From NCBI GenBank assembly GCA_963714015.1, contig OY970223.1, positions 1,376,001-1,440,000 on the forward strand: a stretch of DNA of 64,000 nucleotides, in the 5' to 3' direction. The notes below the pieces were generated by a model that did not search any database, was not told the origin of the DNA, and worked only from the letters and a program-made list of their open reading frames with translations. Source of the DNA: Vulcanimicrobiota bacterium (GTDB taxonomy: Bacteria; Vulcanimicrobiota; Vulcanimicrobiia; Vulcanimicrobiales; Vulcanimicrobiaceae). Position numbers and translations under genes: made by a program. Below are positions 1 to 64,000 of the stretch, in pieces (the stretch's first letter is position 1; every line of letters starts with the position of its first letter).

Positions 1-1624
1 TTGAACGGCGGACTCGATTGGGTCTATCCCGAGGAACTGGGAACGCAACACGGTTTTGCGTGGTCGCCGGACGCGCGCCGCATTGCGTACATGCAGATGG
101 ACGAGCGGCTGGTGACGGCTTTCCCGATCGTCGACTTTTTGAAGACCGACAACTCCGTGACGCTGCAGCGCTACCCGCTCGCTGGAGAACGCAATCCGCG
201 CGTTTCGCTGCACGTCGTCGACGCATCGGGCGGTAAGGAACGGCTGGTCTATGACGCCGGAGCTCGCGACGAGTATCTGCCGTTCTTCGGATGGAAACCC
301 GCGAGCGACTCGTTGATCGTAGAAACGCTCGATCGCGCGCAGACGCATTTGCGCGTCTGGGACTACGAGCATGCCGCCGGAACTGCGCAAGTATTGTACG
401 CGCAGGACGACTCGAAATGGGTCGGAGCCGTCGAGGGCAACGGCGACGTTCCGCTTCCGACCTGGCTGCCCGACGGGACTTCAATCTGGACGCTCGATCG
501 CGACGGAGTGACCGGGTTGTACCGGCGCAGCATTTCCGGGACGCTTAAGCGCCTGACCGGATCGTACCGGACCTACACGCTCTGGGCGGTGGACCGCAAA
601 GCCGAATTCGCCTACTATCAAGCCGCATACCCGACGCGGCGCGACTCCTCGCTGCTGCGAATCTCCGTACAGGGCGGCGCTCCGCAGAACCTCACGCCCG
701 CGCCGGGAGAACACCTTATCACCTTGGCGCCCAATGCTGCTTTCTTCGTCGATCAGCACTCGACGCTCAACGACCCGCCGCAGACCGACCTGATCGCATG
801 GGCAGAGCGGCGCCGTTCGCGCAACTTTGGCCGTCCGCAACGAAGATCTGCGATCCGCGTTACTGTTCACGCGAATGCTCTCCGTCGATTCACCGTACGG
901 GAAACTCGACGCGATGATGATGCTGCCGCCGCAGTTCGATGCTGCCCGCAAATACCCGGCTATCGTTTACGTGTACGGTGGACCGGCTACGCCCACGACG
1001 GGAAACGGTTTCGGCGGACAACGGGAGCTCTATCATCAACTGCTGGCGCGACGCGGGTTCATCGTCTTCAGCATAGACGGTCCGGCCTCGCAAGTGGACA
1101 GCGACGCGCACGTTCAGCTGCTTTACCACAATTTCGGCCCTGGCTCGCTGCTCGGTCAGGAGATCGGGGCTCGGTATCTTCAATCGCTGCCGTACGTCGA
1201 TTCGTCGCGGATCGGCATCTGGGGCTGGAGCTTCGGCGGTTACGAAACAATCTACGCGCTCACGCACTCGTCTCTTTTCAAAGCCGGCGCCGCCGTAGCG
1301 CCCGTCACCGATTGGCACTATTACGATTCCATTTACACCGAGCGCTATATGGGAACGCCGCAAAACGATCCGAAGGCTTATGATTCGAGCTCCGACGTGA
1401 AGGCCGCGGCAAATCTGCACGGCGATCTGCTGATTAGCCATGGAACCTCGGACGACAACGTGCACATGGCGAACACGATCGCGCTTTTGCAAGCGTTCAT
1501 CGACGCGGACAAAACGAACGTGGATTTCTACGTCTATCCGCGCCGCACGCATTCGATTGCCGGTTTGCCGCAGCGGCGGCACCTCTACGAACACATGCTT
1601 CTGTGGTGGACCCGCCATCTATGA
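1..1624 (+). CDS. S9B dipeptidyl peptidase IV family peptidase (5'-partial, apparent +1 frameshift near 799)
   Basis: DPPIV_N-like propeller (DWVYPEE, WSPD, YPLAGERNP) in ORF 1..1383. Catalytic domain (YGGP, GWSFGG, HGTSDDNVH) in ORF 827..1624, in the next frame. Confidence 0.9.
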
Positions 1625-2427
1625 CCCCGGAAAATACGCCGGGTTTCGAGGTCGTCGTGGACACGCCGGGCTGGCGTAAAGTCAGACCTCGCATTCCTGA
1701 CACGCCGCAGCGCCGCGAACTGGAAGGGCAGCGCAGCGTGCGGGAGCTGGTCTTCGGGATTCAGGACGGCATTCTGACGACCCTCGGAATCGCGACCGGC
1801 GTGGGCGTTGCAGAAGGCAAGAATTGGTTCGTGCTGGTGAGCGGACTGCTGGCGCTGCTCTCCGGCGCGCTCTCCATGGGCGTCGGCGAATATTTGGGCG
1901 GAAAGGCGGAGCGAGAAGTCGTGCAAGCGACTATTGAGATGGAGAAGGCGGAAATGGAGGCGAATCCGCACGACGAATTCGCCGAGCAAGTCGCGTACTA
2001 CAAGCTCAAAGGCTTCAGCGCCGAAGAAGCGCACATGATCGTCTCGCGCCTTGCGCAGAACCCCGAGATCTATCTTTACGAGATGATGCGCGACGAGTTC
2101 GGCATAGATCCGAGGATTGCGGAAGAGGGTGGATTGCGCGGCGCGCTTTCCATGGCCGGTTCATTTGCGATCGGCGCGATGCTGCCGCTCATACCGTATT
2201 TCTTTCACTGGAACCCGGCTTGGACGCTTGGGCTGAGTCTGGCATTTGCGGTTTTAGGGTTGTTCGGAGTCGGCTTCTATGCAGCAACGCTCAGCAACCG
2301 CAGCCCATGGCGCAAAGGAGCAGAGATCGTGATCTTCGGAATGCTCGTCTTCGCCGTTTCGTGGGCCGTGGGCATGTATCTCCCCGTCCTCTTCGGACAC
2401 GCGGGCACGAACGTGCTGGGAGGATAA
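1621..2427 (+). CDS. VIT1/CCC1 family Fe/Mn transporter
   Basis: VFGIQDGILTT and GALSMGVGEYL motifs, several TM helices; ATG overlaps the upstream stop (ATGA). Confidence 0.9.
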   Translation: MTPENTPGFEVVVDTPGWRKVRPRIPDTPQRRELEGQRSVRELVFGIQDGILTTLGIATGVGVAEGKNWFVLVSGLLALLSGALSMGVGEYLGGKAEREVVQATIEMEKAEMEANPHDEFAEQVAYYKLKGFSAEEAHMIVSRLAQNPEIYLYEMMRDEFGIDPRIAEEGGLRGALSMAGSFAIGAMLPLIPYFFHWNPAWTLGLSLAFAVLGLFGVGFYAATLSNRSPWRKGAEIVIFGMLVFAVSWAVGMYLPVLFGHAGTNVLGG

Positions 2428-2436
2428 GGTTGCGGC

Positions 2437-2463
2437 AAAAAAAAGCGCGGCGAATGCCGCGCT
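2437..2463 (-). terminator. Intrinsic terminator of the Lys/Ala-rich protein gene
   Basis: Stem AGCGCGGC/GCCGCGCT with a 4-nt loop, followed by a T-run on the minus strand. Confidence 0.8.
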
Positions 2464-2487
2464 CGAATGAAATAAAGACGGGTTTAC

Positions 2488-2868
2488 TTACTTTCCGGTT
2501 TTCTTCTTTGCCGTTTTCGCGGCTTTCTTGGCGGCTTTGGTGCCCTTGTTGGCGACCTTCGTTGCCTTCTTCGCGGGCTTCACTTTGTCGGCCATCTTTT
2601 TGACGGCTTTCTTAGCGGGCTTCACAGCCTTCTTGGCGGCTTTCGTCACCTTCTTGGCGACCTTGGTTGCCTTCTTAGCCGGCTTCACTTTGTCGGCCGT
2701 CTTCTTGACGACTTTCTTCGTGATCTTGGCGGCCTTGAGGGCGGCCTTAGCGGCGGACTTGACCGGTTTGACGGCCTTGTGCGTCGTCTTCGCGACGGGA
2801 TTTGCGGCCATGGCCGTGCCCGTGAGAAGGAACGCCGATGCAATCAACGATGCGAGAATCTTCTTCAA
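2488..2868 (-). CDS. Secreted Lys/Ala-rich repeat protein (histone H1-like or Asr-like composition)
   Basis: TTG start after AAGGAGGTG, Sec signal MKKILASLIASAFLLTGTAMA, KAAKK/KPAKK repeats, own terminator. Confidence 0.8.
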   Translation of the reverse strand: MKKILASLIASAFLLTGTAMAANPVAKTTHKAVKPVKSAAKAALKAAKITKKVVKKTADKVKPAKKATKVAKKVTKAAKKAVKPAKKAVKKMADKVKPAKKATKVANKGTKAAKKAAKTAKKKTGK

Positions 2869-2883
2869 AACTTTCACCTCCTT

Positions 2884-2915
2884 TAAAAAAAGTTCCCGTG
2901 CATCAGCACGGAACT
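2884..2915 (-). promoter_or_regulatory. Terminator-like hairpin abutting the RBS (candidate attenuator)
   Basis: Minus strand AGTTCCGTGC-TGAT-GCACGGGAACT plus T-run, directly followed by AAAGGAGGTG. Confidence 0.55.
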
Positions 2916-3039
2916 AGAACGGACTCGCTGCGCGAGCGGGCCCCCGATATTGGAAGGGGCTCGAATGCGTAACGCGGTTCGCCCGGGGCTTGTTCCGCGG
3001 GCTCGCTTGCTCTCCCTTTACGATTGTGTAAAGCGCTTC

Positions 3040-4227
3040 TTATGAGCTGCCGGAACTCGGCGGCTTCCACTTTCCGACTAGCGAGCGTGAGATGACCAGA
3101 CGCTGGATTTGCTGCGTCCCCTCGTAAATCTGGGTGATTTTTGCGTCGCGCATCATTCGCTCCACCGGGTATTCCACCGAATATCCGAAGCCGCCGAGCA
3201 CCTGAACGGCATCGGTCGCGACGCTCATCGCAACGTCGCCGCACTTCAACTTGCACATTGCCGCCCAGAGTGTAACGTCCGCAGCGCCTTCGTCGCACTT
3301 GCGCGCCGCTTCGTACAAAAGAAGGCGCGCCGCTTCGACTTCCGTCTTCATGTCGGCCAGCATGAACCCGATGCCTTGCTGCTGTCCGATCGGTTTGCCG
3401 AACGCGATGCGCTCCTGTGCGTACTTCGCCGCGTAATCCAGTGCGCCGGCCGCGATTCCAAGAGCTTGCGCAGCAATGCCGGGGCGCGATTTATCGAGTA
3501 CCTTCATCGCGATTTTGAAGCCCTGCCCTTCGGGACCGATCAGGTTCTCTTCCGGCACCTCGCAATTGTCGAATACGAGCTCCACGGTCGGCGATCCGCG
3601 AATCCCCATCTTTTTCTCGAGCTTGCCGACCTGGAAACCGGGGAACGTCTTCTCGACGATGAACGCGCTGATGCCGTTCGGCCCCTTGGACGGATCGGTC
3701 ACCGCGAAAACGCAGATGACGTCGGCGACGCTGCCGTTGGTTATCCAGATCTTCTGACCGTTGAGCACCCATTTATCGCCGCGTTTCTCCGCGCGCGTGC
3801 GCATCGAACCGGCTGCGTCCGAGCCGCTTCCCGCTTCGGTGAGCGCATAGGCTGCGATCCATTCGCCCGATGCGAGTTTCGGCAAATACTTTTTCTTCTG
3901 ATCTTCGCTGCCGCCGATGAGGATGGGAAGCATCCCGAGCTCTTGCACCGCGACGATGAGCGAACTCGACGCGCACGCCTTAGCGATCTCCTCAACCACC
4001 TTGACGTAGGTTAAAAACGTGCCTCCCACGCCGCCGTACTCCACCGGAATCGGAATGCCGAGCAGATCGTTCTCCGCGAAGATCTTTCGAATGTCTTGCG
4101 GGTACTCGCCCCGCTCGTCGATCTCCGCGGCGCGCGGTGCGACTTTTTCCTGAACCAAATCCCGGACGACGTCCAGAATCATCGCCTCTTCTTCGGACGA
4201 TGCGTAATGCGGTGTGGCGACGGCCAT
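3040..4227 (-). CDS. Acyl-CoA dehydrogenase
   Basis: [31 protein letters not shown] and [12 protein letters not shown] motifs. Confidence 0.95.
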
Positions 4228-4312
4228 TGGCTACTCCTGCAGATTGGGAAAGCGGGGCGTCACTCTTCGCGCCAAAGGCGCTGCCGTCCCCGCTGGCATA
4301 CTTCTCCGGTCT

Positions 4313-5068
4313 ATGGACAAAGTGGTTTCTTCTTGCGCCGAGGCAGTCAAGGACATCCCGAGCGGCGCTACGCTGGCCGTCGGTGGGTTTGGACTGAACG
4401 GCATACCGCACAATCTGATCCAGGCGCTTCTTGAAGAAGGCGCAACGGATCTCGTTACCGTTTCGAACAACTGCGGAGTCGACGGCTGGGGACTGGGTGT
4501 GCTCCTGGACGCCAAACGCATCAAGCGCACCACCGGTTCATACGTCGGGGAAAACAAAGAGTTCGAGCGGCAATATCTTCACGGAGAGCTCGAAGTGGAA
4601 CTGGTTCCGCAAGGAACGCTCGCGGAGCGGCTGCGCGCCGGAGGTTGCGGAATTCCGGCGTTTTATACGCCGGCCGGCGTGGGCACGCAGGTAGCGGAAG
4701 GCGGCCTGCCCTGGAAATACAACGCCGACGGCAGCGTTGCCAAACCTTCTCCGCCCAAAGAGACGCGCGCGTTCAACGGTCGCGAGTACCTGCTCGAAGA
4801 GGGCATCGTCTGCGACTTCGCGCTGGTGCGCGCGAGCGTGGGCGATCGCCACGGAAACTTGATTTTCCACAAAGCCACGCGAAACTTCAATCCCCTCTGC
4901 GCGATGGCCGGAAAAATCACGATTGCCGAAGTCGAAGAACTCGTCGAACCCGGAGCGCTCGATCCGCAGAACGTTCACTTGCCCGGCATCTTCGTGCAGC
5001 GCGTCGTGCACGTCGGACCGCAAGGAAAGCGCATCGAACGGGTTACCACGCGAAAGAAGGAAGCATAA
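4313..5068 (+). CDS. scoA: 3-oxoacid CoA-transferase subunit A
   Basis: [28 protein letters not shown] motifs. Confidence 0.9.
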
Positions 5069-5069
5069 A

Positions 5070-5735
5070 ATGACCCTGACTCGATCGCAGCTCGCCGCTC
5101 GCGTCGCGCAGGAAGTGCGTGACGGCGAATACATCAATTTGGGCATCGGTCTGCCCACCTTGATTCCGAACTACGTCCCGCCGAGCGTCACGGTCGTGCT
5201 CCAAAGCGAGAACGGTATTTTAGGAATGGGCCCATACCCGTACGAGGGTCAAGAAGATCCGGATCTGATCAACGCCGGTAAGGAAACCGTCACCGTTCTT
5301 CCGGGAGCCTCGTTCTTCGATTCGTCGCTCTCGTTCGGAATGATTCGCGGCGGCCACATCGATCTCGCGGTACTCGGCGCGATGCAAGTTTCCGAAAAAG
5401 GCGATCTCGCGAACTGGATCATTCCGGGGAAGATGGTCAAGGGCATGGGCGGCGCCATGGATTTGGTTCACGGCGCCAAGTACCTAATCGTGATGATGGA
5501 GCACGTAGCGAAAGACGGAACGCACAAGATCGTCAAGGAGTGCACGCTGCCTTTCACGGGCAAGCGCGTCGTGAGCCGCATAATCACGGATATGGCGACG
5601 ATCGACGTCACGCCCGAGGGTCTGGTCCTTCGCGAATTGGCCCCGGGCGTGAGTCTGGATGAAGTGCGCGCTGCTACGGGCGCGCCGCTAGCGGTGCCCG
5701 AGCCCCCGAAGAGGATGCAGGTCAGCGCACCTTAG
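5070..5735 (+). CDS. scoB: 3-oxoacid CoA-transferase subunit B
   Basis: NLGIGLPT, catalytic [14 protein letters not shown]. Confidence 0.92.
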
Positions 5736-6154
5736 CACGGCCCGAGCCACGTTGCGTTGCTGGTTTGGTCCAATTGCATTGCGCGCGTGAGCTGTTGCCA
5801 CTGCGCAAATTCAGCACGGCCGGCCGAGCCGCCGAGGCGATCGTAAAGATCGATCGTCGCGGTATTGGTGCTTCCCGGACGCAAACAAACGGTGCCGGCG
5901 CTTTGCGCGAATCCTTCGCGCGAAAATGAGAGCGTCGCTTGTCCGATCGGCGCATCCCAGAGCATATAAAAGCCGTCGGAACCGCTCACAGCGCTGGCTT
6001 CACCCGCGGGAGACTTCACGCTTACGTGGACGCCCGCTATCGGACGGCCCGTGTTTGCGTCGACGACTTTGCCTTGGACGTATGCCATCGACGATGCCGA
6101 AGCTAATGCCGGGCAAAGCGACGCAAGAAAAAGGCACAGATACAAGCGTTTCAT
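5732..6154 (-). CDS. Secreted carboxypeptidase-regulatory-like domain protein (paralog 1)
   Basis: Signal peptide, [17 protein letters not shown] and DGFY pattern; GGAGG RBS. Confidence 0.75.
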
Positions 6155-6235
6155 TCGTTACCTCCGTTCGTAAACGCTTGTATCCATAACGCTCGAGCGG
6201 CAGCGATTATGACAGCTGCGATACCGGCGCCGCGG

Positions 6236-6652
6236 TTAACCGCAATTTGACAAATACGTCGCGTCCTGCGTCATCAGCAGAACGGATGATTGGCGGCTGT
6301 GCAGCCAGTGCCGGTATGCGGCACTTCCGGGATACTTCGAGAGCCGCGCGTCGATCGTGCGCTTCAAATTGGGATTCGAGCAGAGTTTTCCGCTCATCGT
6401 CAGGTAACCGTCGCGTTCATACGAGACCGTAACGGGCCCCGGTGGAACGTTCATAAGCGAATAGAATCCCTTCGCATTGGTCGTCGTCGTGACCGTTCCG
6501 GATTTTGAAACGGCGCGAACGTGAACACCCTGCAGCGGCTGCCCCGTATTGAAATCGCGAATCGTTCCCTGAAAAATCGGCGCGTACTGCGCGGACGCGA
6601 AAAGCGGCAGCAACAGCACCGACAGCGCCGCGACGGATGCAATCGTCTTCAT
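6236..6652 (-). CDS. Secreted carboxypeptidase-regulatory-like domain protein (paralog 2)
   Basis: Signal peptide, GTIRDFNTGQPLQGVHV and TNAKGFY; AGGAGG RBS. Confidence 0.75.
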   Translation of the reverse strand: MKTIASVAALSVLLLPLFASAQYAPIFQGTIRDFNTGQPLQGVHVRAVSKSGTVTTTTNAKGFYSLMNVPPGPVTVSYERDGYLTMSGKLCSNPNLKRTIDARLSKYPGSAAYRHWLHSRQSSVLLMTQDATYLSNCG

Positions 6653-6691
6653 ACTATCCTCCTGTGCGGCCGAGGATCGGCCTGCCCGGTC

Positions 6692-7114
6692 TTACCCGTT
6701 TCCGCAGGGGCCTATGTAATGCGTGCTTCCAGTCTGTTCGAAAATAGGAGAATTCATCATCGAATTCATCAGCACGTATCCCTCGCCGGCGTGCTCGTGG
6801 AGCTGCGCCGAAACGGTGCGCGTCAAACCGGGATAGACGCAGAGCAGATGTTCCTCGAGCATGAAGCCTTCGTGTTGAAACGCAATAATCGCCGGACCCG
6901 GAGGCACGTCCCACAACATGTAAAAGCCTTTGCCGTCGGTTCGCGACGAGACGTTTCCGCTGGCGGAAACCGCCGTAACCTGAACGTCGGCTACGGGCTT
7001 GCCCGTGTGCTGATCCGTAACGGTTCCTTCGACAATTGCGGTGCTTCCCGCCACCCCGGCGAGCGGAGAAGACGCCGCGGCGAGCAGCAGCAGAAGCAGG
7101 CAAAAGCGTTTCAT
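6692..7114 (-). CDS. Secreted carboxypeptidase-regulatory-like domain protein (paralog 3)
   Basis: Signal peptide from ATG 7114, GTVTDQHTGKPVADVQV and TDGKGFY. Confidence 0.75.
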   Translation of the reverse strand: MKRFCLLLLLLAAASSPLAGVAGSTAIVEGTVTDQHTGKPVADVQVTAVSASGNVSSRTDGKGFYMLWDVPPGPAIIAFQHEGFMLEEHLLCVYPGLTRTVSAQLHEHAGEGYVLMNSMMNSPIFEQTGSTHYIGPCGNG

Positions 7115-7130
7115 CGATACGACCTCTCGT

Positions 7131-8690
7131 CTAAGAAGATTCTGCGCGAGCGAATGCAACCCCACGCCCGGCGATGAGGGCCGCAGCGCCGGCCACGAGC
7201 AATCCGCTCTCGGTAAGGCTCACGCCAGCTCCCACAACGATTCCCAAGGCAGCGCTGTGAGCCGCAAGAGCCGAAACGAGAGCTGCCGCGAGGGGCGGTA
7301 CGGCCAGAAAGTACGTCAGCATGGCCCGAACCAGTGCAAGCGGACCCCGCTGGTCGATAGCGGCCGGAAAAAGCGCGTAAAGTGCGAGACCGACGGACCG
7401 CAATTGAACCACCGCGCAGGCTGCAAGCGGAAGGCCGGCGGCTGCGAGCATTGGGGCTCGAGCGCACAGCCCGGCAGCAATAATGCCGGCACCCAGGCAA
7501 AGCGCAAAGCGCCACGACGTGCCTGCGATCCACGCGAACAAGCGGGTGGGCAGCGGGTCCGGCCCGATCCACCACAGCGGCTTGGCCAAATCCGCGGCAA
7601 GACCGACGGCAGAGCCGACTGCCAGCAGGATCAAGGTAAATGGAGCGGCTACGCCGCCAAACGTCAGCCATACCATCATCGGATCCCGCGACCGGACGAG
7701 GAGCGTCCCCAAAAATGCGCCGCCGGCCGCGCAGCCTGCAAAGGTCAAAAAGAACACGCGTTGCATCGAGGCGGAACGGGTGAACGCAATCCATTCTTTC
7801 CAAGCGATCGTCCAGGGCCCGCCGAACCGCGGAGGTTTCGCGGAGTGACCCGACGACCCGAAACTATACTGCACCGTAAAGCCGGCGCCGCTACGCCGCG
7901 TGCGCGAGCGGTACTCGAGCATTCTCAGCGAGGAAGCGTAGAGTTCGGGCAGCAGATCGGTGCCGCACCAAAACGCCAACGCGACGATAAAGGCCGCGAC
8001 GCCGAAGAGTGCGGCGAGCGCCGCCGTATCCGCACCCAGCAGCGCGTTCAGGAAGACGCCGCCTCGCAGTCCTTCGATCGCTCGAGCCGGCGTCTCAAAT
8101 GAATGCCGTACCAGCGCGGCTAACAGGACGGCCGCCGGCAGCAATCCGCAAATGATGACGGCGGCGCAAATGCTTTGCGCCGCCGCCGCTCCATATTTTG
8201 AACGGACCTTCAAGATCGGTACCGCAATTGCGCTCGCGGCAAAGGCTGCGCCGACAATCGTGAACGCAATGCCCCCCGCTGCGCCCGATCGGGCCAAGAC
8301 GATCGCGTAAAGCACTGCAGTGAACACCGTTCGGCCTATTGCCGATCCGGATCGGCGCAACTGCAGCCACATGACGATCGTGCGCTCGGGGATATGCGAG
8401 GCGTTCAAGAACCGCGCGTCTGCTCCGGAATAGAATCCCGAAACGAGCCCGCACGCCGCACCGTACCCCAGAATTCCCAAAAGCGCGACGTATCCGAAGA
8501 ACACGGCGCTCGCGTACGGTTCCGAAAAAGCCGCGTGCGGGAAGTGGGCCGGCGCGCGCGCGCGCATGACGGCCGCGAAGATGAAATACCCGACGATCAC
8601 TACGTAGACGATCGACCGCGCGGGCTGCCGAGCGATCTTTCGAACGTGGTTCAGCCATTGGCGCCATTCCAGGTAGAACAGCGCGTTCAC
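7131..8690 (-). CDS. Putative ABC exporter permease (multi-TM)
   Basis: Many hydrophobic helices; ADARFL and IAWKEW segments typical of ABC-export permeases; follows an ABC ATPase. Confidence 0.75.
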   Translation of the reverse strand: MNALFYLEWRQWLNHVRKIARQPARSIVYVVIVGYFIFAAVMRARAPAHFPHAAFSEPYASAVFFGYVALLGILGYGAACGLVSGFYSGADARFLNASHIPERTIVMWLQLRRSGSAIGRTVFTAVLYAIVLARSGAAGGIAFTIVGAAFAASAIAVPILKVRSKYGAAAAQSICAAVIICGLLPAAVLLAALVRHSFETPARAIEGLRGGVFLNALLGADTAALAALFGVAAFIVALAFWCGTDLLPELYASSLRMLEYRSRTRRSGAGFTVQYSFGSSGHSAKPPRFGGPWTIAWKEWIAFTRSASMQRVFFLTFAGCAAGGAFLGTLLVRSRDPMMVWLTFGGVAAPFTLILLAVGSAVGLAADLAKPLWWIGPDPLPTRLFAWIAGTSWRFALCLGAGIIAAGLCARAPMLAAAGLPLAACAVVQLRSVGLALYALFPAAIDQRGPLALVRAMLTYFLAVPPLAAALVSALAAHSAALGIVVGAGVSLTESGLLVAGAAALIAGRGVAFARAESS

Positions 8691-8699
8691 CGGAGCATG

Positions 8700-9413
8700 C
8701 TATCTCGTGAGTTCCAGAAAGAGCTCTTCAGGCGTGCGCGCGGAACCGGTTCGAGCCTGAAGTTCGTCGAACGTACCGGACGCAACCATTCTTCCTTGCT
8801 TCAAAATGACGACGCGATCGCAGATGCTTTGCGCCTGCTCCAACATATGCGTGCTGATTACCGCCGCGACGCCGCGATTGCGCAGGCCGGCGATGATTTC
8901 GCGCAGTTCCCGCTGGCCAAGCGGATCGAGGCCGACCGTCGGTTCGTCGAAGAGCATAACCGGAGTGGCTGCGAGAATCGTCGCAGCAACGAGCGTCTTC
9001 TGCCGCATGCCTTTGGAGAGTTCGGAACCCAGTACATCGCTGCTGCCGAGCATCCCGAATCGTTCGAGCAGCCCTCGGCCTTCCGATTCCCAACCGGTCC
9101 CGAGCCGGCAGCTCTTGGCGACGAAGACCAAGTGCTCCCAGACGGTGAGCATGGGATAAACGTCGGGTGTTTCCGGAATCAGGGCAATCGTTTGACCGCG
9201 AACCTTGCCTAGTTCGCGGCCTCCCCACAAAAACGCACCGGAATCCGGTCGAAGAAGACCGGCGGCGCACAAGAACGTCGTGCTTTTACCCGCACCGTTT
9301 GGACCCAGAAGCCCCACGATTTCCCCGGCCGCGACGTCGAACGAAAGATCGTCGACGGCAATCTTCTTACCGAATCTCTTGGTCAGGGATCGTATTTGAA
9401 GCGAGGGATTTAT
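8700..9413 (-). CDS. ABC transporter ATP-binding protein (start apparently ATA at 9413)
   Basis: Walker A GPNGAGKST, LSKGM signature, DEPT. The frame stays open upstream of GTG 9317 and reads NPSLQIRSLTKRFGKKIAVDDLSF. Confidence 0.88.
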   Translation of the reverse strand: MNPSLQIRSLTKRFGKKIAVDDLSFDVAAGEIVGLLGPNGAGKSTTFLCAAGLLRPDSGAFLWGGRELGKVRGQTIALIPETPDVYPMLTVWEHLVFVAKSCRLGTGWESEGRGLLERFGMLGSSDVLGSELSKGMRQKTLVAATILAATPVMLFDEPTVGLDPLGQRELREIIAGLRNRGVAAVISTHMLEQAQSICDRVVILKQGRMVASGTFDELQARTGSARTPEELFLELTR

Positions 9414-9422
9414 GGGTGGGTT

Positions 9423-9989
9423 CTACGCTTTGGAGCCCTGCGCGCCGCCGTTCCAGCCCAGTACGCGTGCCAGCATTTCGGCGCGGTTCTTCGCCGCGGT
9501 CTTGCGCAGCAGCTGTTTGACGTAGTCCGCGACGGTGGTCTCGGCGATGGAGAGGTTTTGGGCGATCTCGCCGCCGCTGAGTCCATTGAGGATGAGGGTC
9601 AGGACCTCCACCTCGCGACGCGTCAGGCTGAAACGCTCCGCAGTGCCGCTCAAGTCCTCGCGGCGAGTTCCATGCTCCACGAAGACGGCGACGTAAGAAC
9701 CGGCGGACCCGGCCAGCCGCGAGACGCGCAGCACGAGGCTCGGTACGGGCCGAATAATGGCCTCGCCCTCTTCACCGGACTCTTTCCAGCCCCGAACGAC
9801 GTTCGCGACGGCCTCCTCCAGGACGCGAGGCAGCCGCTGCTCCCCGTTTTTCGGGGTAGTCTGGGGTGCCCGCAACAAAAGATCGGCCGCCTCAGGCTCG
9901 GCGAACGCTATATGCAGGTCTTGATCCAGAAACAGGACGCGCGGTTTCGCGCGCCGTTTCACGATGGTTTCCAATGTATCGTTATCCAC
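9423..9989 (-). CDS. LuxR-family HTH regulator with PAS-like N-terminal domain
   Basis: C-terminal LTRREVEVL-G-EIAQNLSIAETTV; GGAG RBS. Confidence 0.88.
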   Translation of the reverse strand: MDNDTLETIVKRRAKPRVLFLDQDLHIAFAEPEAADLLLRAPQTTPKNGEQRLPRVLEEAVANVVRGWKESGEEGEAIIRPVPSLVLRVSRLAGSAGSYVAVFVEHGTRREDLSGTAERFSLTRREVEVLTLILNGLSGGEIAQNLSIAETTVADYVKQLLRKTAAKNRAEMLARVLGWNGGAQGSKA

Positions 9990-10065
9990 AACACTCCGGG
10001 CGCGGAGACTTTGGGTAACTTCAATTTCGTTCGACGGCGAGGGCCTCCTTGGGCTCGCGCCGCGG

Positions 10066-10359
10066 TCAGGCGCTTTCGCGCAGCCGGAGTTCTTCGAAGA
10101 CCAGAGCGGTCAGGGCGAGGGAGGGGCCGACAATCGGAACGGTATGCATGAGACATCGGTCGCTCACGAAGCGGGTCGAGTTCGTCCGCTCGTTCTCCCG
10201 GGCGAGGGCCTCGACATGGTTGGGCAGGCCGTCGGCATTAGCGAATTCCGCAAAAAAAGGGTCGTCGTTATCTTCTCGAGCGACGACATTACATTCTTGA
10301 TCCACTATCACGACGAAGCGTCGCGCACGCCTGCGAGGTGCCAAACCGTCCTCCACCAT
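10066..10359 (-). CDS. Small hypothetical protein resembling the N-terminal domain of the adjacent LuxR regulator
   Basis: RRRARRFVVIVDQ matches KRRAKPRVLFLDQ; ALVFEELRLRE matches AVFVEHGTRRE. Confidence 0.6.
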   Translation of the reverse strand: MVEDGLAPRRRARRFVVIVDQECNVVAREDNDDPFFAEFANADGLPNHVEALARENERTNSTRFVSDRCLMHTVPIVGPSLALTALVFEELRLRESA

Positions 10360-10549
10360 ATTGAAAATACTTTTACCTGCGAGAGCTTGCAATAGTGGTT
10401 TAGGGGTACCGAAACCGGTCTGAGTCCTACCAATGGACTAGTACGCGACCTGAAGCGAGACCACGAAATGCGCAGAAATCGTGGTCCTTTTTGCTATTCC
10501 TCCCGATTGCTCGTTAACAGATTAAGACGTCCGGACGCGGACAACGGCA

Positions 10550-11200
10550 TCAAACGATGCCGTTGCGGAAAGCGTAGATTGCGATTTGCGTGCGAGCCGT
10601 GACGTTGAGCTTTGAAAAGATATTAGCGATATGATTCTTGATCGTCTTGTCCGAAACCAGCAGTCTGCCGGCGATCTCTTTATTAGTGAGGCCCTCGGAG
10701 ACCAAGCGAACCACATCGAGCTCCCGGGGTGAAAGTTCGCCGACTTCAGGGGTTGCGTGTTTTCTAAGAAGGAGTCCCGAAAGCCGCGGATCCGCGTAGA
10801 AACCGTCTACTCCGAGGCGTTTCAGTGAGGCAATAAGCTCGGTGGGTGTTACGTCTTTCACGATGTAGCCGTCGGCTCCGGCGGAGATCGACTTCATCAT
10901 GACAGTCGTGGAGAGCTGCGATCCGAGCACGCAGATTCGAACTCCGGGGATGGCGGCGCGGGTCCGGGCTACGGAGTCTTCGATCCCCGCGACTTCGGCA
11001 TCGCAGCCGATGACGACGATGTCGGGTGCGGAACGTTGGAGCGCCTCGGCGTCGTAGGTGCGCGAATCGCCGACTATGGTAAGACCCTCATCGCGGTCCA
11101 GGATGCTGCACAAGGCCTTGCAAAGCAACTGTTGTGACTCGATGACGTAAACACGGTAGGACAGCGTACCTATCGACGCCGTTTCCTTGGTCTGAAACAT
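10550..11200 (-). CDS. NarL-type response regulator with atypical receiver domain
   Basis: Receiver fold (AGADGYIVKD) plus LuxR HTH (LSPRELDV-GLTNKEIA-KTIKNHIANIFSKL); GAGGGG RBS before ATG 11200. Confidence 0.9.
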   Translation of the reverse strand: MFQTKETASIGTLSYRVYVIESQQLLCKALCSILDRDEGLTIVGDSRTYDAEALQRSAPDIVVIGCDAEVAGIEDSVARTRAAIPGVRICVLGSQLSTTVMMKSISAGADGYIVKDVTPTELIASLKRLGVDGFYADPRLSGLLLRKHATPEVGELSPRELDVVRLVSEGLTNKEIAGRLLVSDKTIKNHIANIFSKLNVTARTQIAIYAFRNGIV

Positions 11201-11344
11201 ATGTCCCCTCAGATGTTGGAAGGGCCGCGGTATAAATTGCGTCCCTCGATTCCAGTTAACCAAGACTAGTAAAGTATTACTACCCTCCGTTTCAGGGGGT
11301 TTTGGGTCCTGAGCACTATGGACTACGCGAGCGGTAGTTCCCGT

Positions 11345-13150
11345 TCAGGCGGATTCGTCTCTGAATTGCCGCCGATAGAGACGGGCGTACTGCGCGTTGC
11401 GAGCAAGAAGGACCGGATGTGTGCCGCTCTCGACGATGCGGCCTCCCTCGACGACGAAGATCACGTCCGAAGTAATAATAGTGGAAAGCCGGTGGGCGAT
11501 GACCAAACTGGTCCTTCCGCGCATTAGCGGCACGAGTGCCGCCTGAATCGCCGCCTCGTTATGCGAGTCCAGCGAACTGGTCGCCTCGTCCAGAATCAGT
11601 ATGCGCGGATTCTTCAGCAGCACGCGCGCTATCGCCAAACGCTGCCGCTCGCCGCCGGAGAGTTTGTGTCCGCGTTCGCCGACGACGGTCTGGTAACCGT
11701 CGGGCAAAGAGGTGATGAAGTCGTCGATGTTCGCCGCCCGTGCCGCTGCGCGCAGCTCGTCCTCGGTCGCGCCCGGCTTGGCGTAGCGGAGATTCGTCGC
11801 GACGGTGTCGTGAAACAGGTAGGTTTCCTGCGTAACGATTCCGATGTCGCGGCGCAGTGAATCCAGCGTGAGGTTCTTGACGTCGTGGCCGTCGATCAGC
11901 ACTCGGCCTTGCTGAGGATCGTAGAAGCGCGGCACGAGCTGCGTGATCGTGGTCTTGCCGGCGCCCGAAGGTCCGACGAATGCAGCGATTTGACCGGGCT
12001 CTACGTGAAAGGAAACCCCTGTCAGCGCGGCTCGCGACGGCGTGTATGAGAAGTGGACGTCTTCGAAGGCGACCTCGCCGCGCAGCGAGGGTAAGCTCGA
12101 CGCGCCCGGAGGAGCGTACTCTTCGGCGGACATGTCCAAATAATCGAAGATGCGCTCGAACACCGCTAAAGCGCTGACGAACTGCACTTGAACGCCCGCG
12201 AGCGCCGCGGCTGAGCCGTAGAGGCGTGTGCCGATGAAGCCGATGAAAGCGACGATCACGCCGACTTTGGCGCCGCTCGAGAGCGCGAGCCATCCTCCGC
12301 CGAACCACACTAGAGCCGGTCCGACTGTAACCATGGCAGTGACGAGCGCCAGGAACCACCGGCCGACCATCGCCAGGTTGATCTCGAGCTTCATGAGATC
12401 GGTACCGACGCGGTAAAAGCGGTCGCGCTCGTAACCCTCGCGCGCGAACGACTTGATCAGCGTGATGCCCGAGATCGACAAGGTCTCTTGCGTGATCGAC
12501 TCGATCTCGTCGCGCTTCTCGCGCGTCTCTTTGCGGATCAGGTACATCTTTCGCCCGACCGGACCGAGCGGCAGAATCATCAGCGGAACGATGGCGATCG
12601 AGATCAGGGCAAGTTTCCAGTTCCAAGCGAACATTGCGACGAGCGTCGTCAGGATGGTGAAGACGTTCGTGAGAATCGTCGTCAGCGTTCCCGTCACGAC
12701 ATTGTCGATGTTGTCGACGTCGTTGCTCACGCGGTTCATGATCTCGCCCGTCTTCGTTCCGGTGAAGAAGGAGAGCGGCATGCGATGGAGATGCGAAACG
12801 AGGCGCGTGCGAATGTCGCGCATGATTCCTTCGCCGACGAGCGAGTTCAAGTATCCTTGAACTACGCCGATTAGGCCGCCGATCAACGCTGAAGCGGTCA
12901 TTACGCCGACGTCGATCGCGAGTTCGCGCAGGCTGCGGTGGGGAATCGCACTGTCGATAATGCGCGCCGTGACGAATCCCGGAACGAGCCCGACGAGTGC
13001 CACGACCAGAATGCACGACAGCACGAGCGACTGTTGCTTCCAGTAAGGCGCAAAGAGCGCACCGATCCGCCGCCAGTCGACGCGCTTGTTGACTTGCGGT
13101 TTGTCGGGACGGTTCATCGCGGACCACATCAGCCCGTAGCCGCCGTGCAT
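11345..13150 (-). CDS. ABC transporter, fused permease/ATPase (MdlB/MsbA-like)
   Basis: TM domain plus GPSGAGKTT, LSGGERQR, LDEATSSLD. Confidence 0.93.
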   Translation of the reverse strand: MHGGYGLMWSAMNRPDKPQVNKRVDWRRIGALFAPYWKQQSLVLSCILVVALVGLVPGFVTARIIDSAIPHRSLRELAIDVGVMTASALIGGLIGVVQGYLNSLVGEGIMRDIRTRLVSHLHRMPLSFFTGTKTGEIMNRVSNDVDNIDNVVTGTLTTILTNVFTILTTLVAMFAWNWKLALISIAIVPLMILPLGPVGRKMYLIRKETREKRDEIESITQETLSISGITLIKSFAREGYERDRFYRVGTDLMKLEINLAMVGRWFLALVTAMVTVGPALVWFGGGWLALSSGAKVGVIVAFIGFIGTRLYGSAAALAGVQVQFVSALAVFERIFDYLDMSAEEYAPPGASSLPSLRGEVAFEDVHFSYTPSRAALTGVSFHVEPGQIAAFVGPSGAGKTTITQLVPRFYDPQQGRVLIDGHDVKNLTLDSLRRDIGIVTQETYLFHDTVATNLRYAKPGATEDELRAAARAANIDDFITSLPDGYQTVVGERGHKLSGGERQRLAIARVLLKNPRILILDEATSSLDSHNEAAIQAALVPLMRGRTSLVIAHRLSTIITSDVIFVVEGGRIVESGTHPVLLARNAQYARLYRRQFRDESA

Positions 13151-13223
13151 GGACTAGATACTTCCCCGCCGCGTCGTGGTGAGCACTCGCAATGGGCGTT
13201 GACGCCGCCCGGGACGAGGCATC

Positions 13224-13586
13224 TTAATGCGGTACGGTAATCTGATGCAGCGTAACCTTGTTGCCCTCGGGATCGGTAAACGTACCGATTTTACAGACCG
13301 AGGTGTCGTAGACGCCCGGAACCTCAACGCCTTTGGCACGCAGTTCCGCTACGGTTTGTTCCATATCGTCTACTTCGAATGCGGCGCCGCCGGTCGGAGC
13401 GATCTCTGCCCATTCAGTCGTCACGACGGCAAACCAGCCCGCGCCGACTTGCGCGTCGGCGTATTTTTCGACACCGTCTTCGACGAAGGGATCGTTGAAT
13501 TTGAAACCGAGCGCGTCCGCGTAGAACTTACGCAGCGCCGGGACGTCTTTCGCGGGATATGCGACGAATGCGAAATCTTTAACCAC
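13224..13586 (-). CDS. VOC/glyoxalase family protein
   Basis: FYADALG, FEVDDM, FTDPEGN motifs. Confidence 0.88.
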   Translation of the reverse strand: MVKDFAFVAYPAKDVPALRKFYADALGFKFNDPFVEDGVEKYADAQVGAGWFAVVTTEWAEIAPTGGAAFEVDDMEQTVAELRAKGVEVPGVYDTSVCKIGTFTDPEGNKVTLHQITVPH

Positions 13587-13618
13587 GATGCTTGCCTTTC
13601 AAACCAGAAAACCCGGGA

Positions 13619-14638
13619 TTACTTCTTGCCGTTGCGCAGCGTCGCCAATTCCCGGAAGAGCTTCTTTTCCTTTTCGCTCAAGTCGGTCGGAAGCTGACCG
13701 ATAAGGCGCACGTATTCGTCGCCCATTCCGCCGTTCCGAACCTTGGGCATGCCTTTGCCCGCAAGGCGAAGGAGCCGGTTGTTCTGAGTTCCGGCGGGGA
13801 TAGTCATGGCGACTTGGCCGCCCATGGTCGGAACTTTGACCTCGCCCCCCAAGACCAAGTCATAGAGGCTGACCGGCAAATCGACGTAGAGATCGTCGCC
13901 TCTGCGTTTGTACGTGGGATCGTCGATCGCTTTGACGACGAGAAACAAGTCGCCGTTCGGTCCGCCCGCAACGCCCGCGCCGCCTTGAGCCGCCAAACGA
14001 ATGCGCTGCCCTTCGGCGATGCCTTTGGGAATCGTGACCTCGAACTTTTTGTTGGAAATTAAGCGCCCCGTGCCGTGACAGTTGGCGCACAACGATCCGC
14101 GGTCGGTTCCGGTGCCGCGGCAGCGCGGGCAAACGTCTTCGAGCTGCAGCGACACCGGCTTCTTGCCGCCGTCGTAAATGTCGCGCAGCGTGAGTTCGAT
14201 GGTCGTCTCCAAATCCTGACCGCGCTGCGCAAATCCGGTCGACTGAGCCGTATTACGCCTGCCGATGCCCGAGAAGAACATGTCGAAGAAGTCGGAGAAG
14301 CCGCTCGGAGAACCGGCGCTTCCCGCCGATCCGAAATCACCGAAATTGAAGTTGAACGTCTCGTTCTGAGTGTTGCGATAGCGCCGCTGCTGCTCGGCTT
14401 GGCGCGCGGCCTGCTGCCAATTGCTTCCGAGCATGTCGTACTTCTTGCGTTTGTCCGGATCGCCCAGAACCTCGTACGCTTCCTGGATTTCCTTGAAGCG
14501 CTCTTCGGCTTCTTTTTGGTTGTTCGGATTTGCGTCCGGATGCCATTTGCGGGCGAGCCGGCGGTACGCCGACTTGACGTCTTTCTCCGGCGCGCTCTTG
14601 GGGACTCCGAGGACCTGGTAGTAATCCTTGTAGTTCAT
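13619..14638 (-). CDS. dnaJ: J-domain co-chaperone (DnaJ/CbpA-like, two CXXCXGXG repeats)
   Basis: J-domain with HPD, G/F region, FSDFF, DnaJ C-terminal domain; in the dnaK operon. Confidence 0.88.
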
Positions 14639-15171
14639 TCAGCGGCGCGTTTGGCGACGATGACCTTCGCGGGGCGCAGGAGATCCTCGCCGATAGTATA
14701 GCCTTTTTGAGCTTCCTCCACGACGGTGTCGTCCTCGACGCCGTCGACGGCTTGCGTTCCGATCGCTTCGGCGACCGCAGGATCGAAGCGTTTGCCTTTG
14801 ACGTCGATGGGTTTCACGGTGGCCATCGTCAAAATGTTTTCGAATTGGCGGAGCGTATTTTGAACCCCGCTGCGCAGCGCTTCAGCGTTGTCTCCGTTGT
14901 ACGTCAATGCCCGCTCGAGGTTGTCGAGCACCGGCAAAAACTGCAGCAGCATCTTGCGCTCGCCCGCGGTGGCCAGTTCGCGGTAGTTTCGCTCCATCCG
15001 TTTCTTGTAATTTTCGAAATCCGCCATCGCGAGTAAGAACTTGTTGTAGTTCTCGTCGGCGCGCAAAGTCGCCGCATCGAGTTGCGCGCGCAGATCGTCG
15101 CTTGAAGTCGTGGGTTCGCCGTTTTCGGCGGCCCCGGGAACGTCGGCTTGCGTGATGTATTCTTCTTGCAT
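14635..15171 (-). CDS. grpE: Nucleotide exchange factor GrpE
   Basis: [33 protein letters not shown]. Confidence 0.95.
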
Positions 15172-15200
15172 ACGTTATTAAAATAATCGCGAGTTTGGTG

Positions 15201-15267
15201 GTGGAACGGGGCTACGCGAAACCCGGTACTAGTTTGCTAGGCCGGGTTTCGCGTTACGAAGTTCCAC
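15201..15267. repeat. Long stem-loop between dnaK and grpE
   Basis: ACGCGAAACCCGG (15214-15226) and CCGGGTTTCGCGT (15242-15254) form a perfect IR; outer GTGGAAC/GTTCCAC extends it. Confidence 0.75.
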
Positions 15268-15281
15268 GCCGAAAGACGCGG

Positions 15282-17144
<1,863 letters not shown>

Positions 17145-17267
17145 TAGATTGTCTCTCTTTCCGAGCCCATGGACCAGCCGTACTCACTTCCGCTGCGCTA
17201 CAGTGACGGAGGTGAACTTGGCCTTGCCGCTTACTGAGCTACAAGGATTACTGCGTGCCGCTAATAG

Positions 17268-17292
17268 TACGACATCGGCCCGCTTCTGTTCC
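17268..17292 (-). promoter_or_regulatory. Candidate ECF-sigma promoter for dnaK
   Basis: Minus strand GGAAC-N16-CGTA. Confidence 0.5.
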
Positions 17293-17329
17293 AGATCTTT
17301 AGACAGAAATTTGACTGCGGAGGTTGCGC

Positions 17330-17638
17330 AATCGCCTCCGCTGACGCTACGGCAGTAATCGCCTCCGCTAGCGCTACGGCGAGAAGGTACTTTTAAAGAG
17401 CGCCCTTACTGGGCGCCCGCCCTTGGGGCGGGTCTGCTTCGCAGATGGGCCTAAGACGGCTTGTTGGCCTTGCCGCCGGCTCTAGGAAGAAAAAAGGAGC
17501 GGCTGTTTGCCACCCCTTTTTGTTAGCGCTTTCCCTCGGTTGTCCGCGAACGCGGACCCGCCGGGTGTTAGGCGGCCGGCCAATAAGGCCGGGTCTTTCA
17601 ACCTACCTTCTCGCCGTAGCGCTAGCGGAGGCGATTAC
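17330..17638. repeat. REP/REPIN- or MITE-like structured element with 35-bp perfect terminal inverted repeats
   Basis: GTAATCGCCTCCGCTAGCGCTACGGCGAGAAGGTA at 17355-17389 and its exact reverse complement at 17604-17638. A degenerate third copy lies at 17330-17353. Eight internal hairpins. Confidence 0.8.
17487..17521 (-). terminator. Intrinsic terminator (possibly bidirectional) downstream of htrA
   Basis: Minus strand AAAAAGGGGTGGC-AAACA-GCCGCTCCTTTTTTCTT; the two mismatches are G-U pairs only on the minus strand. Confidence 0.65.
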
Positions 17639-18861
17639 GGCTGCTCCGGCATCTGCTGTTGCTGCTGCAACTGGTCGGGCTTTGCTCCGAGCGTAACGGT
17701 AACGAGACGGCGGCTGCCGGTGCTCTGGTCCCAAATCTGGAGCGTCACTTTATCACCCGCTTTCAGCTTGCCGACGGCGTCCATGAGCGTGCTCGGATCG
17801 CTGTACGACTTTCCGTTCATTTGGAGGATGACGTCGCCGGGGTTCAAGCCCGCCTGGTCGGCCGGCGTGCCCTGGATGACCTGCTGAATTCCGACGCCTC
17901 CCGAGTCCCGATAGCCGGTCTGGCTGCGGAAGCCGTTGTCGACAGCCGTGAGCGCCACACCGAGGAATGCCTGCGCGGGCGGCATCGTGATGCCCGGATG
18001 AGCGATCATCTGCTCGGCGTCTTTCCGTACGAGGTTAGAGGGGATGGCAAAACCGATGCCTTCGGCGCCGCCGCGCAGCGTCGACTGATTGACGCCGATG
18101 ACGTTGCCCTCGATGTCGACCAGCGGTCCGCCCGAGTTGCCCGGATTAATGGGTGCGGAAGTCTGAAGCAGACCTTTGAAGGTGATAGTCTGCCCCGCCT
18201 CGTTCTGAATCGGCTCCTGCCGGTCGAACGCGGAGACGACACCGACTGTAACGGACTGCTGCAACTCGTACGGTTCGCCGATAGCGATCGCCCACTGCCC
18301 TTGCTCCAGACGGTCCGAGTCCGCCAAACTAAGCGGAGGCGGCAGATTGCTTGTGCCGACGCGGATAATCGCCAAATCGGCTCCGACGTTCTCGGCGATG
18401 ATCCTCGCCGCTTCGTGCCGTCCGTTCCCGAAGACGACGGTGATGTTGCTCACTTGCGAGCCGGGAATCGGCGGCCGCACGACGTGAGCGTTCGTGACGA
18501 TGTCGCCGTTGCGGTCGAAGACGAATCCCGAACCGGAGTCCTTGCCTTTGAACGGCTGAGCGACGCTCGGAGGCGCGCCGCCGAACATCTGCGAGAACGG
18601 ATCGGTCGGCTGGTAAATTTGGCCGTTCACGGTGACGTCGATGGCAACCACCGATGGTTTCACCCGCTTGACGGCATTCACGATACGATCTTGGTCGCTG
18701 CCGCCGCCGTTCAGCGGCGCGGCGCTGACCGCCGGAGGAGTATCATTCGGACCGGCTGCGTTCGTGAAATGGCTGCTCGCGTAGAGCATCATGACGAACG
18801 AGCCGACGACTGCGCCCACCAAAGCGACGATCGCGGTGGGCAATACACGATTTCTCAACAT
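17635..18861 (-). CDS. htrA: HtrA/DegP-like serine protease with one PDZ domain
   Basis: GSGFV, TNAHVV, DLAII, INPGNSGGPL, C-terminal PDZ, N-terminal membrane anchor. Confidence 0.93.
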   Translation of the reverse strand: MLRNRVLPTAIVALVGAVVGSFVMMLYASSHFTNAAGPNDTPPAVSAAPLNGGGSDQDRIVNAVKRVKPSVVAIDVTVNGQIYQPTDPFSQMFGGAPPSVAQPFKGKDSGSGFVFDRNGDIVTNAHVVRPPIPGSQVSNITVVFGNGRHEAARIIAENVGADLAIIRVGTSNLPPPLSLADSDRLEQGQWAIAIGEPYELQQSVTVGVVSAFDRQEPIQNEAGQTITFKGLLQTSAPINPGNSGGPLVDIEGNVIGVNQSTLRGGAEGIGFAIPSNLVRKDAEQMIAHPGITMPPAQAFLGVALTAVDNGFRSQTGYRDSGGVGIQQVIQGTPADQAGLNPGDVILQMNGKSYSDPSTLMDAVGKLKAGDKVTLQIWDQSTGSRRLVTVTLGAKPDQLQQQQQMPEQP

Positions 18862-18873
18862 GCCTCAAACACT

Positions 18874-18933
18874 AACGAAATGCGGTAATAGAGCGTTCTA
18901 CCCGAAATACGCAAAAAGGTAGCGGACCGTTCC
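18874..18933 (-). promoter_or_regulatory. Two tandem candidate ECF-sigma promoters for htrA
   Basis: GGAAC-N17-CGTA (18933-18908) and GAAC-N17-CGTT (18898-18874). Confidence 0.55.
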
Positions 18934-18979
18934 CCGCGGGCCGTTGCCGCCCCCGCCGTGGGGCGCAGCGTCCAATTCG

Positions 18980-19711
18980 CTACGGAAGAATGGCTGCCGT
19001 TCCCACTGCCGCTCGCGCCGCCGGAGGGGCGTCCGAGACGATCAGCCCGTCTAGGACCCGCAAGATGCGCTTTGCGTGCGACGCGACGTTTTCGTCATGC
19101 GTCACCATAATGATCGTGCGTCCGCCGGCGTTCAATCGATCGAAGAGTGCCAATATCTCGGTACTCGTCTTGGAGTCCAGGTTTCCGGTGGGCTCGTCGG
19201 CGAGCAGCACCGCGGGATTGTTGACCAAAGCTCGGGCGATGGCCACGCGCTGCTGCTGTCCGCCGGAGAGTTCGGCCGGCTTGTGGCGCGCGCGATCGGC
19301 CAGGCCCACCTCCGTCAGCCGATCCATCGCCGCTTCATTGCGCCCCTTTGCGCCGATTCCGGCATAGAACAGCGGCAGTGCCACGTTCTTCAGCGCATCC
19401 GTGCGCGCGAGCAGATTGAAGCCTTGAAAGACGAAGCCGAGCTTTTTCAGGCGGATCTGCGCCAGTTCGTTGTCGCCGAGTTTGGAGACGTCGACGCCGT
19501 CGAGCAAGTATGTCCCCGTGGTAGCGCGGTCCAAGCACCCGAGCACGTTCATGAGCGTCGACTTTCCGGAGCCCGACGGTCCCATGATCGCCACGTACTC
19601 TCCCGATTCAATCGCAAACGAAACGCCGCGAAGCGCGTGCACCCGCATCTCGCCCATGTTGTACGTTTTGGTAACGTCGCGGACGTCTATGACTCTGCCG
19701 GTGTTATTCAT
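18980..19711 (-). CDS. ABC transporter ATP-binding protein (MacB/YknY/LolD-like)
   Basis: [33 protein letters not shown]. Confidence 0.95.
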
Positions 19712-20897
19712 ATCTTAGCGCTTCAATCGGATCGAGTTGCGCGGCCCGCATTGCCGGATACGTTCCGAACGCCAGCGTGACGAACGCGGTGAAGACAATC
19801 GTGATCGTCGCAGCTTGTATCCACGGCACGGGAGCGGTGTAGCCGGTAATCTTCACGATCGCGAAGGCGTTGACGGCCCACCCCAGAGCCAGTCCGATTG
19901 CCAGACCGATGCCGCAGCCGATGCCGCACAGCAGCAGTGCTTCGATGAAGAACTGAGCCATGATCTGTCCGCTGGTTGCGCCGATCGCCTTGCGCACGCC
20001 GATCTCTCGCGTCCGCTCAGTAACGGAGACCAGCATGATGTTCATGATGCCGATCCCGGCCACCAGCAGAGAAATGGCGCCGATGAACGCGACGACCACC
20101 GTCATCACGCTGAAGATGCCGTTGATGCCCTTGGTGAGCTGCGCTTTGTCGAACGTGCTGTAGGCCAGGCGCGGGTCGCCCCGCAGCTGACGAAGCTTTT
20201 GCATGACGGCGACTTCCGTGAAAGGCATCTGGGACGTGTCCTCGACGATGATTCGCGCCGATCCGATCTTGTCGCCGTGGAGGTAGTCGGCCATCACGGT
20301 TGTGTACGGCGCGGAGACGTCCCCTCCGAAATTCAGCGGCAGCAACCCTTGGCGAGGCGGTGCGAGCACCCCGACGATCTGGTAGCGCCGGGGGCCGACG
20401 TAGATGCTCTCGCCGACGGGATCGCCCCCGTGCGGAAAGAGTTTTTTGTACGCGCGGTCGGAGATTACCGCGACGCTTGCGCGCGTATCGATCTCGTCCT
20501 GCGTGAAGCGCCGGCCGTACTGGAGGGGCGCATTGTTGAACGGCTCGAGCGGGTCTCCTGCGATGAAGTAACGCGCTTGGTCGTGTCCGTGCCGTACCAA
20601 GTCCGTTTCGGCGATCATCGGAACCGCTTGTTTCACGTTCGGCAGTTGCGCGATTGCGAGCAGATCACTGCGGGTAACCATTGCCTTTACAAAATCGGTT
20701 TGCGTTCCGCTGGGCGACACGATGAACGAGTCGTCGGTCATCGTGCCCAGAGCACCGTTGAGCGCTCCCGACATGCTGTTGCCCAGAACTTGAATCGCGA
20801 TGACCGCGCCGACGCCGATGATGAGGCCCGTAACCGTTAGTAGCGACCGGATCTTGCTGCCGAAAATAACGCTGAGCGCCTCTTCGAAGAGCATCAT
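19704..20897 (-). CDS. MacB/YknZ-like ABC permease
   Basis: [27 protein letters not shown] and [10 protein letters not shown]. Confidence 0.93.
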
Positions 20898-22084
20898 GCG
20901 CGGAGCGCCTCTATGGGATCCATGTTGGCCGCTCGCCACGCGGGATACAACCCGAAGATCATGCCCACTGCTCCGGAAAACGCGATCGCCAGCGAAACGA
21001 TCAGCACGTAAGGAATGATCACCTTACCAATCGTGGCGCTGATGTAGCTTGCGCCGCCGATGGTGATCAGCAAGCCCACGAGCATCCCCGTACCGCCGCC
21101 CGCGAATGCAAGCAGCACGGCCTCCATCAGAAACTGCAGTGCGATGTCATTGCGGCTCGCGCCGATCGACTTGCGCAAACCGATCTCGTGCGTACGTTCG
21201 GTAACGGAAACGAGCATGATGTTCATGATGCCGATGCCCGCCACGACGAGCGCAACGCCGCCGATCGCCGCAAGACCCGTGCCGATGATGGCCAGCACGT
21301 TTTCAAAGGTTTGAATCTGGGCCGCGCCGTTTTGTACGAAGTACTGCGCCCGGGGACCATGGATGTGCTGCAGCGCCTTGCGCGTGGCCGCGATCACTTC
21401 GTCGGCTTGCGAGGCGGAGGCGGGGTAGACCAAGAGATTGTCGATCGGGCCGGGGTCCAGATGATGCATTGCGGAGTACGGGATGGCCACAGTGTTCGAT
21501 CCGGCGAACGTGTTGAAGAACGAACCGCTCAGCGGTGAGTAGACGCCGATGACGGTAAAGCGGCTGCCGTTGATCGTCACCTCTTTACCGTAGGCCGACG
21601 TGCTGCCGAACAGAGCCTTCTCGACGTCGGGCGTCAACAGACAAACGTGAGCCGCCGCGTCGACGTCGTCAAGGTTGATGTGCCGGCCCTCGTTGAGTGC
21701 TGCGGTGTCGTATTGATCGCCGTCGGACTGAACGGATTCGTAAGCTTGTTTGTTGCCGAATCGCACGAGCCAATTGCGGCTGGCGTAGGGCATTACATAA
21801 GTTACCAGCGAACCGAGTTCCGCTCTGACTTCGGATGCGTCGCGGTATTGTATCTGGGCTTGATCCGGATAATCCTGAGTCGGATCGACCAGCGCCACTA
21901 TTGGGAGCTGCCCGAACGACGTGAAAGTGGCCGCGATGCCGCTCGTCGCACCGCGGCTTATGCCGAAGACGCCGATGATCGACGCCGTGCCGATGATCAT
22001 GCCGAGCGTGGTTAAGATGGAACGCGTGCGATTGCGCCAGAGCGCGCCCGCCGCTTCTCCCGCGTATGCGAGCAGACGCGTCAC
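20894..22084 (-). CDS. MacB/YknZ-like ABC permease (second paralog)
   Basis: [40 protein letters not shown]. Confidence 0.93.
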   Translation of the reverse strand: MTRLLAYAGEAAGALWRNRTRSILTTLGMIIGTASIIGVFGISRGATSGIAATFTSFGQLPIVALVDPTQDYPDQAQIQYRDASEVRAELGSLVTYVMPYASRNWLVRFGNKQAYESVQSDGDQYDTAALNEGRHINLDDVDAAAHVCLLTPDVEKALFGSTSAYGKEVTINGSRFTVIGVYSPLSGSFFNTFAGSNTVAIPYSAMHHLDPGPIDNLLVYPASASQADEVIAATRKALQHIHGPRAQYFVQNGAAQIQTFENVLAIIGTGLAAIGGVALVVAGIGIMNIMLVSVTERTHEIGLRKSIGASRNDIALQFLMEAVLLAFAGGGTGMLVGLLITIGGASYISATIGKVIIPYVLIVSLAIAFSGAVGMIFGLYPAWRAANMDPIEALRA

Positions 22085-23376
22085 GTCGCGCTGGGCATCG
22101 GCGACGGCGAGGCTATCGTCACCGGCTCTTTGTCCTGTAATCCCGGGGTCTTTTGGGAGACGATTATCTCGCCCGGTGCAAGCCCGGACTCGATCGTCGT
22201 CTGCGTGTCGTTCGATTTGCCGGTCGTGACGGGAATCTTGTGGGCGACGCCCTTACGGACGAGGAAAACATAGCTCTTGCCGTTTTGCGTGACCAGCGCA
22301 TCGCTCGGAACCAGCAGCGAGTTCTTGACGTCGGCGGTGAGAATGTCGACGTCCACGGTCATTCCGTCTCGCAAATATGCGGGCGACGCGTCGAGAGCAA
22401 TCGTCGTAAGCACTTGCTTTGCAGTGCTCGACGTGTCGGTCGACTTCGTCGCGATTGGAGAAATTGCCGCGACGCGGCCGTCGATATTTTTGCCGGGAAA
22501 ATCTTCACCGGAGACGATCGCGGGTTGTCCCGCGTGCACGTTGATGATGTCTTGTTCGTCGACCTCGGCTTTGACGATGTAGCTTCTGCTCTCGGCAATC
22601 GTGAACAGCGCCTGACCGGCCGTGACCGGATCGCCCGGGCGAAGGTCGGTGAGCGGGTCACTGGGCTGCGTCGCAACGGATTGAATGACGCCGTCGAAAG
22701 GCGCAGTGATGCGCGTGAAGCCGAGCTGCTGCTGGTTCGCCTCGTTCACGAGAGCCATTTTCTTGGCGGTCGCTTGCGCGACGTCGACGCTGCTTTCCGC
22801 GCTGAAGCCGGTGACCGCTCCGAGGCGCAGTTGACGGACCGCCTGATCGTACGCGACTTGCGCCTGATCGAGTTTGGCCTTGTCGACGTCCAGAGTGTTT
22901 TGCGGAATCGCTTTGTTGGCAAGCAGCGCAACGTCCGCGTTGTAGACGCGTCGCGCTTCGTCCAAATTTGATTTGGCCGTCTGAACGCCCGCCTCGTACG
23001 TTACGCGCGCGTCCTGCGAATTGGTCTTGGCCGTTTGGATGCTGGCCTCGGCCTGATCGTAGTCCGCTTGCGAACTTGCGGCGTTCTGTTCGAGTGTCGG
23101 ATTATCGACTGTCGCAAGAAGCTCGCCCGCATAGACTGTCTGCCCTTCGTGCGCATAGATGTTGCCGAGGTTTCCGGCGACCAGCGTGGGGATTGTCGCG
23201 GTCCGCGGACGCTGCACGATGCCGTTTTCGGGCAATTTGGTTTCAAAATCGGAACGCTTGAGCGTTATCGTCTGAACCGAAATGCTGGGCGCGTCGCTAT
23301 GGTTGGACACCTTGGCGATCACCAATATCACGGCAAGAGCGGCCAGGATTCCGACGAAAACTAAGATTCGTTTCAT
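22081..23376 (-). CDS. Efflux periplasmic adaptor subunit (MacA/YknX-like)
   Basis: N-terminal anchor, lipoyl halves (EGQTVYAGELL, ITAPFDGVI), VDEQDI. Confidence 0.9.
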   Translation of the reverse strand: MKRILVFVGILAALAVILVIAKVSNHSDAPSISVQTITLKRSDFETKLPENGIVQRPRTATIPTLVAGNLGNIYAHEGQTVYAGELLATVDNPTLEQNAASSQADYDQAEASIQTAKTNSQDARVTYEAGVQTAKSNLDEARRVYNADVALLANKAIPQNTLDVDKAKLDQAQVAYDQAVRQLRLGAVTGFSAESSVDVAQATAKKMALVNEANQQQLGFTRITAPFDGVIQSVATQPSDPLTDLRPGDPVTAGQALFTIAESRSYIVKAEVDEQDIINVHAGQPAIVSGEDFPGKNIDGRVAAISPIATKSTDTSSTAKQVLTTIALDASPAYLRDGMTVDVDILTADVKNSLLVPSDALVTQNGKSYVFLVRKGVAHKIPVTTGKSNDTQTTIESGLAPGEIIVSQKTPGLQDKEPVTIASPSPMPSAT

Positions 23377-23383
23377 GCGCTAC

Positions 23384-24688
23384 CTATATGTCCGCGACGG
23401 CTGAATGAGGGTCGTAGATGCCCAGCGCCACTCGCAACTTCACGATTGCGTCGGCGTACGCTGCCCGGGCGGTGTATAAGTCGGTCTGCGCCGAAAGGGC
23501 GGACTGCTGACGCTGCTGCACGTCGACCAGCGTGATGATGCCGTGTTCATACTGCAGTTCGGCGACCCGCGCGGCTTCTAAAGCGTAGCGATTCTCGTCT
23601 TGCGCCGATGCGAGCTGCGCGAGAGCGGTTTGGGCTGCCCGGTACTGCTGTCGAACGTCGAGCTCGACTTGGCCCCGCGTCGAGTTCAACGTGATTTGCG
23701 CCGCGGCGATCTGATCGTTCAAGTTTCGATGATTTGCCGCGCGCGTGCCCCAGTCGAGAATCGGCAGCGAGATCGTCGAGGTTACGCCGAGCAGCCAGTA
23801 GCCGGGCGTTCCGCGCGGAACGAAGACTCCTTGCGCGGCCAACTGACCCGGGAGCGTCGGTGAGAACTGGTTGCCGATCTGCGCGAATGTTTGAATCTGC
23901 GGAAGAATATCCGTGTCCGCAGAGCGCCGGTTCGTCCGCGCAATCTGCACGCTGTCGAATGCCGAGGCGACCTCGGGCCGGTTAGACTTTGCAACCTCAA
24001 TCAGTTTGTCCAAAGGCTGCGAAGGCAGCGCGGGCTGCGGAACGGTCTGCGGAACGTTGAACTGCGTTTCGAGCGGAGCGCCTACGTCTTGCGCCAGCGA
24101 TTCGCGGGCATTTTCACTATCTGCCTCGGCGGCCTCGAGCGTGTAGCGCCCGCTTTCCTGCGCTGCGAGCGCGCTTAGAACATCCACGCCCGCCGCCATG
24201 CCTTCACGCTCCTTGGCTTGCGCGACCTGCAGCAGAACCTGCTGGTACTTCAAGTTGCCTTCGTCCACCCGGACCGCTTCCCGTTTATTTGCCAGATTGA
24301 AGAATGCGTCGGAGACGGTGTCCGTTACCTGTTCCTGGGCCTGAGCCAGATTGGCTTTGGCTTGATCGAGCTGCTGCTTGGCCAAGAGTTCTTGAAAGAA
24401 CGCAAGTCCGCCGTTGAACGTGTACGTCGTGCCCAGCGACGCGCTGTTCTGCGAGAAGACTGAAGCTTGCGGCACGCCGATGATGGAATAGCTGGAGTAG
24501 TTCTCCGACTTCTGCATTTGGTTCTGCAACTGTCCGGTGACGCCGGGGAGCGTTTGCGCTCGCTGCTTGACGTACTGCGATTGAGCTTGCGATACGAGAG
24601 CCCGCTGCTGTGCGACCGTTCCGCTATGGCCCATAGCGTAGTCTATCGCTTGCGCAAGCGTCAGCGCGGCGGCGAGAACGACCTGCAT
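23384..24688 (-). CDS. TolC family outer membrane efflux protein
   Basis: LTLAQAIDYA, Q/A-rich coiled coils, NRPEV, SLPILDWG, YEHG pattern. Confidence 0.85.
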   Translation of the reverse strand: MQVVLAAALTLAQAIDYAMGHSGTVAQQRALVSQAQSQYVKQRAQTLPGVTGQLQNQMQKSENYSSYSIIGVPQASVFSQNSASLGTTYTFNGGLAFFQELLAKQQLDQAKANLAQAQEQVTDTVSDAFFNLANKREAVRVDEGNLKYQQVLLQVAQAKEREGMAAGVDVLSALAAQESGRYTLEAAEADSENARESLAQDVGAPLETQFNVPQTVPQPALPSQPLDKLIEVAKSNRPEVASAFDSVQIARTNRRSADTDILPQIQTFAQIGNQFSPTLPGQLAAQGVFVPRGTPGYWLLGVTSTISLPILDWGTRAANHRNLNDQIAAAQITLNSTRGQVELDVRQQYRAAQTALAQLASAQDENRYALEAARVAELQYEHGIITLVDVQQRQQSALSAQTDLYTARAAYADAIVKLRVALGIYDPHSAVADI

Positions 24689-24691
24689 TCG

Positions 24692-25420
24692 TCAGCGGGC
24701 GCCAAGGGAGATCAGCAGGCCGCTTATGACCAGCACGGTCAAGCCGCAAATCGATCCCGTGACTTTCGAGGTCCGGGCAACGTAGATCATCGCCATAGCA
24801 ATGAGCACCGCCGACCATATGCCCGTAACGCTGAAGGCAGCGAGGAACGCCGTGGCTTTTATCGAGGCGTGCGGAACCAGCCAAGCGAGGCTGGGAATCG
24901 CGCGGTATGCGTCCGCGGTGGAGTTGTAACTTGCCGCTCCCCGGACCAGCGCGATCAATCCGTTCAGTATGGAGTAGACGCCCAGCGATACGACGGCGAT
25001 GTTCATTGCCGCGCACCAAAGCTGCTTGAACCCGGCATCGCCGCGGCCGATGGCTTTGAAAATCAGCATCACGATGGTCGTGACGAGCGCGCCCAAGAAG
25101 ATGTAGATGATGGAGAAAATCCATGCCCATTTGGTAAAGCCGAGGATGCCGTTCAGGTAGCGCTGCTGCTGATCCGGCGTGAGTCCGGCGAGACCGGGGT
25201 TCGAGGCGACCATCGCGGGCCACCCGCCCTGCAGCGCGTGGATGGTCGCGGGCGTCGAAAGATATTGCCCGATACACGAAAGGACCGCGGCAATTACAAA
25301 TGCCCAGCCCCACATCGGCGCGATGCGAAGCGTTTCAAAAGCCTCACGCGGCGCGGCGACTACGTTCAGAGCGGTTACCGCGCCGTTCGCGCGCGGAGCC
25401 GCCGGTGTAGAAACGCTCAT
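24692..25420 (-). CDS. Yip1/YknW-like membrane protein
   Basis: N-terminal APREAFETL motif and about five TM helices; first gene of the efflux operon. Confidence 0.7.
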   Translation of the reverse strand: MSVSTPAAPRANGAVTALNVVAAPREAFETLRIAPMWGWAFVIAAVLSCIGQYLSTPATIHALQGGWPAMVASNPGLAGLTPDQQQRYLNGILGFTKWAWIFSIIYIFLGALVTTIVMLIFKAIGRGDAGFKQLWCAAMNIAVVSLGVYSILNGLIALVRGAASYNSTADAYRAIPSLAWLVPHASIKATAFLAAFSVTGIWSAVLIAMAMIYVARTSKVTGSICGLTVLVISGLLISLGAR

Positions 25421-25464
25421 CTCTCCATCCTCCTAACTCACGAAAGCAAGCATGCCGCCCGTAC

Positions 25465-25491
25465 TACGGACGGCAACGGAGGATTGTTTCA
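25465..25491 (-). promoter_or_regulatory. Candidate SigW-like ECF promoter for the efflux operon
   Basis: Minus strand TGAAAC-N17-CGTA. Confidence 0.6.
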
Positions 25492-25517
25492 ACGGGCGCA
25501 GGCGGGCGCGCCTTCAG

Positions 25518-25781
25518 CTACACTTTAAGGATTTGATCGACGGGCAAGCGCTGCTCGATAGCGCGGCGGACGCGTTCCAGGTGCTCGCTGCGCAATTCGA
25601 GCATCTCCAGCTGAAAGATGATTTTCGCGCGGCGCAGTGCTCGGGCGGAGTAGAGGTCCGAAGCGCTGCGAACGGCGGCGGACACGCGAGTCTTCGCGTG
25701 ATGTGCCGGCTTGGCCGCGGCGGCGGCGAAGGCCGCCAGAGCCAAGGTCAGCGCGACGGCGGTGCGGTAACGGAGAGGCAT
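25518..25781 (-). CDS. Small hypothetical secreted protein
   Basis: Signal-like N-terminus and helical C-terminus; fills the gap before rnj. Confidence 0.5.
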   Translation of the reverse strand: MPLRYRTAVALTLALAAFAAAAAKPAHHAKTRVSAAVRSASDLYSARALRRAKIIFQLEMLELRSEHLERVRRAIEQRLPVDQILKV

Positions 25782-25816
25782 GCCGTTCGTTCACGCCCCT
25801 TCCCGTTTGCGTCAAG

Positions 25817-27520
25817 ATGCGTAGCCCGGCGCCGGGCGCCCTTGTCGTCCCCGAGCCGCCCGCCGAGCCGTACCTCCGGATAGTCCCCCTGGGCGGCTGC
25901 GGCGAGATCGGCCGGAACATGACCCTGTTCGAGACGCACGACGACATCGTCGCGGTGGACTGCGGCTTGATGTTCCCCGACGAAGAGATGTACGGCGTCG
26001 ACGTCGTCATCAACGATTTCACGTATCTGCGCGAACGCCGTGAGAAGTTCCGCGCGGTGCTCGTGACGCACGGCCACGAAGATCACATCGGCGGCATACC
26101 GTACCTGCTGCGCGAGTTCAACGTGCCGCTCGTCGGAACGCCGCTCACGAACGCCCTCATAAAGGCCAAGTCGCGCGATCACAAGATGATGGGCGAGGCG
26201 ACGTTCGTCACGGTGCAGCCGGGAGAACGCGTGCGCTACGGAGGCATCGAGGCGGAGTTCATCCACATCAACCACTCGGTTTCGGGGGCTTGCTCGCTGG
26301 CTCTGCGCACGCCGGTAGGAACGATTTTTCATACCGGGGATTTCAAGTTCGACCAAACGCCGATCGACGGAAAGCCCGCCGACTTCGCCGCGATCGCGCG
26401 CGTAGGCGACGAAGGCGTGCTCTGCATGCTCTCCGACAGCACGAACGCCGAACGTCCCGGACATACGCTCTCCGAACGCGTCGTCGGCGAGGCGTTTACG
26501 AACGTCTTCTCGCACGCGAAGGGCCGGATCATCGTTGCGTCATTCGCCTCCAACGTGCCGCGAATCCAGCAAGTGATCGACCACGCGATTCAATTCGATC
26601 GGAAGATTGCGTTTTTGGGCCGCTCGCTGATGAACGTCGTGCATTTTGCGTCCGAGCTCGGCTATCTGCGCGTGCCGGGCGAGCGCACGATCCGGATCGA
26701 ACAGGTCGACGAGTTTCCGCCCGAACAGATCGTCGTGATGACGACCGGATCGCAGGGAGAGCCGATGAGCGCGCTTACGCGCATGTCGGTGCGCGATCAC
26801 GCCAAATTCAAGATCGTTCCGGGCGATACCGTCGTCATCAGCGCCACGCCGATTCCCGGAAATGAAAAAGGCGTGTACAAGACGATTAACAATTTGTACC
26901 GGCTCGGCGCCACGGTCGTTCATGGCACCGATGGACGCTCGCACGTCTCGGGGCATGCCTCGCAAGAGGAGCTCTTGCTGATGCTCAACCTCGTGCGGCC
27001 GGAATTCTTCATGCCGCTGCACGGCGAGTATCGCATGCTGGTGCAGCACGGCAAACTTGCGGCGCGCACCGGAGTGGACCCGCAGAACGTCTTCATCGTC
27101 GAAAACGGGGACGTGCTCGAATTCACCGCGGAATACGGCGACAAGATCGGTAAAACGTACGGCGGCCACGTCTTCGTCGACGGATCCAGCGTCGGCGACG
27201 TCGGCGAGGCGGTGCTGCGCGATCGGCGCCTGCTGGCGGCCGACGGTTTCATGATGGTCGTGGTAACGATCGACAGTGAAGAGGCCAGGGTCATTGCGGG
27301 CCCCGACCTGATCTCGCGCGGCGTCTTCTACGTTCCCGATTCGGACGGCGTCATGGATGAACTGCGCGCCCATCTCGTAATGCTGATCGAAGAAGTCTCG
27401 GTCGAAGGGCTTCGCGACGTCAACACGGTCAAGGAGCATATTCGCAACGGACTTTCCAAGGCAATCCACGCGCGCTACAAGCGCCGTCCGGTCATCGTGC
27501 CCGTCGTCATGGAGGTTTAG
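25817..27520 (+). CDS. rnj: Ribonuclease J
   Basis: PLGGCGEIGRNM, THGHEDHIG, HTGDFKFD, SDSTNAE, HVSGHAS. Confidence 0.95.
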   Translation: MRSPAPGALVVPEPPAEPYLRIVPLGGCGEIGRNMTLFETHDDIVAVDCGLMFPDEEMYGVDVVINDFTYLRERREKFRAVLVTHGHEDHIGGIPYLLREFNVPLVGTPLTNALIKAKSRDHKMMGEATFVTVQPGERVRYGGIEAEFIHINHSVSGACSLALRTPVGTIFHTGDFKFDQTPIDGKPADFAAIARVGDEGVLCMLSDSTNAERPGHTLSERVVGEAFTNVFSHAKGRIIVASFASNVPRIQQVIDHAIQFDRKIAFLGRSLMNVVHFASELGYLRVPGERTIRIEQVDEFPPEQIVVMTTGSQGEPMSALTRMSVRDHAKFKIVPGDTVVISATPIPGNEKGVYKTINNLYRLGATVVHGTDGRSHVSGHASQEELLLMLNLVRPEFFMPLHGEYRMLVQHGKLAARTGVDPQNVFIVENGDVLEFTAEYGDKIGKTYGGHVFVDGSSVGDVGEAVLRDRRLLAADGFMMVVVTIDSEEARVIAGPDLISRGVFYVPDSDGVMDELRAHLVMLIEEVSVEGLRDVNTVKEHIRNGLSKAIHARYKRRPVIVPVVMEV

Positions 27521-27522
27521 TT

Positions 27523-27831
27523 ATGCCGAAAACCACGCGCAAGTCGTTTCTGGCGGCGGCCGCGTCCGGTGCGCTGATAGCGGCTGCGCCGCCGTCGGCG
27601 CAGCCGTCGGGTTCGCCCTCACCTTCTCCGAAACCGCAGAAAGTATCGCAAGCAGCGCGGGCGCTTGCGGCTTCGATGCGCAAATTCGATCCGCAATTGA
27701 GCGATAAGGCGTTGGATAGAATCGCCGAAAACATCGACGGCAACCTGAAGATCGGCAACAGCATCAATCCAAAAGGCACGAAACTCAAGAACTGGGACGA
27801 ACCGGCGACGACGTTCGAGGCCACCGTATGA
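27523..27831 (+). CDS. Small protein with Tat-like signal, translationally coupled to the amidase
   Basis: TRKSFL motif, hydrophobic stretch, Pro/Ser linker, C-terminal DEPATTF; ATGA overlap with the amidase. Confidence 0.65.
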   Translation: MPKTTRKSFLAAAASGALIAAAPPSAQPSGSPSPSPKPQKVSQAARALAASMRKFDPQLSDKALDRIAENIDGNLKIGNSINPKGTKLKNWDEPATTFEATV

Positions 27832-29228
27832 CCGAAGATCAAATCGCGTTTTCGGACGCGATCGAGCTCGGTCAACTCGTTGCAAAAAAATCCGTATCGT
27901 CCGTCGAACTGACGAATCTCTATCTGAAAAGGCTGGAGAAGTACGGACACGTGTACGGGGCCGTCGTGACGATCATGCACGATCGCGGCTTACGAGAGGC
28001 GCGTGCTGCCGACAAAGATCTCGCCGCCGGCAACCGGCGCAGTGCGCTGCACGGCGTTCCCTACGGAATCAAGGATTTGATGGCCGCGGTGGGAGCGCCG
28101 ACGACTTGGGGCGCCGCACCGTACCGCAACCAAGTGTTCGATTACGATGCGACCGTCGTCAAACGCCTGCAATCGGCAGGGGCGGTACTCTGCGCGAAAC
28201 TCGCGATGGTGGAGCTCGCCGGCGGATTCGGTTACAACGAAGCCGACGCGTCGTTCACCGGACCGGGGCGTACGCCGTGGAACCGGAATTTTTGGAGCGG
28301 CGGATCGTCCAGCGGTCCCGGAGCTGCAACGGCCGCCGGCCTCGTCGGCTTTTCGATCGGCTCCGAAACGAACGGATCGATCATGAACCCGTCGGCGTTT
28401 TGCGGCGTCTCCGGTTTGCGCCCGACGTACGGACGGGTCAGCCGCCACGGCGCGATGGCGCTGATGTGGACGTCCGACAAACTGGGTCCGATCTGCCGGT
28501 CCGCGCGTGACGCCGAGACGTTGCTGCGCATTATTGCGGGACACGATCCGAACGACCGCACGTCGATGGACAAGCCGTTTCCCACGATTCCCACACGCCG
28601 TCCCAAGGTCGGCGTCGTGAAGGACGCAGCGGCGAAGACTCAGCCGGAAGTCGTCGCCAATTTCGAAGCTTCGCTCTCGGTTCTGCGGCAGTTTTGCGAC
28701 GTTACCCCGGTCGTTGCGCTTCCGAAAGGCGACTATACCGACGTCTTTACGGCGATCTTCAACGGCGAATGCGCGTCGGCGTTTCGTGATTTGATCGAAA
28801 GCGGCCGAGCCCGAGAGCTGCAGTCGCCGTCGGACAAACTCGGCGGCTACGCCGTGTACGGTTCGCTGGCCGTCGATTACGTCGACGGTATGCGCTTGCG
28901 CGGACTGCTCAATGAGGGTGTGGTCCGGGCGATGGAGCCTTACGATGCGCTCGTGCATCCGTCGCAGTCGACCGTGGCGCTGCCGATCGATCTGCCCTTC
29001 GACAAGGCGTATCCGAAGTATCCGGGCGTCGTCGACATGGGAAGTATCGGCAATCTGCCCGGGCTGCCGTCGATCAATCTCCCCAATGGATTAGGAGAGA
29101 ATCATCTGCCGACCGGTCTTGCGCTGCTCGGAAAGTCGTGGGGAGAGATGCAGCTCACTCAGATCGCCAAAGCATATCAGGAGCGCACGGCATTTCACCT
29201 GCATCATCCTAGCCTTGTGACCAGCTGA
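27828..29228 (+). CDS. Amidase signature family protein
   Basis: LHGVPYGIKD, GGSSSG, GSETNGSI, GLRPTYGRVSR. Confidence 0.93.
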   Translation: MTEDQIAFSDAIELGQLVAKKSVSSVELTNLYLKRLEKYGHVYGAVVTIMHDRGLREARAADKDLAAGNRRSALHGVPYGIKDLMAAVGAPTTWGAAPYRNQVFDYDATVVKRLQSAGAVLCAKLAMVELAGGFGYNEADASFTGPGRTPWNRNFWSGGSSSGPGAATAAGLVGFSIGSETNGSIMNPSAFCGVSGLRPTYGRVSRHGAMALMWTSDKLGPICRSARDAETLLRIIAGHDPNDRTSMDKPFPTIPTRRPKVGVVKDAAAKTQPEVVANFEASLSVLRQFCDVTPVVALPKGDYTDVFTAIFNGECASAFRDLIESGRARELQSPSDKLGGYAVYGSLAVDYVDGMRLRGLLNEGVVRAMEPYDALVHPSQSTVALPIDLPFDKAYPKYPGVVDMGSIGNLPGLPSINLPNGLGENHLPTGLALLGKSWGEMQLTQIAKAYQERTAFHLHHPSLVTS

Positions 29229-29229
29229 G

Positions 29230-30063
29230 TTGGGCGTCGCCCTCGGTCTGCTGGCGGCGGCGTTCTACGGCGCCGCCGACTTTTTGGGCGCGCTTGCGAG
29301 TAAACGCGCGTCGGTGTTTTCCGTCGTCATCGTCGCGCAGCTGGTCGGATTTGCAGGCCTGTGCGCCGTGCTGCCGTTTTTTCCCGGGCATTTTACGCGC
29401 GCCGGAGCGTTGTACGGCGCTGCCGGCGGCATTTGCGGCGGTATCGGCATCGCGCTGCTTTACTACGCGCTTTCGATCGGAAAGATGGGCGTAGTCTCTC
29501 CGATTACCGCCGTGCTCGCAGCGGCCGTGCCGGTGTTCGTGGGCGTGTTTGCGCGCGGCGAGCACCTTACAGTTCTGAAATCCGCCGGAATCGCCGTCGC
29601 AATCGTTGCGATCGCACTGATCTCCCTCTCGCCGGCTGAGCGCGGCATGGGCTTTTCGAGCCGCGGCGTACCACAAGCCGTTGCTTCGGGCTTAACGCTG
29701 AGCGGGTTCTACGTTTTCTTGGCGCTTGCGGGCCGGAGCGCCGGCCTTTATCCGTTGCTCTGCGCGCGCTTGGCTTCAGCCGCGTTGCTTTTTGCGGGCG
29801 GCATCGTTCGCCGCAGCAATCTGAGACTTCAGCGAGATGTCCTGCGCGTCGTCATCTATGCCGGGATATTGGACATGGCGGCTAACGCGTTCTACGTGTA
29901 CGCTTCGTACGCCGGCTATCTGGCGATCGCCGCGGTGCTGACCTCGTTCTATCCCGGCGCGACGGTGTTCTTGGCGCGCTTCGTGATGGGCGAACGCCTC
30001 GCCGCGATTCAAAAAATCGGCGTGGTTCTCGCCCTCGCCGGCGTTGCTTTCATTGCTGCCTAA
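29230..30063 (+). CDS. EamA/DMT family transporter
   Basis: About ten TM helices in two repeats; YGAADF, GVVSPI, GERL. Confidence 0.88.
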   Translation: MGVALGLLAAAFYGAADFLGALASKRASVFSVVIVAQLVGFAGLCAVLPFFPGHFTRAGALYGAAGGICGGIGIALLYYALSIGKMGVVSPITAVLAAAVPVFVGVFARGEHLTVLKSAGIAVAIVAIALISLSPAERGMGFSSRGVPQAVASGLTLSGFYVFLALAGRSAGLYPLLCARLASAALLFAGGIVRRSNLRLQRDVLRVVIYAGILDMAANAFYVYASYAGYLAIAAVLTSFYPGATVFLARFVMGERLAAIQKIGVVLALAGVAFIAA

Positions 30064-30928
30064 ACGAAATACCCTGACGGTTCAGGAGCGGGCTTTGATG
30101 CGCACCAGACTGGGATGCGTGGATGTACCGGGCGATCTCTTCCCGAGCCAGGCCGTCGACGTTGAGAAGCTCGAGTTCGTAGGCGTCGCGGCGCTGAGAA
30201 TCCCGAACGGCGGTCACGACCCGCGCGCGAATCTTGAGCTCCTGGAACGGGCGGCGCAAATACTTGCGTGGAACGCGGCGATAGCCGAACGGACCGGGAA
30301 CCAATTCGTCGTCATTGCCTTTGTGAACGTCGAGCAACGCGTCGGAGAGCCGGAACGCGAGCTGAAGGACTGTATTGTTCTTCAGCGCCTCGTCGCAGCG
30401 AAGGCGCAGCGAATTCCCGGTCACGTCACAGCCGGTGCCCGAACGGAGCACCGCGCGCGGATCCTCGGCGCGATAGATGACCGGAAACTCCTCCGGAACG
30501 CGATATCCCGTGAATTGCGAGATGTCGACCAGCGAGGTGTCGTAGCTGCGAGCCGAGGAAGCCCGGCGTTGAAGCATCGCCGCTTCTTTCGCCAGCGCGT
30601 CGGCGTCGGCGCCGGGCAGCTCCTCCAAGGCTATGGCGTACTCGAATCCCACCCCGCCGTTACGCGGCGCATACTGGGCCGCAACGACGCCGGTCAAATT
30701 CAGCGCTCTTCCATCGCTCAAACGCCAATCGAACGATAGCGCCGTTCCGCGATCCATGCGCATCCACGAACGCATGCGGGCCCCGGCCACGGCGATGTGC
30801 AGGAGCGTACCTTGGATCGGCTCCGCGATGCCGCGCAGCCGAAACTTGATAGGTACGTCGAACGTCGCACGGGCAGGGTCCGTCTGCTTGACGTCGAGAG
30901 GCGGTTTGTTTTTGCCGAGCCAGGCCAT
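30050..30928 (-). CDS. Tandem PilZ-like domain protein
   Basis: Two repeats of the PilZ beta-barrel pattern (GTLLHIAVAGARMR; GCDVTGNSLRLR) ending in LAKEA/IARYI helices. Confidence 0.55.
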   Translation of the reverse strand: MAWLGKNKPPLDVKQTDPARATFDVPIKFRLRGIAEPIQGTLLHIAVAGARMRSWMRMDRGTALSFDWRLSDGRALNLTGVVAAQYAPRNGGVGFEYAIALEELPGADADALAKEAAMLQRRASSARSYDTSLVDISQFTGYRVPEEFPVIYRAEDPRAVLRSGTGCDVTGNSLRLRCDEALKNNTVLQLAFRLSDALLDVHKGNDDELVPGPFGYRRVPRKYLRRPFQELKIRARVVTAVRDSQRRDAYELELLNVDGLAREEIARYIHASQSGAHQSPLLNRQGISFRQQ

Positions 30929-31005
30929 TGGCTCTAGCGTACTATGGCCCGCTTGGTTTTACTACAGGTTGACGTAATCTTAATGCGGCCGAACGCCGAA
31001 CAGCC

Positions 31006-32082
31006 TTAGAGGGTGGACCACACGTCGAGCTTCCGCTTGACCCGATCAATGACTCCGTCGGTGAATTCAGTTGTGGCGGAGTGGCCGCCCAAATCGCTGG
31101 TCGCAAGGCCGCTGTGGACCGCCTCGAGTGTCGACTCGTAAATGGCGCGCGAGGCATTCTGCGCCCGTTTGTCTTCCATATAAGAGAGCAGGGCCGCCGA
31201 CGCAAGGATCATCGCCATCGGATTGGCCACGTTCTTGCCGAATAGCCGCGGCGCGGTGCCGTGCGGTGCTTCCGCCATCACTACGGCGGTGCGCAACTCG
31301 TCATCAAACGACAGAAGCACCGATTCTGCTCCGGCGATCGAACCGAAGAGCTGCATCACCAGATCCGAAAGGCAGTCGCCGTCGCGATTGAGCGAAGGAA
31401 TCACCATGGCGCTCTCCCCGTCGCTGCTTAGCAGCAGCGCGTACGTTGCGTCGATCAGCTGGGGTTCGTACGGAACTTGCGTATGGCGCTGCGCTGCGGC
31501 ATCCATCTCTTCTTTAAGCATGCCTTCGTAGATCGGGCTGACGGTGTACTTCGGGCCGCCGAACACTTTGGCGCGCATTTTTTCCGCATGCACGAATGCG
31601 TATTCTGCAACGAACCGGCACACGGCGCGTTCGATCGCCTCCGTGCGGTAAGCGATCTCGTGAGCTCCTTCGCCTTCGCGCCACTCTTTTGCACCGTACG
31701 CATCTCCGACTGCCATGCGCACGACGGAGATCGGCGCGTGAATGCCGGCCACCGGCCGAACGCCCGGCAGACGCCGGCCCGTACGCACGATGACTTTCCC
31801 CTCGATTTCCCGCCGTAGGATCGCATTAGGCGAACCAACGTCGCCTTTGGTTTCCGGTGTGATCGTCGCGGCTTTCAAACCGTACCGCGCGCGCTTCATC
31901 GCCGCAGCTGCTTCGTGTACGACGCCGTTCTGCGTCCGGCGGCGGTTCTGCAGCGACAGATCGTACCGCTCGAAATTCAGCTCGACGTCTATGACGGCTC
32001 GATCGAGTACGCGCAATGCTTCGAGCAGCAACTCCTGGCCGGTTTCGTCGCCTTCGAGCACGACGATCGTTGGGACTGGCAA
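31006..32082 (-). CDS. Isocitrate/isopropylmalate dehydrogenase family protein
   Basis: EGDETGQE, KAATITPE, SPNAILR, NRDGDCLSD, EAPHGTAP, ANPMAMIL. Confidence 0.9.
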   Translation of the reverse strand: MPVPTIVVLEGDETGQELLLEALRVLDRAVIDVELNFERYDLSLQNRRRTQNGVVHEAAAAMKRARYGLKAATITPETKGDVGSPNAILRREIEGKVIVRTGRRLPGVRPVAGIHAPISVVRMAVGDAYGAKEWREGEGAHEIAYRTEAIERAVCRFVAEYAFVHAEKMRAKVFGGPKYTVSPIYEGMLKEEMDAAAQRHTQVPYEPQLIDATYALLLSSDGESAMVIPSLNRDGDCLSDLVMQLFGSIAGAESVLLSFDDELRTAVVMAEAPHGTAPRLFGKNVANPMAMILASAALLSYMEDKRAQNASRAIYESTLEAVHSGLATSDLGGHSATTEFTDGVIDRVKRKLDVWSTL

Positions 32083-32118
32083 ATGAACTCCTGTACTGAT
32101 GACGAAAGAAACTCATCA

Positions 32119-34389
32119 ATGGCACGCGTACGCCGCAAGGCGACCGCGAAGACGCGACTGAACTTCGAGATCGCCGGCATCGCTGCGATCGGTCTCGCCG
32201 TCCTCCTCGGAATCGCGCTGGCTTTACCGAAGGGTGCGGGCTTCGCCGGCGCTTTTATAGCGCACGGCCTGCTGTGGCTCTTTGGAGGCGCCGCAGTGCT
32301 ATTCCCGGTCCTGATTGCGCTCTTCGGCGCCATTATCTTTCTCGAAATCAACGTCCCGCGCATGATGGCGACGCTCGGCAGCGCTTCGCTCGGGTACTTC
32401 CTGATTGCGGATGCCTCCTTCGGCCGCCGCGGCGGAGCGCTGGGGGCCGCGCTCTGGAACGGTTTGCAGGCGCTGATCGGCTTGGCCGGAGCCCGCATCG
32501 TCCTTATCACGGGCGCGCTTCTGCTCGCGGTGTGGATTACAAATGTCTCCGTCAAGAAAGTCATCGGCTGGCTGGTGCTCGGGCTCTCCAAAGTACGGCC
32601 GCCGAAACTGCGCGTCGCGCTTCCGCGCGGACATGAATCGCTGCGCGAAGCTTTTGCGCTTCCGCAAACGGCGAAAAAGAACTCTGCCGAAGCCCGAGCG
32701 ACCGGAGCAATCGTGCCGGTCGAGGCATTTGTGCCCGCTCCTTCGCAGTCAGTCGTAATCGAAACTCGCGAGGAAGCGGAATCGATCGACGATGAGGAGG
32801 ATGAAGACGAAGACGACTTCCGCGAAGACGAGGACGAGGCTGAGTTGGAAGAATCGTACGAGGAGTCGTACGAGGACGAAGACGACGAAGTGGAAGACGA
32901 AGAGGTCGACTACGAGACCGCGGACGCGGAGCCCGTGCAGGGCCGAATCCTTTATAAGCTCCCGGACCTCGCGCTCTTCGACCCGCCGCAGGCACAGGCC
33001 GTCGACGATGCGAGCCGGTCGCACGTGCTCGAAGACACGCTGGCTTCCTTCGGCGTCGGCGCGAAGGTGGTGCATATCGAGCGCGGCCCGTCGATCACGC
33101 GTTATGAGATGAAACCCGAACGTGGCGTAAAGATCTCCAAGATCGCATCGCTCGTCGACGATATTACGCTCGCGCTGTCGGCGACGAGCGTTCGAATAGA
33201 GGCCCCGATTCCCGGCAAAGGCACGGTAGGAATCGAGGTTCCGAATAAGACGGTTTCAATCGTTGCGGTACGCGAAATTTTGGAAGCGCTTCCCGGGCGC
33301 GGACAGATTCCGCCGCTCTGGATGGCGCTGGGCAAAGACATTACCGGTAGGCCGGTATTCGGCGATCTCGGGAAAATGCCGCACTTGCTGGTCGCCGGCG
33401 CGACCGGTGCGGGCAAGTCCGTTTGTCTGAACACGATCATCGCCTCTCTTCTGGTGAGCGCGACCCCGGATCAAGTGCAGTTTCTGATGATCGATCCCAA
33501 GCGCGTCGAACTGACGATGTACAACGGTATCCCGCACTTGATTAAGGAGGTGATCACCGACGCACGTATGGCGGCCGGCGCGCTCTTTGAGATGACCAAG
33601 GAAATGGACTCGCGCTACGAGCGCTTCGCCAAGGCCGGCGTGCGCAAGATCGAGGAATACAATTCGAAGTTCCCCGAAGAAAAGCTTCCGTACGTGCTTA
33701 TCGTCATCGACGAGCTCGCAGATCTCATGCTGGTGGCGCCGGCTAAGGTCGAAACGACGATCATGCGGCTCGCGCAGCTCGCACGAGCGACCGGAATTCA
33801 TCTGGTCGTGGCGACGCAGCGGCCTTCCGTGGACGTCATCACCGGTTTGATCAAGGCCAACATTCCGTCCCGCATCGCGTTCGCGGTGAGCTCCCAAGTC
33901 GATTCCCGAACGATTTTGGACATGGCCGGCGCAGAGCGGCTGCTCGGGCGCGGCGACATGCTGTATCTACCGATAGACGCTCCCAAGCCGATTCGCGCTC
34001 AGGGCGCACTCATCACGGGCAGTGAAGTTCACCGTCTCGTCGACTTTTGGGCGAAACAAGGGCGCCCGCAGAATCTGCTCGACGTCGACGTCGTGCCGCT
34101 CAGCGACGACGACGGCGTGCGCAAAGACGTCGATCCGCTCTGCTACGACGCGGCAAAGTTCATCATCGAGAGCAACTATGCTTCCACTGCCGCACTGCAG
34201 TCGCAGTTCTCCGTCGGACACCCGCGTGCCGTGCGCGTGATGAAGCAGCTCGAAGAATTCAAAATCGTCGGTCCCCATGAAGGCACCAAGCCGCGCCGCA
34301 TTCTGATCGGTCTATCGGAACTCGAAACCATCGCCCCGCGCTTGGGCCGCGACGGCGATCAACCAGATCTTTTTGCAACGGGAAGTTGA
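32119..34389 (+). CDS. ftsK: DNA translocase FtsK/SpoIIIE
   Basis: N-terminal TMs, acidic linker, PHLLVAGATGAGKS, IDELADLM, ATQRPSVDV, gamma domain. Confidence 0.96.
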   Translation: MARVRRKATAKTRLNFEIAGIAAIGLAVLLGIALALPKGAGFAGAFIAHGLLWLFGGAAVLFPVLIALFGAIIFLEINVPRMMATLGSASLGYFLIADASFGRRGGALGAALWNGLQALIGLAGARIVLITGALLLAVWITNVSVKKVIGWLVLGLSKVRPPKLRVALPRGHESLREAFALPQTAKKNSAEARATGAIVPVEAFVPAPSQSVVIETREEAESIDDEEDEDEDDFREDEDEAELEESYEESYEDEDDEVEDEEVDYETADAEPVQGRILYKLPDLALFDPPQAQAVDDASRSHVLEDTLASFGVGAKVVHIERGPSITRYEMKPERGVKISKIASLVDDITLALSATSVRIEAPIPGKGTVGIEVPNKTVSIVAVREILEALPGRGQIPPLWMALGKDITGRPVFGDLGKMPHLLVAGATGAGKSVCLNTIIASLLVSATPDQVQFLMIDPKRVELTMYNGIPHLIKEVITDARMAAGALFEMTKEMDSRYERFAKAGVRKIEEYNSKFPEEKLPYVLIVIDELADLMLVAPAKVETTIMRLAQLARATGIHLVVATQRPSVDVITGLIKANIPSRIAFAVSSQVDSRTILDMAGAERLLGRGDMLYLPIDAPKPIRAQGALITGSEVHRLVDFWAKQGRPQNLLDVDVVPLSDDDGVRKDVDPLCYDAAKFIIESNYASTAALQSQFSVGHPRAVRVMKQLEEFKIVGPHEGTKPRRILIGLSELETIAPRLGRDGDQPDLFATGS

Positions 34390-35018
34390 TGCGGACTAGA
34401 ACGTTCTCGTGGCCGGTCATTGCCGGCCTAATTCTTTTTGCGGCGTTTTGGTGGCTGGGCACGTATGTGAGCACGCATCCGGAACCGCCGGCTCTGTGGG
34501 CATTCGCGCAGAGCGTCCACGGTAAGGCGATCGGCCTTGCATGGGTACTCACCACTTGCGGGTTCGCGAAAGTGCTGGCGCCGCTTTACGTGCTGTGCTT
34601 GATTGTCGCGTTCGTCCGCCGCGATTGGAGAGTCCGTTCCATTTATACAGTCGTCTGCGCGCTAATCTCATGGATCGTGGGCGATCGCTGCCAGCATTTC
34701 TTTCACCGCCCACGACGCGAGGACTGGATCATCCAGCACGTGCACGCCTTCTCGTATCCGAGCACTCACGCATCGATCTCGACCTCATTTTACTTTCTTT
34801 GGGGCGTCCTTTTGCTGCGCTCGAGCCTGCCGGACGGCGTACGGTACGCTGCGTTCGCGTTGCTCACCGCATTTACGCTGGCAATCATCTGGTCACGGCT
34901 TTCGCTTGGTGCGCATTACCCCACGGACGTTATCGGCGGGGCTTGCTTGGGTTTGGCGGTGGACCTCTTAGCCGCTCGAGTCCTGACGGCAGCCGGGGGG
35001 CGGCTCTCGGAACGCTGA
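34389..35018 (+). CDS. PAP2 family phosphatase
   Basis: RPR, SYPSTHA and SRLSLGAHYPTDV motifs. Confidence 0.88.
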   Translation: MRTRTFSWPVIAGLILFAAFWWLGTYVSTHPEPPALWAFAQSVHGKAIGLAWVLTTCGFAKVLAPLYVLCLIVAFVRRDWRVRSIYTVVCALISWIVGDRCQHFFHRPRREDWIIQHVHAFSYPSTHASISTSFYFLWGVLLLRSSLPDGVRYAAFALLTAFTLAIIWSRLSLGAHYPTDVIGGACLGLAVDLLAARVLTAAGGRLSER

Positions 35019-35103
35019 GCCCTTAAAAGTCGTTGGCGGCCAAGGGCCGCGCGAATACAGTACGAAGCAGAACGCCCAGCGCTCTCATTCAAGGAACAGC
35101 AAA

Positions 35104-36237
35104 GTGGCATTTGCAATGGATCTCGACCTAGGACCAATCGAGCGAAAGATCGACCAAGGAATTCCGCTTTCGGAGCAAGACGGTCTGACGCTGTTTCGGA
35201 CGGCCGATATTCACGGTCTGGGGCGCATGGCCCGCACGGTCAAAGAGCGCAAGAGCGGCAAGAAAGTCTTCTACGTTCTCAACCGCTATATCAATTCTAC
35301 GAACGTCTGTTATGCGGGCTGCAAGTTCTGCTCGTTCGCAGTCGACGAATTCAAGGAACGAGATCGGGTCGTGCGCATGCCGGCCGATCGAGTCATGGCC
35401 AAGGCGCTCGAAACCGGTGAGAACTTTAACCAGATCCACATCGTCGGGGGTCACGATCCGCGTCAACTCTCCCTGGACTATTGGCTCCCGTTGATGCGCC
35501 GCTTCAAGGAACGTCTGCCGCACGTGCAGCTGTCCCTCTTTACGGCGGCTGAGCTGGAGTACATGTGTAAGCGCCATCGCATGAGCTTCCCCGAGATGGT
35601 CTCGATATTAAAGGAAGCGGGTCTGGACAACGTCAACGGCGGCGGCGCGGAGATCTTTGCCGAGGAGACGCGCAAGAAGATTTGCCCGGGCAAAGTGAAC
35701 TCCGAGAACTGGCTGGCGATTCACGAAGAACTTCACCGTCAGGGCGTTGCGTCGAACGCGACGATGCTCTACGGGCACGTCGAGTCGCTTGAAGATCGCA
35801 TCGATCATTTGATTCGCCTGCGTGAATCGCAGGAGCGCTCCCCCGGCTATAACGCGTTCATTCCGCTAGCGTTCCATCCGGACGGAAACGAGTTGAACGA
35901 TTGCGGCTGGACGACCGGTTTGGACGACGTCCGCATGTTCGCAGTGGCCCGCTTGATGCTGAATAACTTCGACCATATCAAGGCCTATTGGATGATCCAA
36001 GGCTTGAAGGTTTGCCAGGTCGCGCTTCAGTTTGGAGCGGACGACATGGACGGCACGCACGGAAGCACCGACGAGGAGCTGATCTATCACAGCGCCGGAA
36101 CGCGATCGGGACAATACGTGGATGACCGCGAGTTCCGCCGTCTCATCGAAGAAGCGGGCTACGTGCCGGTTCGCCGCAACTCGACGTACGATGAGTTCGA
36201 CGTTGACTGGGCACCGCGCGAGATGGTGACCTCGTAA
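35104..36237 (+). CDS. mqnE: Aminofutalosine synthase MqnE (radical SAM)
   Basis: TNVCYAGCKFC, GGGAEIF, NATMLYGHVE, FIPLAFHP, HIKAYW. Confidence 0.88.
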   Translation: MAFAMDLDLGPIERKIDQGIPLSEQDGLTLFRTADIHGLGRMARTVKERKSGKKVFYVLNRYINSTNVCYAGCKFCSFAVDEFKERDRVVRMPADRVMAKALETGENFNQIHIVGGHDPRQLSLDYWLPLMRRFKERLPHVQLSLFTAAELEYMCKRHRMSFPEMVSILKEAGLDNVNGGGAEIFAEETRKKICPGKVNSENWLAIHEELHRQGVASNATMLYGHVESLEDRIDHLIRLRESQERSPGYNAFIPLAFHPDGNELNDCGWTTGLDDVRMFAVARLMLNNFDHIKAYWMIQGLKVCQVALQFGADDMDGTHGSTDEELIYHSAGTRSGQYVDDREFRRLIEEAGYVPVRRNSTYDEFDVDWAPREMVTS

Positions 36238-37067
36238 TGCTCAGGTGCAGCAGGATGCGGTACGTGAACGATCTGCCGATCTACTCGGCGGTCGACGCGG
36301 GAGCCGTGCACTATCCCGGCGCGCTCGTTGCCGACGTTCCTTCGCGGCTGAACGCGATGATGCGCGAAGGCGAGCTGGACATGGGTCCGGTCAGCGCATT
36401 CGAGTACGCATTGGACGCCGAGCGTTACGTCCTGCTTCCCGATTTATGCATCGGTGCGCGCGAAGAGATCGTCTCCGTGCTGCTGATTTCGAAGACCCCG
36501 CCCGCGCTGCTCGCCGGCGCGAAGATCGCGACCACTCGAGAGTCCGCCAGCGGCCGAAACCTGCTGCGCATTCTGCTCGAACGGCGTTACGGGATAACCG
36601 CGCAGTTCGTCGGCGCGGACGATCCGCTGGACCGCGCGCGCAGGGGCGAGCCGGCCATGGTGATCGGCGACGCAGCGATCGATGCGACGTTCGAATTTCC
36701 TACCGAGCAGGTCTACGATTTGGGAGCGCTTTGGCGTGATTGGACGGGCGAACAATCCGTTACCGCGGTTTGGGTAGCGCGCCGCGAAATTTACGAACGC
36801 CGGCTGGACGATGTGCGCGCGTGCATGCACGCACTCACCGATGCGTATTCGTGGGGGCGGGCAAATCCGGATCGCGTCATTTCTCAAGCGCAGAACCAGC
36901 GGCCGCGGCCAGCGGGCTTTTACGAGATTTACTTCGGCAAGCTGAACTTCGTCTTTCATTCTGCCGCACAGCGCGGATTCGCGGCGTACTGTCGAGAGTT
37001 GCTGGCGATCGGCGCAATAGATCGCATACCGCCTTTCGTTCCGGAGGTCATCGGTGTCGCTCGTTAG
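36237..37067 (+). CDS. mqnA: Chorismate dehydratase MqnA
   Basis: YVNDLP, VPSRLN, SVLLIS, IGDAA, DLGALWRDWTG; lies between mqnE and mqnC. Confidence 0.88.
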   Translation: MLRCSRMRYVNDLPIYSAVDAGAVHYPGALVADVPSRLNAMMREGELDMGPVSAFEYALDAERYVLLPDLCIGAREEIVSVLLISKTPPALLAGAKIATTRESASGRNLLRILLERRYGITAQFVGADDPLDRARRGEPAMVIGDAAIDATFEFPTEQVYDLGALWRDWTGEQSVTAVWVARREIYERRLDDVRACMHALTDAYSWGRANPDRVISQAQNQRPRPAGFYEIYFGKLNFVFHSAAQRGFAAYCRELLAIGAIDRIPPFVPEVIGVAR

Positions 37068-38130
37068 TCTCCTGCAAAAATCCGCGTCGGGCGGACGCCT
37101 CTCGTTCGACGAGGGCGTGCGTCTCTACAAAGAGGCCGACATTCACGATTTGGGCGCGGCCGCTCACGCCCGGCGCATGCAGCTGTACCCCGGCAACACC
37201 GTTACGTACGTTATCGACACGACGATCAACTACACGAACGTCTGCAACGTTCACTGCACGTTCTGCGCCTTTTTCCGGCCCGAAAAACACAAAGAAGGGT
37301 ACACCATGTCGCACGATCGCGTGCTCGAGCGCGTTGGATTTGCGGCGGCGCAAGGCGCTACCCAGATCATGATTCAGGGCGGCGTCAATCCCGAACTTGG
37401 AATAACGTGGTTCGAAGATCTTTTTCGGCGAGTTGCAGCGGAGTATCCCCGAGTCGACATTCACTCGCTCTCTGTATCGGAGATCGTCGGGTTGGCGAAG
37501 GTGGAGAACCTCCCGGTGCGCGAGGTGCTCGCGCGCCTCCGGGCGGCCGGAATGAAATCGTTGCCCGGTGCCGGCGCTGAGATACTGGTCGAGCGCGTCC
37601 GCAAACGCATCAGCGCGCGAAAAGTCAAGCCGGAGGAGTGGATCGGCGTGATGCGCGAGGCGCAGCTGCTCGGCATGCCGACGACTGCCACGATGATGTT
37701 CGGCTCGATCGAAACGGACGAAGAACGAGTCGAGCATTTGGACGTTATCCGTTCGCTCCAAGACGAAACGGGCGGATTCACCGCCTTCATCCCATGGTAC
37801 TACGTTCCGTGGAAGACGCCGCTGCGAGGTAAGGAGGCGACGGGGCTTCAGTACTTGCGAGTGCTGGCGATTTCGCGGTTGTATTTGGACAACGTGCCGC
37901 ATTTGCAGGCCTCGTGGCTCACCCCGGGCCTAAAGATGGGACAGCTGGCGCTGTTCTATGGGTGCGACGACATGGGCGGCACGATCATCGAGGAGCAGGT
38001 CGTACACGACGCCGGCTCGACTAACGAGGCGACTAGGCGAGATTTGGAGCAAATCATCCGCAGGGCCGGGTTCGAACCGGCCGTTCGAGACACGTACTGG
38101 AACATGCGTCCGGACATGGCCATGGCCTGA
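37054..38130 (+). CDS. mqnC: Cyclic dehypoxanthine futalosine synthase MqnC (radical SAM)
   Basis: INYTNVCNVHCTFCAF, PGAGAEIL, TATMMFG, FTAFIPW, QASW. Confidence 0.9.
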   Translation: MSLVSLLQKSASGGRLSFDEGVRLYKEADIHDLGAAAHARRMQLYPGNTVTYVIDTTINYTNVCNVHCTFCAFFRPEKHKEGYTMSHDRVLERVGFAAAQGATQIMIQGGVNPELGITWFEDLFRRVAAEYPRVDIHSLSVSEIVGLAKVENLPVREVLARLRAAGMKSLPGAGAEILVERVRKRISARKVKPEEWIGVMREAQLLGMPTTATMMFGSIETDEERVEHLDVIRSLQDETGGFTAFIPWYYVPWKTPLRGKEATGLQYLRVLAISRLYLDNVPHLQASWLTPGLKMGQLALFYGCDDMGGTIIEEQVVHDAGSTNEATRRDLEQIIRRAGFEPAVRDTYWNMRPDMAMA

Positions 38131-38239
38131 CAGCGTCGCCAGCGTCCAATTAATTGTACGCTTTGTCTGAAAGGCTACAGTTGTCTCGTTTTTGAACTCG
38201 CACGCAAACTGCGCTATTCTTATCGCGAGGCTTTCTTAT

Positions 38240-38818
38240 TTGGATGATCTGAACGTCGTCCAGAACACCACATCACGCGAAGTGAGCGAGTGCGAACCGC
38301 TCGTTGAAGTTCCCGCCTGGTGGAGCGGTTTTCTGTTTCACGTCTTGAATCCGCGCCAAGTCAGCATGTATCTGTATTTGATCATGCTGTGCGACGATCG
38401 CGGTGTGTGTCACCCAACGATCGAACAGATCCGTAAAGACCTTGGTTTGCTCAGCACGACGATGGTCTTCGAGTCGATCGCAGTGCTCGAGGAGTACGGG
38501 TTTTTCATGCGGTCGCGCCAGGCGCTGCCCGAATCGCGTTCCCGCCGCAACGTTTACCGCCGGGGAGCGTGCGAGTACACCGTTCTTCGGTTGCTGGAGA
38601 CGAACAAGATCGACGGCGATCTGCACCCGGCCGGCTCCGGAGATCCGGCGTCCGACGAAGCGCGACAACTGATCCATGCCGGCCTGAAGACGATCCTCGC
38701 CGCAAAGGAATTCGAAGCGTACGGCGCGGCCACGACGGACTCCAAACGAGACTTGCTGATGGAGTCACTCAACGCAAAGTTGCGCGATCGAGCCGCGGGG
38801 ATTTACGCTTACGAATAG
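38240..38818 (+). CDS. Winged HTH (HTH_36-like) domain protein
   Basis: MYLYL-CHPTIEQIRKDLG-LEEYGF-RNVY pattern; GAGG upstream of TTG. Confidence 0.6.
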   Translation: MDDLNVVQNTTSREVSECEPLVEVPAWWSGFLFHVLNPRQVSMYLYLIMLCDDRGVCHPTIEQIRKDLGLLSTTMVFESIAVLEEYGFFMRSRQALPESRSRRNVYRRGACEYTVLRLLETNKIDGDLHPAGSGDPASDEARQLIHAGLKTILAAKEFEAYGAATTDSKRDLLMESLNAKLRDRAAGIYAYE

Positions 38819-38819
38819 C

Positions 38820-39890
38820 CTATCGCGCTTCGAGAATCGTTGCCGCGCCCAGAACTTCTTCGCCGTCGAATAGTGCGACGAGCTGGCCCGGCGAGATCGC
38901 GCGTTGCGGCTTTTCGAAGGTGAGCGTCAAGGTTGAGTCCCTTACCGTAACGCGCGCAGGTGCGGCAGTCGCACGGTAGCGGACCATCGCCTGCACGTGC
39001 GCGTCTGGTTCCGCGAAACGTTCCGGGCGAATAAGATTCACTTCGCCGGCTTCCAAACCATATGCGTCCAGCTCGTCGTCGCGGCCGATGACGATCGTAT
39101 TGGTCTCGGCGTCGATGCGGGTCACGTAGCGCGCACCGCCGTTCGCAGCCGGCAAACCGTGCCGCTGACCCACGGTGAAGTTCGCAACGCCGGAGTGCGT
39201 TCCGACGACGTCCCCGGCAAGGGTCCGCATGATGCCCTCGCGCTGTAGGTCCGGACGCACTCGCGCCAGCACGTCGCGGTAGTCACCGCCTTCGACGAAA
39301 CAGATGTCTTGGGATTCGATTTTGTCGTGCACCGGTAGCCCCAGCCGCCGGGCATGTGCACGTGTGGTACTCTTGTCGAATTCGCCCAGCGGCAAGAGGA
39401 GGTGCGAGAGCTGTTCGGGCGTCAGTTGGGCGAGGGCGTACGCCTGATCTTTCGCATGCGTTCCGCGAAAGAGGCGGGGGCCGCCGGCGCCGTGTTCGAC
39501 GCGCGCGTAGTGTCCGGTCGCAATGTATTGCGCTCCGAGCGAGTCCGCATATTTGCGCAACGTGCCCAGTTTGACGAAGTTGTTGCACGAAACGCACGGA
39601 TTGGGTGTGCGGCCGCGCGCGTAGTCGTCGACGAAGCGTTCGATGACGCTGCGGCGGAACGTCTCCTCGAAATTCAACACGTAATGCGGAATGCCGAGAG
39701 CTGCGGCGCTGCGGCGCGCATCGTCGAAATCATCGACGCCGCAGCAGCTTTTTGCATGCGGAGCTTTCGTCGGCGAATACATCTTCATCGTGACGCCGAT
39801 GACGTCGTATCCCGCTTCGACGAGCAGTCCGGCGGCTGCAGCGGAGTCTACTCCGCCGCTCATTGCCGCGATAACGCGAGGCTTTGCCAT
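38820..39890 (-). CDS. mnmA: tRNA 2-thiouridylase MnmA
   Basis: [46 protein letters not shown]. Confidence 0.95.
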
Positions 39891-39940
39891 GGCTTTCGAG
39901 GGACAGGATAACAGGAGAGCGGCGCAAACTCCAAGCTCCA

Positions 39941-40645
39941 ATGTCGCTTGGAGAACGCTTCCGCGCCGCTCGGGAACAGCGCGGCCTCTCGCTTTCCGAA
40001 GTGGCCGAGCACTTGCGGATACGCTCGGTCTACTTGGCGGCAATCGAAGAAGAGAACTGGAGCGCCATCGGCGCTCCCGTCTATACTAGGGGTTTCCTGC
40101 GCACGTATGCCCGCTATCTCGGGTTGGATCCCGAAGAGGCGGTCGGCGCCTTCAACTCGGCATCCGGTCAACCGCCGCCTGCGGCGATTCCATCGCGCCA
40201 AATCGACTCGAGCCCTTATCGCGAGCCGCGAAGTCTGCGCCCCGTGCTTTGGATTGCCGGGATAGTCGCCGTCGGTCTCATCGCCTTCGTCATCTACCTT
40301 TATTTGGCTCCGCCCCGCACGGCCGGCCTGACCGCGATGTCGACTGCTGCGACGGCCTCCCCCCAGTCAGCCGGCACGGCTACGCCGGTGTCGACTCCGA
40401 CCTTTCTCCCGCAGGTGAAGACCCTGGCGATCCTCCTCACCGCCCCCTGTTGGCTTAGAGTCGTCGTTGACGGCAGTGTTAGTATTGAGGGTACGTTTCC
40501 GGCGGGGACCCGCAAAACGTTCCACGGCAAAACTGCTCTGGTGCGGGTCGGTAACGCCGGCGGCGTCCAAATCACGGTTGACGGCAGGCCCGTCGGGCGG
40601 CTGGGATCATCCGGGGACGTCGTTGAGCGCAGCTTCACGTTGTAG
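39941..40645 (+). CDS. rodZ: RodZ-like protein (HTH, TM, DUF4115)
   Basis: [32 protein letters not shown] helix, VGNAGGV. Confidence 0.85.
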
Positions 40646-40654
40646 AGCAAAGTT

Positions 40655-41149
40655 ATGGCAAGCGAATCATCCTTCGACGTCGTTTCGAAAGTCGATCGGC
40701 AAGAACTGGACAACGCCCTGAATCAAGCGCGTAAAGAGATCGGCGGCCGGTTCGATTTCAAAAACAGCAAAACCGAGATTGAATTCGACGGCAAATCAGT
40801 CGTCACGGTTCTTTCCGACGACGAGCTGAAAATGAAGAACGTGATGGACGTCATCCAGTCTAAGGCCGTCAAACGCGGGATAGAGATAAAGGCCTTGGAC
40901 TTCGGTAAAGTCGAGCCGGCTTCGCAGAACGCGGTTCGCCAGACGATCACCATCAAGAGCGGCATTCCCAAAGACAAGAGTAAGCCGCTGATGGAAGCCA
41001 TCAAAAACCTCAAACTCAAAGTCAGCGCGCAGTATCAGGACGAGCAGATCCGCGTTTCCGGCAAGAACCGCGACGATCTGCAAAAAGTCATCGCGCATCT
41101 CAAAGGCATGGAGTACGAGTTGCCGCTGCAGTTCGTCAATTATCGATGA
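40655..41149 (+). CDS. yajQ: YajQ family nucleotide/c-di-GMP-binding protein
   Basis: SFDVVS, RFDFK, RVSGKNRDDLQ, LQFVNYR. Confidence 0.95.
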   Translation: MASESSFDVVSKVDRQELDNALNQARKEIGGRFDFKNSKTEIEFDGKSVVTVLSDDELKMKNVMDVIQSKAVKRGIEIKALDFGKVEPASQNAVRQTITIKSGIPKDKSKPLMEAIKNLKLKVSAQYQDEQIRVSGKNRDDLQKVIAHLKGMEYELPLQFVNYR

Positions 41150-41171
41150 AAAGGCCGCTCCGCAGGCAATT

Positions 41172-42545
41172 ATGGCTAAAGTAGCGTTCGTGTCGCTCGG
41201 GTGCGCGAAAAACCTCGTCGACACCGAGGTGATGATTGCCAAGCTGGGCGCCGCAGGCTGGTCGCTCGCAGGCGATCCGCAAGATGCAGACACCGTCGTC
41301 GTCAATACTTGCGCCTTCATCGATCCGGCCAAAGCGGAGTCTACGGACGCGATTATGGAACAAGCGCAGCTCAAGCGCGCCGATCAGCAACTTATCGTCG
41401 CAGGGTGTCTCGCGCAACGGTACGGCGATCAGCTTCAGGCGCTGATTCCGGAGATCGACGGCGTCGTGGGTACCGGAGCGTATGCCGGGATCGTCGAGCT
41501 GCTTGAAGACGCCCGCGCCGGACACCATCCGGTTCGTCTGCAATTCGAGAGCGAACCGGAACATGATTTTTTGCCGCGCCTCGTGACGACGCCCAAGGCC
41601 ACGGCATATTTGAAGATTGCCGAGGGATGCGATCATCCGTGCACGTTCTGCATCATTCCCAAGCTGCGCGGCGCCTTCCGCAGCCGCAGCGAGGAATCGA
41701 TTCTCAAAGAAGCTCGGGCCCTTGCTCAAGCCGGTACTAAAGAATTGATCCTGATCGCTCAAGACACGTCGATGTGGGGCAGAGATCGGGGTTTCCGGCG
41801 CGGCGGCCTCGCGCATCTGCTCGAACGTCTCCACGCGATTGACGATCTGGAATGGATCCGTCTGCTGTACTTGTATCCGGCAACCGTCGACGACGAACTG
41901 GTGCAAGCGATGGCGCAGCTTCCGAAGGTCTGCAAGTATATGGATATGCCGCTGCAGCACGCGCATCCTCAAGTGCTGCGGGCAATGCTGCGGCCGGGGA
42001 ACGGCGAGCGCTACCTCGATATCTTGGCGCAGTTTCGAGGCCGCATCCCCGGCATCACGATGCGCTCGACATTCATCGTCGGATTCCCAGGAGAAACCGA
42101 GGAACACGTAGCTTATTTGGAAGAGTGGATCGAACGGGCACAACTCGACCGCGTCGGATTCTTCGAGTACAGCCGTGAAGAAGACACGCCCAGCGCCGAC
42201 CTTGGTGCGAGAGTTTCCGCCGTGGAAAAACGCCGGCGCCTCGTACGGCTCCGTGAAGCGCAGCGCAAAGCGTCCGAGCGAGCGCGGGCCCGGCGGCTTG
42301 GGCAAACGGTTCCGGTACTCGTCGAGGAACGCCGCGCGCTCCGCAAAACGGACCCGGCACGCTGCGCTTTGAACAGCCCGCAGGCCTGGTTCGGCCGTTC
42401 GGCGGGCGAAGCACCCGGCGTCGACGGCGGCGTCTACTTTACCGGTGAGGCCAGGCTCGGCGAGTTCGCTCAGGTCACGCTGACCGGAAGCGGTCCGTTC
42501 GACTTTTTCGGGGCAGCGTACATTAAGGAAGCAGCGATTGGATAG
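41172..42545 (+). CDS. rimO: Ribosomal protein S12 methylthiotransferase RimO
   Basis: SLGCAKNLVDTE, NTCAFI, AYLKIAEGCDHPCTFC, WIRLLYLYP, APGVDG. Confidence 0.95.
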   Translation: MAKVAFVSLGCAKNLVDTEVMIAKLGAAGWSLAGDPQDADTVVVNTCAFIDPAKAESTDAIMEQAQLKRADQQLIVAGCLAQRYGDQLQALIPEIDGVVGTGAYAGIVELLEDARAGHHPVRLQFESEPEHDFLPRLVTTPKATAYLKIAEGCDHPCTFCIIPKLRGAFRSRSEESILKEARALAQAGTKELILIAQDTSMWGRDRGFRRGGLAHLLERLHAIDDLEWIRLLYLYPATVDDELVQAMAQLPKVCKYMDMPLQHAHPQVLRAMLRPGNGERYLDILAQFRGRIPGITMRSTFIVGFPGETEEHVAYLEEWIERAQLDRVGFFEYSREEDTPSADLGARVSAVEKRRRLVRLREAQRKASERARARRLGQTVPVLVEERRALRKTDPARCALNSPQAWFGRSAGEAPGVDGGVYFTGEARLGEFAQVTLTGSGPFDFFGAAYIKEAAIG

Positions 42546-43946
42546 TCAGATTCAGCCGCCGGGCGAAAACAAGCCCGGATTCCTGGCCCGGTTCGGAAAG
42601 ATCGGCGCCATCGTATTGGGCCTGATTCTCGTCGCGCTCGGCTCGACCGTTGCGGGCTTTTCCGTCGCGCAGCATAAAACGCCGTGGCTGGTTATCGCAG
42701 GTATGGCCGTGAGGCCGCTTGCCCCCCCGCCGCAAGAACTCTTCCATCGGGATCACCTCATCGTACTGGTCGAGGGGCTGGACTACGACTACAACGACAA
42801 GGACGAAGAGTATTCGGCGCAATCCCGCAGCGACGTGATAATGGCGGTCAATTTGGATTTCCGCGACGACCGCGCGTACGAATTATCGGTGCCCCGCGAC
42901 ATGGATGCCGTGCTTCCCGACGGCCGGGAAACGAAGATCAACGAAGCCCAGGCCGAAGGCGGCGTTCATGAAGCCTCGGCAGTGATCTCCAAGTGGCTGG
43001 GCATCCCCGGATTCGATCGATACGTCATACTGCGGATCAACACCACCAAGGATCTCATCAACGCCATCGGCGGCGTCAACGTGGACGTCATGAACTCGCA
43101 TGCGTTGATGCACGACGGCGAGCCGAATGGTCCCATCGACTACGACGACGCATGGGGACATCTGAGCATTCACTTCAAACCGGGCATTCAGCACATGAAC
43201 GGCGATCAGGCCGTCAGCTATGCGCGGTTCCGCCACGACTTTTGCGGGGATCCGTGCCGCATTCAGCGCCAGCAGCAAGTGATTCACGCGTTCGTCGACA
43301 AGTTGAAAAACGACAAGATCAACACGCTCCTGCACCTGAATGACTTGGTCGGCGTATTCAATCGCGACGTACAGACGAATTTCTCGCAGCAGGAAGAGAT
43401 CAAGCTTGGCGTTGGCCTTTGCGGACATGCCTCCCGGCGGAATCAAGACCGATCAAGTTCCTTACGTTGCCGACAAGATCGTCTCGGACGGCGGCGACGT
43501 GATTATTCCGGATGAAGCAAAGAAAGAGCAGACTCGTTCAAAACATGCTGATCGATCCGCCCGTCCCGACGCCGTCGCCTGCAGCGGGGGATCTTGCCGC
43601 GATTGCTCCGGCGAGCGTGCGCGTCGACGTCGAGAACGGCTCGGCAGTAAGCGGCATGGCCAAGCGCGTGGCGGACCTGCTTCGCCGGCACGGCTTCGTG
43701 ATCGGAACGGTCGGAAATGCGGACGGCTCCGTCAGTACGACGGAACTTCACGAGCACACACGGATCGAGTACGCGGGGCTGAAGGTCCGCGAAGCGCTCG
43801 GGAAAGCGGCGAGCAACTTTCCGGTCATTGCAGACGTCCAGACATCGGCCACCGCCGCGCCGAGCGCTCAAACGAGCGACGTTACGGTAATCGTCGGATC
43901 CGATCTCGCCTCGATCCTCCAGCAACAGGCTTCGACCCAGCCGTGA
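42538..43946 (+). CDS. LCP (LytR-CpsA-Psr) protein with LytR_C domain (apparent +1 frameshifts near 43402 and 43531)
   Basis: RSDVIM, SVPRD, KINEA, ARFRHD, RIQRQQ. Continues as SLALAFADM and then VDVENGS-VGNAD-DVTVIVGSD in successive frames. Confidence 0.85.
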
Positions 43947-44764
43947 ATCGCCGTTTGGCCGCTGCCGCGCTGATTCTCTGCGCGGCGATCGCTTACGCCG
44001 TTTATCGCGTCGTCACGCACGAACGCAACGTTCAGCCTGCAGTCGTCACGCCGCAGATGGATGCTCAGCAAGCGATTTCGCCTTCATTGCCCGGATACGT
44101 TAAGCGGCTGATAAACGAACGCGTATCGTACGGCGATCGATCCTCGCGCCCAAAGCTCATAGCGCTCACGTTCGATGACGGACCGTATCCGATCTACACG
44201 CCGCTGCTCCTCGACGAGTTGCACGAACTCGGCGTTCCAGGCACGTTTTTCTTAATCGGGCGAGACGCCCAACAGTGGCCCGAGTTGGCGCAGCGAATCG
44301 AGCGCGACGGAGACGAAGTTGCAAATCACACCTTGACGCACCCCAATCTCGATCAGGAGCGGGCCGCACAAGTTCGAAACGAAATCACGGGCGGTGCCGG
44401 TGCGCTCTATCCACTGGTGCGCGATCCCTCGGTTCGGAACATGTTCCGGCCGCCGCACGGACGTTACACCGTTCAAACGGTGCGCGTCGCGCAGTCGCTT
44501 GGATACCGGACCATTTTGTGGACGGACGATCCCGGTGACTGGCGAAGCGTCGCGCCGCAAGTGTTGCTCAAGCACATGGAGATTCACGCGACCGCGCCGG
44601 AGATCGTGCTGCTGCATAGCGGCAAGCTCGCGACGATTCAGATCCTGCCCCAGGTCGTGGCGCGTTTTCGTTCGGCGGGCTATCGCTTCGTGACCGTCCG
44701 GGAGCTGCTCGACGCGGTTCCGGTCGCACAAATCAACCACCCCGCCAAACACGCGCTGGAGTAA
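43943..44764 (+). CDS. Polysaccharide deacetylase (CE4/NodB)
   Basis: ALTFDDGP, NHTLTHP, FRPPHG, IVLLH; GTGA overlap with the LCP stop. Confidence 0.92.
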   Translation: MNRRLAAAALILCAAIAYAVYRVVTHERNVQPAVVTPQMDAQQAISPSLPGYVKRLINERVSYGDRSSRPKLIALTFDDGPYPIYTPLLLDELHELGVPGTFFLIGRDAQQWPELAQRIERDGDEVANHTLTHPNLDQERAAQVRNEITGGAGALYPLVRDPSVRNMFRPPHGRYTVQTVRVAQSLGYRTILWTDDPGDWRSVAPQVLLKHMEIHATAPEIVLLHSGKLATIQILPQVVARFRSAGYRFVTVRELLDAVPVAQINHPAKHALE

Positions 44765-44768
44765 GACG

Positions 44769-45017
44769 ATGCCCAGAGAGATCATCGACACGGAGTCCAG
44801 CCGGCCGCGATACGTCAGGCGGGTGGCTCTGTCGATCGCGCTGGCGGCGATCCTCTTGGCCGTACTGATCTACTTCGCGTACGCCGTGTGGGGCCACCGG
44901 GCGGTGGGGCAGCGCGGAGGGAATGCCTTCCCGGCGCGTGTATCCTGGCAACCGAGAATTCCGTCCCGGACCGGGTCTGCGGGACCATCCAAGGAGAATC
45001 CATGTTTCGTCGCCTGA
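44769..45017 (+). CDS. Small hypothetical membrane protein
   Basis: Single TM helix; ATG shortly after the upstream stop. Confidence 0.45.
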   Translation: MPREIIDTESSRPRYVRRVALSIALAAILLAVLIYFAYAVWGHRAVGQRGGNAFPARVSWQPRIPSRTGSAGPSKENPCFVA

Positions 45018-46106
45018 CCCTCGGAATTTTGCTGCTCGCCGGCGTCACCGCGGCGGCTTGCAGCTCCAACGTGAACACGCCCTCGACCGGCGGCGTGCCC
45101 GGGGTCGGCCCGAACTTCACGACCAATACGATCTACGTCGCAAACACTTCGGTGAATGCGGTTTACATCTACACGCCCTCACCCAGCCCCAGCGCCACGC
45201 CGCAGTACCAGATCGCGGGAACGAGCACCGGTCTCATCGGCCCGATGTACATGGCGTTCAATTCTTCGCAGCGAGCTGTACGTTACCAACTACAACGCGG
45301 CAACGAAGCAGTCGGCGATCGAAATCTACGAACAGTTCGCGACCGGCGACGTTCTGCCGTTCAACGGTTTCTCGCTGCCTTCGGGCGACGTTCCCCGCGG
45401 CATAGCGTTTATGCCGGACGGCGACTTTGCCATCGCGGTCTCCGCAGTGCCGCAGACACTCTTCGACGCCGTCTACATTTACGACGACTCCAATTTGGCA
45501 GTGACGACCATCGGCGGATCCAGCACGCGCCTCGATGCACCGGTCGGCGTAGCCGTCGATGCAAACAGCAACGTCTATGCGGCCAACAGCGGCAACGGAT
45601 CCGTCACTGTGTACGCGCTGCCTTCGGCCTCGCCCACTCCCAGCGGATCCCCGTCTTCCTCGCCGACGCCGACTCCGACTCCCACGGTAAACCCGAGCGT
45701 AAGTCCGTCGCCGACGCCGATTCCAACGCCGGTTTCCGATAATCTGGCGCCTGTGCTCCTCATCACAAGCGGATTGACTTCACCGCAGGGCATTGTGCTG
45801 GACTCGAAGGGCGACCTATACGTTGCCGACTCGGGCAGCAGTTCCGTCGCGCCGTCGATCGACATCTTCAGGGCTCCGCTCTCGAACGGCATGCCGGTCT
45901 CGGTAAAGATCACCAGCAGCGCCCTTTCCTTCCCCACGGACGTGAAGGTCGATGCGAGCGGAACGATTTACGTGATGGACGCCGGCACATCGGCGGGGAC
46001 GAGCAAGCTGCTGATTTTCCATGCCGGCACGGCCGGTAACGCGACGCCGGCAACGACGGTAAAAATGCCGCAAGGCACCTCGACGGGGATCGCCTTATCC
46101 CCCTGA
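45002..46106 (+). CDS. NHL-repeat beta-propeller lipoprotein (apparent +1 frameshift near 45268)
   Basis: AAGGAG RBS, lipobox AAAC, repeats PxGxAxD-xYVA, internal Pro/Thr/Ser linker. Confidence 0.8.
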
Positions 46107-46156
46107 CCAGGAGCGGTGAACGCGCCGCGCTCGATCGCTTCGCACTGCTGACGCGC

Positions 46157-48280
46157 TTGCCGGCGCTCGCATCGCTCGAAGAAAAGAGCGCTGCGCTCGC
46201 CGACGCAGCGTATGCCACGACGCCGTGTTCCCGCGCGAGCGTCGTTGTCTTTGGTGAAGACCGCCCTTACTATGCGTGCGCACCCGGCGGTGAAGGGTTT
46301 CGGCTGCGTGACGAGTCCCTCGGACTGCGGCGTTTGCTCTTTCCGGCGCTCGCCAAATTCGCAACGCCGGGTGCGTTCTACGTGCCTCTCTCCTCGCTGC
46401 GTTCGCTGGCCGGAGTCTCGAACTATCGACCCAATGCCGATTTGCTGATTCTGCCGCTCGAAACGGGCGAGTCGCCGATCGGCGCGCTGGTCTTCGACGT
46501 CGATGCCGATCCCGGCGAACAGGCGGTGCGCGATCTGCGCATTTTTGCCGACGTTGCGGCTTGGATGATCGCCCACGAACGGGCGGTCTCGGCAGCGGAG
46601 CGTGAGGCCAAGCAGAGCGCTCTGCTGGCGACGATTAACGAACGTGCCCGCCGATCGCTGGACCGCCAGACGATTCTGGAAACGGTGGCGGAAGACGTGC
46701 GCGCCGCATTCAACGCGATGCGTTGCGCGGTTTTCGCGCGCGACTCGCAACAACCCGACGTCGTGCGCGTTATCGCAAGAGCCGAATCCAAGGGCTGCAA
46801 AACTTCCATCCCGGATTCAATACGAATGGGCACATCGTGGGTCGAGCGCGCCTTCGCCGGTTCGGTCGTCGGTCGCGAGGAAGTGAGTGCGGAAAATCCG
46901 CGCGATGCGCTGCTTCGCGAGTCCGGAGCCGCATCGGCACTGCTCGTGCCGCTTGTCGTCGAAGGCAAGGTGGAACATTCACTCGGACTGCACTTCTCCG
47001 CTCCCCATGCGTTCGACGAGATCGACATCGTCATGCTGCGATCGGTCGCCTCACACATCGGCCTGGCGCTGGCGAACGTTCAGTTATACGATCTGGAACG
47101 TTTGCGACGCGCGCGCGCAGAATCGCTGGAACGCGTCGTCCGGATGCTGCGCGACACGCAGACGATGGAAGAAGTGCTTCTCGTCTTTGCGGTCACCGTT
47201 TCTCATGAGGTGAGGTTGACGTGCGCGGTGTACGAGTTGGAGGGCAAAACCGCGACGCGAAAGGCCATGCGCGCCGTCGAGTCCGCGCGAAACGGTACTC
47301 CGCCCAGCGTGGAGGCCTCGTACTTGCTGCCGCTGCTCGAGCGTGAACATGCGGTTTTGAGCAGCGCCCTAGGGGGCCGGCTGCGCCAGCACCTGTTCGC
47401 CGGCTGCGAGGGAGTGCTCGCATCACTGAGCATCGACGGCAACCTCTGGGGTTTCGCCGTTTTTTCGGCGTCGGCCGGCACCTACGATTGGAATGACTCC
47501 GAGCGGCGCGTTTATTTTCGCATGCTCGCCTCGCATCTGGAACTAGCGCTTGCGGGCGCTCTCGGTTTCGAGCGGATACAACAACTGGCGCGAGCGCTCT
47601 CCGAAAGCAACGAGTTCAAAGACGATCTGCTCGCCATGCTCGCGCACGATTTCAAAGGCCCGCTGACCGTCATCTTGGGGTACGTCGAGTTACTCCTCGA
47701 GAACGCTCCGCCGGAAGTACGCGACGATTTGGAAACGATCTACGCGCAAACCAAACGTCTCGTTCGACTTTCGGAAGACGCCGTCGCTCTGGCGCAGACT
47801 CAGGCCGGGGGATTTTCGCTGGAGCGTTCGATACTCGACTTGCGCGAGGTTGTCGCGGCCAGCGTCAAAGCGCACAACCGCGGCGAGGATCGGATTGGGT
47901 TCGAAGCGGGATCGCAGCCGGTTCCCGTTTGGCTGGACGCCCCGCGCTTCAACCACGTGCTGGACAACTTGCTCATGAACGCGCTCAAGTATTCGCACGA
48001 CGAGGTAACGGTGCGGCTCAGCCAAGCCGGCGGCAACGCCACGCTCAGCATCGAGGACCGCGGCATCGGCATTCCCCCCGCGGAACTCGGCGCGGTCTTC
48101 GCGCGTTTCGGACGGGCGAGCAACGCCCGGCGCAAAGGCATTTCGGGGTCCGGCATCGGGCTGTACGTGAGCCGCAAGCTCGTAGAAGTCCACGGCGGCT
48201 CCATCGCCGTTCAGTCGGAAGAGGGGAAAGGGAGTACCTTCACCATCACCTTGCCTCTGGCGGGCGATCATCCGTCTTAA
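46157..48280 (+). CDS. Cytoplasmic multi-GAF sensor histidine kinase (start uncertain)
   Basis: GAF-like segments, H-box AHDFKGPL, N-box [22 protein letters not shown]. Confidence 0.9.
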
Positions 48281-48345
48281 TTCGAGGTTCGGTCGCAGCC
48301 AGCAAGGCCGAGCGCCGGTTTAAGAGAGAACTGTACTAAAACACC

Positions 48346-50964
<2,619 letters not shown>

Positions 50965-51047
50965 CGGGAGTTCCTTAGTCCGTTCGGGCACATCGGACGG
51001 CCTCCAGGGCCGTTCTTCGTTTAAGCAGCTCCGGCTATGCTAGAACG

Positions 51048-52214
51048 ATGAGGTGGTACGCCGCCGCGCTCGCCGCCGTCGTGATCTTCGCCCTGTTCGT
51101 GCTCGGTGCGGACGTGCTGCGCTCACCACGGTACACGCCCGACGGAGCAGCATACGCGCGTTTCGCGGCGCGCGCGAGCGGGCTTTCCGAGCGCGACTCC
51201 GCCCTTGCCGTGCGCACGTACTACGAACGCACCCCGCTGATGCGCGATGCGCGTTATCGGCCCCTCATCTTGCTCGATCCATCCGTCGCGTTCGAGCGGT
51301 CGCACATCTTCGCGAACCGTCTGCTCTATCCGTCGCTCGTTGCCGCTTTGCTGCCGTTCGCGGGCTTTTCGGCGTTGTTCGCTATCTCCGCAATAGCGTA
51401 CGTACTCTTCGGCGCGGCGCTGTTTTGGCTGCTCGCCCAATTCGGGCGTCTATGGTTGGCGGCGGTTTTGACGATTGCCGCACTCGTCGTTCCGGTCGTG
51501 CGCGAGGCCGCGGCGAGCGATCTCACGGACATGCTCGCAACGATGCTTTGGACGCTGGCTTTGGCGCTGTTGCTGCGGTCGATGCGAGATCGACGCGCGG
51601 TATGGCCGGCTGCGTTCGCAATAATCTCGACGCTGTTCGTTCTCACTAGGCCGGCGCCGTACATGATCGTCGTTCCGGCATTAGCCGCAGCGCTCTGCGC
51701 CGGGGCCTGGACATCGTTCGCAGCATCTCTTGCGAGCGCCGGAGTGTTCGTCGTTGCCGCTATTGCAACCCACGCGTTCGGGATGCGCGAACAACTGGAC
51801 TGGGTGTACCGGCATGCCGTCGCCGGGCGCTCGCCGAGGTTGAGCGAGGCAACGTGGTATCGTACCGCGCTGGCAAGGTCGCTGCGGGCCGTTGCGGCTG
51901 ATGCCGTTCGCGCAGTGATTCCGGTGCCGGCCCTGGTCGCGTGGTTCTTTGCATTACGCGCGCGCCGCGCGAGGGAGACCGCAATCGTTTTGGCTGCTGC
52001 AGCGGTGACCTGTCTTGCAGGCGTGCCGCTCAACCCCGTTCCCGATTCATTCGGGCGCGTTGTTTTCTTGCCGTTGGTGCCGGTTATAGCCGCGACGTTG
52101 GCTTGCGCAGCGGCTACGATTCCGGTTCGGAAGAAAATAGGTATTGAGGCGACGGATTCTGAAGCTGCGGAAATGGAACGTTTGCAAGATCGCCGTCCGG
52201 GTCTTGCGGGTTGA
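51048..52214 (+). CDS. Hypothetical multi-pass membrane protein (GT-C-like)
   Basis: TPDGAAY after the first TM, RLLYP, LTDM, LTRP; about ten TM helices. Confidence 0.6.
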   Translation: MRWYAAALAAVVIFALFVLGADVLRSPRYTPDGAAYARFAARASGLSERDSALAVRTYYERTPLMRDARYRPLILLDPSVAFERSHIFANRLLYPSLVAALLPFAGFSALFAISAIAYVLFGAALFWLLAQFGRLWLAAVLTIAALVVPVVREAAASDLTDMLATMLWTLALALLLRSMRDRRAVWPAAFAIISTLFVLTRPAPYMIVVPALAAALCAGAWTSFAASLASAGVFVVAAIATHAFGMREQLDWVYRHAVAGRSPRLSEATWYRTALARSLRAVAADAVRAVIPVPALVAWFFALRARRARETAIVLAAAAVTCLAGVPLNPVPDSFGRVVFLPLVPVIAATLACAAATIPVRKKIGIEATDSEAAEMERLQDRRPGLAG

Positions 52215-52515
52215 AGCCTTCCTCGAGTCCGTTTCCGAGTGGAATGCCGCCGCGACATCCGAGTCCGTTGGAACCGGTCAGCGCGCCGAGCAATTGTTGA
52301 ACGATCGTCAGCAGCTGCTGCACGAGTCCGCCGCATGCCGACGAGAGGCAATCTCCGCTTTGCGGAACGACCCGCGTGATCTCGTCGTTGCCGGCTGAAC
52401 GCATGCCGGATCCGGACGGCGTATCGGCCGGGCTCTGCGGTGAGGAGCCTATCCCGCCAACCGTCGGGCCGAACAAAGAAGGCGTTCGTTCCTGTACGTT
52501 GTTCATGCCCTGCAC
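52114..52515 (-). CDS. Hypothetical Gly/Ser/Pro-rich protein with LVQQLLTIVQQLL helix
   Basis: Fills the gap before prfB; amphipathic QQLL repeat; overlaps the convergent gene by about 100 bp. Confidence 0.4.
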   Translation of the reverse strand: MQGMNNVQERTPSLFGPTVGGIGSSPQSPADTPSGSGMRSAGNDEITRVVPQSGDCLSSACGGLVQQLLTIVQQLLGALTGSNGLGCRGGIPLGNGLEEGFNPQDPDGDLANVPFPQLQNPSPQYLFSSEPES

Positions 52516-52576
52516 TCACGACGCGCGGCCGTCACGGAAAGGGGCAGTTGCGCACGTCCCGAATCTGAGCGCCGCT

Positions 52577-53675
52577 ATGAGCGACACCCAACTTACCAGC
52601 CTGACCCGCATCTCCGAGCGTTTGCTCGCGCTCAAGGAGCGTCTTTGACTATGCGGGCAAAACGAGGCTGATCAGCGAGCTCGACAGCCGCTCGCGCGCC
52701 GACAACTTCTGGAACGATCCCGATTCGGCGCAACGCGTCATGAAGCAGCTCGCCGAGCTGCGCGCTGACGTCGACGCCATGGACGCGATCTCGCGCGGCG
52801 TGCACGAAGCTCGCGAAATGCTCTCGCTCTTTGCCGACGATCCCGCCGCATCCGACGAAGTGGAAGCGGCGATAACGCAGGCCCAGGAGCGCGTCGAGGC
52901 GCTCGAGATGGCGGCCAATTTCGACGGTGAATTCGATGCGCACAACGCCATCGTCAGCGTCTTTGCAGGTGCCGGGGGAGTGGATGCCGCGGATTGGACG
53001 CAGATGCTTGCGCGGATGTATCTGCGCTGGGCCGACAGTAAGGGATACATCTCTCACGTCGTCGACGAGTCTCCCGCAGAAGAGGCGGGTCTGAAGTCCG
53101 TAACCTTCTTCGTTCGCGGACGCAATGCGTACGGAATGCTCCAGAGCGAGCGCGGCGTCCACCGGCTCGTGCGAATCTCTCCGTTCGATGCGGCTCACCG
53201 GCGGCATACGTCCTTTGCGGCCGTGGACGTGATTCCGGAGATCGAGGCCGGCGAGAACGTCCAAGTCGAAATCAAGCCGGAAGATCTGCGGTTCGAGACG
53301 TTCAAATCGGGCGGCGCCGGGGGCCAGTACGTCAACAAGACCGAGTCGGCGGTAAGAATCATTCACGAGCCGTCGGGCATCATCGTCGCCTCGCAGCAAG
53401 AACGCTCGCAGGCGCAAAATCGGGACGTTGCCATGAGCATCCTGCGGGCAAAACTCGTTCAGCGTGAACTGGAGATGCGTGACAAGCGATTGGCCGAACT
53501 GCGCGGAGAACGCAGCGCCAACGAGTGGGGTTCGCAGATCCGCTCGTATGTGCTCAACCCCTACCAGCTCGTCAAGGATCACCGCACGAACGTTGAAAGC
53601 GGCAATACCCCGGGCGTCCTCGACGGCGACATAGACGCCTTCATTTGGCCGTATCTTCTTCAGCGCCGCGCCTAA
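52577..53675 (+). CDS. prfB: Peptide chain release factor 2 with programmed +1 frameshift
   Basis: AAGGAG-CGT-CTT-TGA-C at 52634-52649; SPF and GGQ motifs in the +1 frame. Confidence 0.97.
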
Positions 53676-55045
53676 GCAGGCGCGAGGCGGGCGGGCTCGC
53701 CGATCCGGTGCTCTGGATAGGCGCCGCGCTTTATGCCGTGCTTTACTTTGCCTTGGGCGCAGCGCGCTACTCGGCCCATCGCAATTTCGTCGATCTCGGA
53801 ATCTTCGCGCAAACGACGGCAAGCGCGTTCGGGTGTTTCTGCAACACTGTGGAGGGCAGTCATTGGGCGTTTCACTTTTCGCCGATCTTGTACGCCGCAG
53901 GCGCGCTGATGAACGTTTTCCCGAGCGCGCTGACGCTGATCGCGATTCAATCTGCCGCGGGCGCGCTTGCGATTCCGCCGGTGTACGCCCTGGTGCGGCG
54001 TTATGCGGATCGGCGAACTGCGCTGCTCGGGGCGCTCGTCGTGGGGCTGTACCCACCGCTCGGCGGAGCAATCTTTAACGACTTTCACGAAAACGGATTA
54101 GCCCCCGCTGCCGTCGCATGGATGCTTTGGGCTTATGACTCCGGACGAATTGCCGCGTTTGCGCTCTTTGCTGCGGCAACGCTGGCGATCAAAGAGGATC
54201 AAGCAATATTCGTTTTGGCGGCGGCAATCTTCGCGTATGCGCGGTATCGCCGAACCTGGCCGCGCGCACTCTTGGCGATGCTGGCGGCCGTTGCCGCCGG
54301 CTGCGTTCTCTACGAATTCTTTTATCGGATTCAGCCTGTAGCGGCGCATACGGCGCATTGGGCGCCGTCGCGCTTCTATGCATGGACCGGCGCGGACCTG
54401 CGAGTGTTGTTTCCGGCGGGCATCCTGCAGCGGTTGGGGTTCATTCTGCTGGTCTTCGTTCCGCTGCTGTTTTTGCCGTTCAGGACGCCTGCCGCGTGGA
54501 TAATGATGCTGCCGCTGTGCGAGGTGTTGTTTTCGCGAGACTCGACGACTTTCACAACCGGCTCGCACTACGCCGGCGCATGGGCCGGGTACGTCTTGTA
54601 TGCGTTCGCCGCTGCGTTGCGCCCGATCTTCGCGCGCGATCCGCGGCGCGTTTATCGATTGCTGCAGTGGTGCTGTGCGATCTGCGTGCTCGAATTTGCC
54701 GCCGCGGATCCGCTGCATCCGGGAGTTTTGCTTCGCGCGCCCGCAGGCGCCGGCGTCAGCCTTGACCACTTCCTGCAAACGCTTCCGCCGCATGTCTCGG
54801 TCGCGACGCAGGAGGAAGCCTACACGCACCTTGCAGCTTCGAATCCGAATGCGGGCGTGTTGCCCGAAACGTCCGCGGGCAGAATCACGGCATGTTTCAT
54901 ATTGATCGATGCCGCCTATCCGCAATCGCCCCGCTTAGTGGAATCCGCGCCGCTCGTGCATGCGCTGTTGAAACGAGAAGAGTATCGCGTCAGCCGGCGC
55001 GACGGCGCAATTACCCTCTATAAGAAGCGTGCCGCGTGTCGCTGA
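53645..55045 (+). CDS. DUF2079-like membrane protein (start uncertain)
   Basis: DLGIFAQ, HFSPIL, DFHE, IKED, HYAG motifs with many TM helices. Confidence 0.75.
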   Translation: MAVSSSAPRLSRREAGGLADPVLWIGAALYAVLYFALGAARYSAHRNFVDLGIFAQTTASAFGCFCNTVEGSHWAFHFSPILYAAGALMNVFPSALTLIAIQSAAGALAIPPVYALVRRYADRRTALLGALVVGLYPPLGGAIFNDFHENGLAPAAVAWMLWAYDSGRIAAFALFAAATLAIKEDQAIFVLAAAIFAYARYRRTWPRALLAMLAAVAAGCVLYEFFYRIQPVAAHTAHWAPSRFYAWTGADLRVLFPAGILQRLGFILLVFVPLLFLPFRTPAAWIMMLPLCEVLFSRDSTTFTTGSHYAGAWAGYVLYAFAAALRPIFARDPRRVYRLLQWCCAICVLEFAAADPLHPGVLLRAPAGAGVSLDHFLQTLPPHVSVATQEEAYTHLAASNPNAGVLPETSAGRITACFILIDAAYPQSPRLVESAPLVHALLKREEYRVSRRDGAITLYKKRAACR

Positions 55046-55979
55046 GAAGTTCCGCCAGAGCATCTGCGGCAAAGCGCGGCCACCCGTCCTCGATCTTGAC
55101 GACCTCGTAGGGAGCAGCCCAGGGCGTCCAGCGTGCCGTCTGCAGCGTGAAGTGCGCGCGCTGAAAGCATGCTACGACCGGCGTGCCGACCATGCCGGCG
55201 ATGTGGACGGCGCCTGAGTCGGGCGCGACCACTGCGCGTGCGGCCGCGATGGCTTCTTTCCAAGGGGGAACGGATTCGAAGAATTCTATTTCCGCGTCAA
55301 GCCTATGCGCGAACTGCTGCACGTATCCGGCCTCAGCGCGCGCTGCAATCCAACGCACTTCTCCGTACGAACGCGCGTATTCCGCCAACGCCAGCACGTC
55401 CGCTAACCGTGCACCGATGCGCTCCCATTTATCCGTGAGTTGAAAGGCGATCCGCGGATCCGGCTTCGGCTGGGCGTCCAACACGAACGGGCGCAAATAT
55501 CCCGGGCTGCGCGATGGTTGCGCCGCCTGCGGCAGAATGTCGCGGGCCAGCGAGAATACGACCTCACATTCATGCGGCGCGCGCGGATCCAGGCCGGCCG
55601 TTCGAAACACCGTCTGCGTCGTCTTGCGGCGGATCCAAAGCGTCTTGAGCGGTTTTCCCCAGCCGTTTTCAAACCCGATTCGTCGCGGAATTCGTGCCAT
55701 TGCGGCGATCCGGTAGCCGGCCGGTTTTTCCGTGGTAATCAGCGCAACGTCGTACCGCCGGGCTTGAATCTCCGAGGCGAACGTGCGCAGACCGCTCGTC
55801 TCAAGGATGTGCCTGCAATCCAGTGCAGCCGTCGAGAACACCTCGGCGTTCGCCTGACGCAGAACGGCACCGAGCCGCATGCCTTCCGCTCGAAGCGCGC
55901 CGATCAGCGGCACCAGAGTCATTGCGTCGCCGATCGCGTCCAGACGGACGATGAGGACCGAAGGCGAATTGCGCGGCAT
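55011..55979 (-). CDS. Glycosyltransferase family 9 (heptosyltransferase-like)
   Basis: LIVRLDAIGD, RRIGF, DSGAVHIA-GTPVV motifs. Confidence 0.85.
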   Translation of the reverse strand: MPRNSPSVLIVRLDAIGDAMTLVPLIGALRAEGMRLGAVLRQANAEVFSTAALDCRHILETSGLRTFASEIQARRYDVALITTEKPAGYRIAAMARIPRRIGFENGWGKPLKTLWIRRKTTQTVFRTAGLDPRAPHECEVVFSLARDILPQAAQPSRSPGYLRPFVLDAQPKPDPRIAFQLTDKWERIGARLADVLALAEYARSYGEVRWIAARAEAGYVQQFAHRLDAEIEFFESVPPWKEAIAAARAVVAPDSGAVHIAGMVGTPVVACFQRAHFTLQTARWTPWAAPYEVVKIEDGWPRFAADALAELLSDTRHASYRG

Positions 55980-56021
55980 GCCTGCTCATTCAGCGCCTCA
56001 AGGACTTAGCCCGGCCGGAGA

Positions 56022-56366
56022 ATGATCCCGAAGGAAAACCTCGTTACGCTGGACGCGCCGGATGGTTTTCGGGTGCTCGCGTCCTATGGCCGCGTTACGG
56101 GATCGGCGTTGCGACCGCACAGTATGCTTCGCGCCACCTTCCGATCGATCGGCGCATTTATCGGGCTCGCTCCAATAGAGTACTTGACGGACGCCGAGCG
56201 AGCGCGCGAAGAGGTGCTCGAGACGCTTCGCGGCAAGGCGGAAGCCCTTGGCGCAGATGCAGTGATCAAGATCCGCTTCGAGGCAGTGGAGACCATCGAC
56301 GGCTCGACGCAAGTGCTCGCGTACGGTGAGGCAGTACGGCTCGCGCCGAAGAATTACGCGGCGTGA
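56022..56366 (+). CDS. YbjQ/UPF0145 family protein
   Basis: AREEVLETL-AEALGADAVIKIRF-VLAYGEAV. Confidence 0.85.
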   Translation: MIPKENLVTLDAPDGFRVLASYGRVTGSALRPHSMLRATFRSIGAFIGLAPIEYLTDAERAREEVLETLRGKAEALGADAVIKIRFEAVETIDGSTQVLAYGEAVRLAPKNYAA

Positions 56367-57037
56367 CGTTGACCGAACGCGCGCGGCGCGAACGGCTGTT
56401 GGAGCGCGCGTACGCGGTGGCCGCAGCCTGCCGTAAATGCCAAATCGGCTACGATCGCCGGTCCAACGTCTACGGCGAAGGCGATCCGTGCGCGCGGCTC
56501 ATGGTGGTCGGCGAGGGCCCCGGGGAAACCGAAGATTTGCTCGGCCGCCCCTTCGTCGGACGGGCCGGCGAACTGCTGGATAAAATGCTGGCAGCAATAG
56601 GGTTGCCGCGCGAAGACGTCTATATCTGCAATACCGTCAAGTGCCGGCCTACGCTGCACGAAGGCGGAAAACTGCGTAACCGCGCACCGACACCTCACGA
56701 AATGGCGAATTGCCGTCCATACTTGGACGAGCAGATCGACGTCATCGCTCCTGCCGTGATACTCGCGCTCGGTGCACCTGCGGCCAAATCGTTTTTGGGC
56801 GGCGACTTTTCGATAACCAAGGGGCGAGGGCGTTGGTACGAGGGCCCGTCGGGCATCCCGCTGATGGTCACTTTTCATCCGGCGTACGTGTTGCGGCAGG
56901 GCGGCCTCGCGCTCACGGAGACCAAGCGGCAGGTGTGGTCGGACCTCAAAGAAGTGCGGACGAGACTGGATGAGCTGGATCGGGCGGCCGCCGGTTCGGA
57001 GGACGCGCCGCAGCAGGCTTCCCTGTTCGAAACTTAG
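56363..57037 (+). CDS. udg: Uracil-DNA glycosylase family 4
   Basis: CRKC, VGEGPG, PFVGRAG, NTVKCRP, TFHPAY. Confidence 0.92.
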   Translation: MTLTERARRERLLERAYAVAAACRKCQIGYDRRSNVYGEGDPCARLMVVGEGPGETEDLLGRPFVGRAGELLDKMLAAIGLPREDVYICNTVKCRPTLHEGGKLRNRAPTPHEMANCRPYLDEQIDVIAPAVILALGAPAAKSFLGGDFSITKGRGRWYEGPSGIPLMVTFHPAYVLRQGGLALTETKRQVWSDLKEVRTRLDELDRAAAGSEDAPQQASLFET

Positions 57038-57095
57038 TCCGGCCCAAAACCATTGGCCCGGCCGCGGGTTCTGTGATATCGTGCACTCTGCCGTA

Positions 57096-58190
57096 ATGAG
57101 TTCCAAAGACCCGCAATCCATCTGGTTTGGCGACAAGGTTCGGCGCGCCGGGTTTGCCGACGCGCAGGCCTTCGCTTCGCATTTTGGATTGAAGCCGTAT
57201 CGCTTCAACCAGATTTACCGTGCGGCTGCGAAGGAGTTTGCGCCGGACGTGGACGCGGTCACGACGCTGCCCAAAGAGTTGCGAACTCAACTGGCGGCGA
57301 GCGGATTTTCTTTCGACGCCGTCGAGCCCGTGGTCGTGCAGCGATCGAGCGACGGTCAGACCACAAAGGGCCTCTTCCGTCTTGCCGACGGCTCCGAAGT
57401 GGAGGCGGTGCTCATGGAGCACTACGGCGATCGTAACACCGTATGCATCAGCTCCCAAGCAGGATGTGCTTTTGCGTGTGCCTTCTGCTCTACCGGCCAG
57501 GCAGGATTCACGCGGCAGCTCGAAGCGACCGAGATCTTCGATCAGGCTCGATACTTTGCGCGCGAACTCGCCGCGAAGGGCAAGCGAATTACGAACGTCG
57601 TGTTCATGGGAATGGGCGAGCCGTTTCACAACTACGACGCCGTCATGGATGCCGTCGCGCTCTTGAATGACGGTCAAGCGTTCGGGCTCGGCCACAGGCA
57701 CATCACGATTTCCACCGTGGGTTTGGTGGATAAAATCGATCGCTTCGCTGAAGAGCACACGCAAGTCAACCTCGCGATCTCGCTGCATGCTCCAAGCGAC
57801 GAAGTGCGCAACCGAATCATGCCGGTCAACAAACGGTTCGACATGGAGGCGTTGCTCGCCGCGTGCGACCGGTACATCGCAAAGACGAACCGCAAAGTCT
57901 TCTTCGAGTACGTCATGCTGCGCGGCATCAACGATTCAGAGGCGGATGCCCGGGAACTGGCCCGGCGGATGAAGGGTCATCTTTACCACGTAAATTTGAT
58001 CCCGTACAACACGACGCCCGACGCGCCGTTCGCCGGCACCGATCAGCAAGCAATTTGGGCCTTCGCCGCAATACTCGAAGCCGCGGGTATTCCTACGACG
58101 GTCCGTCAGAACATGGGACGCGACATTGCCGCGGCTTGCGGACAATTGCGTTCACAAACGCAGCCGAAAGCTCACGCCGCGGTAAATTGA
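57096..58190 (+). CDS. rlmN: RNA methyltransferase RlmN
   Basis: CISSQAGCAFACAFC, FMGMGEP, ISLHA, EYVML, DIAAACGQL. Confidence 0.95.
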   Translation: MSSKDPQSIWFGDKVRRAGFADAQAFASHFGLKPYRFNQIYRAAAKEFAPDVDAVTTLPKELRTQLAASGFSFDAVEPVVVQRSSDGQTTKGLFRLADGSEVEAVLMEHYGDRNTVCISSQAGCAFACAFCSTGQAGFTRQLEATEIFDQARYFARELAAKGKRITNVVFMGMGEPFHNYDAVMDAVALLNDGQAFGLGHRHITISTVGLVDKIDRFAEEHTQVNLAISLHAPSDEVRNRIMPVNKRFDMEALLAACDRYIAKTNRKVFFEYVMLRGINDSEADARELARRMKGHLYHVNLIPYNTTPDAPFAGTDQQAIWAFAAILEAAGIPTTVRQNMGRDIAAACGQLRSQTQPKAHAAVN

Positions 58191-58199
58191 CCGTGACGG

Positions 58200-58874
58200 C
58201 TAGAGCGGGTAGTACTCGCCGCGAAGTTGGTAATGGCACGTCAGTCCGGAACGAGAGCTTTGGTCTGAGAGTACTCCGCTAAACCAAAAAGAGCCGTCCG
58301 GCTGACGACTGAGGGCGACGCGCCAGGGCTCTGAACCTGGACGAGCCCAACAGACCATGTAGTCGATCTTGACGATGTCGAACGCGTTCGGGGGAATCGC
58401 AAAAACAAAGGTTTCCGGAAACTCTGCGCCCGGCATCAGACCCGCAATCCTCGGGCTTCCGAACGCTTTCCACCTATCAGCGAACGCATATTGTAATGAC
58501 GGATTCCCTGGCGCGAATGCTCGGCTTATTTCTACGATTCCGTTTGCCGGCTTCTCGACGTGCTCGCCCTCCAAAGCTGTATACTTCACTCCGTACACAT
58601 TTACGATCAGTCCTGCGAGCTCCAGCGGCGCCTGACCGATATTTTTCATGCTCACGCCGACCTTTATGAATTCCTTGCCGGTTTTAAGCGGCGTGTGCTC
58701 GACCGAAACCGTCGCTTGAAGTTCCACAGGTTCGTTTGCGGGTTTTATGCGCTCCTGATAAATAAAAACGTAAAATCCCCAGCTTGCTGCAATACAAAGT
58801 GCAGCGATCTCTATGAGATGGCGCCAATGTTCGACTCGCGATGGGTGCGAGTGTACGTGCAGTTCCCGGCCCAT
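58200..58874 (-). CDS. Hypothetical membrane-anchored protein
   Basis: 224-aa ORF, N-terminal TM helix, beta-rich remainder; more AT-rich than neighbours. Confidence 0.6.
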   Translation of the reverse strand: MGRELHVHSHPSRVEHWRHLIEIAALCIAASWGFYVFIYQERIKPANEPVELQATVSVEHTPLKTGKEFIKVGVSMKNIGQAPLELAGLIVNVYGVKYTALEGEHVEKPANGIVEISRAFAPGNPSLQYAFADRWKAFGSPRIAGLMPGAEFPETFVFAIPPNAFDIVKIDYMVCWARPGSEPWRVALSRQPDGSFWFSGVLSDQSSRSGLTCHYQLRGEYYPL

Positions 58875-59106
58875 GCGTTCGCCTTTCGCTGGATAGTTTT
58901 ACAGCTCCCTGTACGCGCGCTAACACGAGCCGCTTCACGAATTATAAACGCCAATTCACACGGCGCATGACGGCGCGCCGGAGGCAGAACCGCAGCGTTG
59001 CAGTGCCATCGTGCACAGGTGCCTTCGCAGACCCAGCCGAAAGGTCACTTCGGCTCGGACCGCAAGCGCTTTGCGCTGCATGAGCGAAAGATTCCGGCAT
59101 AACCGT

Positions 59107-59583
59107 ATGGCGGCCGTTCGTTTGCAAAAGTATGAACCTTCCGATTTGCCGGGATTCGTAGAACTCTTCGCCGATCCCGAAGTGATGCTTTACGTTGATC
59201 AAGGATTGCCGCTCGAGCGCGCTGCAGCTGAAGCGCTCTTCGCCAAAATCTTTGACGTTTACGAGCGCGACCCGGAGTTCTTCATATGGGCGGTATACGA
59301 GGGCGACGAGTACGCCGGCCATGCCGAGTTAAAACGGCGTCCGGGAAGGCCCGAGTACGAACTGATCTACCTGCTCGAACGCAGGCGGTGGGGCAGATCT
59401 CTGGGGAGCAGCGTCGTGGATTTGCTGCTGGCCCAGGCCCGAAAACGGTCGCTCGCATTCGTCATCGCCACAGTCGATGATAAAAACGCCGCTTCCCTCG
59501 CGATTTTACGGCGGAACGGTTTCGAGCGGGAACGAGAACTCTCTATCGAGCTGGGCTGTGGGGCGTACCGGCTGAATCTGTGA
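59107..59583 (+). CDS. GNAT (RimJ/RimL-like) acetyltransferase
   Basis: LFADPEVM, RWGRSLGS, NAASLAILRRNGF. Confidence 0.85.
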   Translation: MAAVRLQKYEPSDLPGFVELFADPEVMLYVDQGLPLERAAAEALFAKIFDVYERDPEFFIWAVYEGDEYAGHAELKRRPGRPEYELIYLLERRRWGRSLGSSVVDLLLAQARKRSLAFVIATVDDKNAASLAILRRNGFERERELSIELGCGAYRLNL

Positions 59584-59592
59584 GGGACGATC

Positions 59593-59982
59593 GTGGCAAC
59601 TTGGAATGACGTGCGCCGCTTGGCGCTCGCTCTGCCGCAAACAACGCAAGAAGCCTCGTATGGCTCGCGAGTTTGGAAATTTAAGAAAAAAGGATTCGTT
59701 TGGGAACGGCCGCTTCGCCGATCGGACCTGGAGGCATTGAGTGACAAAGCTCCCAGCGGCCCCATCTTGGGCGTGCGCACACCCGATCTCGAAATGAAAG
59801 ACTTGCTGCTTCGCAGCGATCGGAACGTATTTTTCACGACTCCACACTTCGACGGTTATCCGGCCGTTCTCGTGCGGCTGGAGAAGATCGGAGTCAAAAA
59901 GCTCGAGCAGATCATCGTCGAAGCGTGGCTTGCCAGGGCTCCCAACCGCACGGCCAAAGAGTTCCTAGAAAAGCGCAAATGA
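59593..59982 (+). CDS. MmcQ/YjbR family protein
   Basis: VRRLALALP, FFTTPHFDGYPAVLVRL, EAWLARAP. Confidence 0.85.
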   Translation: MATWNDVRRLALALPQTTQEASYGSRVWKFKKKGFVWERPLRRSDLEALSDKAPSGPILGVRTPDLEMKDLLLRSDRNVFFTTPHFDGYPAVLVRLEKIGVKKLEQIIVEAWLARAPNRTAKEFLEKRK

Positions 59983-60031
59983 ACGCGGCCGCGCAGGACG
60001 AGCGCGGAGGAGACCCAAAACCCAGGCGCCT

Positions 60032-61372
60032 ATGGAAACCGGGCCTCAGCCGCAAGTCAGCATGGACGAGATCACGGCGCTGGCCAAACGGCGCGGGTTC
60101 ATCTTTCAATCGAGCGAGATCTACGGCGGAATCGGCGGCTTCTACGACTATGGACCGCTGGGCGCCGTTTTGAAGCGCAACGTGAAAGACGCATGGTGGC
60201 GCGACATGGTCGAGCTGCGCGATGACGTCGTCCCCTTCGACTCCTCGATCATCATGCACCCGCTCGTTTGGAAAGCGTCCGGTCATGTCGACGTCTTCTT
60301 CGATCGGATGGTCGACTGTAAGGTCTGTAAACACCGTTTTCGCTTCGACCACCTCAAGTCGGCGGAGCAGTGTCCGGACTGCGGCAGCAAAAATTCGTTC
60401 ACCGAGCCGCGTAACTTCAATTTGATGATGCAGACGCACGTTGGACCGATGGAGGACACCGCTTCCGCTGCATATCTGCGGCCCGAGACGGCTCAGGGCA
60501 TTTTCGTCAACTTCAAGAACATCTATCAAACCGCGCGCAAAAAGCCTCCGTTCGGCATCGCGCAGATCGGCAAATCCTTTCGCAACGAGATTACGCCGGG
60601 GAATTTCACTTTCCGCGTCCGAGAGTTCGAACAAGCGGAGCTCGAGTATTTCGTTCCCGATGACGGCGCAGATCTGGAAGCATTCAAAGAATGGGTCGAA
60701 CGCCGCAAAGGCTGGTATGCTTCGTACGGCATAACGCCCGAGCGCCTGCGCTTCTACGAGCTGACGGCCGAAGAACGTCCGCACTATGCAAAGGCCGGAA
60801 TCGACGTTGAGTATCTTTTCCCATGGGGCTGGGGCGAATTAGAATCGATCGCGCATCGCGGAACGTACGATCTCGATGCGCACATGCGGCTCTCCGGGAA
60901 GGATCTGCAGTTCTTCGACGAGGCCTCCAAGAGCAAATACACGCCGCTGCTGATCGAGAGCTCCGCCGGCATGGACCGAACCGCGCTGACGTTTTTGGTC
61001 GACGCGTACGACAAAGAACGCGTCGTCGATCAAAACGGTAAGGATACCGAGCGCGTCGTGCTCCGGTTTCATCCCAAGATCGCGCCGGTTCAGGCTGCGG
61101 TTTTCTCGCTGGCCAGAAACAAACCCGAGTTGGTCGAACGTGCGCGCGGCGTGGAGCGATCGCTGCGCGCCCATTACCGCACGCAATACGACGAAGGCAA
61201 CATCGGACAGCTGTACCGGCGGCAAGACGAGATCGGCACGCCGTTCTGTTTGACGGTCGATTACGATACGCTCGAGGACAATGCAGTGACTGTTCGCGAG
61301 CGTGATTCGATGCGTCAGGATCGCATCCGCATCGACAGCCTCGAACGCCACTTGCACGAACGCGGCTGTTGA
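60032..61372 (+). CDS. glyQS: Glycine--tRNA ligase, alpha2 type
   Basis: LAKRRGF, YDYGPLG, LRPETAQGIF, GKSFRNEITP, YRRQDEIGTP. Confidence 0.95.
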   Translation: METGPQPQVSMDEITALAKRRGFIFQSSEIYGGIGGFYDYGPLGAVLKRNVKDAWWRDMVELRDDVVPFDSSIIMHPLVWKASGHVDVFFDRMVDCKVCKHRFRFDHLKSAEQCPDCGSKNSFTEPRNFNLMMQTHVGPMEDTASAAYLRPETAQGIFVNFKNIYQTARKKPPFGIAQIGKSFRNEITPGNFTFRVREFEQAELEYFVPDDGADLEAFKEWVERRKGWYASYGITPERLRFYELTAEERPHYAKAGIDVEYLFPWGWGELESIAHRGTYDLDAHMRLSGKDLQFFDEASKSKYTPLLIESSAGMDRTALTFLVDAYDKERVVDQNGKDTERVVLRFHPKIAPVQAAVFSLARNKPELVERARGVERSLRAHYRTQYDEGNIGQLYRRQDEIGTPFCLTVDYDTLEDNAVTVRERDSMRQDRIRIDSLERHLHERGC

Positions 61373-61452
61373 GCAGAGCCTGCAGATTTCTTTAACAGTC
61401 TAAAGTAATTCCGCCTGCATATAGGTATTTCGGCCCGTTAGCGGGGGTGCGC

Positions 61453-61480
61453 TTGCGGAAAGCAGCGTAGTGGGTACAAT
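61453..61480 (+). promoter_or_regulatory. Candidate sigma70-type promoter for ppdK
   Basis: TTGCGG-N16-TACAAT upstream of the AGGGGG RBS. Confidence 0.45.
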
Positions 61481-61527
61481 TGAGCATTCTCTTGTCCGTA
61501 CTTACGCTTTGCTATTAGGGGGATCGA

Positions 61528-64000
61528 ATGTCCGAGACGCTCGCGCCGAACGTAGCGGCCGCCGCGGTACAGAAGCCGATTTGGTTTTTTGAAGAAGGCG
61601 CCGCCGACATGAAAAACCTCCTCGGCGGAAAGGGCGCGGGCCTGGCCGAGATGACGCGCGCGGGTCTGCCGGTCCCTCCCGGTTTCACGATCACGACCGA
61701 AGCCTGCCTTCAGTACTACGCACTCGGTCGCCGCAACCCGCCCGGCCTGGACCACGCGGTCGAGGTCGCAATGCGCGAGCTCGAACGGCGGACCGGGAAG
61801 CATTTCGGCGATCCGAGCTGCCCCCTCTTGGTCTCCGTGCGCAGCGGCGCTCGCGTTTCGATGCCCGGAATGATGGACACGATTCTGAACCTCGGACTCA
61901 ACGACGCGACGGTTCTCGGTTTGGTCCACTTGACCGGCAACGAACGTTTTGCATGGGATGCTTACCGTCGCTTCATCATGATGTTTGCCGGGGTCGTCCT
62001 CGGCGTTGCAAAAGAGTGCTTCGAAGATCGTATCGAGGAAACGAAAGAGCGGATCGGCGTCACCGGGGACCCGGAGATCGATGCCGCCGCTTGGCGCGCG
62101 CTTGTCGACGAGTTCAAAGCCATCGTTCGGGAGAAGGCGGGGCGCGAGTTCCCGCAGGACGTGCACGAGCAATTGCAGCTCGCCATCAATGCGGTGTTCG
62201 ACTCCTGGAACTCCAAAAGGGCCGTGGACTATCGGCGCTTCAATAAAATTCCCGACGACTGGGGAACGGCCGTCAGCGTCGTGTCGATGGTGTTCGGAAA
62301 CATGGGCGACGACTCGGGCACGGGCGTGGCTTTTACGCGAAATCCCAACACCGGAGAGAAGGTACTCTTTGGTGAGTATCTTTGCAACGCGCAGGGCGAA
62401 GACGTCGTCGCCGGCATCCGCACGCCTGAGAAGATTGCGGACTTGGAGCGGACGCAGCCGGGAGTGTATCACCAGTTCGTCGACATCGCCCAGAAGCTCG
62501 AACGCCACTATCGCGAGATGCAGGATCTCGAATTCACCGTCGAGCGAGGCAAGCTCTACATGCTGCAGACGCGCACCGGCAAACGCAGTGCCGAGGCGGC
62601 CGTCAAGATTGCCATGGATTTGGTATCCGAGGGCATTATCGACAGACGTCAAGCGCTCGGACGCGTGAACGCAGACTGCGCTTGACCAACTCTTCCACGC
62701 GCGCATCGATCCGGCGCAGAAGTACGAAGCCGCCTGCAAAGGTCTAAATGCTTCGCCCGGAGCGGCGAGCGGTCAGGCCGTCTTCGATGCCGACACCGCC
62801 GAGGAATGGAGCAAGCGCGGCGAGGCGGTCGTGCTCGTGCGCCTGGAGACGACGCCCGACGACGTGCACGGGATGATCGCCGCACGCGGAGTGCTCACGG
62901 CAAAGGGAGGGGCAACTTCCCACGCGGCCGTCGTCGCGCGAGGCATGGGCAAGCCGTGCGTCGTCGGCTGCGAAGCGCTTCACATCGACCGGCGCACCGG
63001 CATAGCGCGTATCGGCGATCGACAGTTCACTCAGGGCGACTGGATCACGGTCGACGGAACCACGGGCAACGTGGTCATCGGACAATTGAAGTTGATCGAT
63101 CCGCCTTCGAAGCTGCCGGAGTGGCTTGCGACGTTTCTGAGCTGGGCAGACGAAGCGCGCACGATGGAGGTGTGGGCGAACGCCGACACTCCGCAAGACG
63201 CGCAAAAGGCACGTGAACTCGGTGCCGCGGGCATCGGGCTTTGCCGCACCGAGCACATGTTCATGCAGCAAGATCGGCTGCCGATCGTTCAGCAGATGAT
63301 TTTGGCAGGGACGCCGGAGGAACGGCAGCAAGCGCTCATCAAACTGTTGCCTTTCCAGCGCGAGGATTTTCTCGGAATTCTCGAAGCGATGCGCGGACTT
63401 CCGGTGACGATTCGGCTCCTGGACCCGCCCCTGCACGAGTTCTTGCCGTCGCTGGAAGCGCTGCTCGTAGAGACTACGGAACTGCGCGTGCGCGAGGGCG
63501 AAGAATCCCAAGCATATCTTCAGAAAATGCGTCTGCTGAAGCGCGTTCAGCAGCTGCACGAGCAAAATCCGATGCTGGGCTTGCGAGTTTGCCGTTTGGG
63601 AATCGTTTATCCCGAGATCTACGCTATGCAGGTACGCGCGATCTTCGAGGCGGCATGCGATCTGAAAAAGCGCGGCGTCGACGTGCGTCCCGAAGTGATG
63701 ATTCCAGGTGTCGGGACGGAGGAAGAGATGCGTTTCACCGCGCAGGCGGCCCGCGCGATCGCCGACACGGTTATTGCAGAAACGGGCATACACGTCGACT
63801 ACCACGTCGGAACGATGATCGAACTTCCCCGGGCCTGTATCGTGGCCGGCGAGCTCGCGCAATCGGGAGCCGAGTTCTTTTCGTTCGGCACGAACGATCT
63901 GACGCAGACGACATACGGCTACAGCCGCGACGATGCAGAAGGCTCGTTCATTCCACGCTATTTGGAAGAGCGGATTCTGAAAGAGGATCCGTTTCAAGTG
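61528..64000 (+). CDS. ppdK: Pyruvate phosphate dikinase (3'-partial, apparent +1 frameshift near 62673)
   Basis: LLGGKGAGL, LVSVRSGA-SMPGMMDT, LQTRTGKR. After the frameshift: GGATSHAAVVAR, GIGLCRTEHMF, SFGTNDLTQ. Confidence 0.96.

What the first reader, a model, noticed from the sequence alone, without database searches (positions are those of the whole stretch)
17330..17638. Mirror-symmetric multi-hairpin element with perfect 35-bp terminal inverted repeats between htrA and dnaK
Seen: 17355-17389 and 17604-17638 are exact reverse complements, with a degenerate third copy at 17330-17353. Just inside each repeat, read inward on opposite strands, is the same module: AAAGA followed by three abutting hairpins. 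Plus-strand arm: CGCCC-TTACT-GGGCG, CCCGCCC-TTG-GGGCGGG, TCTGC-TTC-GCAGA (17401-17445). Minus-strand arm: CCGGCC-TTATT-GGCCGG, CCGCC-N8-GGCGG, GTCCGC-GTTC-GCGGAC (17592-17542). Stems differ but stay paired, while loops 1 and 3 (TTAYT, TTC) are kept, which looks like compensatory change. A terminator-like hairpin sits in the centre. Known: GTAG-plus-palindrome units are typical of REPs processed by HUH (RAYT) transposases, and GCGAAGC (hairpin 3, minus strand) is an unusually stable DNA mini-hairpin. Inference: a non-autonomous REPIN/MITE-like element, or a structured RNA or ssDNA signal selected on both strands. No enzyme for it is in this window.
Basis: partly seen in the sequence, partly recalled or inferred. 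Interest (0 to 1): 0.8.

Follow-up and report, generated by a model that had tools for sequence, protein, structure and literature searches.

The report
Orphan hairpin-doublet mini mobile element
The mirror-image hairpin element between htrA and dnaK is real and is one copy of an uncatalogued repeat family scattered between genes of soil Vulcanimicrobiota; it likely works as folded single-stranded DNA and is likely spread by a tiny nuclease whose gene was not found in this genome.

Summary
The 35-bp inverted repeats, the third copy and the six inner hairpins are all there. The element occurs once in this genome, is missing from the same site in 29 relatives, and belongs to a multicopy intergenic family of Vulcanimicrobiota, mostly as inward-facing pairs (19 of 32 sites). 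The conserved unit is the end hairpin: covarying outer stem, GNA/GNNA loop of the DNA mini-hairpin type (73 of 79), and a fixed tail. Three inner hairpins and the TTAYT loop are not family constants (4 of 176 each). It fails the GTAG-REP/RAYT test (no Y1 transposase in 5 of 5 carriers), the Ssn motif (0 of 215) and Rfam. The same hairpin core lies beside tRNA-linked mini GIY-YIG genes in another phylum (8 of 14 loci), but that enzyme was not found in the host family. The scan noted hairpin/GIY-YIG pairs before on other DNA, not this stretch. Verdict: new variant of REPIN-like DNA; mobiliser inferred.

The parts
17330..17353 (+). Outer tandem copy of the end hairpin (loop variant, no tail)
   Evidence: nhmmer E 0.0016; tandem end copies are common in the family
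17355..17389 (+). Left end: hairpin 17359-17382 (5-bp outer stem, 3x3 internal loop, GC-GNNA-GC cap on the opposite strand) plus conserved tail 17383-17389
17400..17446 (+). Left inner cassette: extra hairpin, hairpin A and GTC..GAY hairpin B, abutting
   Evidence: junction and hairpin B recur in the family
17447..17541 (.). Central spacer with an intrinsic-terminator-like hairpin (17491-17521, A-run before and T-run after on the minus strand)
   Evidence: (I6); function untested; not listed by the scan
17542..17592 (-). Right inner cassette: extra hairpin, hairpin A and GTC..GAC hairpin B, abutting
17604..17638 (-). Right end: same hairpin plus tail; overlaps the htrA stop codon (17635-17637)
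17171..17201 (+). Degenerate fourth copy of the end hairpin, inside the variable stem of the dnaK leader; G007 has an intact copy at the same place
17268..17327 (-). Conserved host boxes just left of the element (GCAAC 17327-17323, GTCTAA 17304-17299, GGAAC 17292-17288, CGTA 17271-17268), read as two ECF-sigma-type promoters
   Evidence: conserved in relatives; the ECF reading is recalled, not tested
17635..18861 (-). htrA-like serine protease gene (host flank)
   Evidence: ORF; name from own knowledge of its motifs; syntenic with dnaK in relatives
15282..17144 (-). dnaK (host flank)
   Evidence: ORF; name from own knowledge; 88-99% identical matches in 37 of 40 relatives

Best explanation
The element is a gene-less, REPIN-like pair of hairpin ends from a Vulcanimicrobiota repeat family, sitting between the htrA stop codon and the dnaK upstream boxes; it likely acts as folded single-stranded DNA and was likely spread by a small GIY-YIG nuclease supplied from elsewhere. 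Shown: each end is an oriented unit of conserved leader plus hairpin (covarying outer stem, GTA/GGA internal loop, GNA or GNNA cap), followed inward by A/T-rich bases and variable abutting hairpins. Ends occur alone, in tandem, or facing each other across about 100 to 2500 bases, and they crowd against stop and start codons. Inferred: the purine-loop strand folds when DNA is single-stranded; a nuclease of the tRNA-linked K(S/T)GSG GIY-YIG group, which lies beside the same hairpin core in another phylum, would nick beside the foot as SsnA does at its own hairpin; repair and template switching would then copy ends, duplicate them and flip the interior; selection would keep only copies that spare genes and promoters. 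No such gene was found in this genome, so this copy is likely an orphan whose present effect, if any, would be on the htrA 3' end.
For: Insertion: stop-to-GCAAC distance 307 nt here against 54 and 70 nt in the two congeners; none of 29 other htrA-dnaK loci shows the element (read by eye; DNA search 0 of 60). Family: 17 of 401 phylum genomes match, up to 23 copies, reversed control 0-2 per genome; 51 loci in 185,579 genomes, 46 titled Vulcanimicrobiota or Eremiobacteraeota; 99 metagenome loci. Doublets at 19 of 32 sites in three genomes. Covariation: outermost pair 23 same, 36 changed on both sides, 2 broken of 61; next pair 47, 12, 2; 0 of 500 shuffles. DNA signature: with the loop left free 73 of 79 matches in three genomes have G(N)1-3A on the outward strand (reversed control 5); tetraloops split 19 GNRA to 23 GNYA; GCGNAGC and GCGNNAGC are DNA mini-hairpins and the RNA form is much weaker (PMC13037366). 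Either strand enters mRNA. Rearrangement: tandem end arrays, cargo of 1.1 and 2.5 kb and opposite interior orientation at the metK site in L179 and L341 against L194 and L327. Enzyme lead: 12 of 14 K(S/T)GSG GIY-YIG loci hold a tRNA gene and 8 of 14 the sibling hairpin or its 3' half; one such genome has 175 sibling hairpins.
Against: No nuclease gene was found beside this family's own ends: 0 of 30 and 0 of 51 GIY-YIG loci from the host family (the sets overlap), no GIY-YIG by tblastn in any carrier locus, no nuclease or transposase among 57 neighbouring ORFs scanned out of 105 clusters (the other 48 judged by eye). The K(S/T)GSG group was not found in 296 host-family genomes by one query; the profile's hits in 112 of 320 genomes scored weakly (best E 9e-15) and those inspected lacked the motif; none in this genome. 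The sibling hairpin has a different tail and loop. Six of 14 nuclease loci lack it. Inner-hairpin GNA triloops show no strand bias (15 against 11 of 58). With G-T pairs and a mismatch allowed, chains of three or more inner hairpins are barely above shuffles (34 against 26 of 176). Many family copies sit at orthologous sites in related genomes, so counts are not independent and part of the spread is inheritance. No excision, empty allele within a population or cleavage was observed.
Confidence: 0.55

Rival explanations
1. Same repeat family, but moved by another, unidentified enzyme or by host repair and template switching alone, with no dedicated GIY-YIG nuclease.
For: The cognate gene was not found in any host-family genome searched; the tail differs from the sibling hairpin's; tandem arrays and inversions can arise from slippage and recombination between inverted repeats.
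Against: The invariant internal loop and leader look like a protein-recognition site and are shared in core with hairpins beside mini GIY-YIG genes; MAGs of 64-99% completeness often miss repeat-flanked genes.
Confidence: 0.25
2. A domesticated RNA-level element: the hairpins are kept because they end or stabilise transcripts and because the GGAGG in the hairpin or the G(A/G)AGG tail serves as a ribosome-binding site.
For: Foot within -1 to 15 nt of a stop codon in 41 of 137 arrays against 66 of 3000 random positions; first start codon 3-5 nt from the foot in 20 of 137 against 89 of 4000, which puts GGAGG at ribosome-binding-site spacing; many copies lie in ribosomal-protein and other housekeeping operons.
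Against: The loop class is GNA/GNNA without GNRA bias; the well-folding strand is antisense in the after-stop copies; 384 of 401 phylum genomes have no exact match; a start within 20 nt is hardly above background (30 of 137 against 647 of 4000).
Confidence: 0.12
3. A canonical REPIN moved by a RAYT (Y1 HUH transposase).
For: Inverted doublets with variable spacers and singlets, as in PMC3116915 (passages); GTAG occurs in the repeat.
Against: GTAG lies inside the hairpin; PF01797 absent from 5 of 5 carriers of 83-99% completeness while the control rang in 6 of 14 genomes.
Confidence: 0.05
4. A pair of back-to-back primase signals (phage G4 origin or ssiA/ssiB type) selected on both strands.
For: Abutting hairpins on opposite strands; mini-hairpins occur in G4 origins and ssiA (PMC13037366, passages).
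Against: Chromosomal intergenic copies with no replicon context; no plasmid match; no exact viral match; three-hairpin arms in only 4 of 176 modules.
Confidence: 0.03

Closest known systems
REPINs and GTAG-tagged REPs with RAYT/TnpA-REP (PMC3116915, passages; PMC3733652, parts 1-2 of 8, passages and 4 supplements searched, figures not held; PMC6006769, passages)
   Same: Short imperfect hairpins between genes, as inverted doublets, singlets and tandem clusters; conserved ends, variable spacer; no coding capacity.
   Different: GTAG is not an unpaired foot; no Y1 transposase in carriers; ends carry a conserved inward tail and cassettes of abutting hairpins; copy number is low (1-12 sites per genome examined).
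NTS / Ssn-related motifs with Ssn GIY-YIG single-strand nucleases (PMC11893778, parts 2, 4, 5 of 11 and passages)
   Same: Oriented hairpin with a conserved non-palindromic leader; candidate partner is a single-domain GIY-YIG nuclease; hairpin-gene-hairpin units exist in this host family for another repeat.
   Different: The SRM pattern matches 0 of 215 end copies; the host family's GIY-YIG genes are flanked by a different, TGTC-type repeat; the candidate partner is another, tRNA-linked group ending in K(S/T)GSG.
Hairpins beside tRNA-linked mini GIY-YIG genes (seen here in L441-L454; the label SLX1-like/cd10449 is recalled, not tested; not found described in searches)
   Same: Core GCCTYCGC-loop-GCTWCGG with the same 3x3 internal loop; multicopy in genomes (175 in G442).
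   Different: Different tail and longer, more varied loops; tied to tRNA 3' ends and a nuclease gene, which this family is not.
Bacterial MITEs (TIR-bounded, DDE-transposase-moved; as summarised in PMC3733652, part 1)
   Same: Size about 150-350 nt, inverted ends, strong folding, intergenic.
   Different: No target duplication seen at this site; ends also act alone and in tandem; interior varies freely and flips.

Membership tests
GTAG-REP / REPIN with RAYT | Unpaired terminal GTAG followed by a 6-13 bp stem | tested here: not met
   GTA lies in the 3x3 internal loop; the covarying stem starts 5 nt before it; definition from PMC3733652
GTAG-REP / REPIN with RAYT | Inverted doublets forming hairpins between genes | tested here: met
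   19 of 32 sites in three genomes; this locus
GTAG-REP / REPIN with RAYT | Y1 HUH transposase gene in the genome, flanked by the repeat | tested here: not met
   PF01797 in 0 of 5 carriers, 83-99% complete
Ssn-related motif (SRM/NTS) | Match to the published degenerate SRM pattern | tested here: not met
   0 of 215 end copies and none in 17101-17700; the pattern also caught only 1 of 30 TGTC-type GIY-YIG loci, so it is narrow
Ssn-related motif (SRM/NTS) | Repeat flanks a single-domain GIY-YIG gene | tested here: not met
   0 of 30 and 0 of 51 host-family GIY-YIG loci, overlapping sets
Ssn-related motif (SRM/NTS) | Strand-specific cleavage of single-stranded DNA next to the hairpin | not testable with these tools
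   needs purified enzyme
Hairpins of tRNA-linked K(S/T)GSG GIY-YIG genes | Core GCCTYCGC-loop-GCTWCGG with 3x3 internal loop | tested here: met
Hairpins of tRNA-linked K(S/T)GSG GIY-YIG genes | Nuclease gene in the carrier genome or family | tested here: not met
   0 of 296 by one query; weak, motif-less hits by profile; none in own genome; incomplete genomes limit this
MITE (DDE type) | Terminal inverted repeats | tested here: met
MITE (DDE type) | Target-site duplication | tested here: inconclusive
   none visible at this site; congener spacers are too diverged to define an exact empty site
MITE (DDE type) | Full-length IS with the same ends | tested here: inconclusive
   none among neighbours or cargo examined; DDE families were not searched genome-wide
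Any Rfam family | Score at the gathering threshold | tested here: not met
   0 hits in the window; best weak hit E 0.19, half its threshold

The most novel reading that the evidence does not exclude
A third class of miniature selfish DNA in bacteria, beside RAYT/REP and Ssn/SRM: mini-hairpin-capped ends read as single-stranded DNA by an uncharacterised tRNA-linked GIY-YIG nuclease, landing precisely at stop codons and ribosome-binding sites, bringing their own GGAGG, capturing genes between two ends and flipping their interior at conserved sites such as metK.
Probability: 0.25. Interest if true: 0.7.

Novelty: new variant of a known kind. Interest (0 to 1): 0.4.

Why it matters
How short palindromic repeats without a RAYT spread is an open question; Ssn nucleases supplied one candidate in 2025. 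This family gives a second, sharply defined substrate (covarying stem, fixed internal loop, DNA mini-hairpin cap, oriented leader) and a named candidate enzyme group, so the link can be tested with oligonucleotides and an 80-residue protein. If true it would add a new site-specific single-strand nuclease specificity and a route by which repeats remodel stop codons, terminators and ribosome-binding sites of core operons. If the link fails, this is one more lineage-specific repeat and this copy is an ordinary relic.

Tried and rejected
Rfam: nothing. Other copies in the own genome: only this locus by blastn, mismatch scan and profile. Exact repeat in viral contigs: 0; looser patterns gave 26 and 48 mostly single hairpins without a GIY-YIG by tblastn. 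Plasmids: no real match to the element or to the K(S/T)GSG query; the Ssn-like query gave 27 records, not followed. GIY-YIG queries in viral contigs: none confirmed. Cargo ORF between ends in L188: no Pfam family; cargo in L312: none. NCBIfam named none of three GIY-YIG proteins. tRNA-Ser(GGA) duplication in the own genome shares a 13-mer with hairpin 3 of the left arm, but carries no nuclease gene here or in 39 related loci; likely chance or a separate element. No RNA holder listed. X2 and X3 did not cover the element. Loop tally (220 of 225 G..A) is partly circular because most loci were collected with those bases fixed; one search is the fair test. Left out of family tallies: own-genome loci, L038, L044, L050 (likely chance matches), L157, L164, L178, L360 (other phyla); 14 arrays at contig edges; 4 of 14 K(S/T)GSG loci (broken or partial) left out of alignment A2. 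Paper searches for a description of this hairpin or of its pairing with GIY-YIG genes found none; subscription journals, figures of PMC3733652 and supplements of the other papers were not seen.

Full report
Observation. Both strands fold far better than shuffles (z -11.6 and -13.3). The right repeat overlaps the htrA stop codon; the left end stops 2 nt short of a GCAAC box conserved in most relatives of the same family. A fourth, decayed copy lies at 17171-17201. A soil-run contig of depth 3 covers 17317-17476 with two substitutions and one extra base, one substitution restoring the family's GTC..GAC closing pair and one breaking the 35-bp identity; it may come from the source sample, and no contig spans the element.

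It is an insertion. The htrA-dnaK order is conserved. The stretch from stop codon to GCAAC is 307 nt here, 54 and 70 nt in the two congeners, and none of 29 other loci shows the element (by eye; 0 of 60 genomes by DNA search). Other genomes carry other repeats at this site (L008, L021, L031), and G007 has one intact end hairpin in the dnaK leader. The genome holds no further copy.

It belongs to a family. The core pattern matches 17 of 401 phylum genomes (15 of 296 in the host family), up to 23 times each. With the tail added it gives 51 loci among 185,579 genomes, 46 titled Vulcanimicrobiota or Eremiobacteraeota, and 99 metagenome loci. In three rich genomes 19 of 32 sites are inward-facing pairs. 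Pairs span 97-357 nt; two span 1.1 and 2.5 kb and enclose unrelated genes. Ends are often repeated in tandem. At the metK site the interior runs one way in L179 and L341 and the other way in L194 and L327.

What is conserved. The end hairpin: outer pairs covary through all four Watson-Crick types (206 of 225 copies; 36 and 12 double changes among 61 rows, 0 of 500 shuffles; kin inflate these counts). With the loop left free, 73 of 79 matches in three genomes have a G(N)1-3A cap on the outward strand. Tetraloops show no GNRA preference (19 against 23). GCGNAGC and GCGNNAGC are DNA mini-hairpins, much weaker as RNA (PMC13037366; abstract start and passages). A G(A/G)AGG(T/A) tail follows, then A/T-rich bases, then variable hairpins. 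Two abutting perfect inner hairpins occur in 43 of 176 modules against 2.3 in shuffles, three in only 4 of 176, and a TTAYT-like loop in 4 of 176; under looser pairing rules the excess nearly vanishes. Hairpins 2 and 3 of each arm match the family's hairpin A and GTC..GAC hairpin B; hairpin 1 is an extra.

Where copies sit. The foot lies within -1 to 15 nt of a stop codon in 41 of 137 arrays against 2.2% of random positions, and 3-5 nt from a start codon in 20 of 137 against 2.2% (crude ORF caller; orthologous sites counted more than once). In the first case mRNA carries the pyrimidine-loop strand, in the second the purine-loop strand, whose GGAGG then falls at ribosome-binding-site spacing. 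That either strand is transcribed, while one strand alone has the stable cap, argues for selection on DNA (inference).

The enzyme. No Y1 transposase in 5 of 5 carriers. Small GIY-YIG genes are common in the family but are framed by a different, TGTC-type repeat, never by this one (0 of 30; 0 of 51). That pairing resembles the Ssn system (PMC11893778, parts 2, 4, 5 and passages; the paper came to me through earlier scan notes); its SRM pattern matches 0 of 215 end copies. A genome of another phylum holds 175 hairpins with the same core but another tail, and its 84-residue GIY-YIG gene lies between tRNA genes among such hairpins. Of 14 loci of this K(S/T)GSG group, 12 hold a tRNA gene and 8 the sibling hairpin or its 3' half; one is from the host's phylum (L441). 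The group was not found in the host family (0 of 296; only weak hits without the motif among those inspected) or in this genome. Neighbouring ORFs are housekeeping or unknown.

Mechanism. Shown: an inserted, gene-less pair of oriented hairpin ends from a dispersed, rearranging family. Inferred: folding as single-stranded DNA, nicking by a mini GIY-YIG nuclease by analogy with SsnA, spread by repair and template switching, survival at gene borders. I put about 0.85 on the element class, about 0.75 on DNA-level selection, and 0.55 on the whole including a GIY-YIG mobiliser. Here it is likely an orphan; any present role would be termination or protection of the htrA 3' end, untested.

Comparison and novelty. 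It works like a REPIN or an Ssn-type repeat but fails the membership tests of both. Eight paper searches found no description; figures and most supplements were not visible, and the GTAG family consensus list of PMC3733652 is in a figure I could not see. PMC1564403 (passages) covers prokaryotic Slx1-like proteins without mention of such repeats in the passages shown. The scan noted hairpin-flanked and tRNA-anchored GIY-YIG elements, and repeat families in Eremiobacterota, before on other DNA; look-ups by this sequence found nothing. New variant of a known kind; interest 0.4.

Unpublished genomes. G021 and G023 are among the empty-site and leader comparisons; G360, G392 and G446 are among the end-hairpin tallies; G023, G030, G402, G414 and G048 appear in search tallies.

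Noticed in passing
window 17150-17250, minus strand (dnaK 5' leader): Conserved motif in the dnaK leader of the host family and order (CCT..AGC..TAAGCGGCAAGG, variable stem, CTGGTCC..CTCGG); 14-sequence fold gives 13 pairs, 4 with double changes; no Rfam hit. Candidate undescribed cis-regulatory RNA; its variable stem takes up repeats.
   Followed up: partly
window 17268-17327, minus strand: Two conserved box pairs upstream of dnaK that look like tandem ECF-sigma promoters (recalled consensus); the element stops just short of them.
   Followed up: no
G000 C1:776163, 1369321, 1564856, 2342231, 2834671, 3413746, 3501946 and further blast hits: A second, unrelated multicopy structured repeat of about 140-200 nt: long perfect outer stem of variable sequence around a conserved branched core.
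   Followed up: partly
L507 (G000 C1:2550375-2550760); also L509, L521, L544, L545: tRNA-Ser genes followed by sense and antisense copies of their own 3' half with hairpins between; no integrase or nuclease gene seen.
   Followed up: partly
L256-L285, L455-L506: Small GIY-YIG genes framed by inverted and tandem TGTC-type repeats throughout the host family, an Ssn-like arrangement that the published SRM pattern mostly misses (1 of 30).
   Followed up: partly
L179, L341 against L194, L327 (metK site): Interior of the doublet in opposite orientations at one orthologous site; L327 and L341 come from one metagenome assembly.
   Followed up: partly
L358, L359: Tandem arrays of the end module fill several spacers of the ribosomal-protein operon (before rpsE, rpsN-rplE, rplX) in one contig.
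   Followed up: no
L172, L170, L178, L371: Single end hairpins between tightly coupled genes (rpsL-rpsG, hypA-hypC, rpsH-rplF by my reading), where the tail falls at ribosome-binding-site spacing.
   Followed up: no
L188 1953-3073; L312 2501-4995: Facing ends enclose one and two genes of no Pfam family: candidate cargo capture.
   Followed up: partly
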